NCBI GenBank assembly: GCA_041675505.1
Contig: JBAYTR010000010.1
Coordinates: forward strand, 67,895-131,894
Origin: Bacteroidia bacterium
GTDB taxonomy: Bacteria > Bacteroidota > Bacteroidia > UKL13-3
Direction of reading: 5' to 3'
Length of the DNA stretch: 64,000 bases
The notes under the pieces are model-generated. The model saw nothing but the letters and a program-made list of their open reading frames with translations, was not told the origin of the DNA and did no database searches. Positions within the stretch are counted from its first letter, which is position 1, and the number at the start of each line of letters is the position of its first letter. The position numbers were made by a program, and so were the translations under genes. Of this stretch, positions 1-64,000 are shown piece by piece.

Positions 1-2306
1 TTGTTGGGGGTATTCAGTACGGGATGGTTGGGTAATTCAAAGTTTACTTTCGCTTCTTCATCTGTAATACGTTCGCGGGTAATTTTAAATTTATACGGAC
101 CGATATCACTGCTCAGCGGACCGGCCCAGCTGTTGGTGTTGTACTGCACAATGAGGTTGCCGCCATTGGCCACGTAGTCCATTAGTTTTTGTTTGAACGC
201 AGGTAGTTTTTCGTTGGTGTTGTAGGCGCGCACACCGGTAATAATAGCCTCAAACTGATTGAGGTTTTCTTTGGCCAGCATATCATCTGTAAGGGTGATT
301 ACCTCATAACCCAATTGTGTTAAACATGGTGCCACCTCATCACCTGCACCGGGGATGTAACCAATGCGCTTGAGTTTTTTCTTTACATCCAAACGAATGA
401 GTTTTATTTCTGCTTCAGGGAATAGTGTTTGAATAGGAATGTGGTCGTATTTAATTTCTTTGATGCCCTTGGAGTAGGACTTGCCCAGATAAGAGGCCGA
501 AGAAGTAATGGTAACTTCAGCCTGAGTGGCCGGTGGTGTTACCATAAATGTAAATGTTTTTTCATCACCCTTTTTCTTCAGCTCGTATGAAGCACTTACC
601 GGAATACATTTCCAGCCGTTAGGTGTGTTTAATTTTACCTCCCCCCGAAGGCTGTCCTTTCCTGCTTTTACACTAACCTTTACCTCTTTTGCTGCATTAA
701 TAGGGAAGGCCACAACATCGTTTACTACATTCACCATTATGGGTGGCGTAATCACAAGTGGTCTATACAGTTCTCCCTTTTCTGGGTCGACCCATTTGTA
801 TTGAAATAAGGATGTTTTTGGGCCCCAATAAGTGTCCTGTGTTTTGAAACCCACGGACCCCAACGGTATGGTTTTACTATGCTCATTTACTTCATTTATG
901 CCACGAGACAAAAGGGGAACATTGAACAAGTTGTTTTTTAATTTAGAATTTAACCAATAAGGATTTAATGGAGGGTTATCAATTGGAATAGCCATTTTGT
1001 GACTAAAAGAAACAATGCTATTCTCCTTAATTATACTGTCATCTGGGCTGAGAAAAAGACTTTGCTGCACACCGTGGCCCCACGAGAAACTAATTGGATC
1101 AATAATATAAACATTCGAAAGGATGATTGGTAAACGGGACCGATTCAAAATGCTTATTGTAAAAAGGCTTTCATCTGAAGACAAAGTATGACTTTTTGTT
1201 GTTGTCTCAACGTACACACCATGCAGATTGGCTATACAATCCCCCAAGGCCATTAGTGTTAGAGGTTCAACAAGAACTTTATTTTGAATTTTATCAAACT
1301 TGGCCAACCTTTTATAGTCTGCTTTTGTTATAAGAAGATTTTGAGCCGACAGAATTAAATCACTGGAGTTCGCTGGATTATTTGGGTCAAAAGAAGATAT
1401 TGCTCTTGTTAGTATTTCCGATATTTTCTCCCCCCCCTTCACCCTCTTCCACGTAAAATCAATTCCCTCAAAAATATCTTTCAATCCTGCCGTATCACCT
1501 TTAACGGGTTTGAAGTATTCAAAATATTCACCCCGTTGTTTGGCGCTTCCAAAGCCCTGGCTCTTGTGCATGCTGCGGCTTTCAGCGGCTATTTCTCCGT
1601 AACTTTTTCCCAGCAACGGATTGTAACCACCCACATCCAATTTGATAAACGCACTCATGTCGGCATTGGGGTCGCGAAAGCGGTTGGTGGCGTTGTAAAA
1701 CAACCTGCGGGGCTGCCACACTTCTACATGTTGCAGTTGTTCAGGAAAACGTTTGGGGTCTCCGGCTGCGTCAAAAGCCTCTTCAGCTAAAATGGCCGAG
1801 GCCGTGTGGTGTCCGTGTCCACCGCTGCCATCTGTAGCAAAGCGGGTAATGATAATATCAGGACGAAAGTTGCGAATCACCCACACCACGTCACTCAGCA
1901 CCGAGTCTTTGTTCCACTTTTTAAATGTTTCTTCAGGCGTTTTGCTGTAACCAAAATCATAGGCGCGGGTAAAAAACTGTTCGCCACCGTCAATTCTTCG
2001 GGCAGCTAAAAGTTCCTGTGTGCGTATCACACCTAACTCCACACCTTGCTCCGGGCCAATAAGGTTTTGTCCACCATCACCGCGGGTAAGGCTGAGGTAA
2101 CCGGTGCGCAAACATTTTTCGTTGGCGAGGTAAGCTATCAGGCGTGTATTTTCATCATCAGGGTGCGCAGCAATGTAGAGCACGCTGCCCACAGTGTTCA
2201 ACTTTTTAAGTTGCAATAAAATTTCAGAGGAAGTATACGAGCGCGGTGGTTGTGCGTGTAAAACACCCCACCACAAAAAGACAACTATAAAAGCAATACG
2301 TTTCAT
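1..2306 (-). CDS. PIG-L/LmbE family deacetylase fused to a large C-terminal domain; 3' end lies outside the window, so it is absent from the ORF track
   Basis: My own translation of the minus strand from the ATG at 2304-2306 gives MKRIAFIVVFLWWGVLHAQ (signal peptide) and then ...YIAAHPDDENTRLIAYL..., the LmbE/PIG-L metal-binding motif. The reading frame stays open to position 1. Confidence 0.65.
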   Translation of the reverse strand, partial: MKRIAFIVVFLWWGVLHAQPPRSYTSSEILLQLKKLNTVGSVLYIAAHPDDENTRLIAYLANEKCLRTGYLSLTRGDGGQNLIGPEQGVELGVIRTQELLAARRIDGGEQFFTRAYDFGYSKTPEETFKKWNKDSVLSDVVWVIRNFRPDIIITRFATDGSGGHGHHTASAILAEEAFDAAGDPKRFPEQLQHVEVWQPRRLFYNATNRFRDPNADMSAFIKLDVGGYNPLLGKSYGEIAAESRSMHKSQGFGSAKQRGEYFEYFKPVKGDTAGLKDIFEGIDFTWKRVKGGEKISEILTRAISSFDPNNPANSSDLILSAQNLLITKADYKRLAKFDKIQNKVLVEPLTLMALGDCIANLHGVYVETTTKSHTLSSDESLFTISILNRSRLPIILSNVYIIDPISFSWGHGVQQSLFLSPDDSIIKENSIVSFSHKMAIPIDNPPLNPYWLNSKLKNNLFNVPLLSRGINEVNEHSKTIPLGSVGFKTQDTYWGPKTSLFQYKWVDPEKGELYRPLVITPPIMVNVVNDVVAFPINAAKEVKVSVKAGKDSLRGEVKLNTPNGWKCIPVSASYELKKKGDEKTFTFMVTPPATQAEVTITSSASYLGKSYSKGIKEIKYDHIPIQTLFPEAEIKLIRLDVKKKLKRIGYIPGAGDEVAPCLTQLGYEVITLTDDMLAKENLNQFEAIITGVRAYNTNEKLPAFKQKLMDYVANGGNLIVQYNTNSWAGPLSSDIGPYKFKITRERITDEEAKVNFELPNHPVLNTPN

Positions 2307-2351
2307 ACAATTGGAATACAAGGGTTGAACAGATAAATGCGGGAAAGGGTT

Positions 2352-5294
2352 TTAGTCTTCGCAGTGGTAGTTGCGAGGCGGGCGCGAGCGACCTTCGCGG
2401 GCGGGTTCTCCGGCTGCCTGTGCTTCGAGCATTTTTTTAAACAGCCAGTTGCGTAACTCTATGTTTTGTTGGTAGAGTTTCAGGTCTTCTTCTGCATCAA
2501 AATACCGTTTGCCGTCTATCCAGGTTTTTTCTACTTTAGCGTAAATACTCAGGGGGTCGTTGCTCCACAATACCACGTCAGCATCTTTACCTACTTTAAT
2601 ACTCCCTACGCGGTTATCTACGTGCAGCATTTTAGCCGGGTTGAGTGTAACCATTTTCCAGGCTTCTTCTCTGCTCATGTTGCAGTAGCGGATACTCTTG
2701 GCCGCCTCCTGATTAAGTCTGCGACCCATTTCGGCATCATCGCTGTTAATGGCTGTGGTTACTCCGGCTTTGGTAAGTAAGCACGCATTCTGCGGAATGG
2801 CATCAATTACTTCGTATTTGTAGGCCCACCAATCACTAAAGGTGCTGGCCGAGGCTCCGTGTTTTTTCATTTCATCGGCTACTTTGTAACCCTCCAGAAT
2901 GTGTGTGAACGTATTGACCTTAAACCCGAGTGAATCGGCCACGCGCATCAGCATGGAAATTTCAGATTGCACATACGAGTGGCAGGTGATGAATCTTTTT
3001 TTGTTGAGAATTTCATTCAGTGTTTCCATTTCCAAATCGGTACGGAAAGGTGTTTTGTTTTTAACAGCGGCTGATTTGTCGAGCGCATATTGTTTGGCGC
3101 GTGTAAAATCATTCACCATCACCTGCTCTACGCCCATGCGGGTTTGCGGGAACCTGAATGTAGGATCGTTCCAACCTCCGCGTTTTACATTTTCACCTAA
3201 TGCGAATTTGATAAAGCCATCAGCTCCTTCAAATTTCATTTGCTCGGGCAAGGCACCCCAACGCAGTTTAATGAGTTGAGATTGTCCGCCAATGGGGTTG
3301 CAGGAACCGTGCAGCAATTGCGCACCCGTTACCCCACCGGCCAGCTGACGGTAGATGTTGATGTCTTCATTGTCGACCACATCACCTATGCGCACTTCGG
3401 CTGTGTTGCTGTGGGTACATTCATTCACTCCGTTATCAATGGCAATGTGTGAATGTTCGTCAATTATACCGTTGGCCAAATGTTTATTGGTTCCGTCAAG
3501 AGTGGTGTAATTGCTCTTGCCGAAAATGCCGGCAGCATTCAGCTTTTTACCTACCGCAGCAATTTTTCCGTCTTTGATGGCCACATCGGTTTGTTCCAGA
3601 ATACCCTCCACTTCATTGGTCCACACGGTTGTGTTTTGTATGAGTACGTTGTCGTAATTCGGAAGGGTAGTTCTGCCGTAATCACCAAACGGGTAGCTCA
3701 CGCGGAATACGGAATCAACTTTATTTTCTTTGACTTTCTTTTTATCCTCGGGCGCAGCTTTTTTTGTTCCGTTCACTTGTTGCGCCAGGTAAACCAAAGC
3801 AATTTCTTTGGCTTCGGGCAAGGCGGCATCGGTAAGTTCTTTTATCCATCCGGTAACCGACAAGGCGTTTTTCGAACACTGGCAAATGGCAGCAAAACCT
3901 TTGCTTCCCTGCACATATTCCAAAGTGCCTTTGCAACTGTCGTTGCTCAGTTTCAGTTCTACGCTGTTGCCTTTAACCGTAAAAGTTCCGTTGTTACTAA
4001 GGGCAAAAGTTCCCTCCAGCATTTTTTTGTTTTTACCGGGAAGAACGTGCTGCTCACCTTTAATCCAGTGCTCGGTAATTTCAAAATCTTCTTCACCCAA
4101 AGGTGTGGTGGCGATAAAAAAGTTGGCCAGTTTTCCTGCGGCAATGCTGCCGGTTATATCTTCTATTTTGAGTAGGCGTGCCGGTTCAGTACACAAGGCT
4201 TTCACCAGGTCGGTTGCATTCAGGCCGCCTGATTGTACCTTGGCTAAGTTTTTCCAGAAAGTTTCTTTATCCAATCCTTCGGCAGTGAAGGCAAAGGGCA
4301 CGTTGTTTTGTTTGAGTATGGAGGCGTTTTTAGGTGCCATGTACCAATGCAGCAAATCAGCGGTGTTGATGAACTCGGCCATCTCAGCACTTTGTATGTT
4401 GTAGGTTTTCGGAAGTTGTAAAGGCACAATAAATGAGGCTCCGGTTTGTTTCAGTTCAGCGGCCCATTGGTACTCCGTACCGTTGCCTTTTACAATCCAG
4501 TTTTTGTTAAACTCTTTGGCAATTTTTAATGCACGCAAAGCTGATTGTTTGCTTTCCACTTCAAATATCACGGGTAAATTCTGCAGCTGATTAAAACGCT
4601 CCAGGGTGTAGTTGTACTCCAGTTTGTTTCCGCCCGCAGCATACCATTGCGCATCTAAATGTGTTTGACGCAACAAGGCGATTGAACCCATCAATGAAGA
4701 AGGATATTGATTGGGTGAGGTACCCTTATCAAAAGAATAATGCAAGGCCGATTGTTTGCGCAAAACAAGTTCGTTATCGGGTTTATTACCGGGTAACACC
4801 AACGTTGATGCACCGCGCACAATGCCGTCACGCACAAAGGAAGATACACAGCCGTAACCCATTTCGAGCAGTTGTTTCCATTGCTTATCATCGGGTTCAA
4901 AATGTTCAAAGGCATCTACATCGCTGCGGATAGCTTCGTTCCAACCCAGTGCGGCTTTTTTCGGAGCATTGTTTTTATCTGTTTTTTGGTTGATGCCGTA
5001 GGTGCTGAACGGGTCAATAAAAGAAGGATAAATCCACTGGCCTTTTACATCGGTTACTACGGCATCCGTTGGAATAACAACTCCTTTGCCCGCTGCCACA
5101 ATTTTACCGCCACGGATAACCAGTGTATAATCCAATCCTGTAGTTTGTTCATTGAGCTGTATGTTGGCATGGGTAAACGCAAAGCACGTAAGCTTAGGAT
5201 CTTTAACAGTTAACTGTGGAAAGGAGGGTTGAGCAAAAACGAAGACAGGGAAAAGTGCGGTAAACACTACCGCCAGCAGTTTATTTTTTATCAT
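2352..5294 (-). CDS. two-domain amidohydrolase family protein (secreted); probable start at the internal Met giving MIKNKLLAVVF...
   Basis: 992-aa ORF with a signal peptide, HSHIAIDNG metal-binding motif, and amidohydrolase-like segments in both halves. I moved the start to 5294 to remove overlap with the upstream gene. Confidence 0.65.
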   Translation of the reverse strand: MIKNKLLAVVFTALFPVFVFAQPSFPQLTVKDPKLTCFAFTHANIQLNEQTTGLDYTLVIRGGKIVAAGKGVVIPTDAVVTDVKGQWIYPSFIDPFSTYGINQKTDKNNAPKKAALGWNEAIRSDVDAFEHFEPDDKQWKQLLEMGYGCVSSFVRDGIVRGASTLVLPGNKPDNELVLRKQSALHYSFDKGTSPNQYPSSLMGSIALLRQTHLDAQWYAAGGNKLEYNYTLERFNQLQNLPVIFEVESKQSALRALKIAKEFNKNWIVKGNGTEYQWAAELKQTGASFIVPLQLPKTYNIQSAEMAEFINTADLLHWYMAPKNASILKQNNVPFAFTAEGLDKETFWKNLAKVQSGGLNATDLVKALCTEPARLLKIEDITGSIAAGKLANFFIATTPLGEEDFEITEHWIKGEQHVLPGKNKKMLEGTFALSNNGTFTVKGNSVELKLSNDSCKGTLEYVQGSKGFAAICQCSKNALSVTGWIKELTDAALPEAKEIALVYLAQQVNGTKKAAPEDKKKVKENKVDSVFRVSYPFGDYGRTTLPNYDNVLIQNTTVWTNEVEGILEQTDVAIKDGKIAAVGKKLNAAGIFGKSNYTTLDGTNKHLANGIIDEHSHIAIDNGVNECTHSNTAEVRIGDVVDNEDINIYRQLAGGVTGAQLLHGSCNPIGGQSQLIKLRWGALPEQMKFEGADGFIKFALGENVKRGGWNDPTFRFPQTRMGVEQVMVNDFTRAKQYALDKSAAVKNKTPFRTDLEMETLNEILNKKRFITCHSYVQSEISMLMRVADSLGFKVNTFTHILEGYKVADEMKKHGASASTFSDWWAYKYEVIDAIPQNACLLTKAGVTTAINSDDAEMGRRLNQEAAKSIRYCNMSREEAWKMVTLNPAKMLHVDNRVGSIKVGKDADVVLWSNDPLSIYAKVEKTWIDGKRYFDAEEDLKLYQQNIELRNWLFKKMLEAQAAGEPAREGRSRPPRNYHCED

Positions 5295-6651
5295 GTTGTT
5301 CTCTCCACAATTCATTGAATGATTTGGCACTTAGTTCAGGAAACACCCTGCGCTCTCCCCAGCTGCTTTTAAACAACGATTTAATGAGGAAACCTTTAAT
5401 GCTAGGGGCGCGGTTCATTTTTTTGCGATCGAGCATGGCTTTTTTCCAGGCTATCCACATCAGCTTTTCGCTGGTTTTACCATGACCCTCATCTACAAAA
5501 TCTTTTCTGTTGGCCAGCAGTGTTTGGTGTATGGGAATGTTTACCGGGCACACATCGGTACAGGCCCCGCAAAGGGTGGAGGCGTGGCTCAGGTGCTTGA
5601 ATTCTTTGGCACCAAATTGCAACGGACTCACTACTGAGCCGATGGGTCCGATGTTGGTGCTTTCATATCCATGTCCGCCAATGGTTTTAAAAATGGGGCA
5701 CACATTGGAGCAGGCACCGCAACGAATGCATTTTAGCGCTGCCCGTTGTTCCTGTTTTTCGAGTACGTTGGTGCGGCCGTTGTCCAGCAGTATCACATAC
5801 ATTTCAGCAGGTCCGTCTCCTTCGTCCTGAAAACGCGGACCCATAAAAAGAGAGTTGTAAGTCGTGAGGTTTTGTCCGGTACCGTAAGTGGCCAGCATGG
5901 GCAGCAACACTTCCAGATCACCCATTCCCGGAATTATTTTTTCAATACCCGCCAGTACAATGTGTACCGCAGGAGCCGAAGTTCCTACACGCACATTGCC
6001 CTCGTTTTCGGTAATTACCACCGCACCGGTTTCGGCCACCAGAAAGTTGGCCCCTGTAATGCTTACCTGGGCATTGCGTAAATGTGTTTTTATATTGCCG
6101 CAGCCTTTTGCGGTAAGTTGCTCGGCTGTGGTCTCGTGGCTGTTGGGCAGATTAAATAAAGCACCTACCTCTTCCAATGATTTGTGCATGGCCGGTGTTA
6201 CCGGATGAAAAGGAGCTTCGTTGGCCAGTTGAACAATGTATTCGCCCAAATCAGTTTCGTGAACGGCTACCTGTTTTTGTGTAAAGTGTTTTTGCAAACC
6301 AATTTCTTGTGCCGTGGTTGATTTGCTTATGACAATTTCACTGGCTGCATGTTGGGTAACAATGTTTTCAATTTCGCTGAGTGCGGCAACCGCATCGGGA
6401 GCCCAAAGAACCTTCCCGCCCCTTTTGGTAAAGGCGTTTTCAAACTCCAGCAAAAACTTATCTAGGCTTTCAATGGCTCTCCACCGGGAAAAAGAGGCGC
6501 GCTCTTTGGCCAGTTCCAGCTGTTCAAACTGTGTGATTCCCTTGTGGTGTTGTACCCGATAATTGGCCAAAGCAGCATCTATCTTCTGGCGCCTTTCCGC
6601 ATCAAAAGCTGTTTTTTCAGCTAACCGAAGAAAACTTTCCAGATCTGCCAT
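5281..6651 (-). CDS. LutB/LldF-like iron-sulfur protein (LUD domain plus two 4Fe-4S ferredoxin motifs)
   Basis: Two Cys clusters: CIRCGACSNVCP and CGACTDVCP. The overall layout matches lactate-utilisation protein B-type proteins. Confidence 0.7.
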   Translation of the reverse strand: MADLESFLRLAEKTAFDAERRQKIDAALANYRVQHHKGITQFEQLELAKERASFSRWRAIESLDKFLLEFENAFTKRGGKVLWAPDAVAALSEIENIVTQHAASEIVISKSTTAQEIGLQKHFTQKQVAVHETDLGEYIVQLANEAPFHPVTPAMHKSLEEVGALFNLPNSHETTAEQLTAKGCGNIKTHLRNAQVSITGANFLVAETGAVVITENEGNVRVGTSAPAVHIVLAGIEKIIPGMGDLEVLLPMLATYGTGQNLTTYNSLFMGPRFQDEGDGPAEMYVILLDNGRTNVLEKQEQRAALKCIRCGACSNVCPIFKTIGGHGYESTNIGPIGSVVSPLQFGAKEFKHLSHASTLCGACTDVCPVNIPIHQTLLANRKDFVDEGHGKTSEKLMWIAWKKAMLDRKKMNRAPSIKGFLIKSLFKSSWGERRVFPELSAKSFNELWREQHDKK

Positions 6652-6654
6652 TCG

Positions 6655-7497
6655 CTATTTTATCACCAGGTTATCAATCAACCGAACACCGCCCAGGTGC
6701 ACGGCAACGCAAGCTACAATTTTTTGTGCATCTGCCCAAGCGAGTACGGGCAACAACTCTTCCCCTTCAGCTATCTCTACATAATCAAGGGTAAAATCAG
6801 GGTCTTGTTTAAGTAGGCTGATAATTTCTTCCCTCACTTCAGCCGGAGTGTGGCCGCTTATTTTTTGACTTCCGCCAAGCAATGCTTCATGAATACGCGT
6901 GGCTTTTTGGCGAAAGTGTGCTGATAGCAAGGTGTTGCGGGAACTCATGGCCAGTCCGTCTGTTTCGCGAATGAGCGGGCACACACGTACGTCAATATTT
7001 AAGTCAAAGTGTTTAACCAGTTTTTTCACCACCAGACACTGTTGCAGGTCCTTCTGACCAAAGTAGGCCCTATGAGGTGTCACAATATCAAACAGTCGTT
7101 TTAAAACGTTGATAACTCCGCTAAAGTGACCCGGACGGTGAGCAGCTTCCATCACCCGGTTCAGGTTGCCCAGCTCAAAGGAATAGTCGGTTGAATCCGT
7201 ATAAACATCAGCCGTTTCGGGGGCATACACCATATCGCAGCCGGTTTGTGCCAGCAGGTGCAGGTCGAGGTCAAGTGTACGCGGGTAGCTCGACAAATCC
7301 TTGGCGTTGTTGAATTGGCTGGGGTTTACAAACACACTGCACACCGTAAAATCGTTCTCGCGCTGTGAGTTTTCAATGAGCGAAAGGTGCCCCTGGTGCA
7401 GGGCTCCCATGGTAGGAACAAAGCCAATCTGTTTTCCACGCTGTTTAAGGCGGGCAATATGGGCATGTAAATCGGCTCTTAACTTAAAGACTATCAA
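6655..7497 (-). CDS. panC: pantoate--beta-alanine ligase
   Basis: N-terminus ...FVPTMGALHQGHLSLI... is the PanC HIGH-type motif region. 280 aa. Confidence 0.9.
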   Translation of the reverse strand: MIVFKLRADLHAHIARLKQRGKQIGFVPTMGALHQGHLSLIENSQRENDFTVCSVFVNPSQFNNAKDLSSYPRTLDLDLHLLAQTGCDMVYAPETADVYTDSTDYSFELGNLNRVMEAAHRPGHFSGVINVLKRLFDIVTPHRAYFGQKDLQQCLVVKKLVKHFDLNIDVRVCPLIRETDGLAMSSRNTLLSAHFRQKATRIHEALLGGSQKISGHTPAEVREEIISLLKQDPDFTLDYVEIAEGEELLPVLAWADAQKIVACVAVHLGGVRLIDNLVIK

Positions 7498-7611
7498 TGA
7501 TTAAGGTGGTGTTAAACGGTCGCTCCCCAAAGAAAAACTGACAAATTTATACGCAAAGTCTGCAGATTTTTATATATTTTTGCACACTAATTTCATTTAA
7601 CTACACATCTT

Positions 7612-8451
7612 ATGGTAAAAAGTTCTAATCGTAAACGAGTTCTCTTCGTTTCTTCAGAGATGAGTCCCTTTCTAAAAGTTTCCAGTGTAGCCGAGTTAGC
7701 CCGCAGTCTCCCGCAAGCCATTCAGGAAAAAGACAACGAGATTCGTGTGCTAATGCCACGTTTCGGTTGTATCAATGAACGCAGAAACCGTTTGCACGAA
7801 GTTGTAAGGCTCTCCGGTATCAACATTACCATTGACGACAACGACAACCCGCTTACTATTAAAGTAGCTTCATTACCTGAAGCCAAAATGCAGGTTTATT
7901 TTCTTGATAACGAGGATTATTTCCACCGCAAGTTTGTTTACGCCAACGAAAAAGAAGAGTTTTATGCCGACAATGATGAGCGTACTATTTTCTTTTGCAA
8001 AGGCGCCCTCGAAACAGTTAAAAAATTAGGCTGGGCCCCTGATATTATTCATTGCCAGGGTTGGATGACCAGTCTTATTCCGCTTTACATTAAAACCATT
8101 TACAAAGACGAACCCGTTTTCCGTAATGCTAAAATTGTGTTCTCGGTATTTGAAAACGAATTTGAAGCCAATCTGGGCAAAGACTTCGGACGCAAAGCCA
8201 GCTTGAACAACATAGACGCTAAACAAATGGGTACCTTCAAAGACGGAGATTGCCAGAGTTTATACATGGGCGCTATTGAGCATGCTGATGCCATTGTAAA
8301 ATGCAGCGATAATATAGATCCTAAGGTGGTGAAACAGCTTACTGCACAAACCAAAAAAGGTACGGTAGTATTGGAGCACGCTGAGAATGGTGATGGTTTT
8401 GCAGATAGATACACCGACTTGTATGATGCCCTTCTTGTCAGACAGAACTAA
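7612..8451 (+). CDS. glycogen/starch synthase family protein (GT5 N-terminal-domain-only form, about 279 aa)
   Basis: MVKSSNRKRVLFVSSEMSPFLKVSS...LP resembles the N-terminus of bacterial glycogen synthase (GlgA, Glyco_transf_5). The protein is too short for a full GlgA. This short form is commonly found next to panC in Bacteroidota. Confidence 0.55.
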   Translation: MVKSSNRKRVLFVSSEMSPFLKVSSVAELARSLPQAIQEKDNEIRVLMPRFGCINERRNRLHEVVRLSGINITIDDNDNPLTIKVASLPEAKMQVYFLDNEDYFHRKFVYANEKEEFYADNDERTIFFCKGALETVKKLGWAPDIIHCQGWMTSLIPLYIKTIYKDEPVFRNAKIVFSVFENEFEANLGKDFGRKASLNNIDAKQMGTFKDGDCQSLYMGAIEHADAIVKCSDNIDPKVVKQLTAQTKKGTVVLEHAENGDGFADRYTDLYDALLVRQN

Positions 8452-9763
8452 ACTCCACCGACTTTTTCTTTTTGCACTTCTTCTTTTTTCCTTCGCCTGT
8501 AAAAAAACAGACGAAGGATTTATAGGGGGAGACATTTTGCCCGCAAGTGACAACCTTAACTTTGTGGCAACCGATACATTTTCATTGTTGATGTATACGG
8601 TAAAAGATGATTCAGTACGAACAGACGAACGCTCTGTTAACCCGCTCGGTTTTATACACGACCCCTACTTTGGCCGTACCCAAAGCTCCATTTACACTCA
8701 GATTCGTTTGCCGGAGAACAACCTTAATTTTTCTGCGGTAAAGCTCGACTCCATTGTGCTTACGCTTAAGTACCAGAACAAAACAGCCTCCTACGGAAAC
8801 ACCGCCACTACTCAAACCATCAAGGTGTATGAGTTAAGCAACTCGTTGTACATTGACAGTGTTTATTACTCCAATGCCCGCCCCGCTTATTACCCGCAGG
8901 AAATTGGCAGCTGGACCGGCAAGTTTAACCTTAACGACAGCATTACACTCCAACACGGTAGCAAAACCAGAAAATTACCTCCGCATTTACGCATCAGAAT
9001 AACCAACAATGCCTTTATTGACAAAATAAAAAACGGAGGTACCAGCTTTTCAACCAACGAGGCGTTTATCAACTACATGAAAGGCCTGGCCATTGTGCCG
9101 CACGACTTTGCCATTAACCCCGGTGAAGGAGCCGTAGTGAACATGGATTTGGTGTCAACGGTTTCTAACCTTACCATTTATTACAACGACTCCCTGTACA
9201 AAGACCTGCTCATTAATGAGAACTCCCCGCGCTTAAGCAGTTATGAGCATAACTATTTCGGTACTGCACTTTCTTTGCAACTGGGTTTGAAACAACACCG
9301 CGATACCTGCTACGCACAATCCATGGGTAGTGTAAAAACATTTTTTAAAGTACCCCACATTCTTGACCTGATTAAGAAAAACGGGAACAAAGCCGTAACC
9401 GTTGCTGCAGCTGAACTTACCGTGCCGGTTCTTCCCGGAGCAGGTACAGCGCAATACGGTTTACCGTTGGAGGTTTTCTTTGTTACGGCTGATTCAACGG
9501 GCAAAAACTTCACGTTACCCGGAGGAATTTTAATCGGCTATTCAGGAAAATACAACGCTACTAAAACAGCCATTACAGTTAACCTGAGTTCTTATTTTCA
9601 AAGCATATTGAACGCGTACAAAAAATCAGGCATTGAAAAGGATTACGGCTTGTACATAGTGCCTTCCTATAATTATTCAGGCATGGAGCGAATTGTGTTT
9701 AATACCAATAAATTTGCACCCCTTCCACCGAAACTTAAATTGACCTATAGCGTTATTCAATAG
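8423..9763 (+). CDS. DUF4270-like lipoprotein
   Basis: From the internal start MMPF, the sequence has a hydrophobic leader ending ...FSFAC (lipobox). The ORF-track start at 8387 overlaps the upstream gene and lacks a leader. The position after panC and the short glycogen synthase matches the usual DUF4270 context. Confidence 0.5.
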   Translation: MMPFLSDRTKLHRLFLFALLLFSFACKKTDEGFIGGDILPASDNLNFVATDTFSLLMYTVKDDSVRTDERSVNPLGFIHDPYFGRTQSSIYTQIRLPENNLNFSAVKLDSIVLTLKYQNKTASYGNTATTQTIKVYELSNSLYIDSVYYSNARPAYYPQEIGSWTGKFNLNDSITLQHGSKTRKLPPHLRIRITNNAFIDKIKNGGTSFSTNEAFINYMKGLAIVPHDFAINPGEGAVVNMDLVSTVSNLTIYYNDSLYKDLLINENSPRLSSYEHNYFGTALSLQLGLKQHRDTCYAQSMGSVKTFFKVPHILDLIKKNGNKAVTVAAAELTVPVLPGAGTAQYGLPLEVFFVTADSTGKNFTLPGGILIGYSGKYNATKTAITVNLSSYFQSILNAYKKSGIEKDYGLYIVPSYNYSGMERIVFNTNKFAPLPPKLKLTYSVIQ

Positions 9764-10821
9764 TGGTTATAGTACTTGATAAAAACATTACACGAGAAGA
9801 TGCGGCAGCTATACTGTTGCGCTTAGAGGGTTACGGACTAAAGAATCATGCGGTTCACCTCAACGGGCAATCGGTTATTACCGTTTCCAACTTTCCGGCT
9901 GATTTTGATATCCGCAAAATTCAATTAATTGACGGAGTAAAAGAGGTGGTTGAAGTAAGCGAGCCATATAAACTGGCCAGCAAAAGCTGGAAAAAAGAAC
10001 GCACCTCCTTTAACGTAAACGGAACTCCCGTAGGTACCGATACCATTAACGTAATGGCCGGCCCTTGCGCAGTAGAGTCGGAAAAACAGATTTTTGAGAT
10101 TGCTGAATTTCTTCATCAACAGAACATAAAATTTATTCGCGGTGGAGCTTACAAGCCCCGCACCTCTCCTTACTCTTTTCAGGGTTTAGGATTGGAAGGA
10201 CTCAAAATGTTGAGGGCCGCAGCAGATAAGTACCAACTCAATGTAATTACCGAAGTAATTGATTTGAGCGTACTGGACGAGGTATACAAGTATGCTGATG
10301 TGTTGCAGATAGGCACACGCAATATGCAAAACTATTACTTGCTGGCTGAACTGGGTAAACAAGACAAACCCGTTCTTTTGAAACGAGGCATGCAGGCCAA
10401 AATACCGGAATGGTTGATGGCTGCAGAATACATACTTTCAGGAGGAAATGAGCGCGTTATTTTGTGCGAGCGCGGCATACGTACTTTTGATAACAGCACC
10501 CGCAATACTCTCGACATCGGAGCAATTCCGTTGGTGAAAGAACTGAGTCACCTGCCTGTTTTTGCCGACCCCAGCCACGGCACCGGTATTCGTACCCGTG
10601 TTGAACCACTGGCACTGGCTGCTGTTGCTGCCGGAGCAGATGGTTTACTTATTGAAGTACACAATCACCCCGACCAGGCTCTGTCTGACGGACCTCAATC
10701 CATCTATCCCGATCAGCTGGTGCAGCTCATGAACAAACTCTCACCGTTGGCACAAGTTATCGGCAGAAAGTTAGATTATGAATCGCAAAACAATTATTTT
10801 AGTGCCGAATCTGCGCAGTAG
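9763..10821 (+). CDS. 3-deoxy-7-phosphoheptulonate (DAHP) synthase, KDO8PS-like class with an N-terminal regulatory domain
   Basis: Core ...[14 protein letters not shown]...[21 protein letters not shown]...[13 protein letters not shown]...LLKRG...FADPSHG... matches type I-beta DAHPS/KDO8PS signatures. Confidence 0.8.
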
Positions 10822-10865
10822 CACAGACTAAACCAACCCTACTTAACTTTAATTACTGACTAACT

Positions 10866-12704
10866 ATGTGTGGAATTGTAGCTTACATAGGTAAGCAGGA
10901 AGCTTACCCTATTCTTATTAAAGGACTTAAACGCCTGGAGTACCGCGGTTATGATAGTGCCGGAGTAGCACTGCTTAATGACGGGATAACGGTATATAAA
11001 AAAGCAGGGAAGGTTTCTGACCTGGAGCAGTCCGTAGGTGGTCAGGACACTACCTCTCACGTGGGCATAGGCCACACACGCTGGGCCACACACGGAGAGC
11101 CTAACGACCGCAACGCACATCCGCACCTTTCTCAGGATGGTGACTTGGCCATTATTCACAACGGTATAATCGAGAATTATGCGCCCTTAAAAGAAGAACT
11201 CATTAAGCGTGGCCACACGTTTAAAAGTGATACCGATACGGAAGTACTGGTGCACCTGATAGAAGACGTAAAGAAAAAAATGGAGGTTTCTTTACAAGAA
11301 GCCGTTCGTATTGCGCTCTCTGAAGTAGTGGGTGCATACGCCATTGTGGTGTTGTCTAAAAACGACAACAACATGCTCATCGGGGCACGCAAAGGCAGCC
11401 CCATGGTGGTGGGTATTGGCAAAGACGGGGAATACTTTATCGCCTCCGATGCTTCACCCATTATTGAGTACACTAAAAACGTTTATTACTTAGACGACAA
11501 CGAAATCGTTTACATCGAAAACGGGGAAATGACCGTAAAAACGATTGACAACGTGGTGCGCACACCATACATCCAGGAACTGGAAATGAACTTGGAGGCT
11601 TTGGAAAAAGGCGGATACGAGCACTTTATGCTCAAAGAAATTTACGAACAACCCCGTTCCATCATTGACAACTTTCGCGGACGCATTCGTTTAAACAACG
11701 CACAAATTGTGATGGCCGGAGTTGACCAGTTTGAACACAAGTTTAAAAACCTGCCCCGCATTCTTATTGTGGGTTGCGGCACCTCATGGCATGCCGGCCT
11801 GGTGGGTGAATACCTTTTTGAAGAGTTTGCCCGCATACCTGTGGAAGTGGAATACGCCTCAGAGTTTCGTTACCGCAATCCGGTGGTAAATGAAAATGAT
11901 TTTGTAATTGCTATTTCACAATCAGGCGAAACCGCAGATACGTTAGCGGCCATTCAAATGGCCAAAGAAAAAGGAGCTACTATTTTCGGGGTATGTAATG
12001 TGGTGGGCTCATCTATTCCAAGGGCTACACATGCGGGAGCGTACACACATGCCGGTCCGGAGATTGGTGTGGCTTCTACCAAAGCCTTTACGGCTCAGGT
12101 AACCGTTTTAACACTGATGGCTTTAAGCATAGCACAAAAACGCGGTACCATTACCCAAAGCCGAATGCGCGATGTACTTACTGAGTTGGAATCCATTCCA
12201 TCTAAGATTGAAAAAGTTCTGCAACTGAATGACTACATCAAAACCATAGCTGAGCAATACAAGGATGCGCGCAACTTCCTTTACCTCGGTCGCGGATACA
12301 ATTTCCCGGTGGCTTTGGAAGGTGCGTTAAAACTGAAAGAAATCTCTTACATACATGCTGAGGGTTATCCTGCTGCTGAAATGAAGCACGGCCCTATTGC
12401 GCTGATAGATGAAGAAATGCCGGTGGTTGTAGTAGCTACCAAAGACAGCATTTATGAAAAAGTAATCAGCAATATACAGGAAGTAAAAGCGCGCAAAGGA
12501 AAAGTAATTGCCGTGGTAACAGAGGGTGATGATAAGGTAAAAGGCATGGCCGATTACGTAATTGAAATACCTGAAGTGGAAGAATCGCTGGCCCCGCTGG
12601 TTACTACCATTCCGTTGCAACTGCTTTCATACCACATTGCCGTAATGCGTGGCTGTAATGTTGATCAACCCCGTAACCTGGCCAAGTCGGTAACGGTGGA
12701 ATAA
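10866..12704 (+). CDS. glmS: glutamine--fructose-6-phosphate aminotransferase
   Basis: MCGIVAYIG N-terminal nucleophile, two SIS domains, C-terminal ...KSVTVE. 612 aa. Confidence 0.95.
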   Translation: MCGIVAYIGKQEAYPILIKGLKRLEYRGYDSAGVALLNDGITVYKKAGKVSDLEQSVGGQDTTSHVGIGHTRWATHGEPNDRNAHPHLSQDGDLAIIHNGIIENYAPLKEELIKRGHTFKSDTDTEVLVHLIEDVKKKMEVSLQEAVRIALSEVVGAYAIVVLSKNDNNMLIGARKGSPMVVGIGKDGEYFIASDASPIIEYTKNVYYLDDNEIVYIENGEMTVKTIDNVVRTPYIQELEMNLEALEKGGYEHFMLKEIYEQPRSIIDNFRGRIRLNNAQIVMAGVDQFEHKFKNLPRILIVGCGTSWHAGLVGEYLFEEFARIPVEVEYASEFRYRNPVVNENDFVIAISQSGETADTLAAIQMAKEKGATIFGVCNVVGSSIPRATHAGAYTHAGPEIGVASTKAFTAQVTVLTLMALSIAQKRGTITQSRMRDVLTELESIPSKIEKVLQLNDYIKTIAEQYKDARNFLYLGRGYNFPVALEGALKLKEISYIHAEGYPAAEMKHGPIALIDEEMPVVVVATKDSIYEKVISNIQEVKARKGKVIAVVTEGDDKVKGMADYVIEIPEVEESLAPLVTTIPLQLLSYHIAVMRGCNVDQPRNLAKSVTVE

Positions 12705-12739
12705 GGTTGGTACCGTTGTGTTTTAAACGGACTACGAAA

Positions 12740-12764
12740 CAGCAGCTACAGTTGTTTAACCAAC
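12740..12764. repeat. 25-bp direct repeat, copy 1 (CAGCAGCTAcaGTTGTTTAACCAAC)
   Basis: Matches 13199-13223 at 23 of 25 positions. Copy 1 is intergenic, downstream of glmS. Confidence 0.6.
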
Positions 12765-12905
12765 TTTTATGTGAATACTCTGTAAACGTCTTTCCTGTGA
12801 GTAATCACAATCAGCCTTATGGTATTGGATGAAATTTTTCAAATATAGTCTTGTCCTTAACATTATTTAAAGACCTTTCAAATGATTTATCAAATTCGAC
12901 AATCA

Positions 12906-13100
12906 TTAAGATTTTAATTTTTTGAGGATGGTGGATTTAGGAACAGTTTTTCCGGTCTTAACTTTATCCATTAAGGTTCCCATCATCAAATCCTCAAATT
13001 GCTCATCCTTTACACTCAGAACATCCGCCCCAAGTTTTTTGGCAAGTTCAGACAGGATTTTATTGCTCTGTTTGTCGGCCCTTATAAGAATTGCACTCAT
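12906..13100 (-). CDS. small hypothetical protein (64 aa) inside the segment bracketed by the 25-bp direct repeats
   Basis: The only ORF in a 500-bp gap. Charged, Lys-rich, no TM segment. No recognised family. Confidence 0.3.
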   Translation of the reverse strand: MSAILIRADKQSNKILSELAKKLGADVLSVKDEQFEDLMMGTLMDKVKTGKTVPKSTILKKLKS

Positions 13101-13198
13101 GATGTAAAGATATTAAAAATGATTATCAGCGAAAGACTTCAAACATTGTTAGCTAACGGTAGAGGAGAAAAACTCATCCATACTTTTTATTTCCGCTC

Positions 13199-13223
13199 CA
13201 GCAGCTAAGGTTGTTTAACCAAC
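13199..13223. repeat. 25-bp direct repeat, copy 2 (CAGCAGCTAagGTTGTTTAACCAAC), spanning the stop codon and last codons of the yjbR-like gene
   Basis: See copy 1. The YjbR-like C-terminus ...ALVKQP-stop is encoded here on the minus strand. Confidence 0.6.
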
Positions 13224-13546
13224 GCAGCCAGTTGAGCAGGTGCCACTTCGCAATAAGCTGAGGTGAGTGCAGCTGTAAACAGACGCTTGCTTACCTTACT
13301 TAGTTCCACCATGGTCCACCCTTGTTTGCCCCACTTATTGTTTACAGGATACACGATGCTTTTGTCAGCCAGTGAAAACAGGTCCTGATTTATTTCAGAT
13401 AATTTAAGGCAGGCCCTGTTGTTTTTTTCGTCACAGGTGGCAAATATTTTTCCCTTTACCCGAAAGGAAATTTTTTCAAAGTGGGCCGCTTCTGTAGCCT
13501 CAGGAAAAGAAAGTGCAATAGTTCGGAAGGCTGCTAAACTCACCAC
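13205..13546 (-). CDS. MmcQ/YjbR family DNA-binding protein
   Basis: 113 aa; ...FPEATEAAHFEKISFRVKGKIFATC... is typical of the YjbR/MmcQ fold family. Confidence 0.65.
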   Translation of the reverse strand: MVSLAAFRTIALSFPEATEAAHFEKISFRVKGKIFATCDEKNNRACLKLSEINQDLFSLADKSIVYPVNNKWGKQGWTMVELSKVSKRLFTAALTSAYCEVAPAQLAALVKQP

Positions 13547-13568
13547 GTGAGCAATGGTTCAGTGTGCA

Positions 13569-14180
13569 TTAAAAATTACCGTACGAGAGGAAGAACGAAC
13601 CGTTGGTAACTGTTTTCGACTGGGTACCTGTTTCGTTGTACAACTTACATGTGAAGGTGCCTTTTACATCCACATAGGTATCGCCAAAGATGCTGAACTG
13701 CTGTGTGCTGGTAATGTTAAACGTTGCCCCGCTTTGTGTACCGTTAATGCTGCTCCACACCTGTCCGGTGGCATCTACATGCAAAATTTCTACACCATCG
13801 GTAGTAGGGGTGGAATACATGTAATTTCCGGGAGCAAAATAGGCTACAAAATCAGCATCATCAGGGTAGGCACCCTGAAAGCTCATTTCACCCTTGTATA
13901 TGCTCACACCTCCTACGGTATTGTCAGAAAAAATATTGGAATAATAGTAAGCGGTAGAAAACTCAGGCAACGGGCGGGTTTCTTTACTGGAGCCGGCTGC
14001 TTGTTCAAAACCGTTTTTTCCGTCAGTGTAGGTGAGGGAACTGCCATCTACGGTAAGGGCAACATTATATCGGTTGGGAGTAGGAGTTGGGGTGGGTGTA
14101 ACGTTGTTATCATCATCGTCTTTTTTACAACCGGTAAACGCCAAAGCCAAAAGAGCTGCAGCAAAGAATAAATTTTTCAT
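13569..14180 (-). CDS. hypothetical lipoprotein
   Basis: MKNLFFAAALLALAFTGCKK lipobox followed by a TPTPTPTP linker. No recognised family. Confidence 0.6.
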   Translation of the reverse strand: MKNLFFAAALLALAFTGCKKDDDDNNVTPTPTPTPNRYNVALTVDGSSLTYTDGKNGFEQAAGSSKETRPLPEFSTAYYYSNIFSDNTVGGVSIYKGEMSFQGAYPDDADFVAYFAPGNYMYSTPTTDGVEILHVDATGQVWSSINGTQSGATFNITSTQQFSIFGDTYVDVKGTFTCKLYNETGTQSKTVTNGSFFLSYGNF

Positions 14181-14367
14181 ACGTATTAAAATTTAGGTAA
14201 GACAAAAATATACTTTTTGGGATAAAAACCACAGGGAAGTGCAAGTTTTTTGAGGGAGCTGTTGTGTTGCCTTTCTGTTTGATAATTTGAAAGAGACCTT
14301 GTGGTTGCTGTTTGCTGAGCGTTTATTTAGGTAGGGTATTATTTTAGCTATAAGCTACATAAAAGAA

Positions 14368-14390
14368 AAGCGTAGGCGCAACCTACGCTT
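14368..14390 (-). terminator. rho-independent terminator ending the AT-rich minus-strand operon
   Basis: AAGCGTAGG-cgcaa-CCTACGCTT stem-loop. On the minus strand it is followed by TTTTCTTTTAT. It sits 70 bp downstream of the permease stop. Confidence 0.55.
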
Positions 14391-14459
14391 AGGTTGACCT
14401 CCCATAATTCATACATGTGGCATAATGCTTTATTCAAATCATTATTTGCAAGCTGCTTT

Positions 14460-15242
14460 TTATTTCCATTTCAGAAGTGTCTTTTCAAAAAGATAAATGA
14501 TTCTCGAAAACAAAAGAGCCAAAAGAATTATGCAGATTACAGCAGCCAAAACCAACGAAACATCATAAGTTCCACCAGCTTTAAAAACCCTATGTCCCAA
14601 ACCTTCGTGGGCTGAAATAAATTCGGCAATGAAGGCACCAAGTAAAGCAAAACTAATGTTCAGTTTAAGCGAATTAAAAAGCCAAACCAATGAAGAAGGC
14701 ACGATTAGTTTTGAAAATATCTGCGTCCGTGATGCTCCAAAGGAGTGAAACAGTTTTATTTGTTGAACATCAACTTGTCTTGCACCTTCATAGGATTGAG
14801 TGATTGCAATTACTACTGTTGAAAGTGCAGCCATTATAACCTTTGCATACATACCAGTTCCAAACCACATTATCATCATAGGTGCAATGGAAAAAATTGG
14901 AATTGCTCCAATTGCAATGATGTAAGGTCTTGTCAAGTCAGCAACTCGTTTTGAATACCAAAGGGAAAGTCCGATTGCTGCACCGCAAATGTTGCCAATT
15001 AGAAAACCATAAATCGCTTCCTGTCCTGTAATAAAAATGTCCCTTGGTAAAATACCATTGGAGATGTTTTCAATCAGCGAATGAAAAACTTTGGATGGAG
15101 AAGAAAACAAAAAGAGTTTCTTTTCAGTAGTTGAAATTACAAACTGCCATAACAGCAAGAAAACTGTTAATGGCAACAAACCCAAAATGATACTTATGAT
15201 TTTTCTTTTCATTGTTCGTCTTGCTTTGGAAGTGATTGCCAC
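14460..15242 (-). CDS. ABC transporter permease, NitT/TauT (SsuC/TauC-like) family
   Basis: 260 aa, 6 predicted TM helices, EAA-like loop region. Overlaps the upstream ATPase gene by 34 nt. Confidence 0.8.
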   Translation of the reverse strand: MAITSKARRTMKRKIISIILGLLPLTVFLLLWQFVISTTEKKLFLFSSPSKVFHSLIENISNGILPRDIFITGQEAIYGFLIGNICGAAIGLSLWYSKRVADLTRPYIIAIGAIPIFSIAPMMIMWFGTGMYAKVIMAALSTVVIAITQSYEGARQVDVQQIKLFHSFGASRTQIFSKLIVPSSLVWLFNSLKLNISFALLGAFIAEFISAHEGLGHRVFKAGGTYDVSLVLAAVICIILLALLFSRIIYLFEKTLLKWK

Positions 15243-15970
15243 ATTTCAGTAAAGTATTTAGAAAACTTTTGGTCTTGCTTAACTGAAATTGGACTTCTCT
15301 TTTCTACATCAAAAGTTATCTGTAATTCCTTGAATGTTTCGTTTGGCTTGTGATTAAAAATTATTGTCCTATCGCTTACTGTTATTGCTTCATCAATGTC
15401 GTGAGTAATCAGTAAAACAGTTTTGTGATTCTCTTTTGACAAAGCATGTATTTGTGCTTGTAGTTCAAGCCTCGTGTTGTAATCAATTGCTGAAAATGGT
15501 TCGTCCAAAAGCATTATTTCAGAATCTAACATCAGTGTTCTGATAAGAGCAACTTTTTGTCTTTCACCGCCTGAAAGTTGTGAGGGATAACTATGAACCA
15601 AATTTGAGATGCCAAAGCGTTTCAAATACTGCATTACATTTTCTTTTGTTGAGGAATTTATTTTGCCTTGAATTTCAATACCGACAATTATGTTTTGATA
15701 AACTGTTTTCCAAGGGAGCAATAAATCCTTTTGCATCATGTATGCTATTGCAGTTCTCCTGTCTGCAATGTGGTCAAGTTTTACTTCTCCGCTATATTCA
15801 TTGTCAAGTCCGATTATCAAGTTGAAAAGAGTTGTTTTCCCACAACCATTTGGCCCCAAAATGGAAACAAACTCCCCTGAACGAATAGTGAGATTGAGGT
15901 TTTTAAAAACCTCAACGTTACCCGTTGGAGTGCTAAATGACTTGGTTATGTTTTTTAACTCAATGTTCAT
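15209..15970 (-). CDS. ABC transporter ATP-binding protein (NitT/TauT family)
   Basis: Walker A GPNGCGKTT, signature LSGGERQK, Walker B LLDEPFSALD-like. Confidence 0.85.
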   Translation of the reverse strand: MNIELKNITKSFSTPTGNVEVFKNLNLTIRSGEFVSILGPNGCGKTTLFNLIIGLDNEYSGEVKLDHIADRRTAIAYMMQKDLLLPWKTVYQNIIVGIEIQGKINSSTKENVMQYLKRFGISNLVHSYPSQLSGGERQKVALIRTLMLDSEIMLLDEPFSAIDYNTRLELQAQIHALSKENHKTVLLITHDIDEAITVSDRTIIFNHKPNETFKELQITFDVEKRSPISVKQDQKFSKYFTEMWQSLPKQDEQ

Positions 15971-17514
15971 TAGTGCTTGACAATTTCCTTTTGTGCATTT
16001 GTAACTCTTGATTTTGCAAATGTCGCTTTAGAATAAATTTGATTAAATATTTTATAGCAATATGTTTCTTCTTTATCTCTCAAGGAAAATTGAGAATTGT
16101 TTTTTTGAATGTTTTGATATTCTTCTTCACTCAAATTGTTGTTTGCAAATTCATGTAGCAAACCCTTTCCTCTTTCAACGCCTCCAATTCCAGCCCCTTC
16201 CATCAAAGTCATTTTCTCTCTCGAATAAATGTAGTCAGGCAATAAATCTTTAAATGCTTCTCTCAAAACAAACTTTGTTGTTGTATCTCCTGTTTTTGTC
16301 TTTGCCACTTTTAAAGACGGATGAATGCTCAAAGCATATTCAACTAAAGTTCTGTCAAGAAAGGGTTCACGAACTTCAACGGCATATTTCATTCCTGTTT
16401 TGTCAACTCTCAAAAGTTGTGTCCTGTATAAATCGTTTAGAAGATTTTTAATTTCATTTTGAAATTCTGTTTCATCAGGAAGGGAAAGAAAATCACCATA
16501 GCCGCCAAATATTTCATCGCTGCCCTCGCCACACAAAACAATTTTGAAACCTTTGTCGTGTGCTAACTCTGCCAATTTCATTGAAAGTAAAGAGCCACGA
16601 ATAGGATTTGGTTCAAATGTCTCAATGGAATAAATCACATCAGGAACATTTTGAAGCAAATTTTCTTTGCTTGTTTTAATATGATGAAACTTCAAATTCA
16701 AATCATTGCAAAGTCGCTTTGCATAAATCACGTCTTCGCCTGAATCTTCACCGACAATTAAAGCTGTAACATCATTGTGATAACTGCAACACAATAAATG
16801 AACTATTGAACTGTCAATGCCACCACTTAAAAAAGTAGCAATAGGCAAATCTGTTTCAACTCTTTTCTTTACAGCCAATTCAACAAGTTCACGAACATTA
16901 TTTGTAATTGTGCTTACTGAATCAGTATTCCATTTTGTGCTTGGCGTTTTATAATACTGGAAAACTCCTTCATTGGTTATGTAGTGTGCTGGTTTAAGTT
17001 CTTCAAATGTTTCTACTTCCAAATCAGTAAAGGATTTCATTTCAGAAGAAATATAAACTACATTCTCACTCTTGCAGTAGAAGAATGGTTTCACTCCAAA
17101 AAAATCTCTTGCTCCGAAAAACTTATTTTGAACGGAATCATAAATTAGAAATGCAAACATTCCTTCTAACTGCTGCAAGAAATTTATTCCGTGTTCTTCA
17201 TAAAGATGAACCAAAACTTCTGTGTCGCAATCTGAAATAAACTTGTGTCCTTTCATTTGCAATTCTGATTTCAAATTTTTGTAGTTGTAAATCTCACCGT
17301 TAAAAACAACTCCTATTGTTTTGTTCTCATTGAAAAAAGGTTGTGTGCCATTTGGTCTGTCAACTATTTTAAGGCGAACACTTCCTAAGATTGAATTTCC
17401 TATTTGAACTTGTTTAGGTGCAGTATCTCCCCGATGCTCAATTTTTTTGAGCATAAACTCCATTTCTGTTTTGCCTTTTGGAGTAGGATTAATAATTGCT
17501 GCGATACCACACAT
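15970..17514 (-). CDS. asparagine synthase (glutamine-hydrolysing) family amidotransferase
   Basis: MCGIAAI Ntn-Cys, PP-loop SGGIDSS, 514 aa. One-nt overlap with the ABC ATPase start. Confidence 0.8.
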   Translation of the reverse strand: MCGIAAIINPTPKGKTEMEFMLKKIEHRGDTAPKQVQIGNSILGSVRLKIVDRPNGTQPFFNENKTIGVVFNGEIYNYKNLKSELQMKGHKFISDCDTEVLVHLYEEHGINFLQQLEGMFAFLIYDSVQNKFFGARDFFGVKPFFYCKSENVVYISSEMKSFTDLEVETFEELKPAHYITNEGVFQYYKTPSTKWNTDSVSTITNNVRELVELAVKKRVETDLPIATFLSGGIDSSIVHLLCCSYHNDVTALIVGEDSGEDVIYAKRLCNDLNLKFHHIKTSKENLLQNVPDVIYSIETFEPNPIRGSLLSMKLAELAHDKGFKIVLCGEGSDEIFGGYGDFLSLPDETEFQNEIKNLLNDLYRTQLLRVDKTGMKYAVEVREPFLDRTLVEYALSIHPSLKVAKTKTGDTTTKFVLREAFKDLLPDYIYSREKMTLMEGAGIGGVERGKGLLHEFANNNLSEEEYQNIQKNNSQFSLRDKEETYCYKIFNQIYSKATFAKSRVTNAQKEIVKH

Positions 17515-17518
17515 TTTA

Positions 17519-18322
17519 TTATTTTTGTTCTTCTTTATTAAAATTTGAAAACCAAGGTCTGCTTCTTATTCCTTTACGAAAAGAGTAAATCTGTAAACTC
17601 GGAAGGTCGGGGGCAATCAATTCTTTTTCTTCATCCGATGTGTATGTGAGAAAAACATTTTGAAAAAAATTCTTTTCTACATACTGCTTTTCAATTTGAT
17701 TCATTGTAATGTAAGCATATGCCGATTCATCAGTTGAATTAAAACGCAAGTCGCCAAAAATTTGATTGTTTGAATATCTGTAAGAATGTTTACCTGCTGA
17801 TTTTTTTAAAAGTTCAAATGATTCTCTACCTTTTAAAAACTCTGGTATGTTATGACTTCCATTCTCATTTATAATTGCATTGATTAATGCATTCATGTCT
17901 TTTAAGTGATGTGATTTTGCAAAAGGCATTAGCACTTCGGACATGAGAACATGTGTGTAATTGAATTCATTTACAACGTTTCTTATCCCTTTGAAATAGC
18001 TTTTGTAATCTTCGGGCTTATAGCCATTAAGCATTGCATGTGTGTCAGTAAAAATTAATGTTAGCTGAGCATCCAATTTGTAATGCTTTTCAATAACTCG
18101 CAGAAAACCGAAAAGATTTAGCAACGCATCAAAGTCGTATTTGTCGGGGTACTTTTTATCGGATGCGCCCCAATATGAAATGAAACGAATATATTTCTTG
18201 TTATGCTTTACTCTTTCATTAACATACTTATCTAACTCCGCAATTTGTTTCTTGCGAACCTCAATCTTTTTTGCTGCTAAAAAAGAGCCGATTGTTTTTC
18301 CGTTTCGCAAATTGCTATTCAT
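17519..18322 (-). CDS. hypothetical 267-aa protein, enzyme-like, no family recognised
   Basis: AT-rich ORF inside the coupled operon. Motifs ISYWGASDKK and LTLIFTDTHAML loosely resemble the catalytic-core motifs of tRNA-dependent cyclodipeptide synthases, but key CDPS residues do not align, so it is left unassigned. Confidence 0.55.
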   Translation of the reverse strand: MNSNLRNGKTIGSFLAAKKIEVRKKQIAELDKYVNERVKHNKKYIRFISYWGASDKKYPDKYDFDALLNLFGFLRVIEKHYKLDAQLTLIFTDTHAMLNGYKPEDYKSYFKGIRNVVNEFNYTHVLMSEVLMPFAKSHHLKDMNALINAIINENGSHNIPEFLKGRESFELLKKSAGKHSYRYSNNQIFGDLRFNSTDESAYAYITMNQIEKQYVEKNFFQNVFLTYTSDEEKELIAPDLPSLQIYSFRKGIRSRPWFSNFNKEEQK

Positions 18323-20189
18323 TGCGATAAAAATATTTGCTTTCGTGTTTTAGTTTAAACAATTCCCGTGAAGACAAAAAAACAATAACTAAACAAATTA
18401 AGAAACAATAAAAAATATAATTGCCATATTTAATTGTATGTAAAACTTCTTTGTATTCTATAGGGTCGCTATTCGGAACAACTTCTTGCCTTGCAAATTC
18501 ATGTTTCAATTCATCTAATTTTGGAGTTTTAGGATGTAAAATGTGAAACATACTTGATGTAATCTCAAGTAAAATAAATAACGAGCCTATAAAGTAAAGT
18601 AACGTGGGTTTTCTTACATGCTTCCATAATGAACTTTCTATAAACAGTCGAAAGTTTTCAACTTTATTAGTGAACAGTTTTAAGAGATATAAAAAGGGCA
18701 ACAATGGTGTTAAAAATATTCGCCAACCTGCCCACTTTTTTGTGTGTAACGTTTTTCTTTCAAGTTCAAAATAATGCTTTTCATTTTGACGATATTCAGC
18801 TAACAAATCATCAGCTACGAACAAACTGTAATCAATAGTTTGAGGAACAGGTATGCCCTCAGCCCTATATCGCAAAAGCGTTAATTCTTTCAAATCATCT
18901 TTAATCGGATTAGTTTTTGAGTAATACAAATTGCCAATATCTCTCCACTCTCTTAATCTATCTACATAGTATTTAAGAATTTCTTCAAGTGAAAATTTCT
19001 CTTTTTTATTATTGATAAGAAACTGGATATAACTTTTAATAGTTTCATCTGCGATTAAGAGGTTAAGCAATTCGTCTTGGGTATCATCATCATATTTGAG
19101 TTTTGTTTTCAGAAAGTGAATTAAGCCCGTTGTATCGCTTTTCTTTAGATACGAATGAATTCTGTGTAAATTTTTATCAATGCCGTAGAGCAACCCTTTA
19201 AGTTTTTCTGAATTTTCAGGTGCATTATTACCTAAGATGCCCGTAAACATGAAACTTTGATCGTTGTCATACGCTAAGTTTTCTAATTCAATAATTTTTT
19301 TGTTTGCTTCTCCATTATGCTTATCAAGTAAGAAATCAATACTTATAAAATCACATGAGAATGAGACAGAATTATTGCAATAGTCATCGTTATCTACTTC
19401 TTCGTCAATGGTTCCATTATTTTTATATGTTTTTTTACTTACTTTACGAAGTTCATATCCAAAATCTTTTCTTTCTTCTACCAATGTAGATGTAGATGTT
19501 TTGTATTGCTCATAATAGATATGACCAATACAAAATCCTGTTGAAGGAGTATCATAACAGATGATTGATTGAGTAATATTTTCTTTTCCGTATTGAGACG
19601 GAAAATTTTGTGGATTCTTATATAATCTACCTAAGTCATTAGACGAACTAGTTAAATCTCCACTTCCTACAGCCAGAAAAGCAATTTTTGAAACTAATCC
19701 ACCAATAACCTTTGTATTGGTTTTTAATATTTTCTCTTTAAAGAGGTTTACCCCATTCTCTTTAAAGACTAAATTGTTACTATTGTCAACATCTAAACAT
19801 TGTGAAAGATTGAGATTAAACTCTTTATTACAAATATCTTTCTTTGTTTTAATGTCAAGCAAGTCCTGAAACTTTTTAAGTTCTGCTTGTAGCTTGGTGG
19901 CATCGCAATGGTTCAAATAGATAAGATGAGATGGGTCGCAAATGGCTGCGTCTGCTAAACCAAGCAAAACGGAAAAGGTTGCAAATCCATCACCCTTTAA
20001 TTTCTTGCTCTGGTCAAACCTGAAATCATTTTTTGTTCCAATTATAACTACTTCTAATTCCGAAAATGGTGTGTCATGGAAATCATTGCCATAGTATGCA
20101 ACATAAAATGGAAGGTATAATACCGTGTCAGTTGATACGGCAATTTCAAGTTTGTCTTTTGTTCGTATGGAAGAAAATCCTGAATCCAT
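18315..20189 (-). CDS. NMT1/THI5/SsuA-like substrate-binding domain (N-terminal, no signal peptide) fused to a C-terminal region with about 3 TM helices
   Basis: N-terminal ...LYLPFYVAYYGN...GFATFSVLLGLADAAICDPSHL... parallels the ...YLPFYIAQEKGFF...AQFGIGDPVFTAISREKG region of the adjacent canonical SBP. C-terminal hydrophobic segments WAGWRIFLTPLLPFLYLL, LLYFIGSLFILLEI and IFYCFLICLVIVFL. Confidence 0.6.
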   Translation of the reverse strand: MDSGFSSIRTKDKLEIAVSTDTVLYLPFYVAYYGNDFHDTPFSELEVVIIGTKNDFRFDQSKKLKGDGFATFSVLLGLADAAICDPSHLIYLNHCDATKLQAELKKFQDLLDIKTKKDICNKEFNLNLSQCLDVDNSNNLVFKENGVNLFKEKILKTNTKVIGGLVSKIAFLAVGSGDLTSSSNDLGRLYKNPQNFPSQYGKENITQSIICYDTPSTGFCIGHIYYEQYKTSTSTLVEERKDFGYELRKVSKKTYKNNGTIDEEVDNDDYCNNSVSFSCDFISIDFLLDKHNGEANKKIIELENLAYDNDQSFMFTGILGNNAPENSEKLKGLLYGIDKNLHRIHSYLKKSDTTGLIHFLKTKLKYDDDTQDELLNLLIADETIKSYIQFLINNKKEKFSLEEILKYYVDRLREWRDIGNLYYSKTNPIKDDLKELTLLRYRAEGIPVPQTIDYSLFVADDLLAEYRQNEKHYFELERKTLHTKKWAGWRIFLTPLLPFLYLLKLFTNKVENFRLFIESSLWKHVRKPTLLYFIGSLFILLEITSSMFHILHPKTPKLDELKHEFARQEVVPNSDPIEYKEVLHTIKYGNYIFYCFLICLVIVFLSSRELFKLKHESKYFYRNE

Positions 20190-20191
20190 AT

Positions 20192-21205
20192 TTAATTTGT
20201 CTTGGTATCTGAAATAGATTTTTCGGCAAAGGAATTATCTACTGCATCTGATGTTGGTTTCATTTCCTTCATGTCGCCTATATCAACTCTTACTTGTATC
20301 GCTTTCTGCCAAGCTTCATCACTCATTACAGCATGGTCTGGAATTGTTTTATCTGCTACCATTCTTTTTACAGCATTTGCAACAACTGCTTTGTCAAGGT
20401 TGGGGAAAAGTTTTGCTGCAATTTCTGCCGTTCCTGCTTCATCTGTGTGGCAATACTGTAATGCCTTTTCAATTGCGTTTACAAATTTTTGAACAGTTTC
20501 CTTATTGGCGTTTATGTATTCCTCTGTCGTTGTTAAGCCAGTGAAAGCAAATCTTCCATAAAACTGCGGTGAGGAGTAAACAACTTTGTAACCTTTACTT
20601 TCAGCTATTGATGTTCCTGGTTCTAAGTCCATCGCAATATCGGCACTTCCATTTTCAAGTAAAGCCAACTGTGAACCAATTGGGGCTTGAACAATGATTG
20701 TGTTTTTTAATAAATCTCCTCCTTTCATGAGTGTCTTTTTCATCAAAGCGTAATTTGTTGACGGGTCGGGGAATGTTCCAACTTTCAAACCAGCCAAATC
20801 ACCAGGCTGTTCTATGGTTTTGATGTTATCCTTGTTTGTTACACCCCAAATTGTTACTCCGTCAACGATGGAACCAATTACTTTTCCTTTTGCTCCTTTC
20901 TCTCGTGATATGGCAGTGAATACAGGGTCGCCAATTCCAAATTGTGCTTCGCCTTTCAAAACGGTTGCAAAAACCTGGTCGTCATTACCTGAAAACTTTA
21001 CAGTAATTTCAAGTCCTTCGTCTTTGAAAAAACCCTTCTCCTGTGCAATGTAGAAAGGTAGGTAAATTAGATACTTCTCTTGTCCCCACTGCGCTACTAT
21101 TACTTTGGTGACTTCGGTGGTTTTTGGCTTTTCAGTGTTGCATGAATTGCATCCTCCCAAAATGATTGTGAGAACCAGTAATGCTGCTAAAACTATTTTA
21201 TTCAT
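20192..21205 (-). CDS. ABC transporter substrate-binding lipoprotein, NMT1/THI5-like (SsuA/TauA family)
   Basis: Lipobox LTIILGGC followed by an SBP fold with NMT1-like motifs. Confidence 0.8.
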   Translation of the reverse strand: MNKIVLAALLVLTIILGGCNSCNTEKPKTTEVTKVIVAQWGQEKYLIYLPFYIAQEKGFFKDEGLEITVKFSGNDDQVFATVLKGEAQFGIGDPVFTAISREKGAKGKVIGSIVDGVTIWGVTNKDNIKTIEQPGDLAGLKVGTFPDPSTNYALMKKTLMKGGDLLKNTIIVQAPIGSQLALLENGSADIAMDLEPGTSIAESKGYKVVYSSPQFYGRFAFTGLTTTEEYINANKETVQKFVNAIEKALQYCHTDEAGTAEIAAKLFPNLDKAVVANAVKRMVADKTIPDHAVMSDEAWQKAIQVRVDIGDMKEMKPTSDAVDNSFAEKSISDTKTN

Positions 21206-21261
21206 TTTGACGGTTTTAATTGCTATTTTATATTGTAAAGATAGTTATTCACTCGATAAAT

Positions 21262-22788
21262 TCAACAATTGCTTCCCTTCTCAAAAAGTGTTTTCCAAAG
21301 GAATGTATCAAACAATTGTGCTAAGTTGTAAGTCAAAAACAAAAATAAAGTTCCTCCCAATAGTATTGCCAAAAACCATTTCCAAAGGTTGCTGTAAATT
21401 TTGAGTTTGCCATCAATGAATGCTACATCAGCATTGAATTCTTTATCATTATTAAGGATTCTCTGAATGTCTTCTTTTTCTAAAAGGTCAGTGTAGCGTT
21501 CTTTCAAATTTGTGTAGCTGTCAACGAATCTTTTGCGTTGCTCTTTCACTTCCCACTTTGCTACTAAGTAATAAAGGAATGAGCCGAACAAAAAAACAAT
21601 TGAAAGAACTGCTGTGTCAAGTGTAAACACATTTACAAAATCTCCATTGCCCAAAACTTTTATTGCGATTGCAGAAAAGTAAAAAGTGATTAGCGCCAAA
21701 GAACTTTTTTGAAAACCACTTGCAAATGTTTCAATGACTTTGTTTGCTCTGTTGTTGAAGTCAAGCAACTGGTCAGAAATTTTATTTCTGATTTCAATGT
21801 ATTGCTTGATGTTCTGCTTCTCGTAAACTTTGTAACTTGATTGAATAGATTGAAATGGATGCCCTTTCAATTCTAATTCACCACTATTTTCAAAGTGAAG
21901 TGAAATAATGTTTCTGGCTAAACCAATTTTATCATTGAGGTTTCCGCCACAATAAACCCAATTGTATATATTGAAATATTCTTTCGTTCCATCTATCGGC
22001 AATGCTTTTACATCAACTTTTCCTTTGATTGATTTATAACCGTTGATTTTAAATTCAAGTTCGTTGGCTTTTAGCGAAGTAATGTCAAACAAATAAACAA
22101 CGGAAAGCACAACAGCATAATGATTGAAAAGCAAACACAGCTTGCTGTGTTTTGCATTTTCAATTTGCAACTGAAAATCATCAGGCGTTAAGTTGTGTTC
22201 TTCAATGTTGGTGTAATTACTTGCTGAAAGAATGCTATCAAGGCGTTTATGCCTGTCAGCAAATGTTTGAGTAGGTGTGGTAGCACCTATTTGTGTAAAG
22301 AAAATATTTGCTGTATTGAATGGCTTGTCAAGATTCAACACTTTGAAGTTTACAAAAGGTGTGTTTGATAAAACACGATTGAAAACCGCATACGCTTCTG
22401 CTACTGACAAACTTTCAAGTGTTGCTGTGAAGATTTCTAAATCATATATAGAAATATTGTTTGAAATATTTCCTTTAGTGATTTTGAAGGTTGCTGTGAT
22501 TGGTTCGCCTTCCTGATGCAAATATTCCTTATCAAGTTCAGTTTTGAAATCGGTAAAATTTGAACTGGTTGAATAAAATGATTTTGGGTCGGCTTCTCCA
22601 AATTTGATTGTGAATGTTAATTGGTCGTTAGGCTCTAAAAAGTTGTAGGCGGTTTGAATGCTTGCAACCTCTGTCGATGAAAAGTTTGTTGCTGACAATT
22701 CACAAATAAATTCTTTGTCATTCTCTGAAACAGTTGTTTGAGAATAAGTAGAGAAAAAAGAGTGAATGAATTTATCAGCAAATTGCAT
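21262..22788 (-). CDS. hypothetical membrane-anchored protein: about 350-aa soluble N-terminal domain plus about 3 C-terminal TM helices
   Basis: 508 aa. TM segments LALITFYFSAIAIKVL, AVLSIVFLFGSFLYYLVA and WKWFLAILLGGTLFLFLTY. One-nt overlap with the upstream gene. Confidence 0.5.
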   Translation of the reverse strand: MQFADKFIHSFFSTYSQTTVSENDKEFICELSATNFSSTEVASIQTAYNFLEPNDQLTFTIKFGEADPKSFYSTSSNFTDFKTELDKEYLHQEGEPITATFKITKGNISNNISIYDLEIFTATLESLSVAEAYAVFNRVLSNTPFVNFKVLNLDKPFNTANIFFTQIGATTPTQTFADRHKRLDSILSASNYTNIEEHNLTPDDFQLQIENAKHSKLCLLFNHYAVVLSVVYLFDITSLKANELEFKINGYKSIKGKVDVKALPIDGTKEYFNIYNWVYCGGNLNDKIGLARNIISLHFENSGELELKGHPFQSIQSSYKVYEKQNIKQYIEIRNKISDQLLDFNNRANKVIETFASGFQKSSLALITFYFSAIAIKVLGNGDFVNVFTLDTAVLSIVFLFGSFLYYLVAKWEVKEQRKRFVDSYTNLKERYTDLLEKEDIQRILNNDKEFNADVAFIDGKLKIYSNLWKWFLAILLGGTLFLFLTYNLAQLFDTFLWKTLFEKGSNC

Positions 22789-23825
22789 TAGCTATTGCCG
22801 TTTTGTCTGTTGCTGAAATATTGATAGCCTTGTTCCGATTTGATTTTCACATATCTTGTTCCGTCTGCATCTTTTTCCGCTGTGATTATTGTTTCAAGGT
22901 TCGGAATATCTTCTTTCAAGTGCAAATCAATTTGGCTTGTCAAGGGGATAGTGTTTAGAAATTTTGCCCTAATCTTTGCCTTTACAATCGTGAACTGTTC
23001 GTCAAAAGGTGTTCTTGGTTTTGATGGCAATTGTCGGATTTGAGTTTTGATTTCTGCAACATCAAGGTTGGAATCGAAGGGAGTGTAGTTTCCAATTGCT
23101 GTGTCCAAATACTCTTGCATGTCAAAATTGTCGTTGGCTCTGAAATAGCGAACGGTGCTATTACGCAAATGCAAATAATCTTGTGGGTGTTTCTTTTTCA
23201 GTTTTGTAAATATGCCTTTGTCAATTGCTTCAAAAGCATTTTCTGTATTGTCCTCGTCTGAATAAACTTTGGTGAGTTCTAAAAAATCTTTCCACCAATA
23301 ATGAGAAAGGTTTGGATTGGTGTCATACACCAAAACATTAGTTACAGTTTGGTCGCTGTTTAGCGAACAAACAAATGCTTTGAAAACCTTTTTCTTTAAT
23401 GGAAGTCCTCTTGAAATAGTAAAATTTATTTCGTTTAAGAAATCGCTGTGGTCTGCTTTACAGATTACAAGTTTGTTGACGCTGTTTTCTGTTACCAATG
23501 CTTGAACAACAATTCCCTTTTGAATCTCAACTCCAAGTTTCAACATTTTTGCTTGTGCCTCTTGCTCTTTCTTCAAAAGTCGTGTTACTATTGTTGATGC
23601 AATTGCAGGAAATTCTTCACCTGCAATAATTTTCGTAATCTGTCCTCTTACTTCTGTTGTGTCGCTGTCAAACTTGAAGTTTCTACCACTGCTGCCTGTC
23701 GTAATGAGATTTACCAGTCCTTGCAAGTATGTGTTGAAGTCAGCACCATAAATTGATTGCTCAATTGATTCAACCGCTTGTTCATGAATGTCAACCTTAA
23801 ATATTTGTATGGCTGTTATGTCCAT
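22788..23825 (-). CDS. hypothetical soluble protein, first gene of the AT-rich operon
   Basis: The ORF-track start at 23891 adds 22 residues. The Met at 23825 (MDITAIQIFKV...) has an AT-rich upstream region typical of Bacteroidota starts. Faint resemblance to NA37/YejK-type nucleoid-associated proteins; unverified. Confidence 0.5.
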   Translation of the reverse strand: MDITAIQIFKVDIHEQAVESIEQSIYGADFNTYLQGLVNLITTGSSGRNFKFDSDTTEVRGQITKIIAGEEFPAIASTIVTRLLKKEQEAQAKMLKLGVEIQKGIVVQALVTENSVNKLVICKADHSDFLNEINFTISRGLPLKKKVFKAFVCSLNSDQTVTNVLVYDTNPNLSHYWWKDFLELTKVYSDEDNTENAFEAIDKGIFTKLKKKHPQDYLHLRNSTVRYFRANDNFDMQEYLDTAIGNYTPFDSNLDVAEIKTQIRQLPSKPRTPFDEQFTIVKAKIRAKFLNTIPLTSQIDLHLKEDIPNLETIITAEKDADGTRYVKIKSEQGYQYFSNRQNGNS

Positions 23826-24304
23826 GTTGTATATTTTAAAATGTGAAAAATTGTTGGTTAACGGGTGCTGATAAAGCGTTGGCGATTGCACACTTTTGAT
23901 TTCGCCTTTGGGTTGGCTTGTACGTGAGCTGCAAATGCAAATGTGTACTGGTGTTTTTTGTTTTCCAGCTGAAGCGTTTACAATTCAAGGAGGTGTCGTT
24001 GGTGTCAAGTTTTGTCAAAAAGTTCATTTTTCATCTGTCAGTTTAATGTTAACACTGTTGCCATAGGGTTTCCGGCAGCTTTTTTATATGCGAAGGTTTG
24101 CCTGGTTTTGTAAATATATCAATTTGCTCATAACTCTTCAAAAAGGGGGTTGTTTTTTGAATACTTTGTGATGTAAATCGCTTTGAAAATCTTGGCCAAT
24201 TAGGCCACGGGAATTTGCAAGACAGGTGAACAGGTTAGGTTGCATAGCATATTGGTTTTCAACGGCAAATTAGAAGGTTTTTTATTACTGTGCAAATTTA
24301 TTAT

Positions 24305-24327
24305 TGTGCTCGCATTGGGAGACTGCT
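24305..24327. repeat. direct repeat TTGTGCTCGCATTGGGAGACTGC, 5' end of tandem element copy 1 (about 24305-24410, ends in a T-run)
   Basis: Matches 24514-24536 at 21 of 23 positions. Both units end ...GACGTT(T)CTTTTTTGA about 100 nt later. Confidence 0.5.
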
Positions 24328-24513
24328 TCTCCCGATAGCCATCGGGTCTCGGTGGCATTGCTTTTTGGGGTGCCGCGCTAGGCTCAATAAGACGTTTCTT
24401 TTTTGAAGAGAGATAGACTTTAAGCACATCGTCTTTGCGATGAACTTCTGGGTAGTGTGTTGGGTAGTCAAGAAGCAAACTTTAGTTCAGGGAAGCAACC
24501 TCCTATTACAACT

Positions 24514-24536
24514 TTGTGCTCACATTGGGGGACTGC
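24514..24536. repeat. direct repeat TTGTGCTCACATTGGGGGACTGC, 5' end of tandem element copy 2 (about 24514-24612)
   Basis: See above. Confidence 0.5.
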
Positions 24537-24627
24537 CACGGGCTCTCATCACACAGGCTAAGCTTCGCCCTCGCAGTGACGTTGGTTTTGACAGTGACGT
24601 TCTTTTTTGAGTGCCTTTGAAGTAATG

Positions 24628-25035
24628 TTACTTCATCTCCTGGCACAACTCAATCAGTACTCCGTTGGTGGCTTTGGGGTGCAGGAAACAAATGAGTTTA
24701 TTATCAGCACCGCGCTTGGGTGTTTCATGGATAAATTGAAATCCGGCTGCTTCTAAACGGGTTATTTCTGCTTCAATGTCTTCTACATCAAATGCAATGT
24801 GGTGTATGCCCTCGCCTTTTTTCTCAATAAATTTTGCAATGGCACTGTCGGCTGAGGTGGCTTGCAGCAACTCTACTTTGCTTTCTCCGGTTTTAAAAAA
24901 AGCGGTGATTACGTGTTCGCTTTCCACGCCCTCTTCTTTGTAGCAGGGTGTTCCCAAAAGTGCGGCAAACAGGCTTTTGGATGCTTCTATATCTTTAACG
25001 GCTATGCCCAGGTGTTCAATCTTGCGTAAATTCAT
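24628..25035 (-). CDS. methylmalonyl-CoA epimerase (VOC/glyoxalase fold)
   Basis: Sequence from the internal Met: MNLRKIEHLGIAVKDIEASK...GEGIHHIAFDVEDIEA... The N-terminal 12 residues of the track ORF are probably not translated. Confidence 0.75.
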   Translation of the reverse strand: MNLRKIEHLGIAVKDIEASKSLFAALLGTPCYKEEGVESEHVITAFFKTGESKVELLQATSADSAIAKFIEKKGEGIHHIAFDVEDIEAEITRLEAAGFQFIHETPKRGADNKLICFLHPKATNGVLIELCQEMK

Positions 25036-25228
25036 GCAGCAAAGTAACCTCAAAAAATAAAAACCCGCCAAGGTTTACTTTCCCCGGCAGGGAAGAAGCC
25101 CGTAAACGCTCAGTAGTTAAGAGGTAAAATAACCGTTCCGTCTACAGGATTTAACCTGAAAACAGGGCAGGAGTGGATATTATTTAGAATTGTTCTAACT
25201 TTGCATACATTTTGAATAGCACGAACGC

Positions 25229-25555
25229 ATGATTACAGTATCAGATAAAGCAAAACACCGGTTGGTTGACCTTAAAAAAGAGTCCAACTACGATGACAGT
25301 TATTTTTTGCGTGTTTCCGTGAAGAGTGGCGGTTGCTCAGGCCTTTCCTACGATTTAGGTTTTGACAACGAAGCCAAGCCGGGCGATCAGGAGTTTAATG
25401 ACGAGGGGGTAAAAGTGGTGGTTGACACCCGCAGCATGCTGTACCTGTTTGGTACGGAGCTCGATTTTTCTGACGGACTCAACGGCAAAGGATTTAACTT
25501 TATTAACCCCAACGCCAGCCGTACCTGCAGTTGCGGGGAAAGTTTTTCGGTATAA
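25229..25555 (+). CDS. iron-sulfur cluster insertion protein (HesB/IscA/ErpA family)
   Basis: 108 aa with the CSCGESF C-terminal motif and an internal Cys. Confidence 0.85.
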   Translation: MITVSDKAKHRLVDLKKESNYDDSYFLRVSVKSGGCSGLSYDLGFDNEAKPGDQEFNDEGVKVVVDTRSMLYLFGTELDFSDGLNGKGFNFINPNASRTCSCGESFSV

Positions 25556-25570
25556 CAGAAAGAAATTACG

Positions 25571-25606
25571 GCATTAAGATGTCCTGTGTGGTTTACTGCG
25601 CAGGAC
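25571..25606 (+). terminator. rho-independent terminator after the IscA-like gene
   Basis: ATGTCCTG...CAGGACAT stem followed by TTTTTTATTT. Confidence 0.6.
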
Positions 25607-25671
25607 ATTTTTTATTTACAATAATTTAAATTCGAAAATCAACGGGCAACAATTAAATTGCCGCAGATTTT

Positions 25672-28533
25672 ATGCGCCAACATTTACCTTTTATTTTCTT
25701 ATTGCTGTTTACACTGAGCCGTAGTTTTGTGGCGGCACAAACGGCCAAAACGGGCACCATCAGTGGTAAGGTGGCCGATAAAAAAGATAAGTCGGAGTTG
25801 GTGGGCGTAAACGTAGTCATTAAAGGCACCAAGCTGGTGGCTCAAACCGATATTAACGGAAAGTTTGAATTCAAGAACGTAAAAACCGGGGAATACACGC
25901 TGGAGTTTACCTACATAGGCTACGAAAAAATTGTATACACGGGAGTAAAAGTAAAAGAAAACCAAACCACCACCATTGATATTCAAATGGGCAGCAGTGC
26001 CGCCACCATTGACCAGGATGTGGTGGTAATAGGTCGCAGGCCGCTGGTTGACATTGAGCGTCCGCAAAGTAACAACACGGTAAGTCAGGAGCAGATTGAA
26101 TCAGCACCCGTGAGGCAATTGCAGCAAATCATCAACACACAACCCGGTGTGGTTACCACGCCCTCGGGGGTGCACATTCGTGGTGGCCGCACGTATGAAA
26201 CAGGGTATTTTGTAGATGGTGTTTCGGTTCAGGATCCCTTGTCGGGCACAGGTTTCGGGTTAGACTTGGGCAGCAATTCGCTCTCTTCCATTGATGTATT
26301 AACGGGTGGTATAGGAGCTGAGTTTGGTAATGCTACCTCAGGCGTGGTAAATGCCAAAACAAAATCAGGCGGAGATAAACATGACTTTGCGGTGTTGTAC
26401 AAGCGCGATAACCTGGGTTTTAACCAACAGTGGAAATCGGTATTTAATACACAGGTGTTGGAATTGGGCGGAGGTGGCCCGGCTATGAAAAAACTGCTCA
26501 ACAACAAGCTGAAGTTTTACGCCTCACTTCGCACGTATTTCACTGATGACTATTTTAAAAACCCTGCGAAGCAACTGCACTCTTCTTTGTTTGAGAACGA
26601 AACCTTTTTTGCGCCTTATCAGGACAACCGCTGGTCGGCCTCACTCAAAATGAACTACGATGTTTCCAATAAACAGAAGTTAGCGTTTACGTATTTGCGT
26701 TCGTTCTCCATTAACCAGGACATGAACAACCTGCGCATTACCGGCAACGATGTACCGTATTTACCCGGTTATCCGTTTTTGTTTTCACAACAAATGGACA
26801 ATGCCAATACGTATACCAACAGTTCTAACCTGATGGTGCTTAGCTGGACCGAATTTTTATCCAAACGTTTCTCCTACAAAGCCACCGTTTCGCGTTTGTT
26901 TATCAAACAACGTACGGATGCCAACGGCCGCGACTGGAGACCCAAAACTGTTGACGGAGAATTTGACCCCAATTCCATTGTAACGTATCCGGTTATTCCG
27001 TTTAACCCCGCAGATAGTGTGGTGTTTGTAAATGCACCATCGGGCTTTTACAACAACGGAGGCATAGCCACCCTGTGGCACGATCACTATGTAGAAGAAT
27101 ACACCGTAAATGCAAATGCAACGCTTTATTCAAAAAATACCTTTAACAAACTCACCTTTGGTGTGGAGCAGGTGTTACAGGATATGCAGTGGGTGGATAT
27201 TCGCAGGCCCTGGGTAGGTGCGCCTATTCCTTTGCCTGACGGCACTTACTCCCAGTCTTTCCGTTTAGGAGATTACAGCGATTTGTGGAAAGTAAAACCC
27301 CGCAAAGGCGCCCTGTTCATCAACGACCAGATAAAATACAAAGGTTTAATTGCCAACGTGGGCGCACGTTTTGAGTACTGGGCTCCGGGAAAATTTGTAG
27401 ACGATGCGGTAAAAGATTCCCGCTCACCCATACGCGATGAAATACGCAGTGAGTACAACAGCAGTACCGTTAACTTTTTAGGTCTGCGTCACAAGTTCCG
27501 TTTTTTGCCCCGGGTGTCGGCCAGTTTTCCCATCAAAGAAAACCAGATGTTGTTTTTTAACTACGGGCACACCACCAAAATGCCGCACCCTTCCTTTTTG
27601 TATGCCGGTTTAAATCCGTTGTATACCGACAGGTCAACCGCCAGTGTGTTGGGAAATCCTAACCTTAATCCGGAGGTGGCCATTTCGTATGAACTGGGTT
27701 ACCGTTCGCAAATTACCTCCAACGATGCCATTACCATCTCTGCCTTTTGGGTAGATAATTACGATTTCATCTTGCGTGTACCCATTTTGGTAAAAGATGT
27801 AACCGGCAGAGAAGTACAACGCACCATGGCCATTAACTCCGATTACTCGCGTAAGCGTGGCATTGAAGTAGGTTACATCAGACGCATAGGCAACTGGTTT
27901 ATGGGGCAGGTGAGCGGAAACTTTATGGTGGCCACGGGACAGAGTGCTTCGGCCTCTGAAGCCTTGAAAGAAATTTTAAACACCGGAGCTGCGGAAGACA
28001 CCCGTGAGTTTTTTATGCCCTGGGATACCCGCTTTGACGTGAAAGCCAATGCCTTGTTTAAGGTTGACCGCAAAGGCGGATTGTTCGGAGCCGGATTTTT
28101 AAACAAGTGTTCCTTCTATTTGGAGAATGTGTGGCGCGCAGGTCGCAGGTATACGCCCTATGTACTGGAAGGTTACGAGCCCATTACCGGCAGGCCCATT
28201 TGGGTGCAGGACAACCGTCCGGAAGCCCGCTGGAGTAAGATTGGGCAGAACTGGTTCTGGATAGATTTTAATTTCCGCAAGTGGTACGACTACAAAAAAG
28301 TAAAAGTAGCGTGGACCATTGAGGTAACCAATGTGTTGAACAATAAAAACTCAGCCATTATCAACCCGGTAACCGGCAGGGCCTACACCTCGGGCGATGA
28401 TGTTCCTACGGAATGGCGCGACCCCCGATACAATGACCCCCGCGACCCGCGCTCATCAGGCACCCCACCCAACGACCCTTCGAGGTACTTGCAGCAGCGC
28501 AACTATCTTATAGGCCTGGCCGTTCAGTTCTGA
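25672..28533 (+). CDS. TonB-dependent receptor with N-terminal carboxypeptidase-regulatory-like domain
   Basis: Signal peptide, GKVADKKDKSELVGVNVVIKGT CarbopepD_reg-like domain, plug and barrel motifs, C-terminal ...IGLAVQF. Confidence 0.85.
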   Translation: MRQHLPFIFLLLFTLSRSFVAAQTAKTGTISGKVADKKDKSELVGVNVVIKGTKLVAQTDINGKFEFKNVKTGEYTLEFTYIGYEKIVYTGVKVKENQTTTIDIQMGSSAATIDQDVVVIGRRPLVDIERPQSNNTVSQEQIESAPVRQLQQIINTQPGVVTTPSGVHIRGGRTYETGYFVDGVSVQDPLSGTGFGLDLGSNSLSSIDVLTGGIGAEFGNATSGVVNAKTKSGGDKHDFAVLYKRDNLGFNQQWKSVFNTQVLELGGGGPAMKKLLNNKLKFYASLRTYFTDDYFKNPAKQLHSSLFENETFFAPYQDNRWSASLKMNYDVSNKQKLAFTYLRSFSINQDMNNLRITGNDVPYLPGYPFLFSQQMDNANTYTNSSNLMVLSWTEFLSKRFSYKATVSRLFIKQRTDANGRDWRPKTVDGEFDPNSIVTYPVIPFNPADSVVFVNAPSGFYNNGGIATLWHDHYVEEYTVNANATLYSKNTFNKLTFGVEQVLQDMQWVDIRRPWVGAPIPLPDGTYSQSFRLGDYSDLWKVKPRKGALFINDQIKYKGLIANVGARFEYWAPGKFVDDAVKDSRSPIRDEIRSEYNSSTVNFLGLRHKFRFLPRVSASFPIKENQMLFFNYGHTTKMPHPSFLYAGLNPLYTDRSTASVLGNPNLNPEVAISYELGYRSQITSNDAITISAFWVDNYDFILRVPILVKDVTGREVQRTMAINSDYSRKRGIEVGYIRRIGNWFMGQVSGNFMVATGQSASASEALKEILNTGAAEDTREFFMPWDTRFDVKANALFKVDRKGGLFGAGFLNKCSFYLENVWRAGRRYTPYVLEGYEPITGRPIWVQDNRPEARWSKIGQNWFWIDFNFRKWYDYKKVKVAWTIEVTNVLNNKNSAIINPVTGRAYTSGDDVPTEWRDPRYNDPRDPRSSGTPPNDPSRYLQQRNYLIGLAVQF

Positions 28534-28628
28534 TAAAAAGAGTCGCATTAAACCGCGTATTTTCCACACGTTTACAATTTTTTAACAAGGGATAGCTAAT
28601 ATTGCAGTTCAATTAATTCTTTAAAAAG

Positions 28629-31600
28629 ATGAAATCAACATTACGATTATTTGTCGCAGGCGCAATGCTCTTTGCTTTAAGCACAGAGACCAGAGCGCAG
28701 GGCCCGTCTAACAACCCGGCCACACCGGGAGCGGCCACCATTTCAGCCAAAAACACTCCTTACTTTCAAAACTTTGATGGTTTGGACATTACAGGAACCA
28801 ACCAGATTAACTTACCTGTTGGCTGGCAAACCAGTGAAAGCGGAAGCGGAGGCAGGTACAACGGTGGTTATGCAGCAGATAACGGTGCAGGCACATCAGG
28901 CGACCTTATCAGTTACGGTGCAACCAGCACAACCGACAGAGCCTTGGGTACCTTGTTGAGTTCCAGCATTGCTCCGCGTTTCGGGGTGTTTGTTAAAAAC
29001 ACTACCGGTTCAGTGGTGGATTCTGTAAGAATAGAATTTACACTCGAACAATGGCGTTGTGGTACAATCAACAGAACCGATTCTTTTATAGTAGAATACA
29101 ACATTAACCGTGGAGGAATAGATACCAACGCTGTGAACAACAGCGGCTGGAGCAGATTCCCCAATCTGTTGTTGAACGGTAAAACATACACGGCAACCGG
29201 TGCGTTGGATGGCAACATTGCCGCCAACCAAACCCGTTTTACAGCTATGCTCACCGGCATTACACTAAACAACAACGACACCCTGGTGATTCGTTTTGTG
29301 GATTACAACGCCACAGGTTCTGATGACGGAATGGCCATTGATTCTTTCTCCATGATTTTTGATCCGTTGATTTTAACACCACAACCCGTAACAGGAATCA
29401 ACGTTACACCTACTTTAACAACAGCAGGAGTTAACTACACTGCACCCGGCAATTTCAGTTCAGCTACCCAACAGTTTGTAGCGTTTTTGAAACAAGGTAC
29501 AGCCATTACAGCAGGTACTCCAACCATGAACCCCGCAGGTTACACCGCCAACAGCGATTTCTCAGCCAACGGTACAGCTTACCAAAACGATGCAGCAGCA
29601 AAATGTGTGTACAAAGGAACAGGAACCAACTTCAACGTAACCGGCCTTCAAGCCAACACAGCGTATCACTTAATGATTTTAACTGTATCCACAGCCGATT
29701 CAGTGTATTCATCAGGCGCAACAGCACAGTTTAGCTCAGGCCGCACCACCATAAACTTCACAGCTAAATCAGGTTCGCAAATTGAAGGAGCAGTGAGCAA
29801 TATCATCAGCGTATCCATTGCCAATCCTTCTACTACGGTAACCGATACTACCTTTGTAGAACTCCAACTTACCGGAGGTGATGCCACCAACGGAGTGGAT
29901 TTAGCTACCACCTTCAACACCACTGTTCTGAAATTCCCGGGTAACTCCACATCGGCACAAACCGTTTCTTTCGGAATTACCAACGATAACACAGACGAGT
30001 GGAACGAGACATTGCAGTTTACCTTACGCAACGTAAGCGGAGGAGCCGCAGCAACTATCGGAGCCGACTCATTGTTTACGTATACCATTGTAGATAATGA
30101 TGGCATTGCTAATCCGGCTTCAGGAGACATTGCGTTTACACAGGTGCAGGCTACCAGCAGCACAGGTGTTTTTGATAACTCGGAATTTATTACACTTAAG
30201 CGTCTTGATTTACGCAACATGGGTGTTACCGACAGAGGAGTATTGACAGACGGAGCGCTTTCTACTACAGAATCAGTATATAACCTGCCTACTACCTCAG
30301 CACTGGCTGATGTTCCTGCGGGAACAGTGGTACGTTTTGTTGCTACTACCGGAACAGACGACACCAATTGGGCAGACGGCATCATGACTTTTTATACTAC
30401 GGCCATGAACCTTTCAACCGGTGGCGACCAGATTATTGCCTTCACCGGATTTAATAACTATGTAGCAGGTATCAACTTTGCCAACAGCGGCTGGACAAGC
30501 GGTTCAACCAATACCAATACCTCAAAAGCACCAGGTACTTTAGCTGATTTGCATGCAGGCACTAAACCCAACGTGCGTTTTAAAGGAATGGTTTCAGGTG
30601 CAGCATCGTTGCTTCGCGACAGCTTAATCAACGTTTCCAGCTGGGATACTTCAGCTACCCGTTTTGCCACTGACTTCGCTACATTCACCTCACAGTTTAA
30701 CGAGCCTGCTTCACAAGCAACCAACCTTACGGTAGCCGGCACCTCATTAAGCAACATTACCCTGAGCTGGAAAGCCTCTGCTGCTGCTCAGCGTTATGCC
30801 GTGGTGATGAATACCTCTTCCACCATCAGCAACCCTGCAGATAGTTTTACCTACAACAACACCAACAATTATAATCAGGCAGATACCGTAATTCTTTCCG
30901 CTTCAGCAATGACCAAAGGAAACGGAAGAGTTGTTTACAGCGGACACGATACCATGGTTGTGGTAAACGGACTGGCCAACGGCACCCGCTACTACTACAA
31001 AGTGTTTGCCTTGAACGGAAACGGTAGTAATGCGAATTACAATGCCAACTCACCACTTTCAGGTGATACTACCACACAAAATCCTGTTGTTCCTGTAGTG
31101 AAATTCGGAACACTTTCTACTACTACTTCTGAAGATTCTACGTCTATAAAAATTCCGGTTAGCTTAACCAACTCCACCAACACAGCGGTGAGCGTTAGTG
31201 TGGCCATTAAAGGCGGAACAGCTACATCAACCAGCGATTACCAGTTGGGTGCTGCTTCAATCAACTTCTCAGGTAACGCAGATACCACCACACACGTTAC
31301 AGTAACCATTGTAAACGACAACCTGGTAGAGGGTGCGGAGAACGTAGTACTTGTTCTGCAAAACATTTCTTCACCGGCTATACTGGATGCCGACTCTGTG
31401 CATACCTTAACCATCAACGACAACGACTTTACTAAAATTGGTTTTGAAGTAAACAGACAAACCATTGCTGAAACCATTGACACCGCCCGCATACGTGTAG
31501 TGATGAAAGATTTGGGTCCGAATGCACCTTACACCGTTAATGTATCAGCTACTCCGTTAACAGCTACAGCAACTCAGGATTATGCTTTAATCACCACTTC

Positions 31601-32990
31601 ACTTACTTTTAGCGGTGCTGCCGATTCTGTAAAAACTGTTTTGGTAAAAGTGTTTAACACCCTGCCACTTGAAGCAAACGAAAGTTTTGTACTTCAACTG
31701 AGCAGCCCCAGCACAGGAGCTGCATTGGATGTAAACGCTACCGACACCATTACCATTAACAACTTCAGCTACCCGTACTATCCTATCGGACAAATTAACA
31801 AAACGGATGCTAACGGAGTATTGGACTCAGCCGGCAGAAGATATGAAGTGCGCGGTATAGTTTACGGAGTAAATATTCGTACAACAGGCCTTCAGTTCAC
31901 CATCCATGACGGCACAGGTGGCTTAGGTACATTTAATACTCCGGCCACCTTTGGCTATACCGTTAAAGAAGGAGATAGTATTATCCTTTTTGGCCGCCTG
32001 AATCAGTTCAACGGTTTAGCTCAGATAGAAGCCATTGATACAATTATTGTAGCAGGTACCAACAAAGCCACGAAAGCACCGGTAACTGTGAGTGCTCTGA
32101 GTGAAGCAACAGAATCAGAATATGTAATGTTCCCATCGCTTACACTTGCTCCTTCAGCTAACTGGCCGGTGACTCCGTTTACCGGAACAGGTCGCAACAT
32201 GTATGCTTACGTTAACGGCAACCCTGCCGATAGTATACAAATCAGAATTGTAGTGACCAGCCCGTTGAACGGCTCACCTCGCCCAACAGAGAAATTTGCT
32301 ATGATTGGTATAGGCGGACAGTTTGATAACAGCAACCCTTTCACCAGCGGTCACCAGTTGTTCCCTATGTTCCTTAACCACATCATTAACGGAGATACAG
32401 TTGGTTTCACCACAGCTTCTGCCACAGTAAATGAAGCAGCAGGTACAGTTAACATCAGTGTGAGCCTTAAAAATCCAACTGCATTACCTACCACGGTTCA
32501 GGTAGCTGTTAATGGCGGATCAGCGGCCGGAAGCAGCGATTATACTTACACCACACAAACCGTTACGTTCCCGGCCAACAGCAATGCAGCGCAAACCGTT
32601 ACGTTAAGCATAACTGACGACAACCTGTTCGAAAGCAACGAGACCATTGCCTTCACCTTGCAAAATGCTACCAACAACGCTACCATTGACCCTGCTGCCG
32701 GTGCTTACATCATCACCATTACCGACAATGATCCTAATGGAGTGAAAGAGTTGAACGCAGTACAATTTAATGTATATCCTAACCCTGCCCGCGAAGTGTT
32801 GAACATTGCAGCAGACAAGGAAATGAACAGCGTAGTAGTAACCGACATTATCGGTAACGTGGTGTTGAACGTTAACGATGTGAATGCGAAGAAAGCTACA
32901 TTAAACACCGCCTCATTGAACGCAGGGGTTTACTTTGTACGGGTATACTCAGCAGAAGGAAGCAGTGTGAAGAAGGTTATAATTAAGTAA
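28629..32990 (+). CDS. giant secreted protein (1453 aa) with multiple Calx-beta-like repeats and a T9SS C-terminal sorting domain
   Basis: Repeated ...TVTF/LTFSG...ADTTTHVTVTIVNDNLVEG.../...AQTVTLSITDDNLFESNE... units typical of Calx-beta. C-terminal ...VYPNPAREVLNI...GVYFVRV...KVIIK is a Por-secretion (T9SS) CTD. Confidence 0.75.
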   Translation: MKSTLRLFVAGAMLFALSTETRAQGPSNNPATPGAATISAKNTPYFQNFDGLDITGTNQINLPVGWQTSESGSGGRYNGGYAADNGAGTSGDLISYGATSTTDRALGTLLSSSIAPRFGVFVKNTTGSVVDSVRIEFTLEQWRCGTINRTDSFIVEYNINRGGIDTNAVNNSGWSRFPNLLLNGKTYTATGALDGNIAANQTRFTAMLTGITLNNNDTLVIRFVDYNATGSDDGMAIDSFSMIFDPLILTPQPVTGINVTPTLTTAGVNYTAPGNFSSATQQFVAFLKQGTAITAGTPTMNPAGYTANSDFSANGTAYQNDAAAKCVYKGTGTNFNVTGLQANTAYHLMILTVSTADSVYSSGATAQFSSGRTTINFTAKSGSQIEGAVSNIISVSIANPSTTVTDTTFVELQLTGGDATNGVDLATTFNTTVLKFPGNSTSAQTVSFGITNDNTDEWNETLQFTLRNVSGGAAATIGADSLFTYTIVDNDGIANPASGDIAFTQVQATSSTGVFDNSEFITLKRLDLRNMGVTDRGVLTDGALSTTESVYNLPTTSALADVPAGTVVRFVATTGTDDTNWADGIMTFYTTAMNLSTGGDQIIAFTGFNNYVAGINFANSGWTSGSTNTNTSKAPGTLADLHAGTKPNVRFKGMVSGAASLLRDSLINVSSWDTSATRFATDFATFTSQFNEPASQATNLTVAGTSLSNITLSWKASAAAQRYAVVMNTSSTISNPADSFTYNNTNNYNQADTVILSASAMTKGNGRVVYSGHDTMVVVNGLANGTRYYYKVFALNGNGSNANYNANSPLSGDTTTQNPVVPVVKFGTLSTTTSEDSTSIKIPVSLTNSTNTAVSVSVAIKGGTATSTSDYQLGAASINFSGNADTTTHVTVTIVNDNLVEGAENVVLVLQNISSPAILDADSVHTLTINDNDFTKIGFEVNRQTIAETIDTARIRVVMKDLGPNAPYTVNVSATPLTATATQDYALITTSLTFSGAADSVKTVLVKVFNTLPLEANESFVLQLSSPSTGAALDVNATDTITINNFSYPYYPIGQINKTDANGVLDSAGRRYEVRGIVYGVNIRTTGLQFTIHDGTGGLGTFNTPATFGYTVKEGDSIILFGRLNQFNGLAQIEAIDTIIVAGTNKATKAPVTVSALSEATESEYVMFPSLTLAPSANWPVTPFTGTGRNMYAYVNGNPADSIQIRIVVTSPLNGSPRPTEKFAMIGIGGQFDNSNPFTSGHQLFPMFLNHIINGDTVGFTTASATVNEAAGTVNISVSLKNPTALPTTVQVAVNGGSAAGSSDYTYTTQTVTFPANSNAAQTVTLSITDDNLFESNETIAFTLQNATNNATIDPAAGAYIITITDNDPNGVKELNAVQFNVYPNPAREVLNIAADKEMNSVVVTDIIGNVVLNVNDVNAKKATLNTASLNAGVYFVRVYSAEGSSVKKVIIK

Positions 32991-33012
32991 CCTGACTAAT
33001 ACAGTATAAAAA

Positions 33013-33045
33013 AGGTCTCCTGATTAATTCAGGAGACCTTTTTTA
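33013..33045 (+). terminator. rho-independent terminator after the giant protein gene
   Basis: AGGTCTCCTGA-ttaat-TCAGGAGACCT followed by TTTTTT. Confidence 0.7.
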
Positions 33046-33068
33046 TTTAGTGCTGAACTAGTGTTAAC

Positions 33069-33521
33069 TTATGTGAGTAGTTTTTCAAAGCACACACTAC
33101 TTTCCACATCGGCATATTGGCCATAGTTTTTGATAGTAGTGTAATTGTTCTTTTGGTATAAGCGAATGGCTTCCGGTTGTTTTTTACCGGTTTCCAAAAT
33201 GCATTTTTGGTAGCCCAACTCTTTTGCCCAATTTTCCAGTTCACCTAAAACTATTGATGCAATTCCTTTACCTCGTTTTTCTAACGGAACAAACATTCTT
33301 TTTACTTCCATTACATTCTCCTCATACTCTTTTATTGCGCCACAGCCCACAGCAGCTCCCTCTTCATAAGCCACTACTACGTGTTTAATAGCCGCAATTT
33401 TGTTGAACTGAGCAAAAAATGCATGGTCCTCTCCATCCCGTATGGCAAGGTCTTTATCCAGCGCAGTTACTAATTTTTGAAAATCTGAATTGTCAGAATC
33501 GGTTCTTTTAATTTTGTACAT
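33069..33521 (-). CDS. GNAT family N-acetyltransferase
   Basis: 150 aa; ...GKGIASIVLGELENWAKELGYQKC... is the acetyl-CoA binding motif region. Confidence 0.8.
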   Translation of the reverse strand: MYKIKRTDSDNSDFQKLVTALDKDLAIRDGEDHAFFAQFNKIAAIKHVVVAYEEGAAVGCGAIKEYEENVMEVKRMFVPLEKRGKGIASIVLGELENWAKELGYQKCILETGKKQPEAIRLYQKNNYTTIKNYGQYADVESSVCFEKLLT

Positions 33522-33535
33522 GTTTAATTTATTTT

Positions 33536-34111
33536 TTATTCCAGTCGTTTTTGTTGTTCGCTCGTAGTAATCGCTTTATCCAATCGTGAAAGTCTGGTCT
33601 TTTCTTGTTTGGCATTCATTATCCAATGGATGATTGTTTTTTGGTAAGAAGGTGTTTGAGTTTTAAAGAAACCCCAGGCCTGTTTGTTCTTTTTAAACAG
33701 CTTTTCGTATGCGGGGTCAAGAATATCAGGCTCTTTTTCGTGCGAATAAACAGCTGTTTTTTCGTCTGTTCTTAAATCAAATGCCTTTTGTCCTTCAGCG
33801 GTCATGAGCCCGGCCTTGGTGAGCTCTTCCACCTTTTTAATGTTGATGGTGCTCCAGATACTGTTAGGTCTTCGCGGGGTAAAACGGATGCAGTAACTTT
33901 CATTATCTATGGATCTTCTTACACCGTCAATCCAACCAAAACAAAGTGCTTGATCAACCGACTGCGACCAAGTGATGGAAGGTTTACCGCTACCCACTTT
34001 GTAGAAACCAACAATCAGTTCTGTTTCTTTTTTGTGGTGTTTTTTAAACCACTGCCTGAATGCAGCCGGTGTTGCAAAAAAGGTTACGGTTGTTTTATTG
34101 GTTGGCGCCAT
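33536..34111 (-). CDS. YdeI/OmpD-associated family protein (DUF1801-like)
   Basis: ...FFATPAAFRQWFKKHH...WIDGVRR...YQKTIIHWIMNAKQEKTRLSRL... is typical of the YdeI family. Start set at the internal Met (MAPTN). Confidence 0.65.
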   Translation of the reverse strand: MAPTNKTTVTFFATPAAFRQWFKKHHKKETELIVGFYKVGSGKPSITWSQSVDQALCFGWIDGVRRSIDNESYCIRFTPRRPNSIWSTINIKKVEELTKAGLMTAEGQKAFDLRTDEKTAVYSHEKEPDILDPAYEKLFKKNKQAWGFFKTQTPSYQKTIIHWIMNAKQEKTRLSRLDKAITTSEQQKRLE

Positions 34112-34152
34112 GAAAATGTTTGACAATATTCACTCAAGTTCAGTTCACAGAT

Positions 34153-34863
34153 TTAAATCGTTCGGCCTTCTTTAACTTTTATTTCAGAGCCCTCAGCCAG
34201 AAATACTGACACAGGTTTTTCGTTTGTGAGGAAACTGAAATCTTGTCCATATACATCACCGAAGTCTACATCAATCAGGTAATCCTTTGTTTCATAAACC
34301 TCCCATTTTGGATGCTCAACACCATACTCAGAAGTTCTCTCATTTGAAATTTTGGTATAACCCCAGTAGTGCTCTGTTATAAATTCCTCCTCGCTGCCGT
34401 CCTTAATGGGAGTTGGTTTTAGATCAGTTATTACTTTTAATGAATTCCATTGCCCTTTTCTCCAGTTGTATTCTATTATTAAACTATCGTTTGAATTTGT
34501 CCAGGAATGACTCATGGGCATAGTCTCGTATTTCTCTTTGTAAACGGTATTGGCCACAAAGGTTAACGCTGGTTTTGGAACAATCTCTTTTATGAAAACA
34601 ACTCCCCGTTTCCATTTTCCGTTGTCTTTGTATCGGACATAAAACCTAAGGTTTACTTCTTCAAAGTTGGTGTGAAACGGTATTTTAAGTCCTTTTACTT
34701 TTGTGTCTTTAAACAGGAACCCAACTAAGCTGACATAACAGGTGTTGTTCCATAAATCAATCTCTGTTTTAGGGGGTAGATACTTATCCAGTATTTTACT
34801 ATCAACTGAATAGTTAGCCATCGCTAACTTTCTCCATTCAGCTTCTAAAAATGTTTTAGACAT
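34153..34863 (-). CDS. DUF2071 (YqjF-like) family protein
   Basis: MSKTFLEAEWRKLAMANY... is the typical family N-terminus. Start moved to the Met at 34863. Confidence 0.6.
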   Translation of the reverse strand: MSKTFLEAEWRKLAMANYSVDSKILDKYLPPKTEIDLWNNTCYVSLVGFLFKDTKVKGLKIPFHTNFEEVNLRFYVRYKDNGKWKRGVVFIKEIVPKPALTFVANTVYKEKYETMPMSHSWTNSNDSLIIEYNWRKGQWNSLKVITDLKPTPIKDGSEEEFITEHYWGYTKISNERTSEYGVEHPKWEVYETKDYLIDVDFGDVYGQDFSFLTNEKPVSVFLAEGSEIKVKEGRTI

Positions 34864-34960
34864 TATATTTTCATTTAACGCGATGGATACGTAAAGGAAT
34901 AACCGCCTCGTCTTATCAGTCAGTAAAGATATAATCCACACCCATTAAAAAATAAAAAAA

Positions 34961-34987
34961 CCCCGAATTTCTCCGGGGTTTTTTTAT
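34961..34987. terminator. stem-loop with an A-run before and a T-run after, downstream of the 35027..35611 minus-strand gene (may act bidirectionally)
   Basis: AAAAAAA-CCCCG-aatttctc-CGGGG-TTTTTTTATTTT. Confidence 0.5.
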
Positions 34988-35026
34988 TTTATAGCAAGAA
35001 GGCTCGAGAAGCATTAGAGAAGGGCG

Positions 35027-35611
35027 TTAGTTGAACTTGATGTCAAATCGGCATTGGGTTACATTTATTTTTTTCTGCCCGGTTTCATTTTTCATAGAGA
35101 AGTCTTCAAAATAACCCGCAATAATATTTTGAGCAGTGTCTAGGTGGCTGATGTGCAGGATAACAGAGTCATTAAGGTTGGGGGCATCGGTTGAGCGGTA
35201 CATATCGCCACGCCAGTTGATAAAAAGTCCCCGTACTTCGTGTTCAGAATCGTCAAAATAAAATACATACCTTCCTGGTTTTCTGATGTTGTCAAGTCTG
35301 AAATAAAAATGCTCGTCAATTCCCCAACTGATACTGGTTCTGTCGGCCATCATGTAAAGCAGCAATGACCCAGAATTTTCGTAGTAATATTTCGAAAAAA
35401 ATTTTTCAGACATTTCTTCATCGGGGAGCAGATTGCCGTTAATCAAACAGCCGAAAGTATTGTACCCGCCATGTGTTTTCGAAGGCAATAAATGTGCTTC
35501 ATTTTTTGGAGTATCTTTTGGAGTGGTGGTTTCATCCGGACGGCAACTCACACCAGCGAGTAGAAGCAAAACAAAAACTCCTTTAAGCAATTTAGCGACT
35601 TTGGCAGCCAT
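35027..35611 (-). CDS. hypothetical lipoprotein
   Basis: Starts MAAKVAKLLKGVFVLLLLAGVSC at the internal Met. No recognised family. Confidence 0.5.
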   Translation of the reverse strand: MAAKVAKLLKGVFVLLLLAGVSCRPDETTTPKDTPKNEAHLLPSKTHGGYNTFGCLINGNLLPDEEMSEKFFSKYYYENSGSLLLYMMADRTSISWGIDEHFYFRLDNIRKPGRYVFYFDDSEHEVRGLFINWRGDMYRSTDAPNLNDSVILHISHLDTAQNIIAGYFEDFSMKNETGQKKINVTQCRFDIKFN

Positions 35612-35729
35612 AAAAATATGGTTTAATATAGGCAAGATAAGGAATTGTCGTAACAAAAAGCAATAAGAATAAAGCAAACAAGCCCACTGTTTTTGCAGCG
35701 GGCTTGTTTAGCAGCGGATGCTGAAACGA

Positions 35730-37895
35730 TCAGCGAATAATTTTCAACTCGTTGATGAGGTTGTTGGCGTTGCCGTATTTCTCCATCACAAAAAGCACGT
35801 AGCGAATGTCTACGTTAATGGTACGTTTGTAGTTAGGGTCGAAAGCAATGTCACCGCTCATGGCTTCCCAGTTGCCGTCAAAAGCCAACCCAATCAGGTG
35901 GCCTTCTCCATTGATTACCGGGCTGCCGGAGTTACCACCGGTAATATCATTGGTGGTAATAAAGGCTACGGGAACATCTCCGTTTTCAGCATAGCTGCCA
36001 AAGTCTTTTTTCTCATACAACTCTTTCAGTTTAGCGGGCACGGCAAACTCATGGCTGTTGGGATTTTCTTTCTCCATAATGCCGCTGAGGTGCGTAGAGA
36101 TATCAAACTGCACTGCGTCTTTTGATTTATAACTTTTAACATTACCATAAGTTAAACGCAGGGTTGAGTTAGCATCTGGGTACATGGTTTTGCCTGCATT
36201 TTTTTCACGCAAGGCCTTCATGTAAGTTTTACCTTCAGCAGCAATTACGGTGTTGTATTCTTTAGCATATTTTGCGTAGTTGGTGTTGTAGTTGTCGATG
36301 AAAGCCTTTATGTAAATATACGCAGGGTCTTTCTGCAGTTTTTTCAAATCAGGTTTTTTCAACCAGGCTTTCACCTTATTGCTATCAGCAAACATGGACT
36401 TGGCAAAAATCATTTTAGCATAATCTTTCGCCTGCTCTTTGCCTTTATCCTTGTCGTCACTCTTTATAATTTTAGCCAACAAAGCCGGGTGTTGGTTTTT
36501 AGGAATGTCTTTGTAAAAATACCAAAGCATGGCAGCAAGTATTTTGCGGTCTGAAACATGATTGAGTGTTTTGTATTGTGCATCAAAACCTTTGGCAATC
36601 ATCTCCAGATTTTTGCGCGCTGTGCTGGTATCGGTACCCAAACGTTTCATGGCGGTATCGGTTAAGGCGTTTTCATATCCGCTGAACATGGAAGCAATGT
36701 TGAGCAGTGTTGAACCCATAATGCCTTCACGCAGGTATACCCCGTGTTTGTTGTAGGGTTGGTAAGCATCTGTAGCGGTTTTCATTTTATTCAGTACGCT
36801 GTTGTATTCTGCCTTGTTGGAGGCCCATTTCAGGTACTCTGTCTCTTCGGCTTGTTTTTGTTCGTACACTTTCAGGCGCTTCAACTGTTCGGTTTGGCCA
36901 ATGAAGTATTTCCAGTAGTTAGCAATTTGTGCATAGCGTGAAGCCAATTGAATACGTACAGCCACATCTTTGTCCATTTCTTCTTTCATCAACTCCAAAC
37001 GTTTGTCGCGAAGTTTAACAATAGACGGGTTGGTTTCATCAATAGCCAATTTAACTCCGAAAGAAGTTTCATAGCGGTTGGTACGACCGGGGAAACCGTA
37101 TACCATAGCAAAGTCACCGTCTTTAATGCCTTTGATGTTTACAGGCAAGTAGTGCTTGGGTTTGTAAGGAACGTTCTCCGGTGAGTAGCCCGCAGGCTTG
37201 TTATCTTTATTGGCATAAATGCGGAAGATGGAGAAGTCACCCGTGTGGCGGGGCCACATCCAGTTGTCGGTATCACCACCAAATTTACCAATCGCTTCAG
37301 GCGGTGTGGCTACCAAACGAATATCGGTGAACTTTTCAAACACATACAGGTAGTATTCGTTTCCGCGAAACATATCACGAACAAAAGCTTCGTAGTGTGT
37401 TCCTTCAGTGGCTTTTTTGCTCAATGCTTTGGTTACCTCAGCAACTTTAGCTGCTTGTTTATCGGCAGGAACACCGGCAATGGCCGCGTTAACCTGATCG
37501 GTAACGTCTTCCATGCGCACCAGAATGGAAACCCACATACCGGGGTTAGCCAGTTCTTCTTTGTTGTTTTTGGCCCAAAAGCCATCCTTCAAAATGTTGT
37601 TGGATGTGCTGCTGTGTGAGGCAATGGCACCGTATCCGCAATGGTGATTGGTAAGTAACAAACCCTGTTCAGAGATAATCTCTGAAGTGCAACCGCCATT
37701 GAACCAGGCTATGGCATCTTTGAGGCTGGAGTTGTTTACATCATACAATTGCTCGGGGGTAAGTTTAAGCCCCTTGGCTTTCATTTCTTCATAGTTGTAC
37801 TTCTTTAACAGAAGCGGGAGCCACATGCCCTCATCAGCTCTTAATGAACTGATAAATACGAGGCAAATAGCAAAAGAGAGTAATATTCTTTTCAT
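35730..37895 (-). CDS. S46 family serine peptidase (DPP7/DPP11-like dipeptidyl-peptidase)
   Basis: Starts MKRILLSFAICLVFISSLRADEGMWLP..., the hallmark S46 N-terminus. Catalytic Ser region GGNSGSPV near the C-terminus. Start set at 37895. Confidence 0.85.
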   Translation of the reverse strand: MKRILLSFAICLVFISSLRADEGMWLPLLLKKYNYEEMKAKGLKLTPEQLYDVNNSSLKDAIAWFNGGCTSEIISEQGLLLTNHHCGYGAIASHSSTSNNILKDGFWAKNNKEELANPGMWVSILVRMEDVTDQVNAAIAGVPADKQAAKVAEVTKALSKKATEGTHYEAFVRDMFRGNEYYLYVFEKFTDIRLVATPPEAIGKFGGDTDNWMWPRHTGDFSIFRIYANKDNKPAGYSPENVPYKPKHYLPVNIKGIKDGDFAMVYGFPGRTNRYETSFGVKLAIDETNPSIVKLRDKRLELMKEEMDKDVAVRIQLASRYAQIANYWKYFIGQTEQLKRLKVYEQKQAEETEYLKWASNKAEYNSVLNKMKTATDAYQPYNKHGVYLREGIMGSTLLNIASMFSGYENALTDTAMKRLGTDTSTARKNLEMIAKGFDAQYKTLNHVSDRKILAAMLWYFYKDIPKNQHPALLAKIIKSDDKDKGKEQAKDYAKMIFAKSMFADSNKVKAWLKKPDLKKLQKDPAYIYIKAFIDNYNTNYAKYAKEYNTVIAAEGKTYMKALREKNAGKTMYPDANSTLRLTYGNVKSYKSKDAVQFDISTHLSGIMEKENPNSHEFAVPAKLKELYEKKDFGSYAENGDVPVAFITTNDITGGNSGSPVINGEGHLIGLAFDGNWEAMSGDIAFDPNYKRTINVDIRYVLFVMEKYGNANNLINELKIIR

Positions 37896-38188
37896 GGGCG
37901 ATTTAATTTTTTGCAGCGCAAGTTTACGCCTTTTTAGAGAATGGAAGTGAGACGAAAGAGTCCTTTGAGGAAAAAATCGATTAAAGTATTGTTTTTCTGT
38001 TTGAAACACATAATTTCACGTATCAAAAAACAACACTAAATGAAACCAAAACGCCTGACTTTCTATGTTTTTACAGGCAATTGTCGCATAAGTATAAATA
38101 TGGCCACCTGCTCACCCGGCCTGTACCTGGTACAACTAGTAAATAACGGCAGTATTTTAAAAACACAAAAACTACTAAAACAACGCTG

Positions 38189-39709
38189 ATGAGCACACAC
38201 AGCTATAAAAAGTTGGTTGCGGTAGTATCGTTGCTTACCTCGCTTACCACACAGGCGCAGTTTAGGCACTTTAACAAAATGTACAACCACAAGGGTTGGT
38301 GGGACAATGCAGTGGGTGTAGTTGATTTAGGCAACCACTACCTTGTTGCAGGCACCACTGCCGATTTGCTTTCTCCTGATTCCAGCTACTACCGTTCGCT
38401 TTGGCTTTATTATCTTGATAGCGCGGGTAACAAAGGTAATGAGCGACTAATACATTTCCCTTACCAGTTTGCAGGTGTAGGGCCTGTTGGTTCTGGACGG
38501 AATTTCTTAACAAAAGCTTCTGAAGGAAAGTATCTATTTACCGGTACGCTTTCAGATACAAATCAAAATGCGCGAATATTGTTGATGGAACTTGACTCAT
38601 CTTTGCAGCCGTTATGGATAACAATAGATAGCACAAAAGGCTATATGCTTCCCTACGATGCTACTAAACTTTTGGATGGAGGCTATATGGTTTGCGGCTA
38701 TTCCGGTGAAAACTATGCAAGTAAATTGGAGGGCTTTTTAGCTCGATATGATCAGTGGGGGAATCGTATATGGGTTAAGCAATACTCTGGCATTGGAAAC
38801 ACAGGTTTTAGTAGCATTATTCTATTTGATTCATCTTCACTATTAACCACCAGAACGTATTCTCAATCGGGAAGTAAGACCTCCATTTTAAAGATTGACA
38901 CCTCAGGTGTTATGATATGGAGTAAAGAGACTAGCCTTAGTAGCGTTTCTTTTAATATTAAGAAAAGTACTGATAGCACTTATATTATTTATGGAGTAGC
39001 AGGAAAGACGAATAATATTTATGGGTTAGTTGGCAAGTTTAAACTTAATAATGAAGTAAGTCTAATGTGGGCAGACTCCTTTCGCTTAGCACGCTTTAGT
39101 CATTTTATTGATGTTTTTGAATTACCCGGTGGCAATATTATAGCTGTGGGTGAAACTGACAATGTCAACGCGTTTAATGGTACCACCATTGCTTGGTGTG
39201 TTAAGGTTTCTTCAAACGGCCAATATTTGAGAGAAAAGTTATACTTTTATGAAGACGGTCGCCCCAGCCACATGTGGGGCGCATCTTCTACCAGCGATGG
39301 GGGTATTATATGCGTAGGAACCGCACAAAACGATTATGAGCCTTCACCTTATGGGCAAGATGCCTGGGTTATGAAAATTGACACCAACCTGTGTGATACC
39401 CCTGGTTGTTCAGGAGTTATTATTGGTACTACAGCAGATGAAGAATTTAAAACAAATGATGTTAAGGTTTATCCCAATCCATTCAACAATGATGTAAATC
39501 TTATTTATTCTTTAAGACAGGGCGCATCAGAAATGTGTGTAAAGGTATACAACATGATGGGAACAGAGATTTATAGGCAGGAAAATTTACCCAATAGCTG
39601 GATTAATAGCATAGCCTTAAATTTAAGCCAACACCAAACAGGTATTTACCTGATAAAACTGTTTTGTAACGGCACACAAATAGCAACAAAAAAGGTGATT
39701 AAAAATTAA
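38189..39709 (+). CDS. secreted beta-propeller-like protein with T9SS C-terminal sorting domain
   Basis: Signal peptide. C-terminal KVYPNPFNNDVNLIY...GIYLIKL...KKVIKN is a T9SS CTD. Confidence 0.6.
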   Translation: MSTHSYKKLVAVVSLLTSLTTQAQFRHFNKMYNHKGWWDNAVGVVDLGNHYLVAGTTADLLSPDSSYYRSLWLYYLDSAGNKGNERLIHFPYQFAGVGPVGSGRNFLTKASEGKYLFTGTLSDTNQNARILLMELDSSLQPLWITIDSTKGYMLPYDATKLLDGGYMVCGYSGENYASKLEGFLARYDQWGNRIWVKQYSGIGNTGFSSIILFDSSSLLTTRTYSQSGSKTSILKIDTSGVMIWSKETSLSSVSFNIKKSTDSTYIIYGVAGKTNNIYGLVGKFKLNNEVSLMWADSFRLARFSHFIDVFELPGGNIIAVGETDNVNAFNGTTIAWCVKVSSNGQYLREKLYFYEDGRPSHMWGASSTSDGGIICVGTAQNDYEPSPYGQDAWVMKIDTNLCDTPGCSGVIIGTTADEEFKTNDVKVYPNPFNNDVNLIYSLRQGASEMCVKVYNMMGTEIYRQENLPNSWINSIALNLSQHQTGIYLIKLFCNGTQIATKKVIKN

Positions 39710-39716
39710 AACTACG

Positions 39717-40607
39717 CTACTCCTGCGATAGCCAACCCAGCGTACCTCCGGTATGTAACAACAGCAGCTTTTCTCCGGTTTTTATGTCTCCGCGTTCTAC
39801 CAGTTGATGGGCGGCCAGCAACATTTTTCCCGTGTATACCTGATCAAACAAAATACCCGTTTGAGCAGCGGTGTTTTTAATGAGGGTGATTAATCGGTCG
39901 GTAGTTTTAGCATATCCTCCTTCATGAAACTCCGTATGCAGGGTAAGGTTGTTGAGCGCGGGAGCAAGAGTATGAATGTCCTTGCGTAAAAAATCAGCAC
40001 CTTTTAAAACAGCTATGCTGTGCACGTGTGCGTTCGGTTGGTGGCGGGCAAACCCTTTGGCTACACCGGCTGTAGTGCCTCCGGTACCGGAAGCCAGCAA
40101 CACGTGGTTGAACGACTGATTTACTTCTGCGGCTATTTCTTCACAGCCTTTTACTGCCAGCAGGTTGGTACCTCCTTCAGGCAATACGTACGACTGTGCT
40201 TGTGCATATTGTTGTGCCAATACTTCTTTGTCGCGGTATGCCTCGCGCGACACAAAAATGATTTCCATACCAAACGTTTGGCAAATGTGCAGCATGTAAT
40301 TGTGTGTACCCGCATCGCCCCGCACCAAACCCGTTGATTGGAATCCGCACAAAGCCCCTGCGCAGGCTACCGCCACTAAATGGTTGCTGTAAGCGCCACC
40401 AAAGGTAAGCAGGTGTGATTTGCCTTGTTGTTCAGCCTCCATTAAGTTGTATTTGAGTTTGCGCCACTTGTTGCCGCTTACAAACGGATGAATTAAATCA
40501 TCGCGCTTTAGCCACACCTCAACACCGGCCTTTTCAAAAGCAGGCAGCACAAAACGTTGCAAAGGAGCATGAACGGGAGCACTGAAAATAGCTGTAGCAC
40601 GAAGCAT
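39717..40607 (-). CDS. PLP-dependent ACC deaminase / D-cysteine desulfhydrase family protein
   Basis: Lysine motif ...HPFVSGNKWRKL..., 296 aa, tryptophan-synthase-beta-like fold family. Confidence 0.7.
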   Translation of the reverse strand: MLRATAIFSAPVHAPLQRFVLPAFEKAGVEVWLKRDDLIHPFVSGNKWRKLKYNLMEAEQQGKSHLLTFGGAYSNHLVAVACAGALCGFQSTGLVRGDAGTHNYMLHICQTFGMEIIFVSREAYRDKEVLAQQYAQAQSYVLPEGGTNLLAVKGCEEIAAEVNQSFNHVLLASGTGGTTAGVAKGFARHQPNAHVHSIAVLKGADFLRKDIHTLAPALNNLTLHTEFHEGGYAKTTDRLITLIKNTAAQTGILFDQVYTGKMLLAAHQLVERGDIKTGEKLLLLHTGGTLGWLSQE

Positions 40608-40647
40608 GGCACGAAAGTAATATCAAATTCTGTATCTTTGATTTACG

Positions 40648-42144
40648 ATGAGTGACAGTAAGCAGAAACCTCTGCATTTGTTTACCGTGTTTATATTGGC
40701 ACAGGCGGTGTTGTTTTGGATAACTCGGCACGACCCGTTTTTTGGAGATGCTGTTTCAGGCGTATCGCGCGCAGCGGTACACATTTTTGAGCAACAACTA
40801 AGCACTGTTTTTTTTCTTCCGCAACATGACCCCGGTCATCCTACCTTGTTCCCGGTATTGATATCGGCCAGCTGGATGGTGCTGGGTAAAAAACTGTGGG
40901 TGGCACATTTGCTCGTTAACCTTTTTGCAACAGGCACACTTTACCTCACGTGGCGATTGGCCAATAAGTGTTTAACCGGTTGGTGGCCCTATTTGCCTGT
41001 ATTGTTTTTAACGCTTTCAGCTACGTACCTCGCGCAAAGTGCGATGCTCACCAACCACATGCCGCTTACGTTTTTTTACCTGCTCGCCTTTACTGCACTG
41101 TTGGAGAAACGTTCCTTTATTTTTATAATCGCTTCTTGTGCTATGGTGCTCTTGCATTTGCAAGCTGTTTTTATGTTGGCAGCTATGGCTCTGGCGGAGA
41201 TGTATATTCACACCGGTGTAAATCGGCAAAGTGTAGTTCAGTTTTTTAAACAAAAACTCTGGTGGTTTATTCCTTCGGCTGCAGTGTTTTTTTGTTGGGG
41301 TTATTTGCATGCGCAACAAACGGGCTGGGCTTTCAGTTCTCCTGTTTTTGCGGAACACCGGCAAGCAGTTGGCTTTGCAGGATTTATAAAACACGTACTC
41401 ATTTCCTTTTGGCGATTGGCCGATTATGGATACTTTATTTTTTATGTGCCGTTGCTGATACTTTTTTTTCGTGAGCGGAAAAAACTTGCTCAACTTTTAA
41501 CGCAGCATACACTAACCGTTTCGTGGATAATTCATTTAAGTGTTACAGCCCTGCTTATTTGCGCTACGTTAAACTATTCTCCAGGTCACCGGTACTTTTT
41601 TCCGTTCAGTGCCTTGTTGAGCATAGTGGCTGTGGTGGCGTTGAAAGAAGCATTTCGGCAAAAACCTGCGCGGTGGATGTTGGGCGTTTCTATAGCCGTG
41701 GTATTGGTGTTGGGCAACTACTGGTATTATCCGGGTAAATGTTTGGGTGACGCCACGCTGGCCTACAGAAATTATTTCGCTTTGGAAAAACAGATTCAGC
41801 AGGAGCTGCCCGATAGTGTAATAATCTATACTTATGCACCACTGGCGTCTGAGACGAAGTACACCACACTTAAAGAAACAGGTAATCTTCAGGTAAAAGA
41901 ACTGTACGGTAAAAATATTCAAGAAACACCTGTGGTGTTGCAAAGCAACTGCAACTGTGAATTTTCTACGGAAGAGTTAAATGCATTGCAACAGTGGAAA
42001 GGTAAAAGCTATGAGCAACATGCCGTGTATGTGAATGTATTGTTTAATCCGCAGTATTTTCAGACACCGCCACTGAATGAAACTTTGCGCGAAAAAAGTG
42101 CTGTGGAGTTGTGGATGGAGAAGAGCAAACAAGCGGCTCAATAA
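40648..42144 (+). CDS. polytopic membrane protein, GT39/ArnT-like (glycosyltransferase family 39-type) candidate
   Basis: About 11 hydrophobic segments in the first 330 aa plus a C-terminal soluble domain. Family call is by architecture only. Confidence 0.45.
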   Translation: MSDSKQKPLHLFTVFILAQAVLFWITRHDPFFGDAVSGVSRAAVHIFEQQLSTVFFLPQHDPGHPTLFPVLISASWMVLGKKLWVAHLLVNLFATGTLYLTWRLANKCLTGWWPYLPVLFLTLSATYLAQSAMLTNHMPLTFFYLLAFTALLEKRSFIFIIASCAMVLLHLQAVFMLAAMALAEMYIHTGVNRQSVVQFFKQKLWWFIPSAAVFFCWGYLHAQQTGWAFSSPVFAEHRQAVGFAGFIKHVLISFWRLADYGYFIFYVPLLILFFRERKKLAQLLTQHTLTVSWIIHLSVTALLICATLNYSPGHRYFFPFSALLSIVAVVALKEAFRQKPARWMLGVSIAVVLVLGNYWYYPGKCLGDATLAYRNYFALEKQIQQELPDSVIIYTYAPLASETKYTTLKETGNLQVKELYGKNIQETPVVLQSNCNCEFSTEELNALQQWKGKSYEQHAVYVNVLFNPQYFQTPPLNETLREKSAVELWMEKSKQAAQ

Positions 42145-42240
42145 AAAAAGACTCTCACAACCAGTTGGCTGAAGAGAGATTTATTTCTTGATACAACGCC
42201 TGCTTGCCCGCTGTTGTCTTGTTGGCACAAAACCGTTTTT

Positions 42241-42804
42241 ATGAGAAAAGTAAAACTCTTTATTGCGTGCAGTGCTGATGGCTACATTGCCACACCGGAT
42301 GGGGGCCTTGATTTTTTGTCAACCGTAGAACAGCCGGGTGAAGATTATGGCTACGCAACTCATTATGCCACCATTGATACCGTAGTGTTGGGTCGGAAAA
42401 CCTACGAGAAGGTACTTTCTTTCGGTATGCCGTTTCCGCACAGTTGCACCACCTACATTATTACATCTAAACCTCAACCCCCGCAAGGCAATATTCATTT
42501 TTATCATCAAGGTCCGGTCGCGCTTATTCGCGAGTTACTGCAGCAACCCGGTAAGGATATTTTTGTAGACGGTGGTGCAGAGGTTATTCATGCGTTGATG
42601 CAGGAACAGTTGATTCATGAAATGACCATCTCGGTTATTCCCGTTTTGTTGGGTAGCGGTATTCGACTATTTAAAGAAGGGTTTAGTCAACAGGTGCTTA
42701 CACTTATGGAGAGCAAATCGTTCCCCAGCGGATTGGTACAGATGACATATTCCGTTAACTCACCCAAAGCAGCAGTTCACACGCCCAAACAGCCGGTTCA
42801 GTAA
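42241..42804 (+). CDS. dihydrofolate reductase family protein (RibD C-terminal-domain type)
   Basis: MRKVKLFIACSADGYIATPDGGLDFL... is the canonical N-terminus of the YwjB/RibD_C family. Confidence 0.8.
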   Translation: MRKVKLFIACSADGYIATPDGGLDFLSTVEQPGEDYGYATHYATIDTVVLGRKTYEKVLSFGMPFPHSCTTYIITSKPQPPQGNIHFYHQGPVALIRELLQQPGKDIFVDGGAEVIHALMQEQLIHEMTISVIPVLLGSGIRLFKEGFSQQVLTLMESKSFPSGLVQMTYSVNSPKAAVHTPKQPVQ

Positions 42805-42855
42805 AAGGCATCAAATTGTTTTTTACCACCCCTCTACTTTTGTTCCGTCAATCAG

Positions 42856-43617
42856 ATGTATATGAAACACGCAGTTGCAGCCGCATTTTTATTTCTCACT
42901 ATTCCGGTATTTGCTCAGGATTATTGGGCCAAGGTGCCGGCTTTCAGTAACCAATGTTACAGCCTAAACGATAAGCTGACGGAACAGGTTCAGGTTTACC
43001 ACGATGAGGTAAGCGGACGTATAGCTCAGCTGCAGGAAAAGCAGGAGAAAAAAATTCAAAACATGACGGAGGCTGAGCGCACACAAATGGCCATGAAAGC
43101 ATCTACCCAATACCAGAACATGACGCCCGATGCCATTCGTAAAATGCAGGAAGAGCAGCTATTGCAAATGACACTGATGCAGGAAACCGAAGCAAAACAT
43201 ACAGCCATTATTGATAAGATAACAGCGGCACAAAGTGCTTACAGGGCTGAGTGTGTTACTCAACTGGAACCCATTATGGCAGAGTACCGCAAATTGCCTG
43301 ATGGCGAAGGAACACCCGATTGGGCCATAACCAAAGGAAGGGCACTTATGCAACAATACAACAAAGCCTACGAGACCATCTGTTCTAAATACATTACCGG
43401 TGCAAATGCGGTATTTAAACCATTGCTGGAAGAGTACAGGTTGTTTCAAATCAATACCGCCATTCCCAACGGGAAAAAGAGGATGGAATTTCAAATGAAA
43501 CAATTCGGCTTAACCCCGGAAAATTATGATGGTATTGTGCTGGAAGGCGTTAAGGCTTACCTCGAAAAAATGAAAGAGGTGTATGACCTGCGTCAACTGC
43601 AAAAACAGGGAGAATAA
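42856..43617 (+). CDS. hypothetical secreted protein (Gln/Glu-rich, coiled-coil-like)
   Basis: Signal peptide MKHAVAAAFLFLTIPVFAQ. No recognised family. Confidence 0.5.
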   Translation: MYMKHAVAAAFLFLTIPVFAQDYWAKVPAFSNQCYSLNDKLTEQVQVYHDEVSGRIAQLQEKQEKKIQNMTEAERTQMAMKASTQYQNMTPDAIRKMQEEQLLQMTLMQETEAKHTAIIDKITAAQSAYRAECVTQLEPIMAEYRKLPDGEGTPDWAITKGRALMQQYNKAYETICSKYITGANAVFKPLLEEYRLFQINTAIPNGKKRMEFQMKQFGLTPENYDGIVLEGVKAYLEKMKEVYDLRQLQKQGE

Positions 43618-43669
43618 ACTCCTTACTGAAAGAGACTAGCTTTTTTATTAAGAAAGCCTGTACTGCCTG

Positions 43670-43703
43670 AAGCTTGTCGGTAAACGACAAGCTTTTTTGT
43701 TTT
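43670..43703 (+). terminator. rho-independent terminator between convergent genes
   Basis: AAGCTTGTCG-gtaaa-CGACAAGCTT followed by TTTTGTTTT. Confidence 0.65.
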
Positions 43704-45357
43704 AAAGAATGCTTAAGTTTTTAAATGAAGTGAAAACGTCAACATCAGTATCTGGATTGGTTTTTACTTCGATGATGCGGGCGCGTGAAGGTGTAGTGTT
43801 TTGTAGTGCCTTCGTAAGTTCAGATTCATTGGCTGCTGAAGTGTAACTCAGCGTATACTGCTCAGCTACTTCTTTAACGCTTCTGTTAACAGGCGTGGCA
43901 AAAAGCAATTCGCGTTCCGGCTGTTGGCGAGGTCCGTCAATCAAGCGGAATATACCACCACCGTTGTTGTTGATGACCACCACCGTGAGGTTGGCAGGAA
44001 CAAAATCATTCCAGAAAGCATGTTCATCATAAAAGAAAGAAAGGTCTCCGGTGAGCAAAACTACCGGAGCATCAGTAGCCAGTGCAGCACCCACAGCCGT
44101 GGAGGTAGAGCCGTCAATACCACTGGTGCCGCGGTTGCTGTAGAAAGTATAATCTGGAGAATGGCTGAGGTAATTCATGTAACGAACGCTCATGCTGTTG
44201 GCCAACTGTAGCTGCGTATTTTTCGCCAGATTTTTCAGGAGTATAGCTACGGCCTTTAACTCACCAAAATCAACTGATTCCGTAAATTGTTCAAGTGCTT
44301 TTGCAGCGCGTTGATTGTGTTGTTCCCATAACGTGTGGTAATTGGAGTTGTTGAACTCCACGTTTTGCAAAAGAGCAACTAATCCGTGAATGTCTGTTCT
44401 TAAATGTTTGGGTTGTGTGGCAAAGGTATCGGGTGCCTTTTCCGACACGGTAAAATGAAAATGCTTTTTAGGGGAATATTTCTTTAAAAATAATTTGAGG
44501 TTTTTCGATACGTGATTATCGCCCACAGTAATCAAAACATCGGGTGCAAGTTGTTGACGAATGACATCATCAGCAGTACCCAATAACACATCATAATAAC
44601 TCATGTCACCCATTCCCCGCAGGTTAGCACACACATCATTGAGCCATACTATTTTTTTATTCTGCACTAAGGACTTCACTTTTTTACGCAGCTTTTCTTC
44701 AGCAGGTAAGGAGGCACAGGCTACAAGCACTGAATTGGCAAAGTTTAACGCCTCGAGCAGCTCTGTTGTGTCGGGTGCCGATAAAGAAAAGGTTACCTGC
44801 GATTGTTTGGTGCCGGGAAAAACAAACGCATCAGAAGTGTACAACGGTTCACGTAAAGGCACGTTCACATGCACCGGACCAGCATCAGGGAATACAGCAT
44901 TGAGCAAAGCCGCTTTTAGTGCGTGGATGTGGTCTTTTGTTTGGGCCGTATAGGTGTCAGGTAATTGATAGCTTGCCTTTACATGGCGGCCATAAATTTC
45001 CTGTTGGAAAATAGTTTGTCCGTCCTGGTTACCTACCAGTTCAGGGGGGCGGTCGGCTGTTAAAACGAGTAAGGGTATTTTTTGAAAATACGCTTCAGCA
45101 ATGGCAGGAGCATAGTTGAGCGAAGCAGTACCTGAGGTGCAGATGAGTACTACCGGTTTTCTTTTTTGCTGTGCTATACCCAAAGCTATAAATGCGGCAC
45201 TGCGTTCATCCACCACCACCCGCAGGTTAAATTTGTTGTATCGGTAAAAGGCCAATGTAAGCGGTGCTGAACGGGAGCCGGGAGAAACAATCACATCCTC
45301 TACTCCGTATTGTGCACAGATAACAGGAAGGTGGTTGATTTGCTGCTGTTGGTACAT
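43702..45357 (-). CDS. menD: 2-succinyl-5-enolpyruvyl-6-hydroxy-3-cyclohexene-1-carboxylate synthase
   Basis: MYQQQQINHLPVICAQYGVEDVIVSPGSRSAPL... is the ThDP-dependent MenD N-terminus. 551 aa. Confidence 0.85.
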   Translation of the reverse strand: MYQQQQINHLPVICAQYGVEDVIVSPGSRSAPLTLAFYRYNKFNLRVVVDERSAAFIALGIAQQKRKPVVLICTSGTASLNYAPAIAEAYFQKIPLLVLTADRPPELVGNQDGQTIFQQEIYGRHVKASYQLPDTYTAQTKDHIHALKAALLNAVFPDAGPVHVNVPLREPLYTSDAFVFPGTKQSQVTFSLSAPDTTELLEALNFANSVLVACASLPAEEKLRKKVKSLVQNKKIVWLNDVCANLRGMGDMSYYDVLLGTADDVIRQQLAPDVLITVGDNHVSKNLKLFLKKYSPKKHFHFTVSEKAPDTFATQPKHLRTDIHGLVALLQNVEFNNSNYHTLWEQHNQRAAKALEQFTESVDFGELKAVAILLKNLAKNTQLQLANSMSVRYMNYLSHSPDYTFYSNRGTSGIDGSTSTAVGAALATDAPVVLLTGDLSFFYDEHAFWNDFVPANLTVVVINNNGGGIFRLIDGPRQQPERELLFATPVNRSVKEVAEQYTLSYTSAANESELTKALQNTTPSRARIIEVKTNPDTDVDVFTSFKNLSIL

Positions 45358-45418
45358 AATGGGAGTAACTAAAATACGTTTTTAAGGTTTTGAAAAATAA
45401 TGAAAGATTTACTGCGAC

Positions 45419-46675
45419 TTATAAAATGATTAATTTCTTAGTTATTGAATGATATTGAGATGAGATACGGACAAAATAGATGCCCTGCTGAAGCCCCATC
45501 TCAATGGGAACTTCTCCCTGAGCTGCTAAGTGTTTATGTGAACGTACAATCATTCCCTTGCAGTCAAATATCTGAACAGCAACTTCAGTTTTGAAATTAC
45601 CGTATTTTGCTTTTGCTCCCTTCACCGCTGGATTAGGAAAAACTTCTGCAAATGCCTTTATTGAGATATTAGTTGTTTCTTTTATGCGTGTTATTGTTCC
45701 AGTATCTGAATTAGCACCTGTCAATTTAAACAATCCCTTATTATTAGATGTAACCCAAAGTGTATTATTTTTATCAAATGCACCTTCTATAAACCAACCA
45801 CTTTGGGCTCTTGAGTTTCCAACATTGGTTGCCCACTCTGTGCCATTAAATTTAAAAACATCCCCTGATGCGGCAATAAACCAGACTTTACCTATTTTAT
45901 CTTCAATAATTTTATTTACTCCAAGTAAACCAGTTGCATTTACAGGGCTTTCGGATTTAATAGTGTTTTGATTTACGTCAAAATGTACAATTTTATTTGA
46001 AAAGCACCCTGCCCATATATGTGAGTTTTTATCAGCATGTATGCTAGTCATATCGCTTGGTAAATCCTGGCCGTTTGATAGTTTTAAATACGTAGTAAAA
46101 GATGCCTGATTGAATTTAATCAATGCCTTATATGAGATTAACCACACATTATTATTACGATCAATTGTTAGTCTGGTTACAAAGTTTGTAGGAATTTGAG
46201 AGTTAGAAGTATTGAAAAGTGTAAATGTACCATTGTTAAATTTTCCAATCCCATTTATATCAAACACACACCAAATGTTCCCATTCTTGTCTGCCTGTAT
46301 ATGGAGTATCTTTTGCCCTGGATGCCCTGAATTTGAAGAATTATATTTCTTCCAAACGCTATCTCCATCAAGTTCGAGTAACTCAGCCCCATTTCCAATC
46401 CAAATATGATCATTTGCGTCAACACAAAGTCCTGGGCCCAAGTTTTCATATGGAGAGTTACTGGAATTATAAATTTTTAGACCTCCTGATTTCGTTATTT
46501 TGAATAGTCCTTGCTCTCCTCGTACCCACAAATTATCTTTTGAATCAATTGCGATTTCAGAGAGAAAAGTGTCAACAGAGCTGTATGGGAATTGTTGTAA
46601 ATTTTCCCAAACATATGTTTGACTTTTTGCTGTTATCCAACCAACAGCACAGACTAGGAAAAGAAGCTTCTTCAT
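45419..46675 (-). CDS. secreted beta-propeller-like protein with T9SS C-terminal sorting domain
   Basis: Signal peptide, repeated W-containing blades, C-terminal ...EVFPNPAVKGAKA...GIYFVRI...KKLIIL. Confidence 0.55.
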   Translation of the reverse strand: MKKLLFLVCAVGWITAKSQTYVWENLQQFPYSSVDTFLSEIAIDSKDNLWVRGEQGLFKITKSGGLKIYNSSNSPYENLGPGLCVDANDHIWIGNGAELLELDGDSVWKKYNSSNSGHPGQKILHIQADKNGNIWCVFDINGIGKFNNGTFTLFNTSNSQIPTNFVTRLTIDRNNNVWLISYKALIKFNQASFTTYLKLSNGQDLPSDMTSIHADKNSHIWAGCFSNKIVHFDVNQNTIKSESPVNATGLLGVNKIIEDKIGKVWFIAASGDVFKFNGTEWATNVGNSRAQSGWFIEGAFDKNNTLWVTSNNKGLFKLTGANSDTGTITRIKETTNISIKAFAEVFPNPAVKGAKAKYGNFKTEVAVQIFDCKGMIVRSHKHLAAQGEVPIEMGLQQGIYFVRISSQYHSITKKLIIL

Positions 46676-46787
46676 ATAATTTAAGTTTTAACAACACAAT
46701 AATAGAGAATGAGGTTTGAATTTTCTCAATTAAAACATATGAGTAAAGCCACAGTAATTAATGTCTGTCAGCTGTTGGTACATGATG

Positions 46788-49289
46788 CTACAACTTAAAC
46801 TGCAACGACAATTTCACGCCAAATTTACTTGCTTTGGGATGATTTAAATAAGACAGGCGATGAACAAAATCAACACGTAAAAGCCGGAAAATATTTTCTA
46901 TGCCATAGCCTACTTCCCAATAAGGCTTCGATTCTAAAGTATAAAAAGCCACTTTCTTCGGGTCACTAAAGAGTGATGTTGGCAACAAATCAATGTTCTC
47001 TTGTCGCATGCCCCCCCATAAAATTTTGCTGTTGGCAAAGGTGCGCCACTTGAGTCTGCGAACAAGCGGAACACGGTTGGTAATTAATCCTTCGAAATAA
47101 TGTTCATAGGTGGCAGCTACATAATGGTCGCTTACAAACTCAAAAAAGCGCATGAGGTTAAACGTTTGGCTGTTGTACAACAACGATTGATTACCCCGGT
47201 GTATTTCCAAAGCAGGATAAGGCAATCGCGAAAAATAGTTGGCTGCATGTACGGTGTATTTCGCATTACCGAATACCCCTAAACCCAGCTTTTGCTCTAC
47301 ATCAACACTCAACCTGTTCATGTCAAAATCACCACCGGCAATACTGCGGTTACCGTAACTCCAGGAAAGGGTCACCTCAGGTCCGCGATCAACACCTAAG
47401 CTGATGCGTTCGTTGTCGTTTTGCAAAAAAGTTTCACCGTAGGCAAAACGAGTTTCCAGAGTGACGTAGTTAAGTGTATAGTTGGTGTGAATACTTGAAG
47501 TACCGGGTGTTTCGGGAGTTCTGTAATACGAGAAATTAAAATCACCTTCAGGGGCAAAGGAGGTGTTTTGCAGTATAATTTTCTGACTGAAGTTTTTATT
47601 CAGGGAGCGCTCCAGCCACACCCTGTTATCCTCTGTCCAGCCAAACCTGCGTATGCCCGTAATGGTGGAAACGGCATTGAATAAATTATCGCCACTGGCA
47701 TCAGGCTTATCTACTATACCCATGGGGTTTAAATCAACCTTTCGGTAGGCTACCAGTTTGGTCCACGGCTTGCGCGACATGATGTATTCGAACTGTCCTG
47801 AATATTTGAAGCGGTTGTCTTGCTCACCATAGGCTACATAACCTTTCATCACGTACTTTCTGCTAAAGTTGGCGTTGGTTTTTCCACCCGCCCTGAAACG
47901 AAAACCTTCCACCATGTTGTAGCCCAAAACATATATGTAAGGCCCTGCATCAACTTTATTAAAACTATAATATCCGTTTACGGCAATGTCAGCTAACTCG
48001 GCTATGGTTTTAAGTGCAGGTACTTTTTTAACAGAGTCCACCATGCTGTAAACATATTTCTCTTCCTGTGTCAGGGAGTCGTGTCGGGCGGTTGCCCAAT
48101 AACTATCCGTGAAGTTCTGTGCTTCTTCATCCACCTCTATTTTCTGGTCATAAAACCTGGGAGGTTTGGGTTGGTTAAGCACGTAGTTTTTGTGTGAGCT
48201 GTAAAAGCGGGCCAGCATACCTGCAGTAGTTTTACTTACCTGTGCTACATCTACCAGTATGCGTGCTTTGCTTTGTACCCAGGGCCCTTCAACGGTAGGC
48301 ATCAGCTCCTGTTGTATTTTTATTTTTTCAATAAAGTTGAGGTTGGCACCTTTGCCAATTTCCAGCACCACACGCTTTAAAGCAAACGAAGTATCGGCTA
48401 CCCAAATGGTACCGGTAAAGGCCAGGTCTTCTTTTCGTTTGGGGTTTACCTGAATCTCATAGCACCAGTGGTTGTCAATCCACATGGTATCACGTAGCGT
48501 ATAGATGTAATACATATTGCCGCTATTGGCAAGGGGTGATACAAAATCTTTATCCAGAATGCGGTTCCAGTTTTCATAAAAATTGTACTGCTGAAAAGTA
48601 GAACCCAGCAATTGTGACACCAGAGATCCGTCTTCTATTCCTACACCACTCAGGTGGGTGGCACGAATGTACTCTTTGATGCGTTTAGGGGAATTGGCAA
48701 AGTAAAAATCAGAAACTGTTTCAGAAACAAAAACGGGTAATAAAGGTTTTCCATCTTCACCGGAGAGTTTTATTACACTATCCATTAATTCTCTTATGGA
48801 ACGGAATATTTTTTTGTTCTTCATTTTCTCCGAGATGTTATCTACGGATATTTCAATGCGGTTAAACGTTTCGCAATTGTAGGCCAATAACTGATCGGGG
48901 TTGTTTTTACTTTTATGATCCAATACCTGCCGCATAATTTTTAATGCCGGATTTTCTCCCGGTTTAACAACCACTTCATTCAGCAGGTAACCGTCTTCTT
49001 CCATTTGAAAATGGATAATTTGTGTTACCCCTGCTTTCACTTTTTTTGTACGGGGTTTGTAGCCTATAAACGTTACGGTTATGCTATCGGCTTTTTGTGA
49101 GGTGCGTATGCGGTAGTTGCCGTCAAAATCAGTGTTTACACCAATGGTAGTGCCTTTAAAGAATACATTGGCAAAGGGAACAGCTTCGCCCGTGCGGGCA
49201 TCGGTTACCTTGCCCGTTACAATGGTTTCCTGTGCAAAGGCAACCAGGCAAAAAAGACTAAAAAAAAGTAGACCGGATAAACGTTTCAC
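46788..49289 (-). CDS. DUF5686 plus carboxypeptidase-regulatory-like domain protein
   Basis: N-terminus ...AFAQETIVTGKVTDARTGEAVPFANVFFKGTTIGVNTDFDGNYRI... followed by a large beta-rich body. Confidence 0.65.
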   Translation of the reverse strand: MKRLSGLLFFSLFCLVAFAQETIVTGKVTDARTGEAVPFANVFFKGTTIGVNTDFDGNYRIRTSQKADSITVTFIGYKPRTKKVKAGVTQIIHFQMEEDGYLLNEVVVKPGENPALKIMRQVLDHKSKNNPDQLLAYNCETFNRIEISVDNISEKMKNKKIFRSIRELMDSVIKLSGEDGKPLLPVFVSETVSDFYFANSPKRIKEYIRATHLSGVGIEDGSLVSQLLGSTFQQYNFYENWNRILDKDFVSPLANSGNMYYIYTLRDTMWIDNHWCYEIQVNPKRKEDLAFTGTIWVADTSFALKRVVLEIGKGANLNFIEKIKIQQELMPTVEGPWVQSKARILVDVAQVSKTTAGMLARFYSSHKNYVLNQPKPPRFYDQKIEVDEEAQNFTDSYWATARHDSLTQEEKYVYSMVDSVKKVPALKTIAELADIAVNGYYSFNKVDAGPYIYVLGYNMVEGFRFRAGGKTNANFSRKYVMKGYVAYGEQDNRFKYSGQFEYIMSRKPWTKLVAYRKVDLNPMGIVDKPDASGDNLFNAVSTITGIRRFGWTEDNRVWLERSLNKNFSQKIILQNTSFAPEGDFNFSYYRTPETPGTSSIHTNYTLNYVTLETRFAYGETFLQNDNERISLGVDRGPEVTLSWSYGNRSIAGGDFDMNRLSVDVEQKLGLGVFGNAKYTVHAANYFSRLPYPALEIHRGNQSLLYNSQTFNLMRFFEFVSDHYVAATYEHYFEGLITNRVPLVRRLKWRTFANSKILWGGMRQENIDLLPTSLFSDPKKVAFYTLESKPYWEVGYGIENIFRLLRVDFVHRLSYLNHPKASKFGVKLSLQFKL

Positions 49290-49295
49290 CTCAGC

Positions 49296-49958
49296 TTATT
49301 TCTTCACTACTTTCATCCACATTTTTAATGGAAACACGGGGCGGCCGTTGCTTTGGGTGCGCACAGCCATCAGCTTATCCAGTACGTCCAGTCCTTCTAC
49401 AATCTCACCAAAAACAGTGTATTGTTTATCGTAAGAAGGGAGCCCGCCAACGGTAGTATAGAGTTCTCGTTGCGCTTCACTGATGGTATCTTTTTTCTGG
49501 CGCTCAATAATGTTGAGTTCTGAAAGCGAAAACTTTCTGCCCTGTACTATAAAAAACTGTGAACCGTTGGATTCTCTGTTGGGGTTTGCTTTATCGCCTA
49601 CCCTTGAGGCTACCAGTGTGCCTTTTTTGAGGTATAGCCCTTCCACAATTTCTGATTCCAGCGTGTAGCCCGGGCCACCGCCACCCAACACGGCATCGTC
49701 ACTTGCTTCGTAGGAGTTGGGGTCTCCGCCCTCAATAATGGAGCCCGGTTTTACCAAATGAAACAACAGTTCATTGTAGTATTTTTGTTTAACCAGCGAA
49801 ATAAAATTGTCGCGGTGTAAAGGTGTTTCATTGTACAGTTTCACTTTCATGTCACCTGAGTCGGTCATGATAAGCACGTACTTGAATTTTTCCTTTTTTT
49901 GTGCCTGAGCAACCGTGCACAGCACCAGTAAGCCGAAGATGAAAAGCAGTTTTCTCAT
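49296..49958 (-). CDS. peptidylprolyl isomerase, cyclophilin type (secreted)
   Basis: ...FHRVIKDFMIQGGD-like region: ...LFHLVKPGSIIEGGDP...GTLVASRVGDKANPNRESNGSQFFI... Confidence 0.85.
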   Translation of the reverse strand: MRKLLFIFGLLVLCTVAQAQKKEKFKYVLIMTDSGDMKVKLYNETPLHRDNFISLVKQKYYNELLFHLVKPGSIIEGGDPNSYEASDDAVLGGGGPGYTLESEIVEGLYLKKGTLVASRVGDKANPNRESNGSQFFIVQGRKFSLSELNIIERQKKDTISEAQRELYTTVGGLPSYDKQYTVFGEIVEGLDVLDKLMAVRTQSNGRPVFPLKMWMKVVKK

Positions 49959-50353
49959 GGGTTTATCGGTATTTGTTCTTCTTCAAAATAACGCACTATG
50001 TGTTTTTTCAAAAATATTTCCTGACTAAACAAATCGTAAGCCGGCAAAGGTTTCTGTAACTCCCACTGCGGCCAACCGTCCTGATCTAAGGCCGTTAACT
50101 GGTAGTAGCCGGAGTAGCTCAGAATTTTGCAGGTAGCAATGTGCATCAGGTCCATCTTTTCTTCTTTGGTGAACTCGCGCAAAGCACCCAACTCCCGCAT
50201 CCCGATTAAAAACAGTACTGCGTTTAAATCAGGTTTTTTGCGAAACTGCTTCTTCAGTGAAAAAGTAATTTGTATATATTTTTCTTTGGTCTCCTCGTCA
50301 ATGGTTTCAAAGACGCGGTCAAAGTAGTGTTCGTTGCTCATGCTAATCGCCAA
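49955..50353 (-). CDS. hypothetical protein
   Basis: 132-aa ORF translationally coupled to the PPIase gene. No family recognised. Confidence 0.45.
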   Translation of the reverse strand: MAISMSNEHYFDRVFETIDEETKEKYIQITFSLKKQFRKKPDLNAVLFLIGMRELGALREFTKEEKMDLMHIATCKILSYSGYYQLTALDQDGWPQWELQKPLPAYDLFSQEIFLKKHIVRYFEEEQIPINP

Positions 50354-50460
50354 AGATAGGGAAAATGCAGATTATGCCCTGTTTTTGTGCTCATTTTAGG
50401 GCAAAACAGCGAAAGGGACTGCTGAAACGCAGACCAAAACCAATGAAAGGAAGCAGGTGA

Positions 50461-50667
50461 CTACTCTTTTACCTTGCAGGTGCTTATACCGAAAATCTGG
50501 TACAGCGGGCAATAACTGAGCAGGCTGGTTAAGGTAAACACTGCAGCTAAAGCCAGCAGTACCTTGCCTAAAACTCCGTCAACCACACCGGTAAAGTGAA
50601 GCACTACAAAAACGATTGAAACCAGTATACGAATGATACGGTCGGCATTGCTCATGTTTTTTTTCAT
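50461..50667 (-). CDS. DUF2892 (YgaP-like) small membrane protein
   Basis: MKKNMSNADRIIRILVSIVFVVLH... with C-terminal ...CPLY... typical of DUF2892. Confidence 0.6.
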   Translation of the reverse strand: MKKNMSNADRIIRILVSIVFVVLHFTGVVDGVLGKVLLALAAVFTLTSLLSYCPLYQIFGISTCKVKE

Positions 50668-50833
50668 ATCTGATAAATTAAAAAAGTTGTGCTATACCCA
50701 CAGCTATGGCAATACAAACTATACAAGCCAATATAAAACGAATAACCTTGGGCATAACCTTTCTTTGTTCAAAGATGAGCATTTTAGGTAAACAGCAAAA
50801 ATGATTTTCATCAGCTAATGAGATGGGTTAGAG

Positions 50834-50890
50834 TGGGCAAAAGGTGTTTCGCTGTTTCGGAAACTTGGTGTATTTTGCCTTTCTAAAATT
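50834..50890 (+). promoter_or_regulatory. 57-bp promoter/operator-like element, copy 1, immediately upstream of the 50899 gene
   Basis: GGGCAAAAggtgTTTCGCTGTTTCGgaAacTTggtGTATTTTGCCtTTCTAAAATTA. Near-identical to 51524-51580. Contains the GGCAAAA...TTTTGCC inverted repeat. A TAtgTTTG (-7-like) box follows. Confidence 0.5.
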
Positions 50891-50898
50891 ACGTATGT

Positions 50899-51381
50899 TT
50901 GTTATACAGTAATTCACATGATGAGTTTTATAGAATAATGCCAATGGCTTTTAGAATCTGCCTTTCTGTACTGTCTCTTTTCTTCATATACGCATGTGAA
51001 ACAACCACAGACCCTGCTTCCAGAAATGATATTACCATTATTAACTCATTCAATCAGGAGGTAACAATTACCCTGTATGAATCAATGTTTACATTCAAGG
51101 TTAAGCCCGGTAAATCCTACACGTATTATCAGGGAGCAGGTGACGGCCCGCCACCTTTGGATTTTAATGGTTCTGACTCCATTGTTGTAACGTTTGCAGA
51201 TGGCAAGAAGAAAGCAGACTATAACTGTAATGATAGAGCAGTTACTTCTATTATTCAGAATTGTCGCGCAGACACTATCAGCTTATTCAACAGCTTTCGC
51301 TATATCTCGCAAGAGTTAAGTAAACACAACTTCATGAATTATTATACTATTACGCAGGAAGATTATAATGAAGCAAAATAA
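50899..51381 (+). CDS. hypothetical secreted or lipoprotein
   Basis: Probable start at the internal MPMAFRICLSVLSLFFIYAC. Lipobox-like. Confidence 0.45.
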   Translation: MLYSNSHDEFYRIMPMAFRICLSVLSLFFIYACETTTDPASRNDITIINSFNQEVTITLYESMFTFKVKPGKSYTYYQGAGDGPPPLDFNGSDSIVVTFADGKKKADYNCNDRAVTSIIQNCRADTISLFNSFRYISQELSKHNFMNYYTITQEDYNEAK

Positions 51382-51523
51382 TTAAGAGGTTCCAAACAGT
51401 CAGGGAGGATATTCATCCTCCCTTCTTCCAAGAAACACTCCACAAAGCAATACACCTCTCGCAGGATATTTATCCTGCAAGCACAATTCAATTAGAACCT
51501 AACAGCAGCCAGTAACAAGGCCT

Positions 51524-51580
51524 GGGCAAAACGCATTTCGCTGTTTCGCACATTTACCGTATTTTGCCCTTCTAAAATTA
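51524..51580 (+). promoter_or_regulatory. 57-bp promoter/operator-like element, copy 2, immediately upstream of the M1 peptidase gene
   Basis: GGGCAAAAcgcaTTTCGCTGTTTCGcaCatTTaccGTATTTTGCCcTTCTAAAATTA. Confidence 0.5.
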
Positions 51581-51591
51581 TATTTTAACAC

Positions 51592-54030
51592 ATGAAGTTT
51601 TTTGTTTCCCTTTTCGCCATGCTGGCAGTTGTTCAACTGCAGGCACAAACGCTTACCACCCACAACTGTTATGTACGCGACCCCAATGCCAGTCCGCGGG
51701 AGCACAACATTGACATCGAGCGTCAAAAACTGGAGGTAGAGTTTGAACCCGCCAAGGGTTTGGTAAAGGGCAAAGTAACCCACAGCTTTACCGTTATTCA
51801 AAAGCAAGTGGATTCTATATTTTTTGATGGTCCCGGCATTCGTATCCAAGAGGCATCTATAGATGCTCAAACCCTTCGTTACAAAACCAATGCGGAGGGT
51901 GTGTGGGTATATCCGGCCAAAACACTGAACTGGGATGAGAAACATTTTATCACCTTTGTGTACGAGTGTAACCCGCGCAAAGGCATTTATTTCATCGGCT
52001 GGCACAACGATAACAGCAACAAGGGAGACGCCTTTAACCGCACCCGCAACCAGATATGGACACAGGGGCAGGGTATTGATAACCGCCACTGGATACCCAG
52101 CTACGATACACCCAACGACAAAATGCTTACCGAGGTGTTGGTTAAGTTTGATAAGGAGTATCAGGTATTAAGCAACGGAACGGCTTTAGGCATTAAAGAC
52201 AACAAAGACGGCACAAAAACCTGGCACTACAGCATGACCCGCCCGCATGCGAGTTACCTGCTCATGTTGGGCATTGGTAAATATGCGGTGAAATCAACTA
52301 AAAGCACGGCCAGCAAAACACCGGTGCATTTTTGGTACTACCCTGAGTTCAAAGAAAAAGTAGAACTCACCTCCGTTTACACCGAGCGTATGGTAGATTT
52401 TATGGAGAACGAAACCGGCATGAAATACCCTTGGGAAAGTTACTCGCAAATTATGGTGCAGGAGTTTTTATACGGTGCCATGGAAAACACCACGGCTACC
52501 ATTTTCGGAGACTTTATGGCCGTTGACCAACGCCAGTTCATTGATAAAAACTACATTGGTGTTAACTGCCATGAGTTTGTACACCAGTGGTTCGGAGATT
52601 TTATCACCGCCCGTACCTACAACGATACTTGGTTGCAGGAGAGTTATGCTACCTATTATCCCAAAAAGTTTTTCCGCCAGTTGTATGGTGATGAACACTA
52701 TGAATGGCAAAAGCGCGGAGAACAAAATTCCGCTTTAGATGCATCCAAAAAAGACCGTTTGGCCGTTGGTCATTCCAATGGCGGTACTGCACGTGTGTAT
52801 CCTAAAGGTTCATTTGTAATTGGCATGCTCAACTATGTGCTGGGCGAAGAACAATACAAAAGGGGATTAAACCATTACCTCAAAAACCACGCATACGGCA
52901 ATGTACAAACCAACGACCTGATGATGGCCTTTCACGATAAGCTGGGCATTACCCTCGATTGGTTTTTTGACCAGTGGATATACCGTGGTGCAGAGCCACA
53001 CTATGAGGTAAATTATCAGGATATAAAAGGCAGCAGCCGTTACACACAAATTCAGGTAAAACAAATTCAACAGGTAGATGAAGTGGTGGGCTACTTTAAA
53101 ATGCCGGTGGTTTTTGAAGTGAACTATACTGACGGTTCAAAGGAAAGTGTTAAAGAGTGGGTGCAGGGTAACGCTACCACCGTTCAAGTTCCCAACAAGA
53201 ACAACAAAGAAATTGCTTTTGTATTGTTCGATCCCGGGAATGAAATTTTGAGACAGCTCACCTTTAAAAAATCAACAGAGGAATTAAAGGCACAAGCCCT
53301 AAAAGCCGCACACATGATTGACCGCTACGATGCCTTGTTGGGTTTGCGCGAGGTAAGCATCGAGGAGAAGCGTCAAACATTGGTAGAGGTATTTAACAAA
53401 GAAACTTTCCATGCCACACGTAATGAAGTTATCAGCCAACTGGCGAAAGACAAGGATGGAAGGAGCTTGGAAATACTGCGCAAAGCATTTTCGGATAAAG
53501 ACGTGAATGTGCGTCAGGCGGCAGTTAATGCAGTGGATGCACAAGGTGAGTGGGTAGAGTATTTTAAGAAGTCGCTGACCGATTCTTCTTACAACATTAT
53601 CAGAACAGCCTTAACCAAACTAGGCGAACAACAACCCGCTGAAATAAATGCGTGGTTACAAACCACCGACAACCTTTACGGGCACAACCACGACCTGCGC
53701 ATCAAGTGGCTGGAGTTGGCCATTCGCAGCGGCAAGGACAACTACAAAGAGGAACTCATAGGCTACAGTAGCCGTCAGTTTGAGTTCAGAACACGTAATG
53801 CCTGCTTTACTGCACTTAAATCACTTAACCTGTTTAATGAGCAGGTGGCAAATAATTTACTAAATGCCGCCATGAGTCCAAACGGAAGATTAAAAGGCCC
53901 TGCCGTGGAAACCCTACAGTACTTTATGCAGCAATCGGGTGCTATGGGTACACTAAAACAACATTACAACAAAGCCGATTATTCAGCAGAACAAAAAGAC
54001 CTGATTAAGAAAGCCGGTATTAATCTCTGA
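51592..54030 (+). CDS. M1 family metallopeptidase (aminopeptidase N-like) with C-terminal HEAT-like repeats
   Basis: GAMEN motif (YGAMENT), HEFVHQWFGD...E zinc motif. 812 aa. Signal peptide. Confidence 0.85.
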   Translation: MKFFVSLFAMLAVVQLQAQTLTTHNCYVRDPNASPREHNIDIERQKLEVEFEPAKGLVKGKVTHSFTVIQKQVDSIFFDGPGIRIQEASIDAQTLRYKTNAEGVWVYPAKTLNWDEKHFITFVYECNPRKGIYFIGWHNDNSNKGDAFNRTRNQIWTQGQGIDNRHWIPSYDTPNDKMLTEVLVKFDKEYQVLSNGTALGIKDNKDGTKTWHYSMTRPHASYLLMLGIGKYAVKSTKSTASKTPVHFWYYPEFKEKVELTSVYTERMVDFMENETGMKYPWESYSQIMVQEFLYGAMENTTATIFGDFMAVDQRQFIDKNYIGVNCHEFVHQWFGDFITARTYNDTWLQESYATYYPKKFFRQLYGDEHYEWQKRGEQNSALDASKKDRLAVGHSNGGTARVYPKGSFVIGMLNYVLGEEQYKRGLNHYLKNHAYGNVQTNDLMMAFHDKLGITLDWFFDQWIYRGAEPHYEVNYQDIKGSSRYTQIQVKQIQQVDEVVGYFKMPVVFEVNYTDGSKESVKEWVQGNATTVQVPNKNNKEIAFVLFDPGNEILRQLTFKKSTEELKAQALKAAHMIDRYDALLGLREVSIEEKRQTLVEVFNKETFHATRNEVISQLAKDKDGRSLEILRKAFSDKDVNVRQAAVNAVDAQGEWVEYFKKSLTDSSYNIIRTALTKLGEQQPAEINAWLQTTDNLYGHNHDLRIKWLELAIRSGKDNYKEELIGYSSRQFEFRTRNACFTALKSLNLFNEQVANNLLNAAMSPNGRLKGPAVETLQYFMQQSGAMGTLKQHYNKADYSAEQKDLIKKAGINL

Positions 54031-54037
54031 TAACACC

Positions 54038-54727
54038 ATGAAAAAAAACTGTGCACTATTCATCATCAGCCTGCTTGCTGCTTTGCCGTTAAAGGCGCAG
54101 GTGAGCAAATACAGGTCTGAAGGCTGGGAGTTGATTCATTCGTTTTCCGAGTATAATGTTGCCGGTAAGCGGGTTGACAATCGTTTGCGATTCTCAGCAT
54201 TTTTTCACGTTAACCAACGCAGGCACTTTGATTTTGGCAAATCCTTCGGAGTGTTTACAGGTTTTGCGGTGCGCAACGTAGGCTTTATTGCCCGTGAAAG
54301 CGATAGCCTTACCGTTAAACGAAGGGTATATACCATGGGCGTTCCGCTGGCTTTTAAGGTGGGCAACATGAGTAAGATGATTTTCTTTTATGCCGGTGGA
54401 GAGGCTGAACTGGCGCTAAACTACAAAGAAAAACACTTTGTTGACGGCAGCAAAGAGAAGAAGTTCAATGAGTGGTTCAGTGAACGTACCCCGTTGTTTA
54501 TGCCCTCGGTTTTCGCAGGGTTTCAGAACAAGAAGGGGTTCAACCTGTGTTTTAAATACTATTTGAATAATTTCTTCAATACCGGCTACAGCCATAGCGG
54601 GGTAAAACCCTATACACTTTCGAAGGCCAATGTGTTTTACGTGTCGGCTTCGTACAGTCGTAAGAACCGCAAAAGCGCACGGACAAAGGACAAAACAACG
54701 GTTAATCCCGTTACATTGGCCCGCTGA
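54038..54727 (+). CDS. hypothetical outer-membrane-type protein
   Basis: Signal peptide MKKNCALFIISLLAALPLKAQ. Alternating beta-strand-like pattern. Four nt from the upstream gene. Confidence 0.45.
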   Translation: MKKNCALFIISLLAALPLKAQVSKYRSEGWELIHSFSEYNVAGKRVDNRLRFSAFFHVNQRRHFDFGKSFGVFTGFAVRNVGFIARESDSLTVKRRVYTMGVPLAFKVGNMSKMIFFYAGGEAELALNYKEKHFVDGSKEKKFNEWFSERTPLFMPSVFAGFQNKKGFNLCFKYYLNNFFNTGYSHSGVKPYTLSKANVFYVSASYSRKNRKSARTKDKTTVNPVTLAR

Positions 54728-54750
54728 AAACGCCTCTTGTTTTTTGCCTG

Positions 54751-54800
54751 AAAAGCGTATTTTTGCTGCGCTTTAAAAAATGATTAACAATTAAATAGTT
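54751..54800 (+). ncRNA. candidate SAM-II-like riboswitch in the metK leader
   Basis: AAAGCG-UAUUUUUGCUG-CGCUUU hairpin with a U-rich loop, followed by UAAAAAAUGAUUAAC (A-tract able to form a pseudoknot/triplex with the loop U-run), 12-60 nt upstream of the metK ATG. Pattern match only. Confidence 0.3.
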
Positions 54801-54811
54801 TTTACTACCAT

Positions 54812-56068
54812 ATGCCGTATTTATTTACATCCGAGTCCGTAAGTGAAGGACACCCAGACAAAGTAGCCGATCAGATATCGGATGCACTTATTGACCATTT
54901 TTTGGCTTTTGACCCAGATTCGAAAGTTGCCTGTGAAACACTGGTAACTACAGGACAGGTGGTTTTGGCCGGTGAAGTGAAATCAAAAGCTTACTTAGAC
55001 GTTCAAACCATTGCACGTGATGTAATCAAGAAAATTGGTTACACCAAAAGTGAATACATGTTTGAAGCCAATTCTTGCGGTGTGCTTTCAGCCATCCACG
55101 AACAAAGCGCTGATATCAACCAAGGTGTTGACCGTAAAAAGAAACAAGACCAAGGTGCAGGCGACCAGGGAATGATGTTTGGTTATGCTACCGCTGAAAC
55201 CGAAGACTATATGCCATTGGCACTTGACTTAGCGCACAAGGTATTGATTGAACTGGCTGCATTGCGCAGAGAGAACAAAGCCATCAAGTACCTTCGCCCC
55301 GATGCTAAATCACAGGTAACACTGGAATACAATGATAAGAATGAGCCGGTGCGCATTGACTCTATCGTGGTATCAACCCAACACGATGATTTTGACAGCG
55401 AAGCTAAAATGCTGGCTAAAATCAAAGAAGACATTGTAAAAATTCTTATCCCCCGCGTTAAAGCGAAATATAAGAAGTACGCCAAGTTGTTTAACAACGA
55501 TATCAAGTACCACATTAACCCAACCGGTAAATTCGTAATCGGTGGTCCGCATGGTGATACCGGCTTAACCGGCCGTAAGATTATTGTAGATACGTATGGT
55601 GGTAAAGGTGCACACGGTGGTGGTGCCTTCTCCGGAAAAGATCCTTCCAAAGTTGACCGTTCAGCAGCATATGCTACCCGTCACATTGCCAAAAATCTGG
55701 TAGCTGCCGGTGTGTGTACTGAAGTATTGGTTCAAGTTTCTTACGCCATTGGTGTAAAAGACCCTATGGGCATTTACGTGAATACCTACGGCACAGCAAA
55801 AGTTAAAATGACCGATGGTCAGATTGCCAAAGCAGTGGAGAAGGTATTTGACATGACCCCTTACGGTATTGAAAGCCGCCTTAAACTGCGTAACCCTATT
55901 TACAGCGAAACTGCTGCATACGGACACATGGGTCGCAAAAATGAGGTAGTAACCAAAACCTTTACCGGACCTGATGGTAAGAAGTTCACCAAAAAAGTGG
56001 AACTCTTTACCTGGGAGAAATTAGATTATGTAGAGAAGGTGAAAAAAGCCTTCGGAATCAAAAAATAA
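54812..56068 (+). CDS. metK: methionine adenosyltransferase
   Basis: ...[19 protein letters not shown]..., [10 protein letters not shown]-loop. 418 aa. Confidence 0.95.
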
Positions 56069-56082
56069 AAGTGACTTAAAAT

Positions 56083-56114
56083 AACGCTCCGAATTTTCGG
56101 AGCGTTATTTGTTT
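56083..56114 (+). terminator. rho-independent terminator after metK
   Basis: AACGCTCCGAA-tt-TTCGGAGCGTT followed by ATTTGTTT. Confidence 0.65.
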
Positions 56115-56144
56115 AGTGACCATTTATAACATAATACATACCAC

Positions 56145-56522
56145 ATGAAAAAGTCTCTACTCCTAGTTTTGGCTCTTGCCTTGTTTTCTTTTTCTGCCTG
56201 CGATGAAGATGGTACAACCCCGGTAGACACCTCTGCTGAATATTTGGGAAAGCTGGAAGTAAAAGTTTTTGATAACAGCATTAACGTGGTAAGCAACACA
56301 CCGGTTTACCTGTACCGCAACCTGGATGATTTATACAACAACTTTTATTTAGAGGTAGATTACACAGCAGGTTCAGGTATTGCTGAGTTTGGTGAAACCA
56401 TTGAAGGGTTTTATTACCTGCGTACCGGCAGGTACATCTTTAACGAATGGTATGCTGATACCGGTGCCGTGCAAATTATTGGCGGGCAACTCACCAAGCG
56501 AGAAATGTATTTGCATAAGTAA
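56145..56522 (+). CDS. hypothetical lipoprotein
   Basis: MKKSLLLVLALALFSFSAC lipobox. 125 aa. Confidence 0.5.
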   Translation: MKKSLLLVLALALFSFSACDEDGTTPVDTSAEYLGKLEVKVFDNSINVVSNTPVYLYRNLDDLYNNFYLEVDYTAGSGIAEFGETIEGFYYLRTGRYIFNEWYADTGAVQIIGGQLTKREMYLHK

Positions 56523-56661
56523 GCGGGGGATTGTGCTACTAAGGTTTGGCTATAATCAAGTGGCTGCTTTTGAAAACGTCTCTGTCCACAATGACCAAAC
56601 GTAATAGCATTATATTTACTCATCACCCGCCATTGGTTATAGCTTTTGTTCGCAGCGGGCT

Positions 56662-57123
56662 TTAGTCTGTAAAATGTCCATCATGTCCACTTGCTCTAAC
56701 TAAAGTATGTCCGTTTTTGAAAACGAGTTGGAGTCCGTGTTCTATCTCCCAGTCACACCCGCACGATACACATAAATAGAGGTCCCCATTTTCGTCCCAT
56801 TGAATTATTATCTCATTGGCGATAAGGTGGTTCCAAATCTCCGATGATGTCTTGATGTTTAGGGCTTTTGTGTAGCCAGACTTCAAAGTCTCGTTATAAT
56901 ATTTATAAACCAGTCCTGAGTCATTTATTCTGTCCTTAGAGTTCAACTTTAGAAAATTTTCTAAAACTTTGTCAGCGGATTCTAAATACGTTTGATGCCT
57001 TGCCTCTACAAATCCAATCGCTAATTTTTTGTTGTCAAAGTATGGAATTTCAAATGGTTCGCTCTCAAAATACTCTCCGTCTATTTCGTTTGCTTTTAAT
57101 TGTCCAACGATTTTTGATTCCAT
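56662..57123 (-). CDS. hypothetical protein (153 aa)
   Basis: No signal peptide or TM segment. Cys/His cluster CVSCGCDWEIEHG...GHDGHF near the C-terminus. No family recognised. Confidence 0.45.
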   Translation of the reverse strand: MESKIVGQLKANEIDGEYFESEPFEIPYFDNKKLAIGFVEARHQTYLESADKVLENFLKLNSKDRINDSGLVYKYYNETLKSGYTKALNIKTSSEIWNHLIANEIIIQWDENGDLYLCVSCGCDWEIEHGLQLVFKNGHTLVRASGHDGHFTD

Positions 57124-57165
57124 AGTCGTCTCTGTTTTTTGAAAGCTTGCTAACTCTAAAACAAC

Positions 57166-58002
57166 CTAAACTGCTCTCTTGCTCTTTTCTACGCGGTTGG
57201 CAATAACAATACTGAATTCATACAAACCATACAGCGGTATGGTCATCAAAATCTGACTGGTTACATCCGGTGGTGTAACAATAGCGGCTATTATTAATAT
57301 GATGAGGAAAGCGTGCCTGCGGTATTTTTTCATAAAGGCAGCACTCATTACCCCCAGTTTAGCTAAAAAGAAAACCACTATGGGCAATTCGAAAACAATA
57401 CCCGTTGCCAGTGTGAGGGTGGCCACAAAGTCAATGTACGACTCCAGGTTAATCTCGTTGATTACCTCTTCACTTACCCGGTAGCTACCCAAAAAACTTA
57501 ATGATACGGGAGTTAAGAAATAGTACCCGAATAAAATACCAATGAAGAAGAGGATGGAAGAATAAAAAACAATTCCCCTCACCTTGTTGCGCTCAGATTT
57601 TTTCAAAGCCGGGCGAATGAACTTCCACACCTCGAGCAGAATAAACGGAAAGGCTAAAATTACACCGGCTATAAACGCCACAAACATGTGCTGGGTAAAT
57701 TGCCCCGACATGGTGATGTTGCTCACCACAAATCCGATATCCGACAGGCACATGGTGTCATCGTGGTAAATTTTGTGCGACAACTCACACAGCATGCGGT
57801 AGGTCCAGAAATCAGTACGTTTTGGGCCGAAGATGAGGGTATCAAAAATGAAACTCTTTTGAACAAATGCGGCAATGGTACCCACCAGAATAGCTACCAC
57901 CGCCCGGAACAAGTGCTTGCGCAGGTCGTCCACATGGTCAAAGAAACTCATTTCTTTGGCATCCTGGTCGTGTAGTAGTTCGTCTTCCTGGTCGAGTGGC
58001 AT
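57166..58002 (-). CDS. tatC: twin-arginine translocase subunit TatC
   Basis: ...MSFFDHVDDLRKHLFRAVVAIL... and six TM segments. Confidence 0.85.
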   Translation of the reverse strand: MPLDQEDELLHDQDAKEMSFFDHVDDLRKHLFRAVVAILVGTIAAFVQKSFIFDTLIFGPKRTDFWTYRMLCELSHKIYHDDTMCLSDIGFVVSNITMSGQFTQHMFVAFIAGVILAFPFILLEVWKFIRPALKKSERNKVRGIVFYSSILFFIGILFGYYFLTPVSLSFLGSYRVSEEVINEINLESYIDFVATLTLATGIVFELPIVVFFLAKLGVMSAAFMKKYRRHAFLIILIIAAIVTPPDVTSQILMTIPLYGLYEFSIVIANRVEKSKRAV

Positions 58003-58070
58003 AAGGGCGCAAATATAATCAACTACCGTTTACTATTTGCTGTATCAACCCTTTCAAAAATGTTTCCGCT

Positions 58071-58832
58071 TTAATTACGTTTTTTATTCGCTCTGAAGTT
58101 GTAGTTTACCTGAAGCAAAAGGCTGTTTAACTTAGGAGAACTCCAGCCGTCTGATGAATATGTGTTTATGCGGTGGTTATAGTTGATTTTTGGGGTGTAA
58201 CCTTTAGCCACCTGATAATACAACCCAACATTGAATAAATGATTGGACACATCTTTCGATAGTCCAAGTACTAAGCAGTTATAACCACCGGATAAAGGAG
58301 AGGAGCTTCCATAATTTAATAATAGTGACCCGGGATTCTGACTTCTAAAATACACCGAAGAAGATTGATTTATACCGAGAATGTGTTTATAACCGTACCC
58401 AACATACAACCCGATGCTATCAAGTTTGCGGAGACAATAACTGATACCCGCCTCAGGAAGTACAATTATAAAAGTAGTTTTCTCAACGAATTTGCCACTG
58501 GTATTGCCATTGTCGGTGTTAAAATACTCTTTTAAAGTATAGCTTTCTTTTTGCGCTGCTAACGATAGATTTAATAAAAACTTATCGCTCAACTTAATTT
58601 TACAGGCATACCCGAATTTCCACCCTACAGCCATTGTATTGTAATCATAAAGATCGCTTCTGTAATGAGCAAAATCTTCTTCAACATTCCCAAATTGATT
58701 TGTAAAATTTACAACAGGTGCGATAAAGACAGAGGATGCTATTTTTCTCTGTGAGTAGGCGTTTTCAGTATAAAAGAAAGTACTAAAGAATAAAGTTAGT
58801 ATAACAAATCTCATTATAGGTTGTATTAGCAC
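58071..58832 (-). CDS. hypothetical outer-membrane beta-barrel (porin-like) protein
   Basis: Signal peptide, alternating aromatic beta-strand pattern, C-terminal ...YNF-type motif region. Confidence 0.45.
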   Translation of the reverse strand: MLIQPIMRFVILTLFFSTFFYTENAYSQRKIASSVFIAPVVNFTNQFGNVEEDFAHYRSDLYDYNTMAVGWKFGYACKIKLSDKFLLNLSLAAQKESYTLKEYFNTDNGNTSGKFVEKTTFIIVLPEAGISYCLRKLDSIGLYVGYGYKHILGINQSSSVYFRSQNPGSLLLNYGSSSPLSGGYNCLVLGLSKDVSNHLFNVGLYYQVAKGYTPKINYNHRINTYSSDGWSSPKLNSLLLQVNYNFRANKKRN

Positions 58833-58948
58833 AAGGTACTGTACGGTTTAAAAATGTACCCCGATTTAGAAATAATTTTGAGTGATAACGGAGCAAACAT
58901 AATTTTTAGTTTCGCAGACCCTGATATTCCTTGGTTAGAACCAAATAC

Positions 58949-60301
58949 TTATTTTGATAGCTTAATATTTTCATCACCCGGCTGATAGGGTAAATACGTC
59001 ACAATCAACTGAAACATTTCATCGGTGGTGCGCATACTGCCTTCGCGGTCGCGCACTATGCGGGGCGGGCTGAACGGGTTGTTCGGGTTATCTTTTGTGT
59101 TATCAAATACTCCTTCTGCCACCAGTGTGCTGCCTGCCGGTATCTTAAGCATTTTGGGAAAAGTGTAAAAATACTGCCAGCGGAAATCCCATTTTTTTAA
59201 CCGCACCAGCCGGATGGTATCGCCTTGCGGGGTTAAGGCGTATGCCAGAAATGATTTGCCCAACAAATGCATGTGCGGGTTAACGGTAAGCACAGAAATG
59301 TCCTGCGGAACGGTATAGCGGGTCACATACGTTTTTATCACATCAGGCGGAATAACCAGTGGCGGTTCAATAGGAGATACCCCCAGCGTACCCATCTGAA
59401 ATTCCTGTAGCGGTCTTTGAGGCGGGCCTGGTGCAAAGAATACATTGAAGTACGATTGGTCGGAGTCGTGAATAGCCGAGGGGCCGTAATGCACATCGTT
59501 GAGGTACAGCGCACCTTTTTTGCTGATGCGCCAACCGCCAATACCATCAGGATATTGAGCGGGCTCTACACCGGGTAAATAATTGCTTACCGAAGGACTC
59601 ATAAGCGGATAGGTGCCGTCATCATTCAGTAAATCCAACATGCGGTGAATAACACGACTATCGTACGCTTCTGTGTTCACAGCCATTTCACCGGCATGTA
59701 TGTTTTGTTTTCCGTTGTCCGTGTAAGTGATGAGGTGACCGTTCATGTGATGCAGCAAACGTTTGTTACCGGGCACAAATTCAAACATTCGCACAAACGT
59801 ATCAAAGGGCAGCTCAAACGGCAGTTTCATTACCCTGAAATGGTCAGTATTGTTTCCTTCAATCTGAAATGTTTTTGGCATTTTAATCACCATATCCGGT
59901 TTTCCGAAAGAGGATCCTGAAGGATAAACAGGTGGTGGAGGGACCTTTGGCAAGTCACCCGGTTTTGCTCCGTTCTCCGCCCACTGCGCCAAAAGTTCAA
60001 TCTCTTCATTGCTCAATACTTTTTCGCCCACAAAATGAACGTACTCCGGGTCGGCCGGCCAGGGCGGCATAAAGCGCGTGGTGGTAACCTGCCGAATTAG
60101 TTTAGCCCGTTTCGATACGTCTTCAAATGTCATTAAAGGAAACGGTCCGGCCTCACCACTGCGGTGACAAGGTGTGCAGTTTTCATACACAATGGGCGCA
60201 ATGTGCTCGGCAAAGTTTACCTCTTCGGGCAACGGTTTTTTCTTACCGCAGGCAAAAAGAAAGAGTGATGCAAGAAGGGTGAATGCAAAAGAAAAGCGCA
60301 T
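58949..60301 (-). CDS. cytochrome c domain fused to a copper type II ascorbate-dependent monooxygenase-like (PHM/DBH-like) domain
   Basis: CTPCH heme-binding motif near the N-terminus. HHMNGH...(CuH-like) and HMHLLG (H-x-H CuM-like) histidine clusters. Start set at the internal Met MRFSFAFTLL with a lipoprotein-like leader. Confidence 0.5.
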   Translation of the reverse strand: MRFSFAFTLLASLFLFACGKKKPLPEEVNFAEHIAPIVYENCTPCHRSGEAGPFPLMTFEDVSKRAKLIRQVTTTRFMPPWPADPEYVHFVGEKVLSNEEIELLAQWAENGAKPGDLPKVPPPPVYPSGSSFGKPDMVIKMPKTFQIEGNNTDHFRVMKLPFELPFDTFVRMFEFVPGNKRLLHHMNGHLITYTDNGKQNIHAGEMAVNTEAYDSRVIHRMLDLLNDDGTYPLMSPSVSNYLPGVEPAQYPDGIGGWRISKKGALYLNDVHYGPSAIHDSDQSYFNVFFAPGPPQRPLQEFQMGTLGVSPIEPPLVIPPDVIKTYVTRYTVPQDISVLTVNPHMHLLGKSFLAYALTPQGDTIRLVRLKKWDFRWQYFYTFPKMLKIPAGSTLVAEGVFDNTKDNPNNPFSPPRIVRDREGSMRTTDEMFQLIVTYLPYQPGDENIKLSK

Positions 60302-60362
60302 GGGCAAATATAGTGTTCTGTACTCTTTGTGAAAACCTTCAACCACAGCTTGGGTGAATACA

Positions 60363-60980
60363 CTACTCAATAAAACACCCGATAGCCTTGGTCTTTTTCA
60401 CTTTGATAGCTTTTCCGTTGCTGATGGCGGTGAGCACATCGAGTAATTCACGCTGGGTGATTACCCGCCTTTTTTTGCCCAGTTCATAGGCCCAGTTATC
60501 AATGCGTCCCCGATAAACGGTTGCTCCTTTTTCATTCACCACCACTACCTCAGGGGTAATGCTGGCTCCGGTGTATCGGGTTACTTTTTGTTCACTGTCG
60601 CGCAACAGGGGCATGGTAATTTTATACTGTTTAGCAAAAGCATTTACGTCTGTATCAGAAAAAGATTTATCGGGCACCAGGCCATAAAAATGAATGTTGT
60701 TGTTGGCAAACTTTTGCTGCAATTCATTCAGGGTAAGGGAATAACTCTGGCACAGCGGGCACTCAGGCGAAAGAAAAACCAAAACAGATGCCTTGTTCTT
60801 TTTGAGTTGCGAAAAAGCGAAATCCTTGTTAAAAGAATCTTTAAGTGTAAACGAAAAAATATCAGCAGTAACAAAAGCAAAACAGAACACAACGGTGGTA
60901 AGCAATGCTCCACACCGCAGTAGTTTTTTCTGTCGGCTGAAAAAACTATTCTCCTTTAAAAGCAGGTTTACGTTTTTCAT
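60363..60980 (-). CDS. thioredoxin-fold redoxin (TlpA/AhpC-TSA-like)
   Basis: ...VLVFLSPECPLCQSY... CxxC motif in thioredoxin-fold context. N-terminal TM anchor. Immediately upstream of the Cu monooxygenase gene. Confidence 0.7.
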   Translation of the reverse strand: MKNVNLLLKENSFFSRQKKLLRCGALLTTVVFCFAFVTADIFSFTLKDSFNKDFAFSQLKKNKASVLVFLSPECPLCQSYSLTLNELQQKFANNNIHFYGLVPDKSFSDTDVNAFAKQYKITMPLLRDSEQKVTRYTGASITPEVVVVNEKGATVYRGRIDNWAYELGKKRRVITQRELLDVLTAISNGKAIKVKKTKAIGCFIE

Positions 60981-61728
60981 TGAATGAGGCTACTCCTTCT
61001 TTGTAGTCGGTTGTGTTGCCTGCAATACCCTGGCAGTACATTTCGTATTCAAGCATGGTATCCAAATCGCTTTGGAAAGATTTGTTGAGCATTTTTTTCA
61101 TCAATGCAATGGCTTTGGTGGGAGCATTGGCGTAGTACTCGGTTACTTTCGCTACTTCTGCGTCCAGGTCTTCAGCTTTTACCACACGGTTCAACATACC
61201 CCATTCCAGGGCTTGCTGCGCGCTTACCTTGTTGCCCATGGTAGACATTTCAAATGCACGAGCCGAACCCACCAAACGCGGCAGGAAATAGGAAGAACCC
61301 GAATCAAGCACCAGCCCTACGTTAATGAATACTTCAATGAGTGAAGCATTTTCAGCAGCCACAATAAAATCAGAGGCCAGTGCCAATGAACAGCCGGCCC
61401 CGGCAGCTACTCCGTTTAAACGGCAAATGATGGGCTTGGGCATGTTGCGCATGGCGCGGATGATGGGGTTGTATCTTTTCAGTAACGAATCGGCCAGGGA
61501 ACGTTTTTCAGCACCGGCAATGGCTTTCAAATCCTGACCCGAGCAAAAGGCTTTGCCGGCTCCGGTGAGTACTACCACCCGCACATCTTTATCGCGCTCT
61601 GCTTTCTTTAAAGCATCCTGCAAATCATAACTCTGCTGGTCGTTGAAGGCATTGAATGAATCGGGGCGATTCAGGGTAATGGTGCAAACGCGGTTAGTAA
61701 CGTCAAATAATAAGGTTTCGTAACTCAT
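60946..61728 (-). CDS. enoyl-CoA hydratase/isomerase family protein
   Basis: ...VVVLTGAGKAFCSGQDLK... and ...RLNGVAAGAGCSLALASDF... crotonase fold motifs. Confidence 0.85.
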   Translation of the reverse strand: MSYETLLFDVTNRVCTITLNRPDSFNAFNDQQSYDLQDALKKAERDKDVRVVVLTGAGKAFCSGQDLKAIAGAEKRSLADSLLKRYNPIIRAMRNMPKPIICRLNGVAAGAGCSLALASDFIVAAENASLIEVFINVGLVLDSGSSYFLPRLVGSARAFEMSTMGNKVSAQQALEWGMLNRVVKAEDLDAEVAKVTEYYANAPTKAIALMKKMLNKSFQSDLDTMLEYEMYCQGIAGNTTDYKEGVASFNEKRKPAFKGE

Positions 61729-61957
61729 GGAATTAATTTTTACGGCTCAAAAATACAAAAAGGAAAGAGGTTCCTGCACAAATTATCTGTCTCTCATTTT
61801 TGTTCGTGTTGACTGTGCCATGTTTCGTGTCATCACGAAACATTTTCTATGATTTGTGTGTGCAGTCTTGCGTTGCGGGCCGAGGGGCTATCACCCCTCG
61901 CATTAATTAGTGCGCCCTTTCAGGGCTGGTGGATGCAAAAGAGTGTTCACACTAAAA

Positions 61958-63220
61958 CTAGTGCGTGCGTTTCATGCGCACTTCGTTAATGCGGGTATGG
62001 TATACGGAGATGATGGTGAACTCGTATTTACCAATCTGAATTTTTTCGTCTTTGAGCGGCAGGCTTTCGTGGTGTTCAATAATAAATCCGCCCAGGGTAC
62101 TGTATTCGCCTTCGGGGATATTCAAATCGTATTCGCGGTTGATGTAATCAATTTCTAAACGGGCAGAAAAAACAAATTCAGTATCGCTTATTTTTTGCTC
62201 GGTAAGTTGCTCCACATCGTACTCGTCTTCTATCTCACCAAAAATCTCTTCCATAATGTCTTCGTTGGTCACAATGCCGGCTGTTCCGCCAAACTCATCT
62301 ACTACCAGTGCCAGACTTTTTTTGTTGTTGGAGAATAATTTGAGCAATTCATTTGCCTGCATGGTTTCAGTTGCTATGATGGGCGAAATCATGATGGACC
62401 TAATGTTTTTGGGCTTTTTAAATACCTCTACCTGGTGCACATATCCGATAATGTTGTCGATAGAATCATGGTAAATAAGAATTTTGGAGTGACCTGACTC
62501 CAGAAATTTCGCATACAAATTTTCAATGGTATCGGTTACCTCAATGGCCACCAATTCAGTACGTGGAACCATGCACTCGCGAACTTTTACGTTGGCAAAA
62601 TCGAGCGCATTTTTAAACATTTCTGTATCAATGTCAGCGTCTTCATCCAAATCAAGTTTTGCACTTTCATTGATGTAGTTGTCCAAATCTATTTTACTGA
62701 AAACGGGTGTGCTTTCTGAAAACTCCAGCCGGAATATTTTAACGAAAATAAACTTGGAGAGGTAAACGATAAAATGCACAATGGGCCACAACAGATAATA
62801 AAAAATCATGAAGGGCAGGGTAAGCATAAACAACACCACATCAGGATTGATGCGGAACAGCGCTTTAGGAATAAACTCAGCAAACAGGAGCACGATAGCC
62901 GTTGAAACTATTGTGGTGCAAAAGAGCACCAAAAATTCATTGTCCTGTTCATACGGCAAATATTCGCGCATAACGGGCGATACGGCACCGTCCATGTACA
63001 AACTGTAAATTACCAGTGCAATGTTATTGCCTATAAGCGTAGTGCTGATAAACTTGGAAGGTTCTTTTACAAACTGGGAGAGTATTTTAGCGGTGTAACT
63101 TCCCTGCTTACTTTTAAGTTCAATGCGCAACTTGCTGGCCGTAATAAATGCAATCTCAATCCCGGAGAAAAATGCCGATAAGAGCATGGCCACAAGAATG
63201 ATATATAAGGAGTGGTCCAT
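61958..63220 (-). CDS. hemolysin/CNNM family protein (DUF21 + CBS pair + CorC_HlyC); GldE-like in Bacteroidota
   Basis: Four N-terminal TM helices, CBS region, C-terminal transporter-associated domain. 420 aa. Confidence 0.8.
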   Translation of the reverse strand: MDHSLYIILVAMLLSAFFSGIEIAFITASKLRIELKSKQGSYTAKILSQFVKEPSKFISTTLIGNNIALVIYSLYMDGAVSPVMREYLPYEQDNEFLVLFCTTIVSTAIVLLFAEFIPKALFRINPDVVLFMLTLPFMIFYYLLWPIVHFIVYLSKFIFVKIFRLEFSESTPVFSKIDLDNYINESAKLDLDEDADIDTEMFKNALDFANVKVRECMVPRTELVAIEVTDTIENLYAKFLESGHSKILIYHDSIDNIIGYVHQVEVFKKPKNIRSIMISPIIATETMQANELLKLFSNNKKSLALVVDEFGGTAGIVTNEDIMEEIFGEIEDEYDVEQLTEQKISDTEFVFSARLEIDYINREYDLNIPEGEYSTLGGFIIEHHESLPLKDEKIQIGKYEFTIISVYHTRINEVRMKRTH

Positions 63221-63372
63221 GTTAGCTGATTAAGTTTTTTTTGTATTTCCAAAGCAACACACACACGGCACTCAGCACAAAAAAGGTATATGCCTTTCCG
63301 TAAATAAATCCATCAGTAAGTGTAACCACAATACCGGTGAGTAAAGCAGCAATTGCCAGCATGAGCCACATT

Positions 63373-63942
63373 TTATTTACCCACTGCCCCATTGCCGTCC
63401 TCCATTCTGATTGTTCCGCTCAACTTGAATATTTTGTACTTCGAAAAATCTTCGTTTGATTCAAAGCCGTACCCGTATAATATTTCATCTGCTGTATGTA
63501 TGGTTACGTACTTATCTGAATGAATTTTCTTTCGCTGTTCGTCCCAAATTATTTCTTCGGTGTTTAATCGTTCACCTTTGGTGTTCACCAACACCACACT
63601 GTCACGAGCAATCATCTTTTTTTCATGCTCATACCTGATGGCATATTTGGCTTTGAGAAAATTTTCCACCACCTGATCTTTGTTGTAAAAGTAGCAGGTA
63701 ATCCCTTTAGTCATTTCAGTATACGGTTTTTCATCCTGGTAACGCTCAATGAGTGGTGCGAACATTTTTGCTTTAATAATGCCGGAGTCGGTATAAAGCA
63801 TTTCTACGTTAACACCTTTTTCTACAGGAAACTTAGTGGGTTCAGCGAGCAGCTTCACTTTTTCAATATCGTTTTTACACCCTGCGTGTACTAAAGTGCC
63901 TACCAAAAGTGCCAACAAAAAAGAAGGATAAAACCTACCCAT
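63373..63942 (-). CDS. LptC/OstA-like periplasmic protein candidate, membrane- or lipid-anchored
   Basis: Leader ...LLALLVGTLVHAGC. C-terminal ...EEIIWDEQRKKIHSDKYVTIHTADEILYGYGFESNEDFSKYKIF... resembles the LptC C-terminal beta-jellyroll consensus. The gene sits directly upstream of the CorC-like gene. Confidence 0.4.
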   Translation of the reverse strand: MGRFYPSFLLALLVGTLVHAGCKNDIEKVKLLAEPTKFPVEKGVNVEMLYTDSGIIKAKMFAPLIERYQDEKPYTEMTKGITCYFYNKDQVVENFLKAKYAIRYEHEKKMIARDSVVLVNTKGERLNTEEIIWDEQRKKIHSDKYVTIHTADEILYGYGFESNEDFSKYKIFKLSGTIRMEDGNGAVGK

Positions 63943-64000
63943 AATTTTACGAAAGGTACGAAAATCAATCAATTTTAATGCGGTTGAACCATTTTTCACC

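What the first reader, a model, noticed from the sequence alone, without database searches (positions are those of the whole stretch)
12740..13223. 25-bp direct repeat duplicating the 3' end of the yjbR-like gene and bracketing a 434-bp insert that carries a 64-aa ORF
CAGCAGCTAnnGTTGTTTAACCAAC occurs twice (23/25 identical), 459 bp apart. A chance 14-mer identity in 64 kb has an expectation far below 0.001. One copy covers the last codons and stop of the YjbR/MmcQ-like gene. The other lies in the glmS-yjbR gap. That is the footprint left when an element integrates into the 3' end of a gene and regenerates it. Here, though, the intervening segment is tiny (434 bp) and holds only a small charged ORF. 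It may be a decayed integrative element, a MITE-like insertion, or a local duplication.
Basis: seen in the sequence. Interest (0 to 1): 0.55.

Follow-up and report, generated by a model that had tools for sequence, protein, structure and literature searches.

The report
Decayed toxin-antitoxin cassette with duplicated gene end
The repeat-bracketed segment is a small foreign toxin-antitoxin gene pair, lodged behind the yjbR gene together with a second copy of that gene's last 25 bases, whose toxin has since been destroyed while its antitoxin survives; this is an ordinary kind of selfish cassette, though its repeat structure hints at how such cassettes move without any transposase.

Summary
CAGCAGCTAnnGTTGTTTAACCAAC occurs at 12740-12764 and 13199-13223 (23/25 identical, 459 bp apart), where none is expected by chance. 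The segment between the copies is a type II toxin-antitoxin cassette on the minus strand, not a MITE or a local duplication. It has an intact 64-aa antitoxin from an unclassified family. Its RelE/ParE-superfamily toxin is broken by a 130-bp internal deletion. A relative (L007) carries the intact 89-aa toxin at the same site, and another (L008) has a frameshifted one. L001 has no cassette. L047, L013 and L014 carry a sulfotransferase gene there instead. The same gene pair occurs in at least 10 unrelated neighbourhoods in other Bacteroidota. The antitoxin is intact in 17 of 17 copies, and the toxin has been broken five independent times. The distal repeat starts 2 nt after the toxin stop. The proximal repeat plus about 20 nt beyond it is native yjbR flank. 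A second locus (L019) shows the same architecture at a different gene. [quoted passage not shown] That step is inferred, not shown. No recombinase, terminal inverted repeats, attC-like fold or shared att core was found. Interest is moderate to low.

The parts
10866..12704 (+). glmS (612 aa), convergent with yjbR; right-hand anchor of the variable interval
   Evidence: ORF; GATase/SIS Pfam families on the orthologue in L007
12710..12724 (-). Probable remnant of the 5' codons of a sulfotransferase gene that fills this interval in relatives (inferred)
   Evidence: AAAACACAACGGTAC against L047 AAAATACAGCGGTAC and L013 AAAATACAACGGTAT, at the same place next to the glmS stop; the L013 gene is PF03567 at 82 bits
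12740..12764 (-). Distal repeat copy: a displaced second copy of the yjbR terminus (reads LVKQL* + CTGCTG), starting 2 nt after the toxin stop
   Evidence: within the L013 interval it maps only onto the yjbR end; 13-14 nt of it are deleted in L007/L008
12765..13177 (-). Cassette-specific (foreign) DNA, 413 bp; about 545 bp before the toxin deletion
   Evidence: Absent from L001, L047, L013, L014 and L002; present in L007/L008; GC of the 434-bp repeat-bracketed segment is 33.6% against 42.2% for the window
12767..12906 (-). Toxin pseudogene (RelE/ParE superfamily). ATG at 12904-12906 overlaps the antitoxin stop. A 130-bp internal deletion has its junction at 12840/12841, and the original stop is at 12767-12769. 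Only a 29-aa ORF (12817-12906) remains.
   Evidence: Alignment with the intact L007 gene (columns 459-588); tblastn maps toxin residues 1-28 to 12906-12823 and 67-88 to 12838-12773; the L007 toxin is PF05016 at 30.9 bits against a cutoff of 23, TIGR02385 at 27.6 against 27.9, and PDB 3bpq_B RelE3 at E=1.5e-11
12906..13100 (-). Intact 64-aa antitoxin gene of an unclassified family; now an orphan antitoxin
   Evidence: 62 homologous clusters at 60-100% identity, none with a Pfam domain; always immediately upstream of, and overlapping, a ParE_toxin gene; dN/dS about 0.13 against L007; no Pfam, NCBIfam or PDB match
13101..13177 (-). Cassette upstream region (presumed promoter/operator); the last ~35-60 nt before the ATG are conserved among cassettes in unrelated loci
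   Evidence: for example ...TTTACATCATG is shared with L011 and L020
13178..13198 (-). Native yjbR 3' spacer (GAGCGGAAATAAAAAGTATGG). It lies inside the repeat-bracketed segment but is not insert.
   Evidence: GAAATAAAAA(A)GTA.GG follows yjbR in the cassette-free alleles L047, L013 and L002, where it precedes the sulfotransferase stop codon
13199..13223 (-). Proximal repeat copy: the functional end of yjbR (last 5 codons LVKQP, TAG stop, 6 nt)
   Evidence: AAACAACCTTAGCTGCTG is identical to the single-copy yjbR end of L047
13205..13546 (-). yjbR/mmcQ-family gene (113 aa), the target gene
   Evidence: PF04237 at 45.6 bits against a cutoff of 30.1; orthologues

Best explanation
Shown: the segment is a chromosomal type II toxin-antitoxin cassette (promoter region, 64-aa antitoxin, 89-aa RelE/ParE-superfamily toxin in its intact form). 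It lies between the convergent genes yjbR and glmS. In this genome a 130-bp deletion has destroyed the toxin gene and left an orphan antitoxin under purifying selection. Related cassettes sit in many unrelated loci and repeatedly lose the toxin first. Inferred: the ancestral interval was yjbR - ~20-nt spacer - sulfotransferase - glmS, as in L047 and L013. The cassette entered at about the sulfotransferase stop codon without any transposase or integrase of its own. Its arrival duplicated the target from GTTGG (16 nt before the yjbR stop) through the spacer, about 45 nt in all. That is an 'insertion with long target duplication', as described for restriction-modification units. A later deletion removed the distal spacer copy and most of the sulfotransferase gene, leaving the 25-bp distal copy fused to TTTCGTAGTCC... 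The cassette-free allele L001 has this same fusion junction. The likeliest reading is that L001 is a secondary loss by deletion between the two repeat copies, and not a naive empty site. The surviving antitoxin may protect against related incoming toxins (anti-addiction); this is speculative.
For: Cassette identity: the antitoxin stop overlaps the toxin start (TAATG). The window's toxin fragments align to the intact L007 gene, with a clean 130-bp gap. That gene is PF05016 above its cutoff and is related to RelE3, 3bpq.

Foreignness and mobility: GC is 33.6% against 42-46% in the surroundings. The same pair occurs in at least 10 unrelated neighbourhoods. The interval has four occupancy states among relatives whose yjbR is 85-95% identical at nucleotide level: an intact or decayed cassette (window, L007, L008), the sulfotransferase gene (L047, L013, L014), a sulfotransferase remnant plus unrelated genes (L002), and nothing (L001).

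Toxin-first decay: the antitoxin is intact in 17 of 17 copies, and the toxin has been broken 5 independent times.

The repeat is target sequence: cassettes elsewhere lack it. The proximal copy is identical to the single-copy yjbR end in L047. Within the L013 interval the distal copy maps only onto the yjbR end.

Recurrence: in L019 the last 10 codons and stop of a different gene (LEKLLWPLKK*) recur 1 nt after the toxin stop as LEWLLLPLKR* (25/32 nt).

No mobility machinery: the intact L007 unit holds only the two genes. There are no terminal inverted repeats, no significant fold at the junctions and no Rfam hit.

Precedent: restriction-modification units inserted with long, variable target duplications and no mobility genes, including a 46-bp repeat overlapping 15 bp of a gene's 3' end, with amplification through the repeats (PMC2853133). 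L037 shows a perfect 701-bp tandem amplification of [repeat + cassette].

Event order: the spacer after the proximal copy is native. A sulfotransferase 5' remnant lies next to glmS. The junction between the yjbR end and TTT(T)CGTARTCC is shared by the window, L001, L007 and L008.
Against: - The duplication as it stands is 25 bp, not the ~45 bp the model requires; the missing part is explained by a postulated later deletion.
- No allele with cassette, full duplication and intact sulfotransferase was found.
- L001's repeat unit (CGT TAA TTGCAG) differs from both window copies at 4-5 of 12 positions, although the flanks are 95-97% identical. That fits awkwardly with a simple recent deletion between window-like repeats.
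- Only 2 of about 11 independent cassette contexts (this locus and L019) show a gene-end duplication abutting the toxin stop.
- Four contexts show no flanking repeat, and the others have unrelated kinds: a dispersed 122-nt structured element and a 30-nt GC-rich element.
- Cassette-bearing alleles are polyphyletic relative to the flanks. Antitoxin dS (0.20, 7 of ~40 sites) is lower than flank dS (0.44-0.83). Allelic exchange has therefore blurred the history.
- The enzymology of long target duplication is unknown even for restriction-modification units.
Confidence: 0.6

Rival explanations
1. Recombinant allele. The two repeat copies come from two different alleles of the locus, not from a duplication at insertion. 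DNA carrying yjbR + spacer + cassette recombined homologously within yjbR on one side. On the other side it joined illegitimately just upstream of the resident yjbR terminus of an L001-like allele that had already lost the sulfotransferase gene (homology-facilitated illegitimate recombination).
For: The proximal copy with its spacer is of the L047/L013 type, while the distal copy with its flank is of the L001 type. The locus is clearly shuffled between lineages: cassette-bearing and sulfotransferase-bearing alleles are both polyphyletic. The copies differ in the last codon and keep an in-frame stop, as different alleles do (P, L, R and A occur as the last codon). In L019 the distal copy also reads as an in-frame variant gene end.
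Against: It still needs an earlier insertion of the cassette next to the spacer, so it adds steps. It would have to produce an illegitimate join 1-2 nt after the toxin stop independently at two different genes (window and L019). The yjbR 3' region next to the cassette is no more similar between the window and L007 than the rest of the gene (about 84%). The L019 copy differences fall 1/3/4 on codon positions 1/2/3, which gives no clear coding signature.
Confidence: 0.2
2. attL/attR of a site-specific integrative element. A tyrosine- or serine-recombinase element with a 25-bp attP identical to the yjbR end integrated there, and everything except its terminal toxin-antitoxin stabilisation module was later deleted. 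Alternatively, the cassette was mobilised in trans by such a recombinase.
For: A 23/25 direct repeat covers a gene's 3' end and regenerates it, which is the classic att footprint. Toxin-antitoxin modules are common at the ends of integrated islands (general knowledge). A cassette-free allele exists.
Against: There is no recombinase in any allele; the intact L007 form is about 575 bp with two genes only. About 20 nt inside the proximal copy is native flank, so the repeat's edge is not the boundary of the foreign DNA. Independent insertions of the same cassette family share no core: L019 duplicates an unrelated sequence and four contexts have no repeat. In two independent loci the toxin stop lies 1-2 nt from the repeat, so the cassette end is itself the element end and not an interior module.
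Confidence: 0.12
3. Integron-type gene cassette or MITE-like non-autonomous transposon. The repeat or the insert's ends would be recombination sites (attC-like hairpins or terminal inverted repeats) used by an enzyme encoded elsewhere.
For: Toxin-antitoxin pairs are typical cargo of chromosomal integrons (general knowledge). The repeat contains GTTAAAC, which fits the 7-nt GTTRRRY core consensus (direct reading). In L011 an 18-nt inverted repeat bounds the cassette, and CCACTGGC follows the toxin stop in L009, L011, L023 and L031. In L037-L040 cassettes are separated by a 122-nt hairpin-rich repeat in array-like fashion.
Against: In the window the junction folds are no better than shuffles (z from -0.2 to -1.2). 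The insert has no terminal inverted repeat: the best alignment is not terminal, and 4.6% of shuffles score as well. There is no second copy in 64 kb. The distal copy is collinear with a real yjbR terminus, not with a cassette-borne site. The 122-nt repeats of L037-L040 have no RYYYAAC/GTTRRRY pair (direct reading). There is no Rfam hit.
Confidence: 0.04

Closest known systems
Insertion with long target duplication of restriction-modification gene complexes (Nobusato et al. 2000; Furuta et al. 2010, PMC2853133)
   Same: A small self-stabilising (addiction-type) gene unit with no mobility gene is flanked by direct repeats that correspond to a single-copy sequence in uninserted relatives. The repeat can overlap the 3' end of a neighbouring gene (46 bp overlapping 15 bp in H. 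influenzae). Repeat length varies between events. The repeats allow tandem amplification (seen here in L037) and loss.
   Different: The cargo is a toxin-antitoxin pair, not a restriction-modification system. The surviving repeat is 25 bp, below their 30-bp working threshold, and a longer original duplication is only inferred. The hosts are uncultured Bacteroidia whose competence is unknown. The mechanism is unknown in both cases.
Chromosomal RelE/ParE-superfamily type II toxin-antitoxin modules (e.g. RelBE; solved RelE3, PDB 3bpq)
   Same: The antitoxin gene comes first and its stop overlaps the toxin start. The toxin is about 89 aa and matches PF05016, nearly matches TIGR02385, and matches RelE3. 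Distribution is patchy and horizontally acquired. The toxin decays first.
   Different: The antitoxin belongs to no Pfam, NCBIfam or PDB family; a ribbon-helix-helix-like fold is only hinted at (Foldseek E>2). In the window the toxin is a pseudogene, so there is no working module here.
ParE/ParD-like module of Microcystis aeruginosa PCC 7806 'fenced' by two 152-bp direct repeats (Klemencic et al. 2021, PMC7935541)
   Same: A ParE-superfamily toxin-antitoxin pair sits directly downstream of a host gene and is flanked by direct repeats. This resembles L037-L040 (122-nt structured repeats) and L026/L027 (30-nt repeat).
   Different: There the repeats are long, identical, contain internal inverted repeats and lie 120-147 bp from the genes. 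In the window the repeat is a 25-bp copy of a coding terminus that abuts the toxin stop.
Genomic islands and prophages integrated into gene or tRNA 3' ends (att-site duplication)
   Same: A direct repeat covers and regenerates the 3' end of the target gene, and a cassette-free allele exists in a relative.
   Different: There is no integrase, no conserved att core across insertions, and the unit is only about 0.55 kb. The inner edge of the proximal repeat is not the boundary of the foreign DNA.

Membership tests
Type II toxin-antitoxin module, RelE/ParE superfamily | Toxin homologous to RelE/ParE | tested here: met
   The orthologous intact gene in L007 scores PF05016 30.9 bits (cutoff 23) over the full profile, TIGR02385 27.6 bits (cutoff 27.9), and 3bpq_B RelE3 E=1.5e-11 for the L011 copy. 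The window keeps only residues 1-28 and 67-88.
Type II toxin-antitoxin module, RelE/ParE superfamily | Two small co-directional genes, antitoxin upstream, overlapping stop/start, conserved as a pair | tested here: met
   TAATG overlap at 12904-12908; the pair is conserved in 17 copies across about 11 contexts.
Type II toxin-antitoxin module, RelE/ParE superfamily | Intact, expressible toxin in this genome | tested here: not met
   A 130-bp internal deletion causes a frameshift and leaves a 29-aa ORF. The window holds a decayed module with an orphan antitoxin.
Type II toxin-antitoxin module, RelE/ParE superfamily | Antitoxin protein neutralises the toxin and autoregulates | not testable with these tools
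   Only gene order, co-conservation and dN/dS of about 0.13 bear on this. There is no family match. The AF2 model has pLDDT 71.6 and no significant fold match.
Insertion with long target duplication (restriction-modification-type mobility) | Flanking direct repeats correspond to one single-copy sequence in an uninserted relative | tested here: met
   The yjbR terminus is single-copy in L047, L013, L014, L002 and L001.
Insertion with long target duplication (restriction-modification-type mobility) | No transposase or integrase in or next to the inserted unit | tested here: met
   L007's unit holds two genes only, and its neighbours are yjbR and glmS. ORFs around the window's site show no recombinase.
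Insertion with long target duplication (restriction-modification-type mobility) | Repeat longer than about 30 bp (working threshold of Furuta et al.) and immediately adjacent to the foreign DNA on both sides | tested here: inconclusive
   The extant repeat is 25 bp. The distal copy abuts the cassette (2 nt), but about 20 nt of native spacer separate the proximal copy from the foreign DNA. This fits an original ~45-nt duplication whose distal part was deleted, which is an inference.
Insertion with long target duplication (restriction-modification-type mobility) | Repeat sequence unique in the genome | tested here: inconclusive
   There are only two copies in the 64-kb window. The rest of the genome was not available.
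Site-specific integrative element (att sites) | Element encodes, or lies beside, its recombinase | tested here: not met
Site-specific integrative element (att sites) | The same att core at independent insertions of the same element family | tested here: not met
   L019 duplicates an unrelated gene end. L009, L011, L023 and L034 have no flanking repeat. L020, L026 and L037-L040 have unrelated repeats.
Integron gene cassette | attC site: an imperfect hairpin with paired R''/R' and L''/L' boxes at the cassette's 3' end | tested here: not met
   Folds of both strands of 12700-12775 and of the empty site are not better than shuffles. GTTAAAC fits GTTRRRY, but there is no partner box.
Integron gene cassette | Integron integrase and a cassette array nearby | not tested
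   Only ORFs between about 9.7 and 17.5 kb of the window were inspected. The interval holds a single cassette.
MITE | Terminal inverted repeats, multiple genomic copies, non-coding | tested here: not met
   There is no terminal inverted repeat, no second copy in the window, and the insert carries two genes.

The most novel reading that the evidence does not exclude
This RelE-type cassette family moves as a bare ~0.55-kb unit with no transposase or integrase. It lands within a few bases of a host gene's stop codon and creates a 25-45-nt duplication of the gene's terminus, seen at two unrelated genes (yjbR here, a DUF3820/QSregVF_b gene in L019). That would be the same unexplained 'long target duplication' route reported for restriction-modification units, and would suggest a general enzyme-independent or host-repair-dependent insertion pathway for addiction modules. 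The repeats would then drive both amplification (L037) and clean loss (L001).
Probability: 0.25. Interest if true: 0.55.

Novelty: new member of a known kind. Interest (0 to 1): 0.33.

Why it matters
How chromosomal toxin-antitoxin cassettes move between unrelated loci without any mobility gene is still poorly understood. This locus gives a compact natural series of alleles for the same 0.5-kb unit: sulfotransferase-bearing, cassette intact, toxin frameshifted, toxin deleted, and cassette lost. A second, independent insertion shows the same gene-end duplication. If the duplication really forms at insertion, the 'long target duplication' phenomenon extends from restriction-modification systems to toxin-antitoxin systems, and there is a concrete pair of junctions to test experimentally. 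The series also documents toxin-first decay that leaves conserved orphan antitoxins (five independent cases), which bears on the anti-addiction hypothesis. For genome annotation, the practical result is that the '64-aa hypothetical protein' is an antitoxin of a family not yet in Pfam or NCBIfam. Otherwise the feature is an ordinary decayed selfish cassette.

Tried and rejected
- Pfam and NCBIfam on the 64-aa ORF and the toxin fragments gave nothing. The toxin was identified only through the intact orthologue.
- The antitoxin profile found nothing in PDB sequences, viral contigs or plasmids. The AF2 model is mediocre (pLDDT 71.6), and Foldseek found nothing significant, so ribbon-helix-helix antitoxins as top nominal hits are only a hint.
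- The attC/structured-site idea was rejected for the window: junction folds are not significant and Rfam is empty.
- The MITE idea was rejected: there are no terminal inverted repeats and no extra copies.
- I considered that the distal repeat might be the cassette's own 3' end motif, because L009, L011, L023 and L031 share CCACTGGC after the toxin stop and L011 has an 18-nt bounding inverted repeat. Only TGG..TTAA(A)C is shared with the window, and the distal copy is collinear with a true yjbR terminus over 25 nt plus the L001-type flank. I treated the resemblance as unproven.
- I tried to obtain an empty-site allele for the L019 insertion through the closest homologue of its target gene (P0063, L041). 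That genome has a different context on both sides, so the test was uninformative.
- dS comparison of cassette and flanks was suggestive (antitoxin 0.20 against 0.44-0.83), but it rests on about 40 synonymous sites and the toxin fragment gives 0.53. It does not decide between vertical and horizontal history.
- A weak tblastn hit of the toxin at window 5248-5469 lies inside large unrelated genes and is noise.
- The flanking repeats in L020, L026/L027 and L037-L040 are dispersed or structured elements of their own kinds. I did not count them as target duplications.
Full report
**1. The observation.** CAGCAGCTACAGTTGTTTAACCAAC (12740-12764) and CAGCAGCTAAGGTTGTTTAACCAAC (13199-13223) are present as described. 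They are 23/25 identical, start 459 bp apart, and enclose 434 bp. Allowing 3 mismatches, the pattern has exactly these two matches in 64 kb and none in 100 dinucleotide-preserving shuffles. The relevant strand is the minus strand. There the proximal copy reads TTG GTT AAA CAA CCT TAG CTGCTG, which is the last five codons, the stop and six further bases of a 113-aa gene (13205-13546). That gene is a YjbR-family member (PF04237, 45.6 bits). The distal copy reads TTG GTT AAA CAA CTG TAG CTGCTG and lies 36 nt from the stop of the convergent glmS gene (10866-12704).

**2. What lies between the copies.** The 64-aa ORF (12906-13100, minus strand) ends in TAATG, and that ATG opens a 29-aa ORF, MIVEFDKSFERSLNNVKDKTIFEKFHPIP. 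Neither ORF hits Pfam or NCBIfam. The 64-aa protein has 62 homologous clusters (60-100% identity, all 61-90 aa, none with a Pfam domain) from environmental Bacteroidota. Wherever context could be fetched, the gene is followed by an overlapping 89-aa gene of the ParE_toxin family.

L007 is a relative whose antitoxin is 95% identical. In L007 the same yjbR-glmS interval holds the 64-aa gene plus an intact 89-aa gene. That gene matches PF05016 over the whole profile (30.9 bits, cutoff 23) and TIGR02385 RelE/StbE just under its cutoff (27.6 against 27.9). The L011 copy matches the solved RelE3 toxin 3bpq_B (E=1.5e-11). Aligned to L007, the window's toxin gene has a clean 130-bp internal deletion (alignment A1 columns 459-588; junction at window 12840/12841). 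tblastn places toxin residues 1-28 at 12906-12823 and residues 67-88 at 12838-12773, and the original stop codon is at 12767-12769.

The insert is therefore a type II toxin-antitoxin cassette with a dead toxin and an intact antitoxin. Its GC content is 33.6%, against 42.2% for the window and 45-46% for the flanking genes.

**3. The cassette family.** The pair occurs in at least ten unrelated neighbourhoods:
- next to a peptidase in a Saprospiraceae MAG (L009);
- after a giant PKD protein and beside an IS91-like element (L011);
- after a DUF3820/QSregVF_b gene (L019);
- between a diacylglycerol-kinase-like gene and sdpI (L020);
- near an MNT/HepT pair (L023);
- after an SprB-like gene (L026);
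- after a HAD hydrolase (L037-L039);
- in further contexts.

Homology between cassettes from different contexts stops at, or a few tens of nt after, the toxin stop and about 35-75 nt upstream of the antitoxin ATG. The antitoxin ORF is intact in all 17 copies examined. The toxin has been inactivated five independent times: the window (130-bp deletion), L008 (1-nt deletion in an A-run, 46 aa), L020 (nonsense at codon 8), L030 (frameshift, 72 aa, while its sister copies L026, L027 and L029 are intact) and L031 (frameshift, 38 aa). Between the window and L007, the antitoxin has dN/dS of about 0.13.

The antitoxin has no relative in PDB sequences, viral contigs or plasmids. An AlphaFold model (pLDDT 71.6) shows an extended N-terminus and three helices. 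Its best, non-significant Foldseek hits are ribbon-helix-helix antitoxins, which is a hint only.

**4. The locus in relatives.** Nucleotide identity of yjbR to the window is 95% for L001, 93% for L047, 91% for L002, 88% for L013, 87% for L014 and 85-86% for L007/L008. The interval between yjbR and glmS has four states:
- (a) Cassette present: the window (decayed), L007 (intact) and L008 (frameshifted).
- (b) A 211-aa Sulfotransfer_2 gene (PF03567, 82 bits) that starts 5 nt after the glmS stop and ends about 20 nt from the yjbR stop: L047, L013 and L014.
- (c) A 3' remnant of that gene followed by unrelated genes: L002.
- (d) Nothing: in L001 the yjbR end GTTGGTTAAACAACGTTAATTGCAG runs straight into TTTTCGTAATCCGTTTAAAACACAACGGTACC and then glmS.

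States (a) and (b) are each polyphyletic with respect to the flanking genes; for example, the lipoprotein gene of L014 is closer to L007/L008 than to the window. Alleles of this interval have therefore been exchanged or lost repeatedly. Synonymous divergence between the window and L007 is 0.20 for the antitoxin (7 of ~40 sites) and 0.53 for the toxin C-fragment, against 0.44 (glmS), 0.67 (yjbR) and 0.83 (lipoprotein). The cassette is old and perhaps somewhat younger than the flanks, but the numbers are too small to decide.

**5. Anatomy of the junctions.** Four points matter.
- The repeat is target sequence, not cassette sequence. Cassettes elsewhere lack it. All cassette-free relatives have it once, as the yjbR terminus. 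Within the L013 interval, the window's distal segment maps only onto the yjbR end.
- The distal copy starts 2 nt after the toxin stop codon.
- The proximal copy is not the edge of the foreign DNA. The next ~20 nt (GAGCGGAAATAAAAAGTATGG, 13178-13198) match the spacer that follows yjbR in L047 (GAAATAAAAAAGTAAGG), L013 and L002, where it precedes the sulfotransferase stop codon. L047's yjbR end AAACAACCTTAGCTGCTG is identical to the window's proximal copy. Foreign DNA is therefore 12765-13177.
- Beyond the distal copy, the window, L007, L008 and L001 share the flank (T)TTCGTARTCCGTTTAAAACACA. Its glmS-proximal part (AAAACACAACGGTAC, 12710-12724) matches the 5' codons of the sulfotransferase gene (L047 AAAATACAGCGGTAC). 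L007 and L008 have each lost 13-14 nt of the distal copy.

**6. Most likely history and mechanism (inferred).** The ancestral state was yjbR - spacer - sulfotransferase - glmS. The cassette entered at about the sulfotransferase stop codon, together with a duplication of the target from GTTGG (16 nt before the yjbR stop) through the spacer, about 45 nt. A later deletion removed the distal spacer copy and the body of the sulfotransferase gene, creating the junction CTGCTG|TTTCGTA. L001 shares that junction and is best read as a secondary loss of the cassette by deletion between the two copies, so it is not a naive empty site. In the window's lineage the toxin then suffered its 130-bp deletion.

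This sequence of events explains the native spacer, the shared junction and the sulfotransferase remnant. It remains a model:
- No allele with the full duplication was found.
- L001's repeat unit differs from both window copies at 4-5 of 12 positions, despite flanks that are 95-97% identical.

**7. Recurrence elsewhere.** In L019 the cassette follows a DUF3820/QSregVF_b gene. That gene's last 10 codons and stop (TTGGAAAAGTTGTTGTGGCCGTTGAAGAAATAA, LEKLLWPLKK*) recur 1 nt after the toxin stop as TTGGAATGGTTGTTATTGCCATTAAAGAGATAG (LEWLLLPLKR*). The match is 25/32, about 1% of shuffles do as well, and both copies sit at special positions. This is the same architecture at an unrelated gene with an unrelated repeat sequence. 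An attempt to obtain an uninserted allele for L019 failed, because the closest homologue lies in a different context.

Other contexts differ:
- L009, L011, L023 and L034 have no flanking repeat above the shuffle null.
- L011 has an 18-nt inverted repeat bounding the cassette, and a CCACTGGC motif after the toxin stop is shared with L009, L023 and L031.
- L026 and L027 have a perfect 30-nt GC-rich repeat at -283/+99, and two otherwise identical contigs become unrelated 5 nt after the distal copy.
- In L037-L040 a ~122-nt hairpin-rich element separates cassettes and other small ORFs. L037 is a perfect 701-bp tandem duplication of [element + cassette].

I do not pool these with the gene-end duplications.

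**8. Comparison with known systems.** The closest described phenomenon is 'insertion with long target duplication' of restriction-modification units. These are small addiction-type units without mobility genes, flanked by long and variable duplications of single-copy target. One example is a 46-bp repeat overlapping 15 bp of a gene's 3' end in H. influenzae. A proposed life cycle involves amplification and release through the repeats (PMC2853133). A ParE/ParD-like pair fenced by 152-bp direct repeats has been noted in Microcystis (PMC7935541).

Several points count against an att-site reading:
- There is no recombinase in any allele.
- No core is shared across insertions.
- Native spacer lies inside the proximal copy.

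Against an integron cassette: the junction folds are not better than shuffles (z from -0.2 to -1.2), and there is no partner box for the GTTAAAC heptamer. Against a MITE: there are no terminal inverted repeats and no extra copy, and the insert carries coding genes. A homology-facilitated illegitimate recombination between an L047-type cassette-bearing allele and an L001-type allele cannot be excluded, and it is the main rival.

**9. Verdict.** It is wrong on the MITE and local-duplication alternatives, and only loosely right on 'integrative element'. The feature is a decayed RelE/ParE-type toxin-antitoxin cassette with an orphan antitoxin from a family not yet in the curated libraries. This is a new member of a known kind. 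The modest extra interest lies in the recurrent gene-end duplication, which would extend a poorly understood, transposase-free insertion mode from restriction-modification systems to toxin-antitoxin systems.

The cassette's identity is about 95% certain. The insertion-with-duplication mechanism is about 50% certain. Overall confidence in the combined statement is 0.6.

Noticed in passing
L037:569-2093; L038:740-2092; L039:1288-2198; L040:1316-2040: A ~122-nt hairpin-rich repeat (outer stem AAACCTTCCA/TGGAAGGTTT, three inner hairpins, then GTAATTC heptamer repeats) separates toxin-antitoxin cassettes and other small ORFs in an array-like layout after a HAD-hydrolase gene. L037 is a perfect 701-bp tandem duplication of [repeat + cassette]. 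It is not a canonical attC and has no Rfam match.
   Followed up: partly
L026:1218-1247 and 2063-2092 (same in L027-L030): A perfect 30-nt GC-rich direct repeat (GCCGACCCGAACGTAGTGAGGGGCACGCCC) flanks the cassette region. L026 and L027 are identical up to 5 nt past the distal copy and unrelated beyond it, so the repeat marks a rearrangement breakpoint. The adjacent GC-rich tract holds four GCGAAGC motifs. A remnant of a second antitoxin-stop/toxin-start junction lies at L026:1293-1318.
   Followed up: partly
L020:3025-3165 and 2407-2425/3085-3103/3191-3209: Downstream of a nonsense-inactivated cassette lies a 21-nt inverted repeat (90% complementary) enclosing ~100 nt. The motif CCGACCAACGG occurs three times in both orientations. 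There is no Rfam match and its nature is unknown.
   Followed up: no
L011:2938-2955 and 3466-3483; also just after the toxin stop in L009, L023, L031: In L011 an 18-nt inverted repeat (TAAGTTAACGCCAATGGG / CCCACTGGCGTTAACATA) bounds the cassette exactly. The motif CCACTGGC follows the toxin stop in four unrelated contexts, and a CCAAY motif lies 45-75 nt upstream of the antitoxin ATG in most copies. These may be cassette-end signals or an operator/terminator pair.
   Followed up: partly
window 12705-13204 and the orthologous interval in L001, L002, L007, L008, L013, L014, L047: The yjbR-glmS interval is a polymorphic hotspot: a sulfotransferase gene, a toxin-antitoxin cassette, unrelated genes, or nothing. 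The distribution does not follow the phylogeny of the flanking genes.
   Followed up: yes
window 13205-13210 and orthologues: The last codon of yjbR varies between close alleles (Pro, Leu, Arg, Ala), as does its stop (TAG/TAA) and the CTG/CAG triplets after it, while the preceding 14 nt GTTGGTTAAACAAC are invariant.
   Followed up: no
L047:1-612 and 808-1419: Two consecutive 203-aa genes lie upstream of yjbR in L047, where the window has one 203-aa lipoprotein gene (13569-14180). This may be a tandem gene duplication in that relative.
   Followed up: no
window 12906-13100 (protein family): The 64/65-aa antitoxin family (62 clusters, Bacteroidia/Saprospiraceae metagenomes) has no Pfam, NCBIfam or PDB relative and is annotated everywhere as a hypothetical protein. 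Invariant positions include D9, L19-A20, L23-G24, D32, Q34, G41 and K48-T49.
   Followed up: partly

Follow-up and report, generated by a model that had tools for sequence, protein, structure and literature searches.

A diverged paralogue of the substrate-binding protein, predicted to be cytoplasmic and membrane-anchored, is a constant member of a rare ABC import cassette of the NitT/TauT type

In the window analyzed here, a 64,000-nucleotide stretch of a Bacteroidia bacterium contig, the gene at 18315-20189 on the minus strand (hereafter, the target) belongs to a rare ABC import cassette of the NitT/TauT type, as its fourth invariant component. By sequence comparison, its 624-aa product, which begins MDSGFSSIRTKDK, is a paralogue of the NMT1-type substrate-binding protein (SBP) of the same importer, though a very diverged one. 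It would be an inner-membrane protein composed of this ~320-residue paralogue, a ~160-residue helical stalk, and a two-helix transmembrane (TM) hairpin with a short basic tail. By analogy with known importers, we propose, at about even confidence, that the target may act as a membrane-tethered cytoplasmic receptor subunit of the importer, either gating transport or handing the compound to enzymes. The cassette runs in the order lipoprotein SBP, target, optional PvcA-like and AsnB-like enzymes, ATPase, and permease, and its genes overlap or are tightly packed, as in an operon:

20192-21205, minus strand: lipoprotein SBP, canonical NMT1-type, the extracytoplasmic paralogue (Pfam NMT1, E 2.8e-30; N-terminus ...ILGGC)
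18315-20189, minus strand: target, 624 aa, with an SBP-like domain (predicted cytoplasmic), a stalk of helices, and a TM hairpin at the C-terminus (from the ORF, homologues, and an AF2 model)
17519-18322, minus strand: PvcA/DIT1-like enzyme, 267 aa, with a class I aaRS/cyclodipeptide-synthase-like fold; 8-nt overlap with the target stop
15970-17514, minus strand: AsnB-like glutamine-dependent amidotransferase (Pfam GATase_7 and Asn_synthase; N-terminal MCGI, SGGIDSS PP-loop)
15209-15970, minus strand: ABC ATPase, 253 aa, without an extra regulatory domain (Pfam ABC_tran, 9e-33)
14460-15242, minus strand: ABC importer permease, BPD_transp_1, SsuC/TauC-like (Pfam, 3.3e-28; NCBIfam SaoP/SsuC/TauC-like)

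The Pfam match agrees with an earlier, sequence-only reading of this DNA, in which the gene adjacent to the target had been called a canonical lipoprotein SBP; the best PDB sequence match of this protein is 3qsl (1e-13), which is also the nearest solved relative of the target by structure. The nearest NCBIfam models of the ATPase are of the SaoA, taurine, sulfonate, and nitrate types, while the AsnB-like protein scores 354 bits with TIGR01536 (cut-off 267) and falls below the cut-off of the AsnB equivalog NF006949. Judging from ORF translation and gene spacing in homologues, the true start of the permease is probably the ATG at 15212, which overlaps the ATPase stop by 4 nt. Two upstream genes at 21262-23891 were considered as part of the cassette and rejected, being unrelated to the genes at the same position in one related locus (L004) and absent elsewhere. 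No Rfam family, as a riboswitch clue to the ligand, matched near any of 18 cassettes.

The target family is rare, with 39 representatives among 1.84 billion proteins (15 close homologues), and this search recovered the same combination of SBP-like domain and C-terminal TM helices in other genomes, including 32 full-length relatives. At every non-orphan locus examined, the target gene either separates the SBP gene from those of the ATPase and permease or adjoins them, the single exception to transporter linkage being one degenerate orphan. Genes for a cognate ATPase and permease accompany it in the window and in loci L001-L014, L019, and L021. The co-encoded enzymes are variable or absent across cassettes: the PvcA-like gene is missing from L011 and L012, and both enzymes are missing from the minimal cassette (L009/L010). 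Because linkage to the SBP, ATPase, and permease is constant and the enzymes are not always present, gene neighborhood ties the target to the transporter core and not to the enzymes. In the literature, of which our coverage was incomplete, we found no description of the target architecture or of the cassette.

The pairing of the two binding-protein genes had been attributed to duplication and neofunctionalization inside the island. A recent duplication in the island is ruled out, as the pair of an SBP and a signal-peptide-less paralogue recurs across distant lineages and only about 20-26% identity is left between the two proteins. In the AQWGQEKYLIYLPFY SBP subfamily, such a partner is encoded at every examined locus with enough flanking sequence, including one from a Planctomycetes MAG. 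Among 64 ordinary NMT1-type loci, just one signal-peptide-less second copy was found, which from its N-terminal sequence and length is apparently an NrtC-like ATPase fusion. Across cassettes the target is the least conserved of all components, at 31-57% identity vs 55-84% for the SBP, a disparity that is unexpected for two proteins binding the same ligand in the same mode and that counts against the receptor reading.

Along the target, we distinguish the following regions:

19221-20162, minus strand: SBP-like domain, residues ~10-323, a two-lobe type II binding-protein fold (NMT1/SsuA/NrtA class)
18744-19220, minus strand: all-helical segment leading from the lobes to the membrane, residues 324-482 (AF2 secondary structure)
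18675-18737, minus strand: subgroup-specific hydrophobic stretch, residues 485-505 (hydropathy; pLDDT about 50)
18537-18608, minus strand: TM helix a, residues 528-551, LLYFIGSLFILLEITSSMFHIL (hydropathy; AF2 helix 528-551)
18354-18428, minus strand: TM helix b, residues 588-612 (hydropathy up to 2.08; AF2 helix 588-613)
18318-18353, minus strand: basic tail (predicted cytoplasmic), residues 613-624, ending in the conserved motif KYFYRNE

The SBP-like fold suspected from the letters is borne out by the AF2 model (pLDDT 77), which has the two lobes of a type II periplasmic-binding protein and a helical insertion at ~95-158 in lobe 1, while standard sequence models are silent. Neither Pfam NMT1 (PF09084) nor NMT1_2 (PF13379) is found in the target even at E <= 1, and NCBIfam yields no such hit either. 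Searches against Pfam, NCBIfam, and PDB sequences (the last with both the single sequence and the profile) returned nothing usable, and the target-family profile recovered no canonical SBP among the 1.84 billion representatives. BLASTP against the neighboring SBP yields a marginal match (26% identity over residues 23-202, E 8e-4), and direct profile-profile comparison of the target family with cassette SBPs gives an unconvincing probability of only 17%. Homology is bridged instead by intermediates (A5), which are partner proteins of related cassettes, two of them passing Pfam NMT1 thresholds: hhalign matches these to the target family (A1) at 96.9% (E 1.4e-10) and to true SBPs (A3) at 98.7% (E 2.5e-16). 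Common ancestry with the NMT1/THI5/SsuA-like superfamily, and with it the proposed paralogy to the neighboring true SBP, is therefore supported at the sequence level transitively, through these intermediates.

The claim that the target carries the same NMT1/THI5/SsuA motifs as its neighbor holds in part. In the alignment with the SBPs that had been suggested as a check, the residue is identical in 15 of the 25 jointly conserved columns, and so the correspondence is real, but it is too diverged for Pfam or for direct profile-profile comparison to detect. Shared conserved residues (target/SBP) include Y25/Y48, P27/P50, D67/D75, D85/D93, PST215-217/148-150, D280/D189, and G317/G223, and the common motifs are Y-x-P after strand 1, GDP, PST, D, and FTG. 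From the general features of the fold, we take these to correspond to the cleft-lining motifs of such binding proteins. Five residues that are invariant in the target family, K168, C279, D21, D55, and E246, are without a counterpart in true SBPs, an observation at odds with the receptor reading; because of them, the ligand or chemistry of the target may differ from that of the SBP.

These residues also invite the reading that the target is a membrane-anchored enzyme, its binding-protein fold turned to catalysis, as happened in THI5, MqnA/MqnD, and DszB; it would perform one step of a small pathway with the PvcA-like and AsnB-like enzymes on the imported compound. The invariant polar residues K168, C279-D280, E246, D21, and D55 are absent from true SBPs, enzymes are present in most cassettes, and a radical-SAM fusion occurs in some relatives. 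We nevertheless consider catalysis unlikely, as the target evolves fastest among the cassette proteins, C279 and K168 are not retained in the intermediate relatives, the minimal cassette has the target and no enzymes, and the best-conserved positions are those common to non-catalytic SBPs. At 7-13% identity to the THI5-like enzymes, the target is too distant for any catalytic motif to be aligned. THI5 HMP-P synthase, MqnA/MqnD, and DszB, which figure among its best structural matches, share with it the NMT1/THI5-class fold and a cytoplasmic location (predicted for the target), but they are soluble, have no membrane anchor, and are not encoded as partners of ABC importers.

The target ATG lies 2 nt past the stop codon of the SBP gene, which leaves no room to extend the ORF upstream, so a signal peptide has not been overlooked. 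In the 32 full-length relatives the chain enters the first beta-strand directly, in some of them 3-5 residues after the Met, and hydropathy reveals an N-terminal hydrophobic segment in none of the 32. The absence of a signal peptide, originally judged by eye, is thus a property of the whole family; with this hydrophilic N-terminus, the target has none of the signal peptide, lipobox, or N-terminal anchor of a canonical extracytoplasmic SBP.

Beyond the lobes, the helical linker estimated at roughly 150 residues is present in the AF2 model as helices at 324-349, 353-363, 371-378, 382-393, 401-416, 430-444, and 464-482, with conserved positions at Y335, L378/A380/D381, L412, Y422, and R440. Of the roughly three hydrophobic C-terminal helices in the initial description, two are conserved TM helices (about 528-551 and 588-612) and the first is confined to a subgroup. 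This stretch, 485-505, is missing or too short in P0009-P0012 and in distant members. As it is also K/R-rich on either flank and modeled with low confidence, it is probably interfacial and not a conserved, membrane-spanning helix. A three-TM topology is ruled out, as most relatives lack the stretch and its flanks are basic on both sides. Both TM helices are conserved in all members, with TM b present in 32 of the 32 full-length proteins. TM a contains the polar residues E542, S545, and H549, which together with G535 and F538 are invariant in the close family. Y621 and R622 of the tail are likewise invariant in the close family, and a (K)Y(V/F)YR tail is found in most distant members.

The K+R count per 15 residues is 3.0 ahead of TM a, drops to 1.27 in the loop, and reaches 3.9 in the tail. 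Hydropathy, the positive-inside rule, and domain fusions together predict an N-in/C-in hairpin. The same SBP-like domain is fused to a radical-SAM domain in two relatives (L017, L023) and to an AAA ATPase in another (L031), partners that work in the cytoplasm and so support a cytoplasmic placement; some relatives have N-terminal TM helices in place of the C-terminal ones. Given the lack of an export signal and an N-in/C-in prediction for the hairpin, the SBP-like domain is predicted to sit in the cytoplasm, against the inner face of the membrane. The AF2 model, hydropathy, and charge distribution therefore support, as a prediction, the proposal of an SBP fold on the cytoplasmic side with a C-terminal membrane anchor, unlike the normal ABC-importer architecture.

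Many SBPs of Gram-positive bacteria and archaea are membrane-tethered, and as the target fold is an SBP fold, the protein might be an ordinary extracytoplasmic SBP that is merely tethered, its export signal having been missed by eye. This is highly improbable, since 0 of 32 members have a hydrophobic N-terminal segment, the ORF cannot be extended, an N-terminal domain of ~480 residues would need to be exported with no signal to direct it, the orientation predicted from the charge distribution is N-in/C-in, radical-SAM and AAA domains are found fused to the homologous domain, and a canonical lipoprotein SBP is already encoded in the cassette. Canonical NMT1/SsuA/TauA/ThiY-type SBPs (the adjacent gene; PDB 3qsl, 6ssy, 3ix1) do resemble the target in fold, conserved motifs, and an operon with an ATPase and permease. 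The target differs in having no signal peptide or lipobox, in its predicted cytoplasmic location, in failing the Pfam NMT1 models, and in its lobe 1 helical insertion and about 300 extra C-terminal residues (stalk and TM hairpin). A binding-protein fold is covalently tied to TM helices in OpuA/GlnPQ-type permease fusions, BvgS-type sensor kinases, and GluR0 as well. There, the SBP domain lies on the outer side, after a signal or TM segment, whereas in the target it comes ahead of the TM helices, with a cytoplasmic orientation predicted.

A close likeness is to the C-terminal regulatory domains of the cyanobacterial ABC ATPases NrtC and CmpC, of the NitT/TauT importers NrtABCD and CmpABCD. To our knowledge, these ATPase-fused domains are the only cytoplasmic copies of transporter SBPs known so far, and they let an importer read the level of an intracellular metabolite. 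As in these systems, the target has a domain, predicted here to be cytoplasmic, that is homologous to the transporter's own SBP, and an extra all-helical subdomain. The NrtC domain is about 30% identical to NrtA, binds nitrate, and helps to lock the transporter (PMC10945777), and the CmpC domain keeps the ATPase domains locked until nitrate binds (PMC13287603). Ligand binding and the locking or release of the ATPase belong to those systems (PMC10945777; PMC13287603). The target is far more diverged from its own SBP (about 20-26% identity, undetectable by Pfam), and its cassette includes enzymes and is mobile. The NrtC/CmpC domain is fused to the C-terminus of one nucleotide-binding subunit, whereas the 253-aa ATPase of the cassette has ABC_tran as its only domain; because the target is a separate polypeptide with a C-terminal TM hairpin as its anchor, the analogy extends to architecture and no further.

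On the receptor reading, the SBP-like domain would be held on the inner membrane face beside the transporter, where it might bind the imported compound or a product of the cassette enzymes. We infer that it may contact the transporter, with an output of either transport gating, as in the ATPase-fused NrtC/CmpC domain, or hand-off of the compound to the cassette enzymes. The earlier suggestion of a ligand sensor coupled to a membrane effector is conjectural, as would be any signaling or effector role of the TM helices. The target family suggests that the NrtC/CmpC idea also exists as a free-standing, membrane-tethered subunit, and gating or channeling of this kind, if true, would widen the repertoire of ABC importer control from inside the cell. 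As the cassette is small, mobile, and strictly organized, it should be tractable for testing.

Finally, the cassettes sit in low-GC or mobile islands beside defense-type genes, including Kiwa KwaA/KwaB, Schlafen/AlbA_2 proteins, an SLFN-g3 helicase, AAA_15, toxin-antitoxin genes, Vsr/Dcm, transposases, and a tRNA plus integrase fragment. As to island borders, neither direct nor inverted repeats were found flanking the island in the window, which also contains no tRNA. This setting raises the prospect, which we consider doubtful, that the target is the sensor-effector of an anti-phage or inter-microbial conflict system: the SBP-like domain would sense a small molecule that the cassette imports or produces and the TM hairpin would oligomerize to damage the membrane, with a radical-SAM or AAA module acting instead in relatives. 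Apart from location, a constant sensor domain with swapped modules (C-terminal TM, N-terminal TM, radical SAM, AAA), the rapid divergence of the target, and the conserved polar E/S/H within TM a are consistent with such a role. PADLOC-DB 2.0, however, has no match for the target, SBP, PvcA-like, or AsnB-like protein, the invariant partners form a complete, ordinary-looking ABC importer, and TM helices at either end of the protein suit a tether more than a specific pore. Equally doubtful is the broader proposal that the cassette is an undescribed conflict or defense module, in which the importer would bring in or salvage a specific small molecule and the fast-evolving SBP paralogue would be an intracellular sensor with interchangeable outputs (TM hairpin, radical SAM, AAA ATPase, aaRS-like and AsnB-like enzymes); if true, mobile islands would carry an SBP-based system for sensing small molecules inside the cell. 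Islands rich in defense and mobile genes suit conflict and metabolism equally well as the role of the cassette, a point against the receptor reading, and the constant presence of the cassette in them leaves room for a role in microbial conflict.

The target gene lies in a tightly packed block of six minus-strand genes, some overlapping, that encodes a complete ABC importer together with two putative enzymes:

20192-21205, minus: lipoprotein substrate-binding protein (SBP), NMT1/SsuA-like by Pfam and NCBIfam
18315-20189, minus: target, with a 624-aa translation beginning MDSGFSSIRTKDK
17519-18322, minus: 267-aa PvcA-like protein
15970-17514, minus: AsnB-like glutamine-dependent amidotransferase, asparagine-synthase family
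15209-15970, minus: ABC ATPase, near the taurine/sulfonate/nitrate (NitT/TauT) type by Pfam and NCBIfam
14460-15242, minus: BPD_transp_1 permease, near the NitT/TauT type by Pfam and NCBIfam; true start probably 15212

Together with two more genes, this cassette fills a low-GC stretch of ~10 kb (roughly 14.0-24.0 kb; 32-36% G+C vs 43-47% in the flanks), around which neither a tRNA nor flanking repeats were found within the window.

Searches of Pfam, NCBIfam, PADLOC and PDB sequences returned no match to the target itself. Because the SBP stop codon lies 2 nt before its ATG, the reading frame cannot be extended upstream. Across 32 full-length family members, no N-terminus carries a hydrophobic segment, and in many the first beta-strand starts 3-5 residues past the initiator Met. 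The hydrophilic N-terminus lacking a signal peptide that had been described from the sequence alone is thus upheld, as is the helical linker: in an AlphaFold2 model (mean pLDDT 77, pTM 0.77; input alignment of 15 homologues), residues 324-482 are all helical. Of the three or so C-terminal membrane helices proposed in that reading, two stand, at 528-551 and 588-613 in the model and at the same two segments by hydropathy. The third candidate, residues 485-505, is hydrophobic only in a subgroup, too short in four proteins (P0009-P0012) and absent from distant members; flanked by basic residues on both sides and modelled with low confidence, it is treated as an interfacial segment and not as a conserved TM helix.

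Family-wide averages of lysine plus arginine, counted per 15 residues, are 3.0 immediately ahead of the first TM helix, 1.27 in the inter-helix loop and 3.9 in the tail at the C-terminus, as expected of an N-in/C-in hairpin. Homologous SBP-like domains at related loci come in other architectures, and those in the first two entries below lend independent support, as both fusion partners work in the cytoplasm:

L017 4893-6974 (Planctomycetes MAG) and L023 5816-7906 (unassigned metagenome contig): N-terminal radical-SAM domain (CxxxCxxC motif; Pfam Radical_SAM model passed in L023), SBP-like domain, C-terminal TM helices, no signal peptide
L031 2131-4155: SBP-like domain followed by a C-terminal AAA ATPase domain, without a TM helix
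L028 1796-3205, L029 3532-4992 and L027 2742-4310: SBP-like domain after two or three N-terminal TM helices

Loop charges, judged by eye, suggest that the domain is again cytoplasmic in the last three. A cytoplasmic location of the target's SBP-like domain is a well-supported prediction, and an ordinary SBP tethered outside the membrane is effectively excluded.

The relationship to the neighboring SBP is difficult to see directly. Pairwise BLASTP gives 26% identity over residues 23-202 only (E 8e-4), direct profile-profile comparison of the target family with cassette SBPs fails at 17%, and no canonical SBP is among the 39 proteins matched by the target-family profile in 1.84 billion representative proteins. 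For target and SBP alike, the nearest solved relative is 3qsl. A search with the SBP as query recovered a subfamily of >120 members at at least 48% identity, whose examined loci always include a second, signal-peptide-less SBP-like gene of varying architecture. The SBP-like parts of these partner proteins match both the target family (96.9%, E 1.4e-10, 233 columns) and true SBPs (98.7%, E 2.5e-16), and so bridge the two; two of them score above the Pfam thresholds for NMT1 or NMT1_2. Jointly aligned, the two families share 25 conserved columns, and in 15 of these the residue is the same, including (target/SBP) Y25/Y48, P27/P50, D67/D75, D85/D93, PST215-217/148-150, G244/G177, D280/D189 and G317/G223. 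The paralogy is real but old. Common ancestry with the adjacent SBP, as the sequence-only reading had it, is borne out through these intermediates; the duplication inside this island that it also proposed is ruled out, since an SBP with a signal-peptide-less partner recurs across loci of the subfamily.

The target family is rare: a search of 5.8 billion sequences yielded 15 close homologues, the profile matches 39 proteins, and of 185,579 species-representative genomes, scanned with only two short patterns, two contain it, each a Bacteroidota MAG. The order SBP, target, PvcA-like, AsnB-like, ATPase, permease is shared by the window and eight other loci (L001, L002, L004, L005, L008, L014, L019, L021). 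Two loci lack the PvcA-like gene (L011, L012), and L009/L010 consist of SBP-like, target, ATPase and permease genes only. The target's invariant partners are thus importer parts, not enzymes. In 10 of 64 ordinary NMT1-type control loci there was a second SBP-like ORF, with a signal-peptide-like N-terminus in every case but one. The exception (L044 12448-14103, 551 aa) is, as read from its N-terminal sequence and length and not from a domain scan, an apparent NrtC-like ATPase fusion that carries an SBP-like regulatory domain, which would match the known architecture used here as precedent.

That the target is instead an enzyme built on the periplasmic-binding-protein fold would fit its matches to THI5, MqnA/D and DszB and the residues K168, C279-D280, E246, D21 and D55, invariant in the family and absent from true SBPs. 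These residues, however, are not retained in the intermediate relatives, and the target is the fastest-evolving protein of the cassette, least conserved relative to the window copy (31-57% identity, vs 55-84% for the SBP, the most conserved), making this reading unlikely. Quite improbable, too, is a sensor-effector of a conflict system: partner modules are swapped on a constant SBP-like domain, and the surroundings of the cassettes hold Kiwa, Schlafen/AlbA_2 proteins, SLFN-g3 helicase, AAA_15 and toxin-antitoxin genes as well as Vsr/Dcm, transposases and a tRNA with an integrase fragment, but PADLOC gave no match for the target, the SBP, the PvcA-like or the AsnB-like protein.

We favor a model, to which we give about an even chance, in which the target is a receptor on the cytoplasmic side that recognizes the transported compound or its product, a free-standing counterpart of the SBP-like regulatory domain of NrtC/CmpC-type ATPases. 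The TM hairpin would keep it beside the transporter, where it may act as a gate on transport or else hand the compound on to enzymes of the cassette. The enzyme-free minimal cassette favors gating and the radical-SAM fusions favor hand-off, and present evidence cannot separate them. The apparent chemistry of the cassette is ATP-dependent activation of a compound, its amidation, or aminoacyl-type transfer onto it; the AsnB-like protein retains the N-terminal Cys and SGGxDS loop and scores above the cut-off of TIGR01536 but below that of the AsnB equivalog model. At L017 and L023, the next gene, class II SerRS-like or amino-acid:carrier-protein-ligase-like, replaces the PvcA-like and AsnB-like pair, and L031 has a separate radical-SAM gene (5752-7008) after the permease. 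No riboswitch or other ligand clue was found for the cassettes. Much more secure than the receptor model is the anatomy: the fold, the absence of an export signal, the conserved pair of TM helices, paralogy with the SBP and linkage to the importer.

No account of the architecture or the cassette turned up in literature searches, and a 2023 review of transporter regulation (PMC10710835) lists the Nrt system solely among PII-regulated cases. A cytoplasmic SBP-like domain is known from NitT/TauT importers; what we rate as new is that it here forms a subunit of its own, tethered to the membrane and encoded in a rare mobile cassette.

Several loci show further variation. One family member (P0067; L015/L016 10001-11497) is a degenerate orphan missing most of the second lobe, with no cassette around it; as it occurs on 19 contigs, it may have been domesticated or be in decay. 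In L018 (3075-4273; sequence identical to L024), the AsnB-like gene follows the permease, and a short, high-GC form of the partner gene is broken up into overlapping ORFs of 147 and 255 aa, through either a frameshift or a mistake in assembly. At L014 (4480-5948, 9091-9975), the cassette has transposases, a ThiF/SAMP2-like cluster and a Kiwa system (KwaA/KwaB) as neighbors; there and at L021 (4786-5562), it contains one extra gene with a weak DUF5919 match. At L019, a tRNA and an integrase Arm-DNA-binding fragment precede the cassette.

In the window, two overlapping minus-strand genes (21262-23891) lie upstream of the cassette, one of 367 aa with a weak NA37 nucleoid-associated-protein match (E 1.7e-4) and one of 508 aa whose C-terminal part has hydrophobic helices and which shows faint SLATT-like matches (PADLOC RTasSLATT, E 0.005). 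As they are unrelated to the genes at the equivalent position in L004, they seem to form a module of their own, perhaps of defence type. A short tandem direct repeat, CAGTGACGTTGGTTTT / CAGTGACGTTCTTTTT, occupies 24574-24607, just beyond the 3' end of the following gene:

24628-25071, minus: glyoxalase-like gene

Follow-up and report, generated by a model that had tools for sequence, protein, structure and literature searches.

What is encoded by two overlapping genes of an AT-rich region, here called gene A and gene B, and do they act together with the transport and biosynthesis genes that lie downstream of them? The pair is located in the window, by which we mean the whole stretch of 64,000 nucleotides that was analysed. 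The evidence presented below identifies the pair as a mobile unit of its own, and suggests a function in defence against phages and other invaders.

Organization of the gene pair

The initial annotation described an overlapping and translationally coupled pair of open reading frames, and both frames are indeed present on the minus strand, joined by a TAATG junction. The pair and its upstream region have the following features:

22788-23825, minus strand: gene A, 345 aa, predicted to be cytoplasmic, with a divergent YejK/NA37 fold; proposed sensor or activator
21262-22788, minus strand: gene B, 508 aa, with an ATG start
22786-22790, minus strand: TAATG junction, a 1-base overlap of A and B read from the sequence; translational coupling
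23826-24627, minus strand: upstream non-coding region, not common to relatives, with blastn similarity ending at 23825-23827

A single base is common to the stop codon of gene A (22788-22790) and the start codon of gene B (22786-22788). Overlaps of 1, 4 or 8 bases were found in 30 of the 49 A-B pairs, the pair in the window counted, which indicates that the coupling is a conserved feature and not due to chance. The reading frame of gene A is open from a GTG codon at position 23891, corresponding to 367 aa, and the conserved start is the ATG codon at position 23825. This codon encodes the methionine at which the family alignments begin, the DNA similarity to the closest relatives starts at the same site in blastn searches (23825-23827), and gene calling performed independently on the source contig likewise gave 345 aa.

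The Bacteroidetes promoter motif TAnnTTTG is absent within 280 nt of the start codon of gene A, and sigma-70-like matches upstream of the gene do not exceed the frequency seen in shuffled sequence. Two 23-nt repeats are located in the upstream region (24304-24326 and 24514-24536). Neither a tRNA nor an Rfam element nor a terminator was identified in searches near the pair, and no known defence gene, integrase or tRNA adjoins the pair in the window. The AT-richness noted in the initial annotation was borne out, with a GC content of 31-38% from ~14 to 24 kb, as compared to 42-49% in the flanks, and the GC content of the pair is atypical for the host. As a separate observation, the pair and the ABC/AsnB cluster downstream of it are similarly low in GC.

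Distribution and mobility of the pair

The family consists of 1,068 clusters at 50% identity, ranging from Bacteroidota to E. coli. Gene A directly precedes gene B at each of the 50 genome loci in which the upstream DNA is preserved, and no copies of A alone were seen. These pairs were identified in at least five phyla (Bacteroidota, Bacillota, Pseudomonadota, Verrucomicrobiota and Desulfobacterota), with the same gene order in E. coli, in three IMG/VR viral contigs and in further metagenome contigs. Clustering of all neighbouring genes recovered A and B as the sole conserved members, and the DNA similarity to the nearest relatives (84% and 79.5%, blastn) spans positions 23827-21283 only, that is, the two coding sequences. 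The two proteins also co-diverge, as shown by a Mantel correlation of r = 0.86 between their identity matrices, a value that was reached in 0 of 999 permutations. A and B constitute an autonomous two-gene cassette that moves horizontally.

The cassette resides in accessory contexts, including islands and prophages. In E. coli, 30 of 5,426 complete genomes carry it, within an islet beside ffs that also contains recombinase, integrase and IS3 genes. One copy is contained within a Mu-like prophage, both proteins are represented in PHROG families, and three copies (L006, L019 and L020) are decaying, with both genes hit. No match was obtained in tblastn searches with A and B of the window against 50,697 phage records, or with the E. 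coli B protein against plasmids. Neighbours at other loci include Hachiman HamB, Gabija GajA, GmrSD, AbiE and restriction-modification methylases, as well as AAA_21/DUF4435, an NB-ARC NTPase, integrases and conjugative-transposon genes. Defence genes are neighbours at some loci and not at many others, the window included, and numerous neighbours are ordinary housekeeping genes. At four loci, gene B is followed by a canonical NA37 gene, which gives a three-gene form, A-B-NA37, with representatives in Paludibacter, Prevotellaceae and Akkermansia.

Gene A has a divergent YejK/NA37 fold

A weak resemblance of the 345-aa protein to NA37, as suggested in the initial annotation, proved to be real. 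The match to the Pfam family NA37 (PF04245) has an E value of 1.4e-4 and a score of 21.8 bits, which is below the gathering score of 24.6 bits, and it extends over nearly the full length (residues 46-286, as compared to positions 47-281 of the 325 in the model). Only 7 of 50 members of the A family match Pfam NA37 at E <= 0.01, and the E. coli orthologue has no match to this family. In hhalign comparisons, 47 A-family sequences matched a profile of YejK, DS-1A and four canonical NA37 proteins with a probability of 98.1% (E 9e-14), and a profile of the four canonical NA37 proteins alone with a probability of 97.4% (E 1e-11). A small canonical NA37 profile is needed, as no match was obtained to YejK alone or to DS-1A alone, and PDB searches, run with A and B both as single sequences and as family profiles, returned nothing relevant. 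Gene A displays the two-domain YejK fold, and is a very divergent member of this nucleoid-associated (DNA-clamp) fold.

Compared to E. coli YejK (Pfam NA37, PF04245; structure 9be2), the protein encoded by gene A is 11% identical. Of the basic residues that line the DNA pore of YejK (R173/R176/K177 and R276/R280/K284), R276 and R280 have K/R as equivalents in the remote alignment, whereas the region of R173/R176/K177 is deleted or changed. An invariant loop of A has the sequence GLPxKKKxFKAF. The basic cluster R173/R176 in the N-domain of YejK falls in a gap of 5 residues in the same remote alignment, and DNA binding by A is therefore not assured. The genomic settings also differ, in that YejK is encoded by a stand-alone, abundant chromosomal gene, whereas gene A shares a mobile operon with the gene of a membrane protein.

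Domains and predicted topology of gene B

Gene B can be divided into three parts:

22099-22788, minus strand: residues 1-230, an acidic, fast-evolving alpha/beta N-terminal domain, predicted to be cytoplasmic; proposed docking domain for A
21709-22098, minus strand: residues 231-360, the best-conserved part of the family, with the motifs NGYKSIKG, GGNLNDKIGLARNIISLHF and YEKQNIKQYIEIRNKISDQ, continuing into a long juxtamembrane helix
21262-21708, minus strand: residues 361-508 and the stop codon, a TM1-TM2 hairpin, a charged cytoplasmic helix of ~55 residues, TM3 and a short C-x-C tail

In keeping with the initial annotation, in which no family was recognised for it, the 508-aa protein had no match in Pfam and PDB searches, and searches of Pfam with 42 members of the B family and of NCBIfam with gene B returned noise only. 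The N-terminal domain has a pI of 4.8 (family median 4.9), and its acidity is only moderate, with 12% D+E, so that the idea of a "DNA mimic" is speculative. Residues 231-360 have a mean pairwise identity of 45%, with the invariant columns clustered at residues 235-360, and this part has no match in Pfam or PDB. The invariant central domain is a candidate for a new module that couples a cytoplasmic signal to a membrane effector.

The presence of three C-terminal helices, also predicted in the initial annotation, was confirmed by Kyte-Doolittle peaks and AF2, with hydrophobic segments at residues ~362-381, 386-410 and 467-493, and with AF2 helices at residues 311-381, 390-432 and 446-493. The charged sequence KEQRKRF after TM2 fits an N-in topology. 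Residues 361-508 are proposed to be a membrane-disrupting effector module with a SLATT-like topology. Like the SLATT 2TM effectors of CBASS/DRT-type conflict systems, gene B has a charged cytoplasmic helix after a TM hairpin in its C-terminal part, but it differs from them by a third TM helix and an N-terminal extension of 360 residues.

We also considered membership of gene B in the SLATT group, which was rejected as unproven since no significant match was obtained. The matches of SLATT-type profiles (PADLOC RTasSLATT and TIGR04402) to gene B were marginal, with E values of 0.005 and 0.04, and they fall exactly on the segment with the TM hairpin and the charged helix. Matches at E <= 0.05 were found in only 3 of 42 members of the B family, and none of these 42 members was matched by the Pfam SLATT families.

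Comparison to defence systems with nucleoid-associated proteins

The architecture of the pair matches that of validated defence systems in which a YejK-type nucleoid-associated protein (NAP) is combined with a membrane effector, of which we considered two. In Type II PANGU, a YejK-like NAP is joined by a partner that is acidic in its N-terminal domain and has a TM domain at the C-terminus; the system makes E. coli resistant to T4, neither gene is dispensable for this effect, and the NAP departs from the nucleoid once the cell is infected (bioRxiv 10.64898/2026.04.06.716658). Phage nucleases, among them T4 EndoII (denA), are needed for this protection. Like Type II PANGU (Pag2A and Pag2B), the A-B pair is bicistronic with the YejK-like protein encoded first. 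Gene B also resembles Pag2B, as the latter is described, in its layout, with a TM domain at the C-terminus and a cytoplasmic N-terminal domain of acidic character, which in B is moderate. Further similarities are the inter-phylum, horizontal distribution and, in part of the genomes, the presence of Hachiman, Gabija and restriction-modification genes nearby. The PANGU survey used a threshold of E < 1e-10 for matches to the NdpA-HMM (bioRxiv 10.64898/2026.04.06.716658), and it probably missed the A family, for which the matches to Pfam NA37 have E values of 1.4e-4 or are absent. The A-B-NA37 form could correspond to "Cluster4" of the same paper, with two hypothetical proteins upstream of the NAP.

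The second system, DS-1 of E. coli, was identified with DefensePredictor and consists of an NA37 protein (WP_000355468.1) and a 404-aa TM protein (WP_000150292.1), with validated anti-phage activity (Science 2026, PMC13092281). In the same study, WP_032082908.1, which is the orthologue of A in E. coli, carries the label "Predicted novel defense gene" (PMC13092281). A-B and DS-1 have in common the gene order, with the NAP followed by the membrane protein, the carriage on prophage-like elements, and the layout of the second protein, in which a soluble N-terminal part precedes TM1-TM2, a long charged helix and TM3. On the other hand, DS-1A belongs to the canonical NA37 proteins (Pfam E 1e-23) and carries a zinc ribbon at its N-terminus, whereas gene A is sub-threshold and has no ribbon, and gene B is ~100 residues longer than DS-1B, from which the conserved central domain is absent.

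Homology of B to DS-1B was tested in three ways and demonstrated in none, with hhalign probabilities of 0.1-8% and an hmmsearch score below zero. The value of 8% (E 0.004) was obtained with a four-sequence DS-1B profile, in an alignment whose colinear part is limited to the juxtamembrane helix, the TM1 and TM2 segments and the helix after them.

Proposed function and alternative explanations

By analogy with these systems, A-B is most likely an abortive-infection-type module against phages or other invaders, of the "nucleoid-protein sensor plus effector" kind, to which we assign a probability of about 0.55. That the pair functions in defence is probable, while the specific mechanism that we propose is tentative. 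According to this mechanism, A would be a dimeric clamp on double-stranded DNA, as is YejK, and would be held on the chromosome in the uninfected cell. Degradation or remodelling of the host DNA by a phage would free A, which would then bind to the acidic and rapidly co-evolving cytoplasmic N-terminal domain of B. The binding may be relayed to the membrane module with its three helices via the conserved central domain and the long juxtamembrane helix; the module would then oligomerise or open, with the result that membrane integrity is impaired and growth of the infected cell ceases.

An explanation that we consider unlikely is that the pair serves the mobile elements and prophages that host it as an addiction, toxin-antitoxin-like or superinfection-exclusion module, in which B is a membrane toxin restrained, rather than activated, by A, and damage to the genome is not sensed. 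The tight coupling and co-divergence of A and B would be expected of such a module, as would the carriage by a Mu-like prophage, the integrase, recombinase, IS and conjugative-transposon genes close by, the decay of both genes in some copies, and the predicted pore-like helical membrane module in B. However, in the two validated systems with a NAP and a TM protein, neither gene was toxic by itself and defence required both, an argument against a classical toxin-antitoxin logic. Moreover, A is a clamp-fold protein of 345 aa, unlike the typical small and labile antitoxins, and was not seen alone. The explanation also overlaps with that of an anti-phage module, since defence by a prophage-borne system is also exclusion.

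The three-gene loci bring another group of explanations into consideration, as the canonical NA37 gene after B suggests that A and the true NAP are not redundant, and A could be something other than the nucleoid sensor itself. It is conceivable, if quite unlikely, that A is a cryptic YejK-fold clamp that forms a membrane-anchored device with B, in which the juxtamembrane domain of B is a new signalling or effector domain, and that the device acts on invading DNA at the membrane or integrates the signal from a separate canonical NAP in the A-B-NA37 loci. If true, the pair would represent a mechanistically distinct branch of NAP-based immunity that was missed by HMM-based surveys. In a related reading, which we regard as improbable, B holds A at the inner membrane and the complex captures or blocks injected or conjugated DNA, with no sensing of the loss of host DNA, a task left to the separate canonical NAP in the three-gene variants. 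The apparent lack in A of the basic cluster of the YejK N-domain agrees with this reading, as does the fact that the highest conservation in B is found in the cytoplasmic juxtamembrane domain and not in the membrane module. A PANGU-type model explains the architecture more simply, and we know of no precedent for a membrane-anchored DNA-clamp device that acts on incoming DNA.

We regard it as very improbable that the pair serves a housekeeping or structural function, in which B would anchor a YejK-like clamp as a tether between nucleoid and membrane or as a chromosome-organisation factor. The fold of A is that of an abundant nucleoid protein, and B combines a membrane anchor with a cytoplasmic domain in co-evolution with A, but the distribution is patchy and accessory, as judged by the few E. 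coli genomes with the pair, the scattered species and the variable neighbourhoods, and neither the prophage copies, the pseudogenised copies nor the atypical GC content fit such a role.

Relation to the neighbouring ABC/AsnB cluster

The genes downstream of the pair encode an NMT1-type binding protein (SBP), a 624-aa membrane protein, an AsnB-type amidotransferase and an ABC transporter. In the initial annotation, the pair was placed at the head of an operon with these genes, which holds for its position only and not for its function, as the adjacency to the ABC/AsnB genes is unique to the contig of the window. None of the ABC/AsnB/SBP genes beside the pair in the window recurs next to it in 51 genome loci, in E. 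coli, in the viral contigs or in relatives with 77-78% identity; the sole matches were two distant ABC-ATPases and one homologue of an upstream gene, located several kb off at two loci. The pair occurs without the ABC/AsnB genes at every other locus examined, and the possibility raised earlier of a separable two-gene module, of the sensor-plus-effector type, is thereby supported. The likeness drawn between the 508-aa protein and the 624-aa protein, then called an "SBP-TM fusion", applies to the layout, with a soluble N-terminal part and a C-terminal TM part, but not to homology (hhalign probability 0.2%). A search for close relatives of the 624-aa neighbour in a metagenome scan, aimed at finding the cluster without the pair, identified none, and a lookup of the SBP protein for strain variants returned the contig of the window only.

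That the pair is a functional part of the downstream operon, for example as a regulator or membrane sensor for transport or biosynthesis, is scarcely credible and largely refuted by the comparative context: genes B and SBP are on the same strand with a gap of 56 nt and no predicted terminator between them, and the low GC content is shared, but the cluster genes are missing beside the pair elsewhere, the similarity to relatives stops exactly at the stop region of B, B is unrelated to the 624-aa protein, and a relaxed Bacteroidetes -7-like motif, TATCTTTA, is located 30 nt upstream of the SBP start, such that the cluster may have its own promoter. In the annotation of the window, the A-B pair should be kept apart from the neighbouring ABC/AsnB cluster.

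Implications

With the orthologues in E. coli NCTC86 (WP_032082908.1 and WP_170228383.1, in the operon at 531617-534384 of NZ_CP019778.1), the hypothesis can be put to a direct test by use of standard phage panels and T4 denA mutants. Should the pair prove to be defensive, a large family of wide distribution would join the newly recognised class of immunity that relies on nucleoid proteins to signal damage to the genome, and the class would extend to YejK-fold proteins that are too divergent for the HMM thresholds of surveys, so that the present counts are likely to be underestimates.

Gene organization and phyletic distribution

The two genes are located in an AT-rich segment of the window, with a GC content of 31-38% across ~14-24 kb as compared to 42-49% on either side:

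21262-22788, minus strand, gene B, 508-aa membrane protein
start ATG 23825, minus strand, gene A, 345 aa, with the ORF itself open from GTG 23891

The stop codon of A and the start codon of B have one base in common (TAATG, read from the window sequence). ATG 23825 was taken as the real start of A because it is the Met where the A-family alignments begin, blastn similarity to the closest relatives sets in at 23825-23827, and the source-contig gene call is 345 aa. The B protein is 100% identical to NCBI protein WC150_10305 (locus tag) from a Bacteroidia MAG. A 23-nt motif, GCAGTCYCCCAATGYGAGCACAA, is present in two copies on the minus strand, 210 nt apart (24304-24326 and 24514-24536), both inside the 736-nt non-coding stretch upstream of A, with none expected by chance.

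A B-profile search of species-representative genomes identified 51 loci, 50 of which have upstream DNA, and in all 50 a homolog to A is located directly upstream of B on the same strand. The two genes most often overlap by 1, 4 or 8 bases (30 of 49 pairs, window included). The pair was recovered from Bacteroidota, Bacillota (Paenibacillus, Clostridium, Desulfosporosinus), Pseudomonadota (Vibrio, Acinetobacter, Thalassolituus), Arcobacter, Akkermansia and Desulfobacterota.

The initial annotation placed the pair at the head of an ABC/AsnB operon, which was not borne out: the SBP, 624-aa, 267-aa and AsnB genes of the window are absent from all 51 loci, and all-against-all clustering of neighbor genes identified A and B alone as conserved. 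The neighbors of one relative with a 77-78% identical B are AAA_21/DUF4435 and an NB-ARC NTPase, and those of another are DUF2806 and DUF6602. Blastn identity to two relatives (84% and 79.5%) is confined to 23827-21283, that is, to both coding sequences only. The divergence of A tracks that of B (Mantel r 0.86, 0/999 permutations). The 624-aa TM protein of the cluster is not related to B. The strict pairing, the unconserved neighbors, the restricted similarity and the co-divergence thus identify a discrete two-gene cassette, and homologous pairs do occur without ABC/AsnB genes, as the initial annotation had proposed to check. The adjacency to the ABC/AsnB cluster is peculiar to this contig.

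The AT-rich cluster downstream of the pair (14460-21205, minus strand) contains six genes, which encode an NMT1-type binding protein, the 624-aa protein (its TM region is C-terminal), a 267-aa protein weakly matching DIT1/PvcA, an AsnB-type amidotransferase, an ABC ATPase and a permease. It may represent a separate island for small-molecule biosynthesis or transport. A metagenome scan recovered no close relatives of the 624-aa protein.

Gene A encodes a divergent YejK-fold protein

The Pfam NA37 profile matches A over nearly its full length but below threshold (E 1.4e-4, 21.8 vs 24.6 bits); at E <= 0.01 it matches 7 of 50 A-family members, and it does not match the E. coli ortholog. When 47 A-family sequences were compared profile to profile with canonical NA37 proteins, the probability was 97-98% (E 1e-11 to 9e-14). 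This makes A a highly divergent member of the YejK fold, and the NA37 resemblance first noted from the sequence is upheld. YejK itself clamps dsDNA as a dimer and is an acidic protein with a basic pore. Where YejK has R276 and R280, A has K/R in the remote alignment, while the R173/R176 cluster aligns to a gap; DNA binding by A is plausible.

Four loci, from Paludibacter (two), a Prevotellaceae MAG and Akkermansia, have a canonical NA37 gene overlapping B at its end (Pfam NA37 E 1e-31 to 1e-38):

L027, 9508-10548, third gene, canonical NA37
L028, 9448-10488, third gene, canonical NA37
L030, 9461-10501, third gene, canonical NA37
L031, 9281-10318, third gene, canonical NA37

Each of these four systems therefore encodes both a divergent and a canonical YejK-fold protein. 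By inference only, the A-B-NA37 form would resemble 'Cluster4' of the PANGU preprint, in which two conserved hypothetical proteins lie upstream of the core NAP (10.64898/2026.04.06.716658).

Gene B belongs to an unnamed family of predicted membrane proteins

The AF2 model of B is confident (pLDDT 85.5) and has four parts:

residues 1-230, alpha/beta N-terminal region, acidic (pI 4.8), least conserved (mean identity 21%)
residues 231-360, central region, strongly conserved (45% identity)
residues 311-381, one long helix from the central region into TM1
residues 361-508, TM1-TM2 hairpin, ~55-residue charged helix, TM3 and short tail

The central region contains the near-invariant motifs NGYKSIKG, GGNLNDKIGLARNIISLHF and YEKQNIKQYIEIRNKISDQ. 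The KEQRKRF segment that follows TM2 is consistent with an N-in topology; the large N-terminal part would then be cytoplasmic, in the same compartment as A. In the family alignment, C-x-C ends the tail in most Bacteroidota members; this tail follows the last TM helix and is predicted to be periplasmic, and the window protein (C-terminus at 21262-21285) ends in SNC, with one Cys of the two. The hairpin plus helix is weakly matched by PADLOC RTasSLATT (E 0.005) and TIGR04402 (E 0.04); only 3 of 42 members gave the SLATT match, and membership of the SLATT family is therefore not established.

An exhaustive B-profile search recovered 1,068 representatives at 50% identity, including 692 at E <= 1e-30. 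Of the best 150 hits, almost all are full-length (about 480-570 aa), with a few shorter fragments; the family is large, uniform and unnamed.

Genomic contexts of the pair

A and B each fall in a PHROG family without assigned function, and the pair is present on three IMG/VR contigs, one of them a Mu-like prophage. In this prophage (L062, IMGVR_UViG_2728369616_000001) the pair, at 8948-11530, is flanked by the transposase region on one side and head genes on the other: genes for a 906-aa unknown protein and for one that is HNH-like precede it, and the head protease, major head and tape-measure genes follow. The E. coli pair, WP_032082908.1 (annotated 'nucleoid-associated protein') and WP_170228383.1, matches the A and B families with 100% probability (hhalign, E 1e-46 and 1e-52). 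It was identified in 30 of 5,426 complete genomes, in an islet between ybaA and ffs with recombinase, integrase and IS3 genes. Elsewhere, the pair has among its neighbors Hachiman HamB, Gabija GajA, GmrSD, AbiE and restriction-modification methylases, as well as integrases, Bacteroides conjugative-transposon genes and ordinary metabolic genes. The pair is almost certainly an autonomous, mobile module that has been transferred widely.

Three loci look like decaying copies: in Dyadobacter luteus (L006, 5877-8004) a ~1.1 kb insertion splits A, and a Myroides genome and a MAG of Flavobacteriales (L019, 6970-9526; L020, 6940-9547) have both genes fragmented into several ORFs. One 4.4 kb contig with the pair (L018, JAFGOA010000168.1; B 36% identical) is binned as a Promethearchaeota (Asgard) archaeon, probably through mis-binning, the alternative being inter-domain transfer.

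Comparison to known defense systems and proposed function

In PANGU systems, defined in a 2026 preprint, a nucleoid-bound YejK-like NAP is freed once the genome is degraded by phage nucleases, T4 EndoII among them, and goes on to bind a partner effector at an acidic 'DNA-mimicking' domain (10.64898/2026.04.06.716658). In Type II, this domain is N-terminal and a TM domain C-terminal, and protection from T4 requires both genes (10.64898/2026.04.06.716658). By this description, A-B has the same architecture, with an N-terminal region of B that is acidic. The A family probably escaped the PANGU survey, since an NdpA-HMM match at E < 1e-10 was required (10.64898/2026.04.06.716658).

DS-1 of E. coli, an NA37 protein and a 404-aa TM protein, was validated by DefensePredictor, and the E. 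coli ortholog of A is listed in its supplementary tables as a 'Predicted novel defense gene' (PMC13092281). DS-1 has the same architecture as A-B, but a sequence relationship is not demonstrable: DS-1A belongs to the canonical NA37 proteins (E 1e-23), whereas A is sub-threshold, and DS-1B and B aligned with at best 8% probability (hhalign, E 0.004), colinear over the juxtamembrane helix, TM1, TM2 and next helix only. The validated DS-1-type NAP+TM pair is located on phage-plasmids (L067, 1323-3724, Klebsiella pBio30; H13 and H14, E. coli plasmids) between the holin and antiterminator Q genes, a classic lambdoid 'moron' position. A distant relative on a Methylobacter plasmid adjoins a helicase/AAA ATPase pair.

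By analogy to these systems, we estimate a probability of about 0.6 that the pair has a defense function. The best-supported function would be a NAP-based sensor-effector anti-phage (abortive-infection) module, composed of a cryptic YejK-fold protein, A, and a previously undescribed membrane protein, B. There are two main rival readings: the pair could serve mobile elements as an addiction or exclusion module, or it could be a DNA-clamp device anchored in the membrane and triggered in another way. For the anti-phage module, a specific mechanism is proposed tentatively, in which A would be released and dock on B, and the membrane would then be permeabilized. NAP-based defense as a concept was already published in 2026; the A/B family is large and unannotated, and can be tested directly in E. 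coli.
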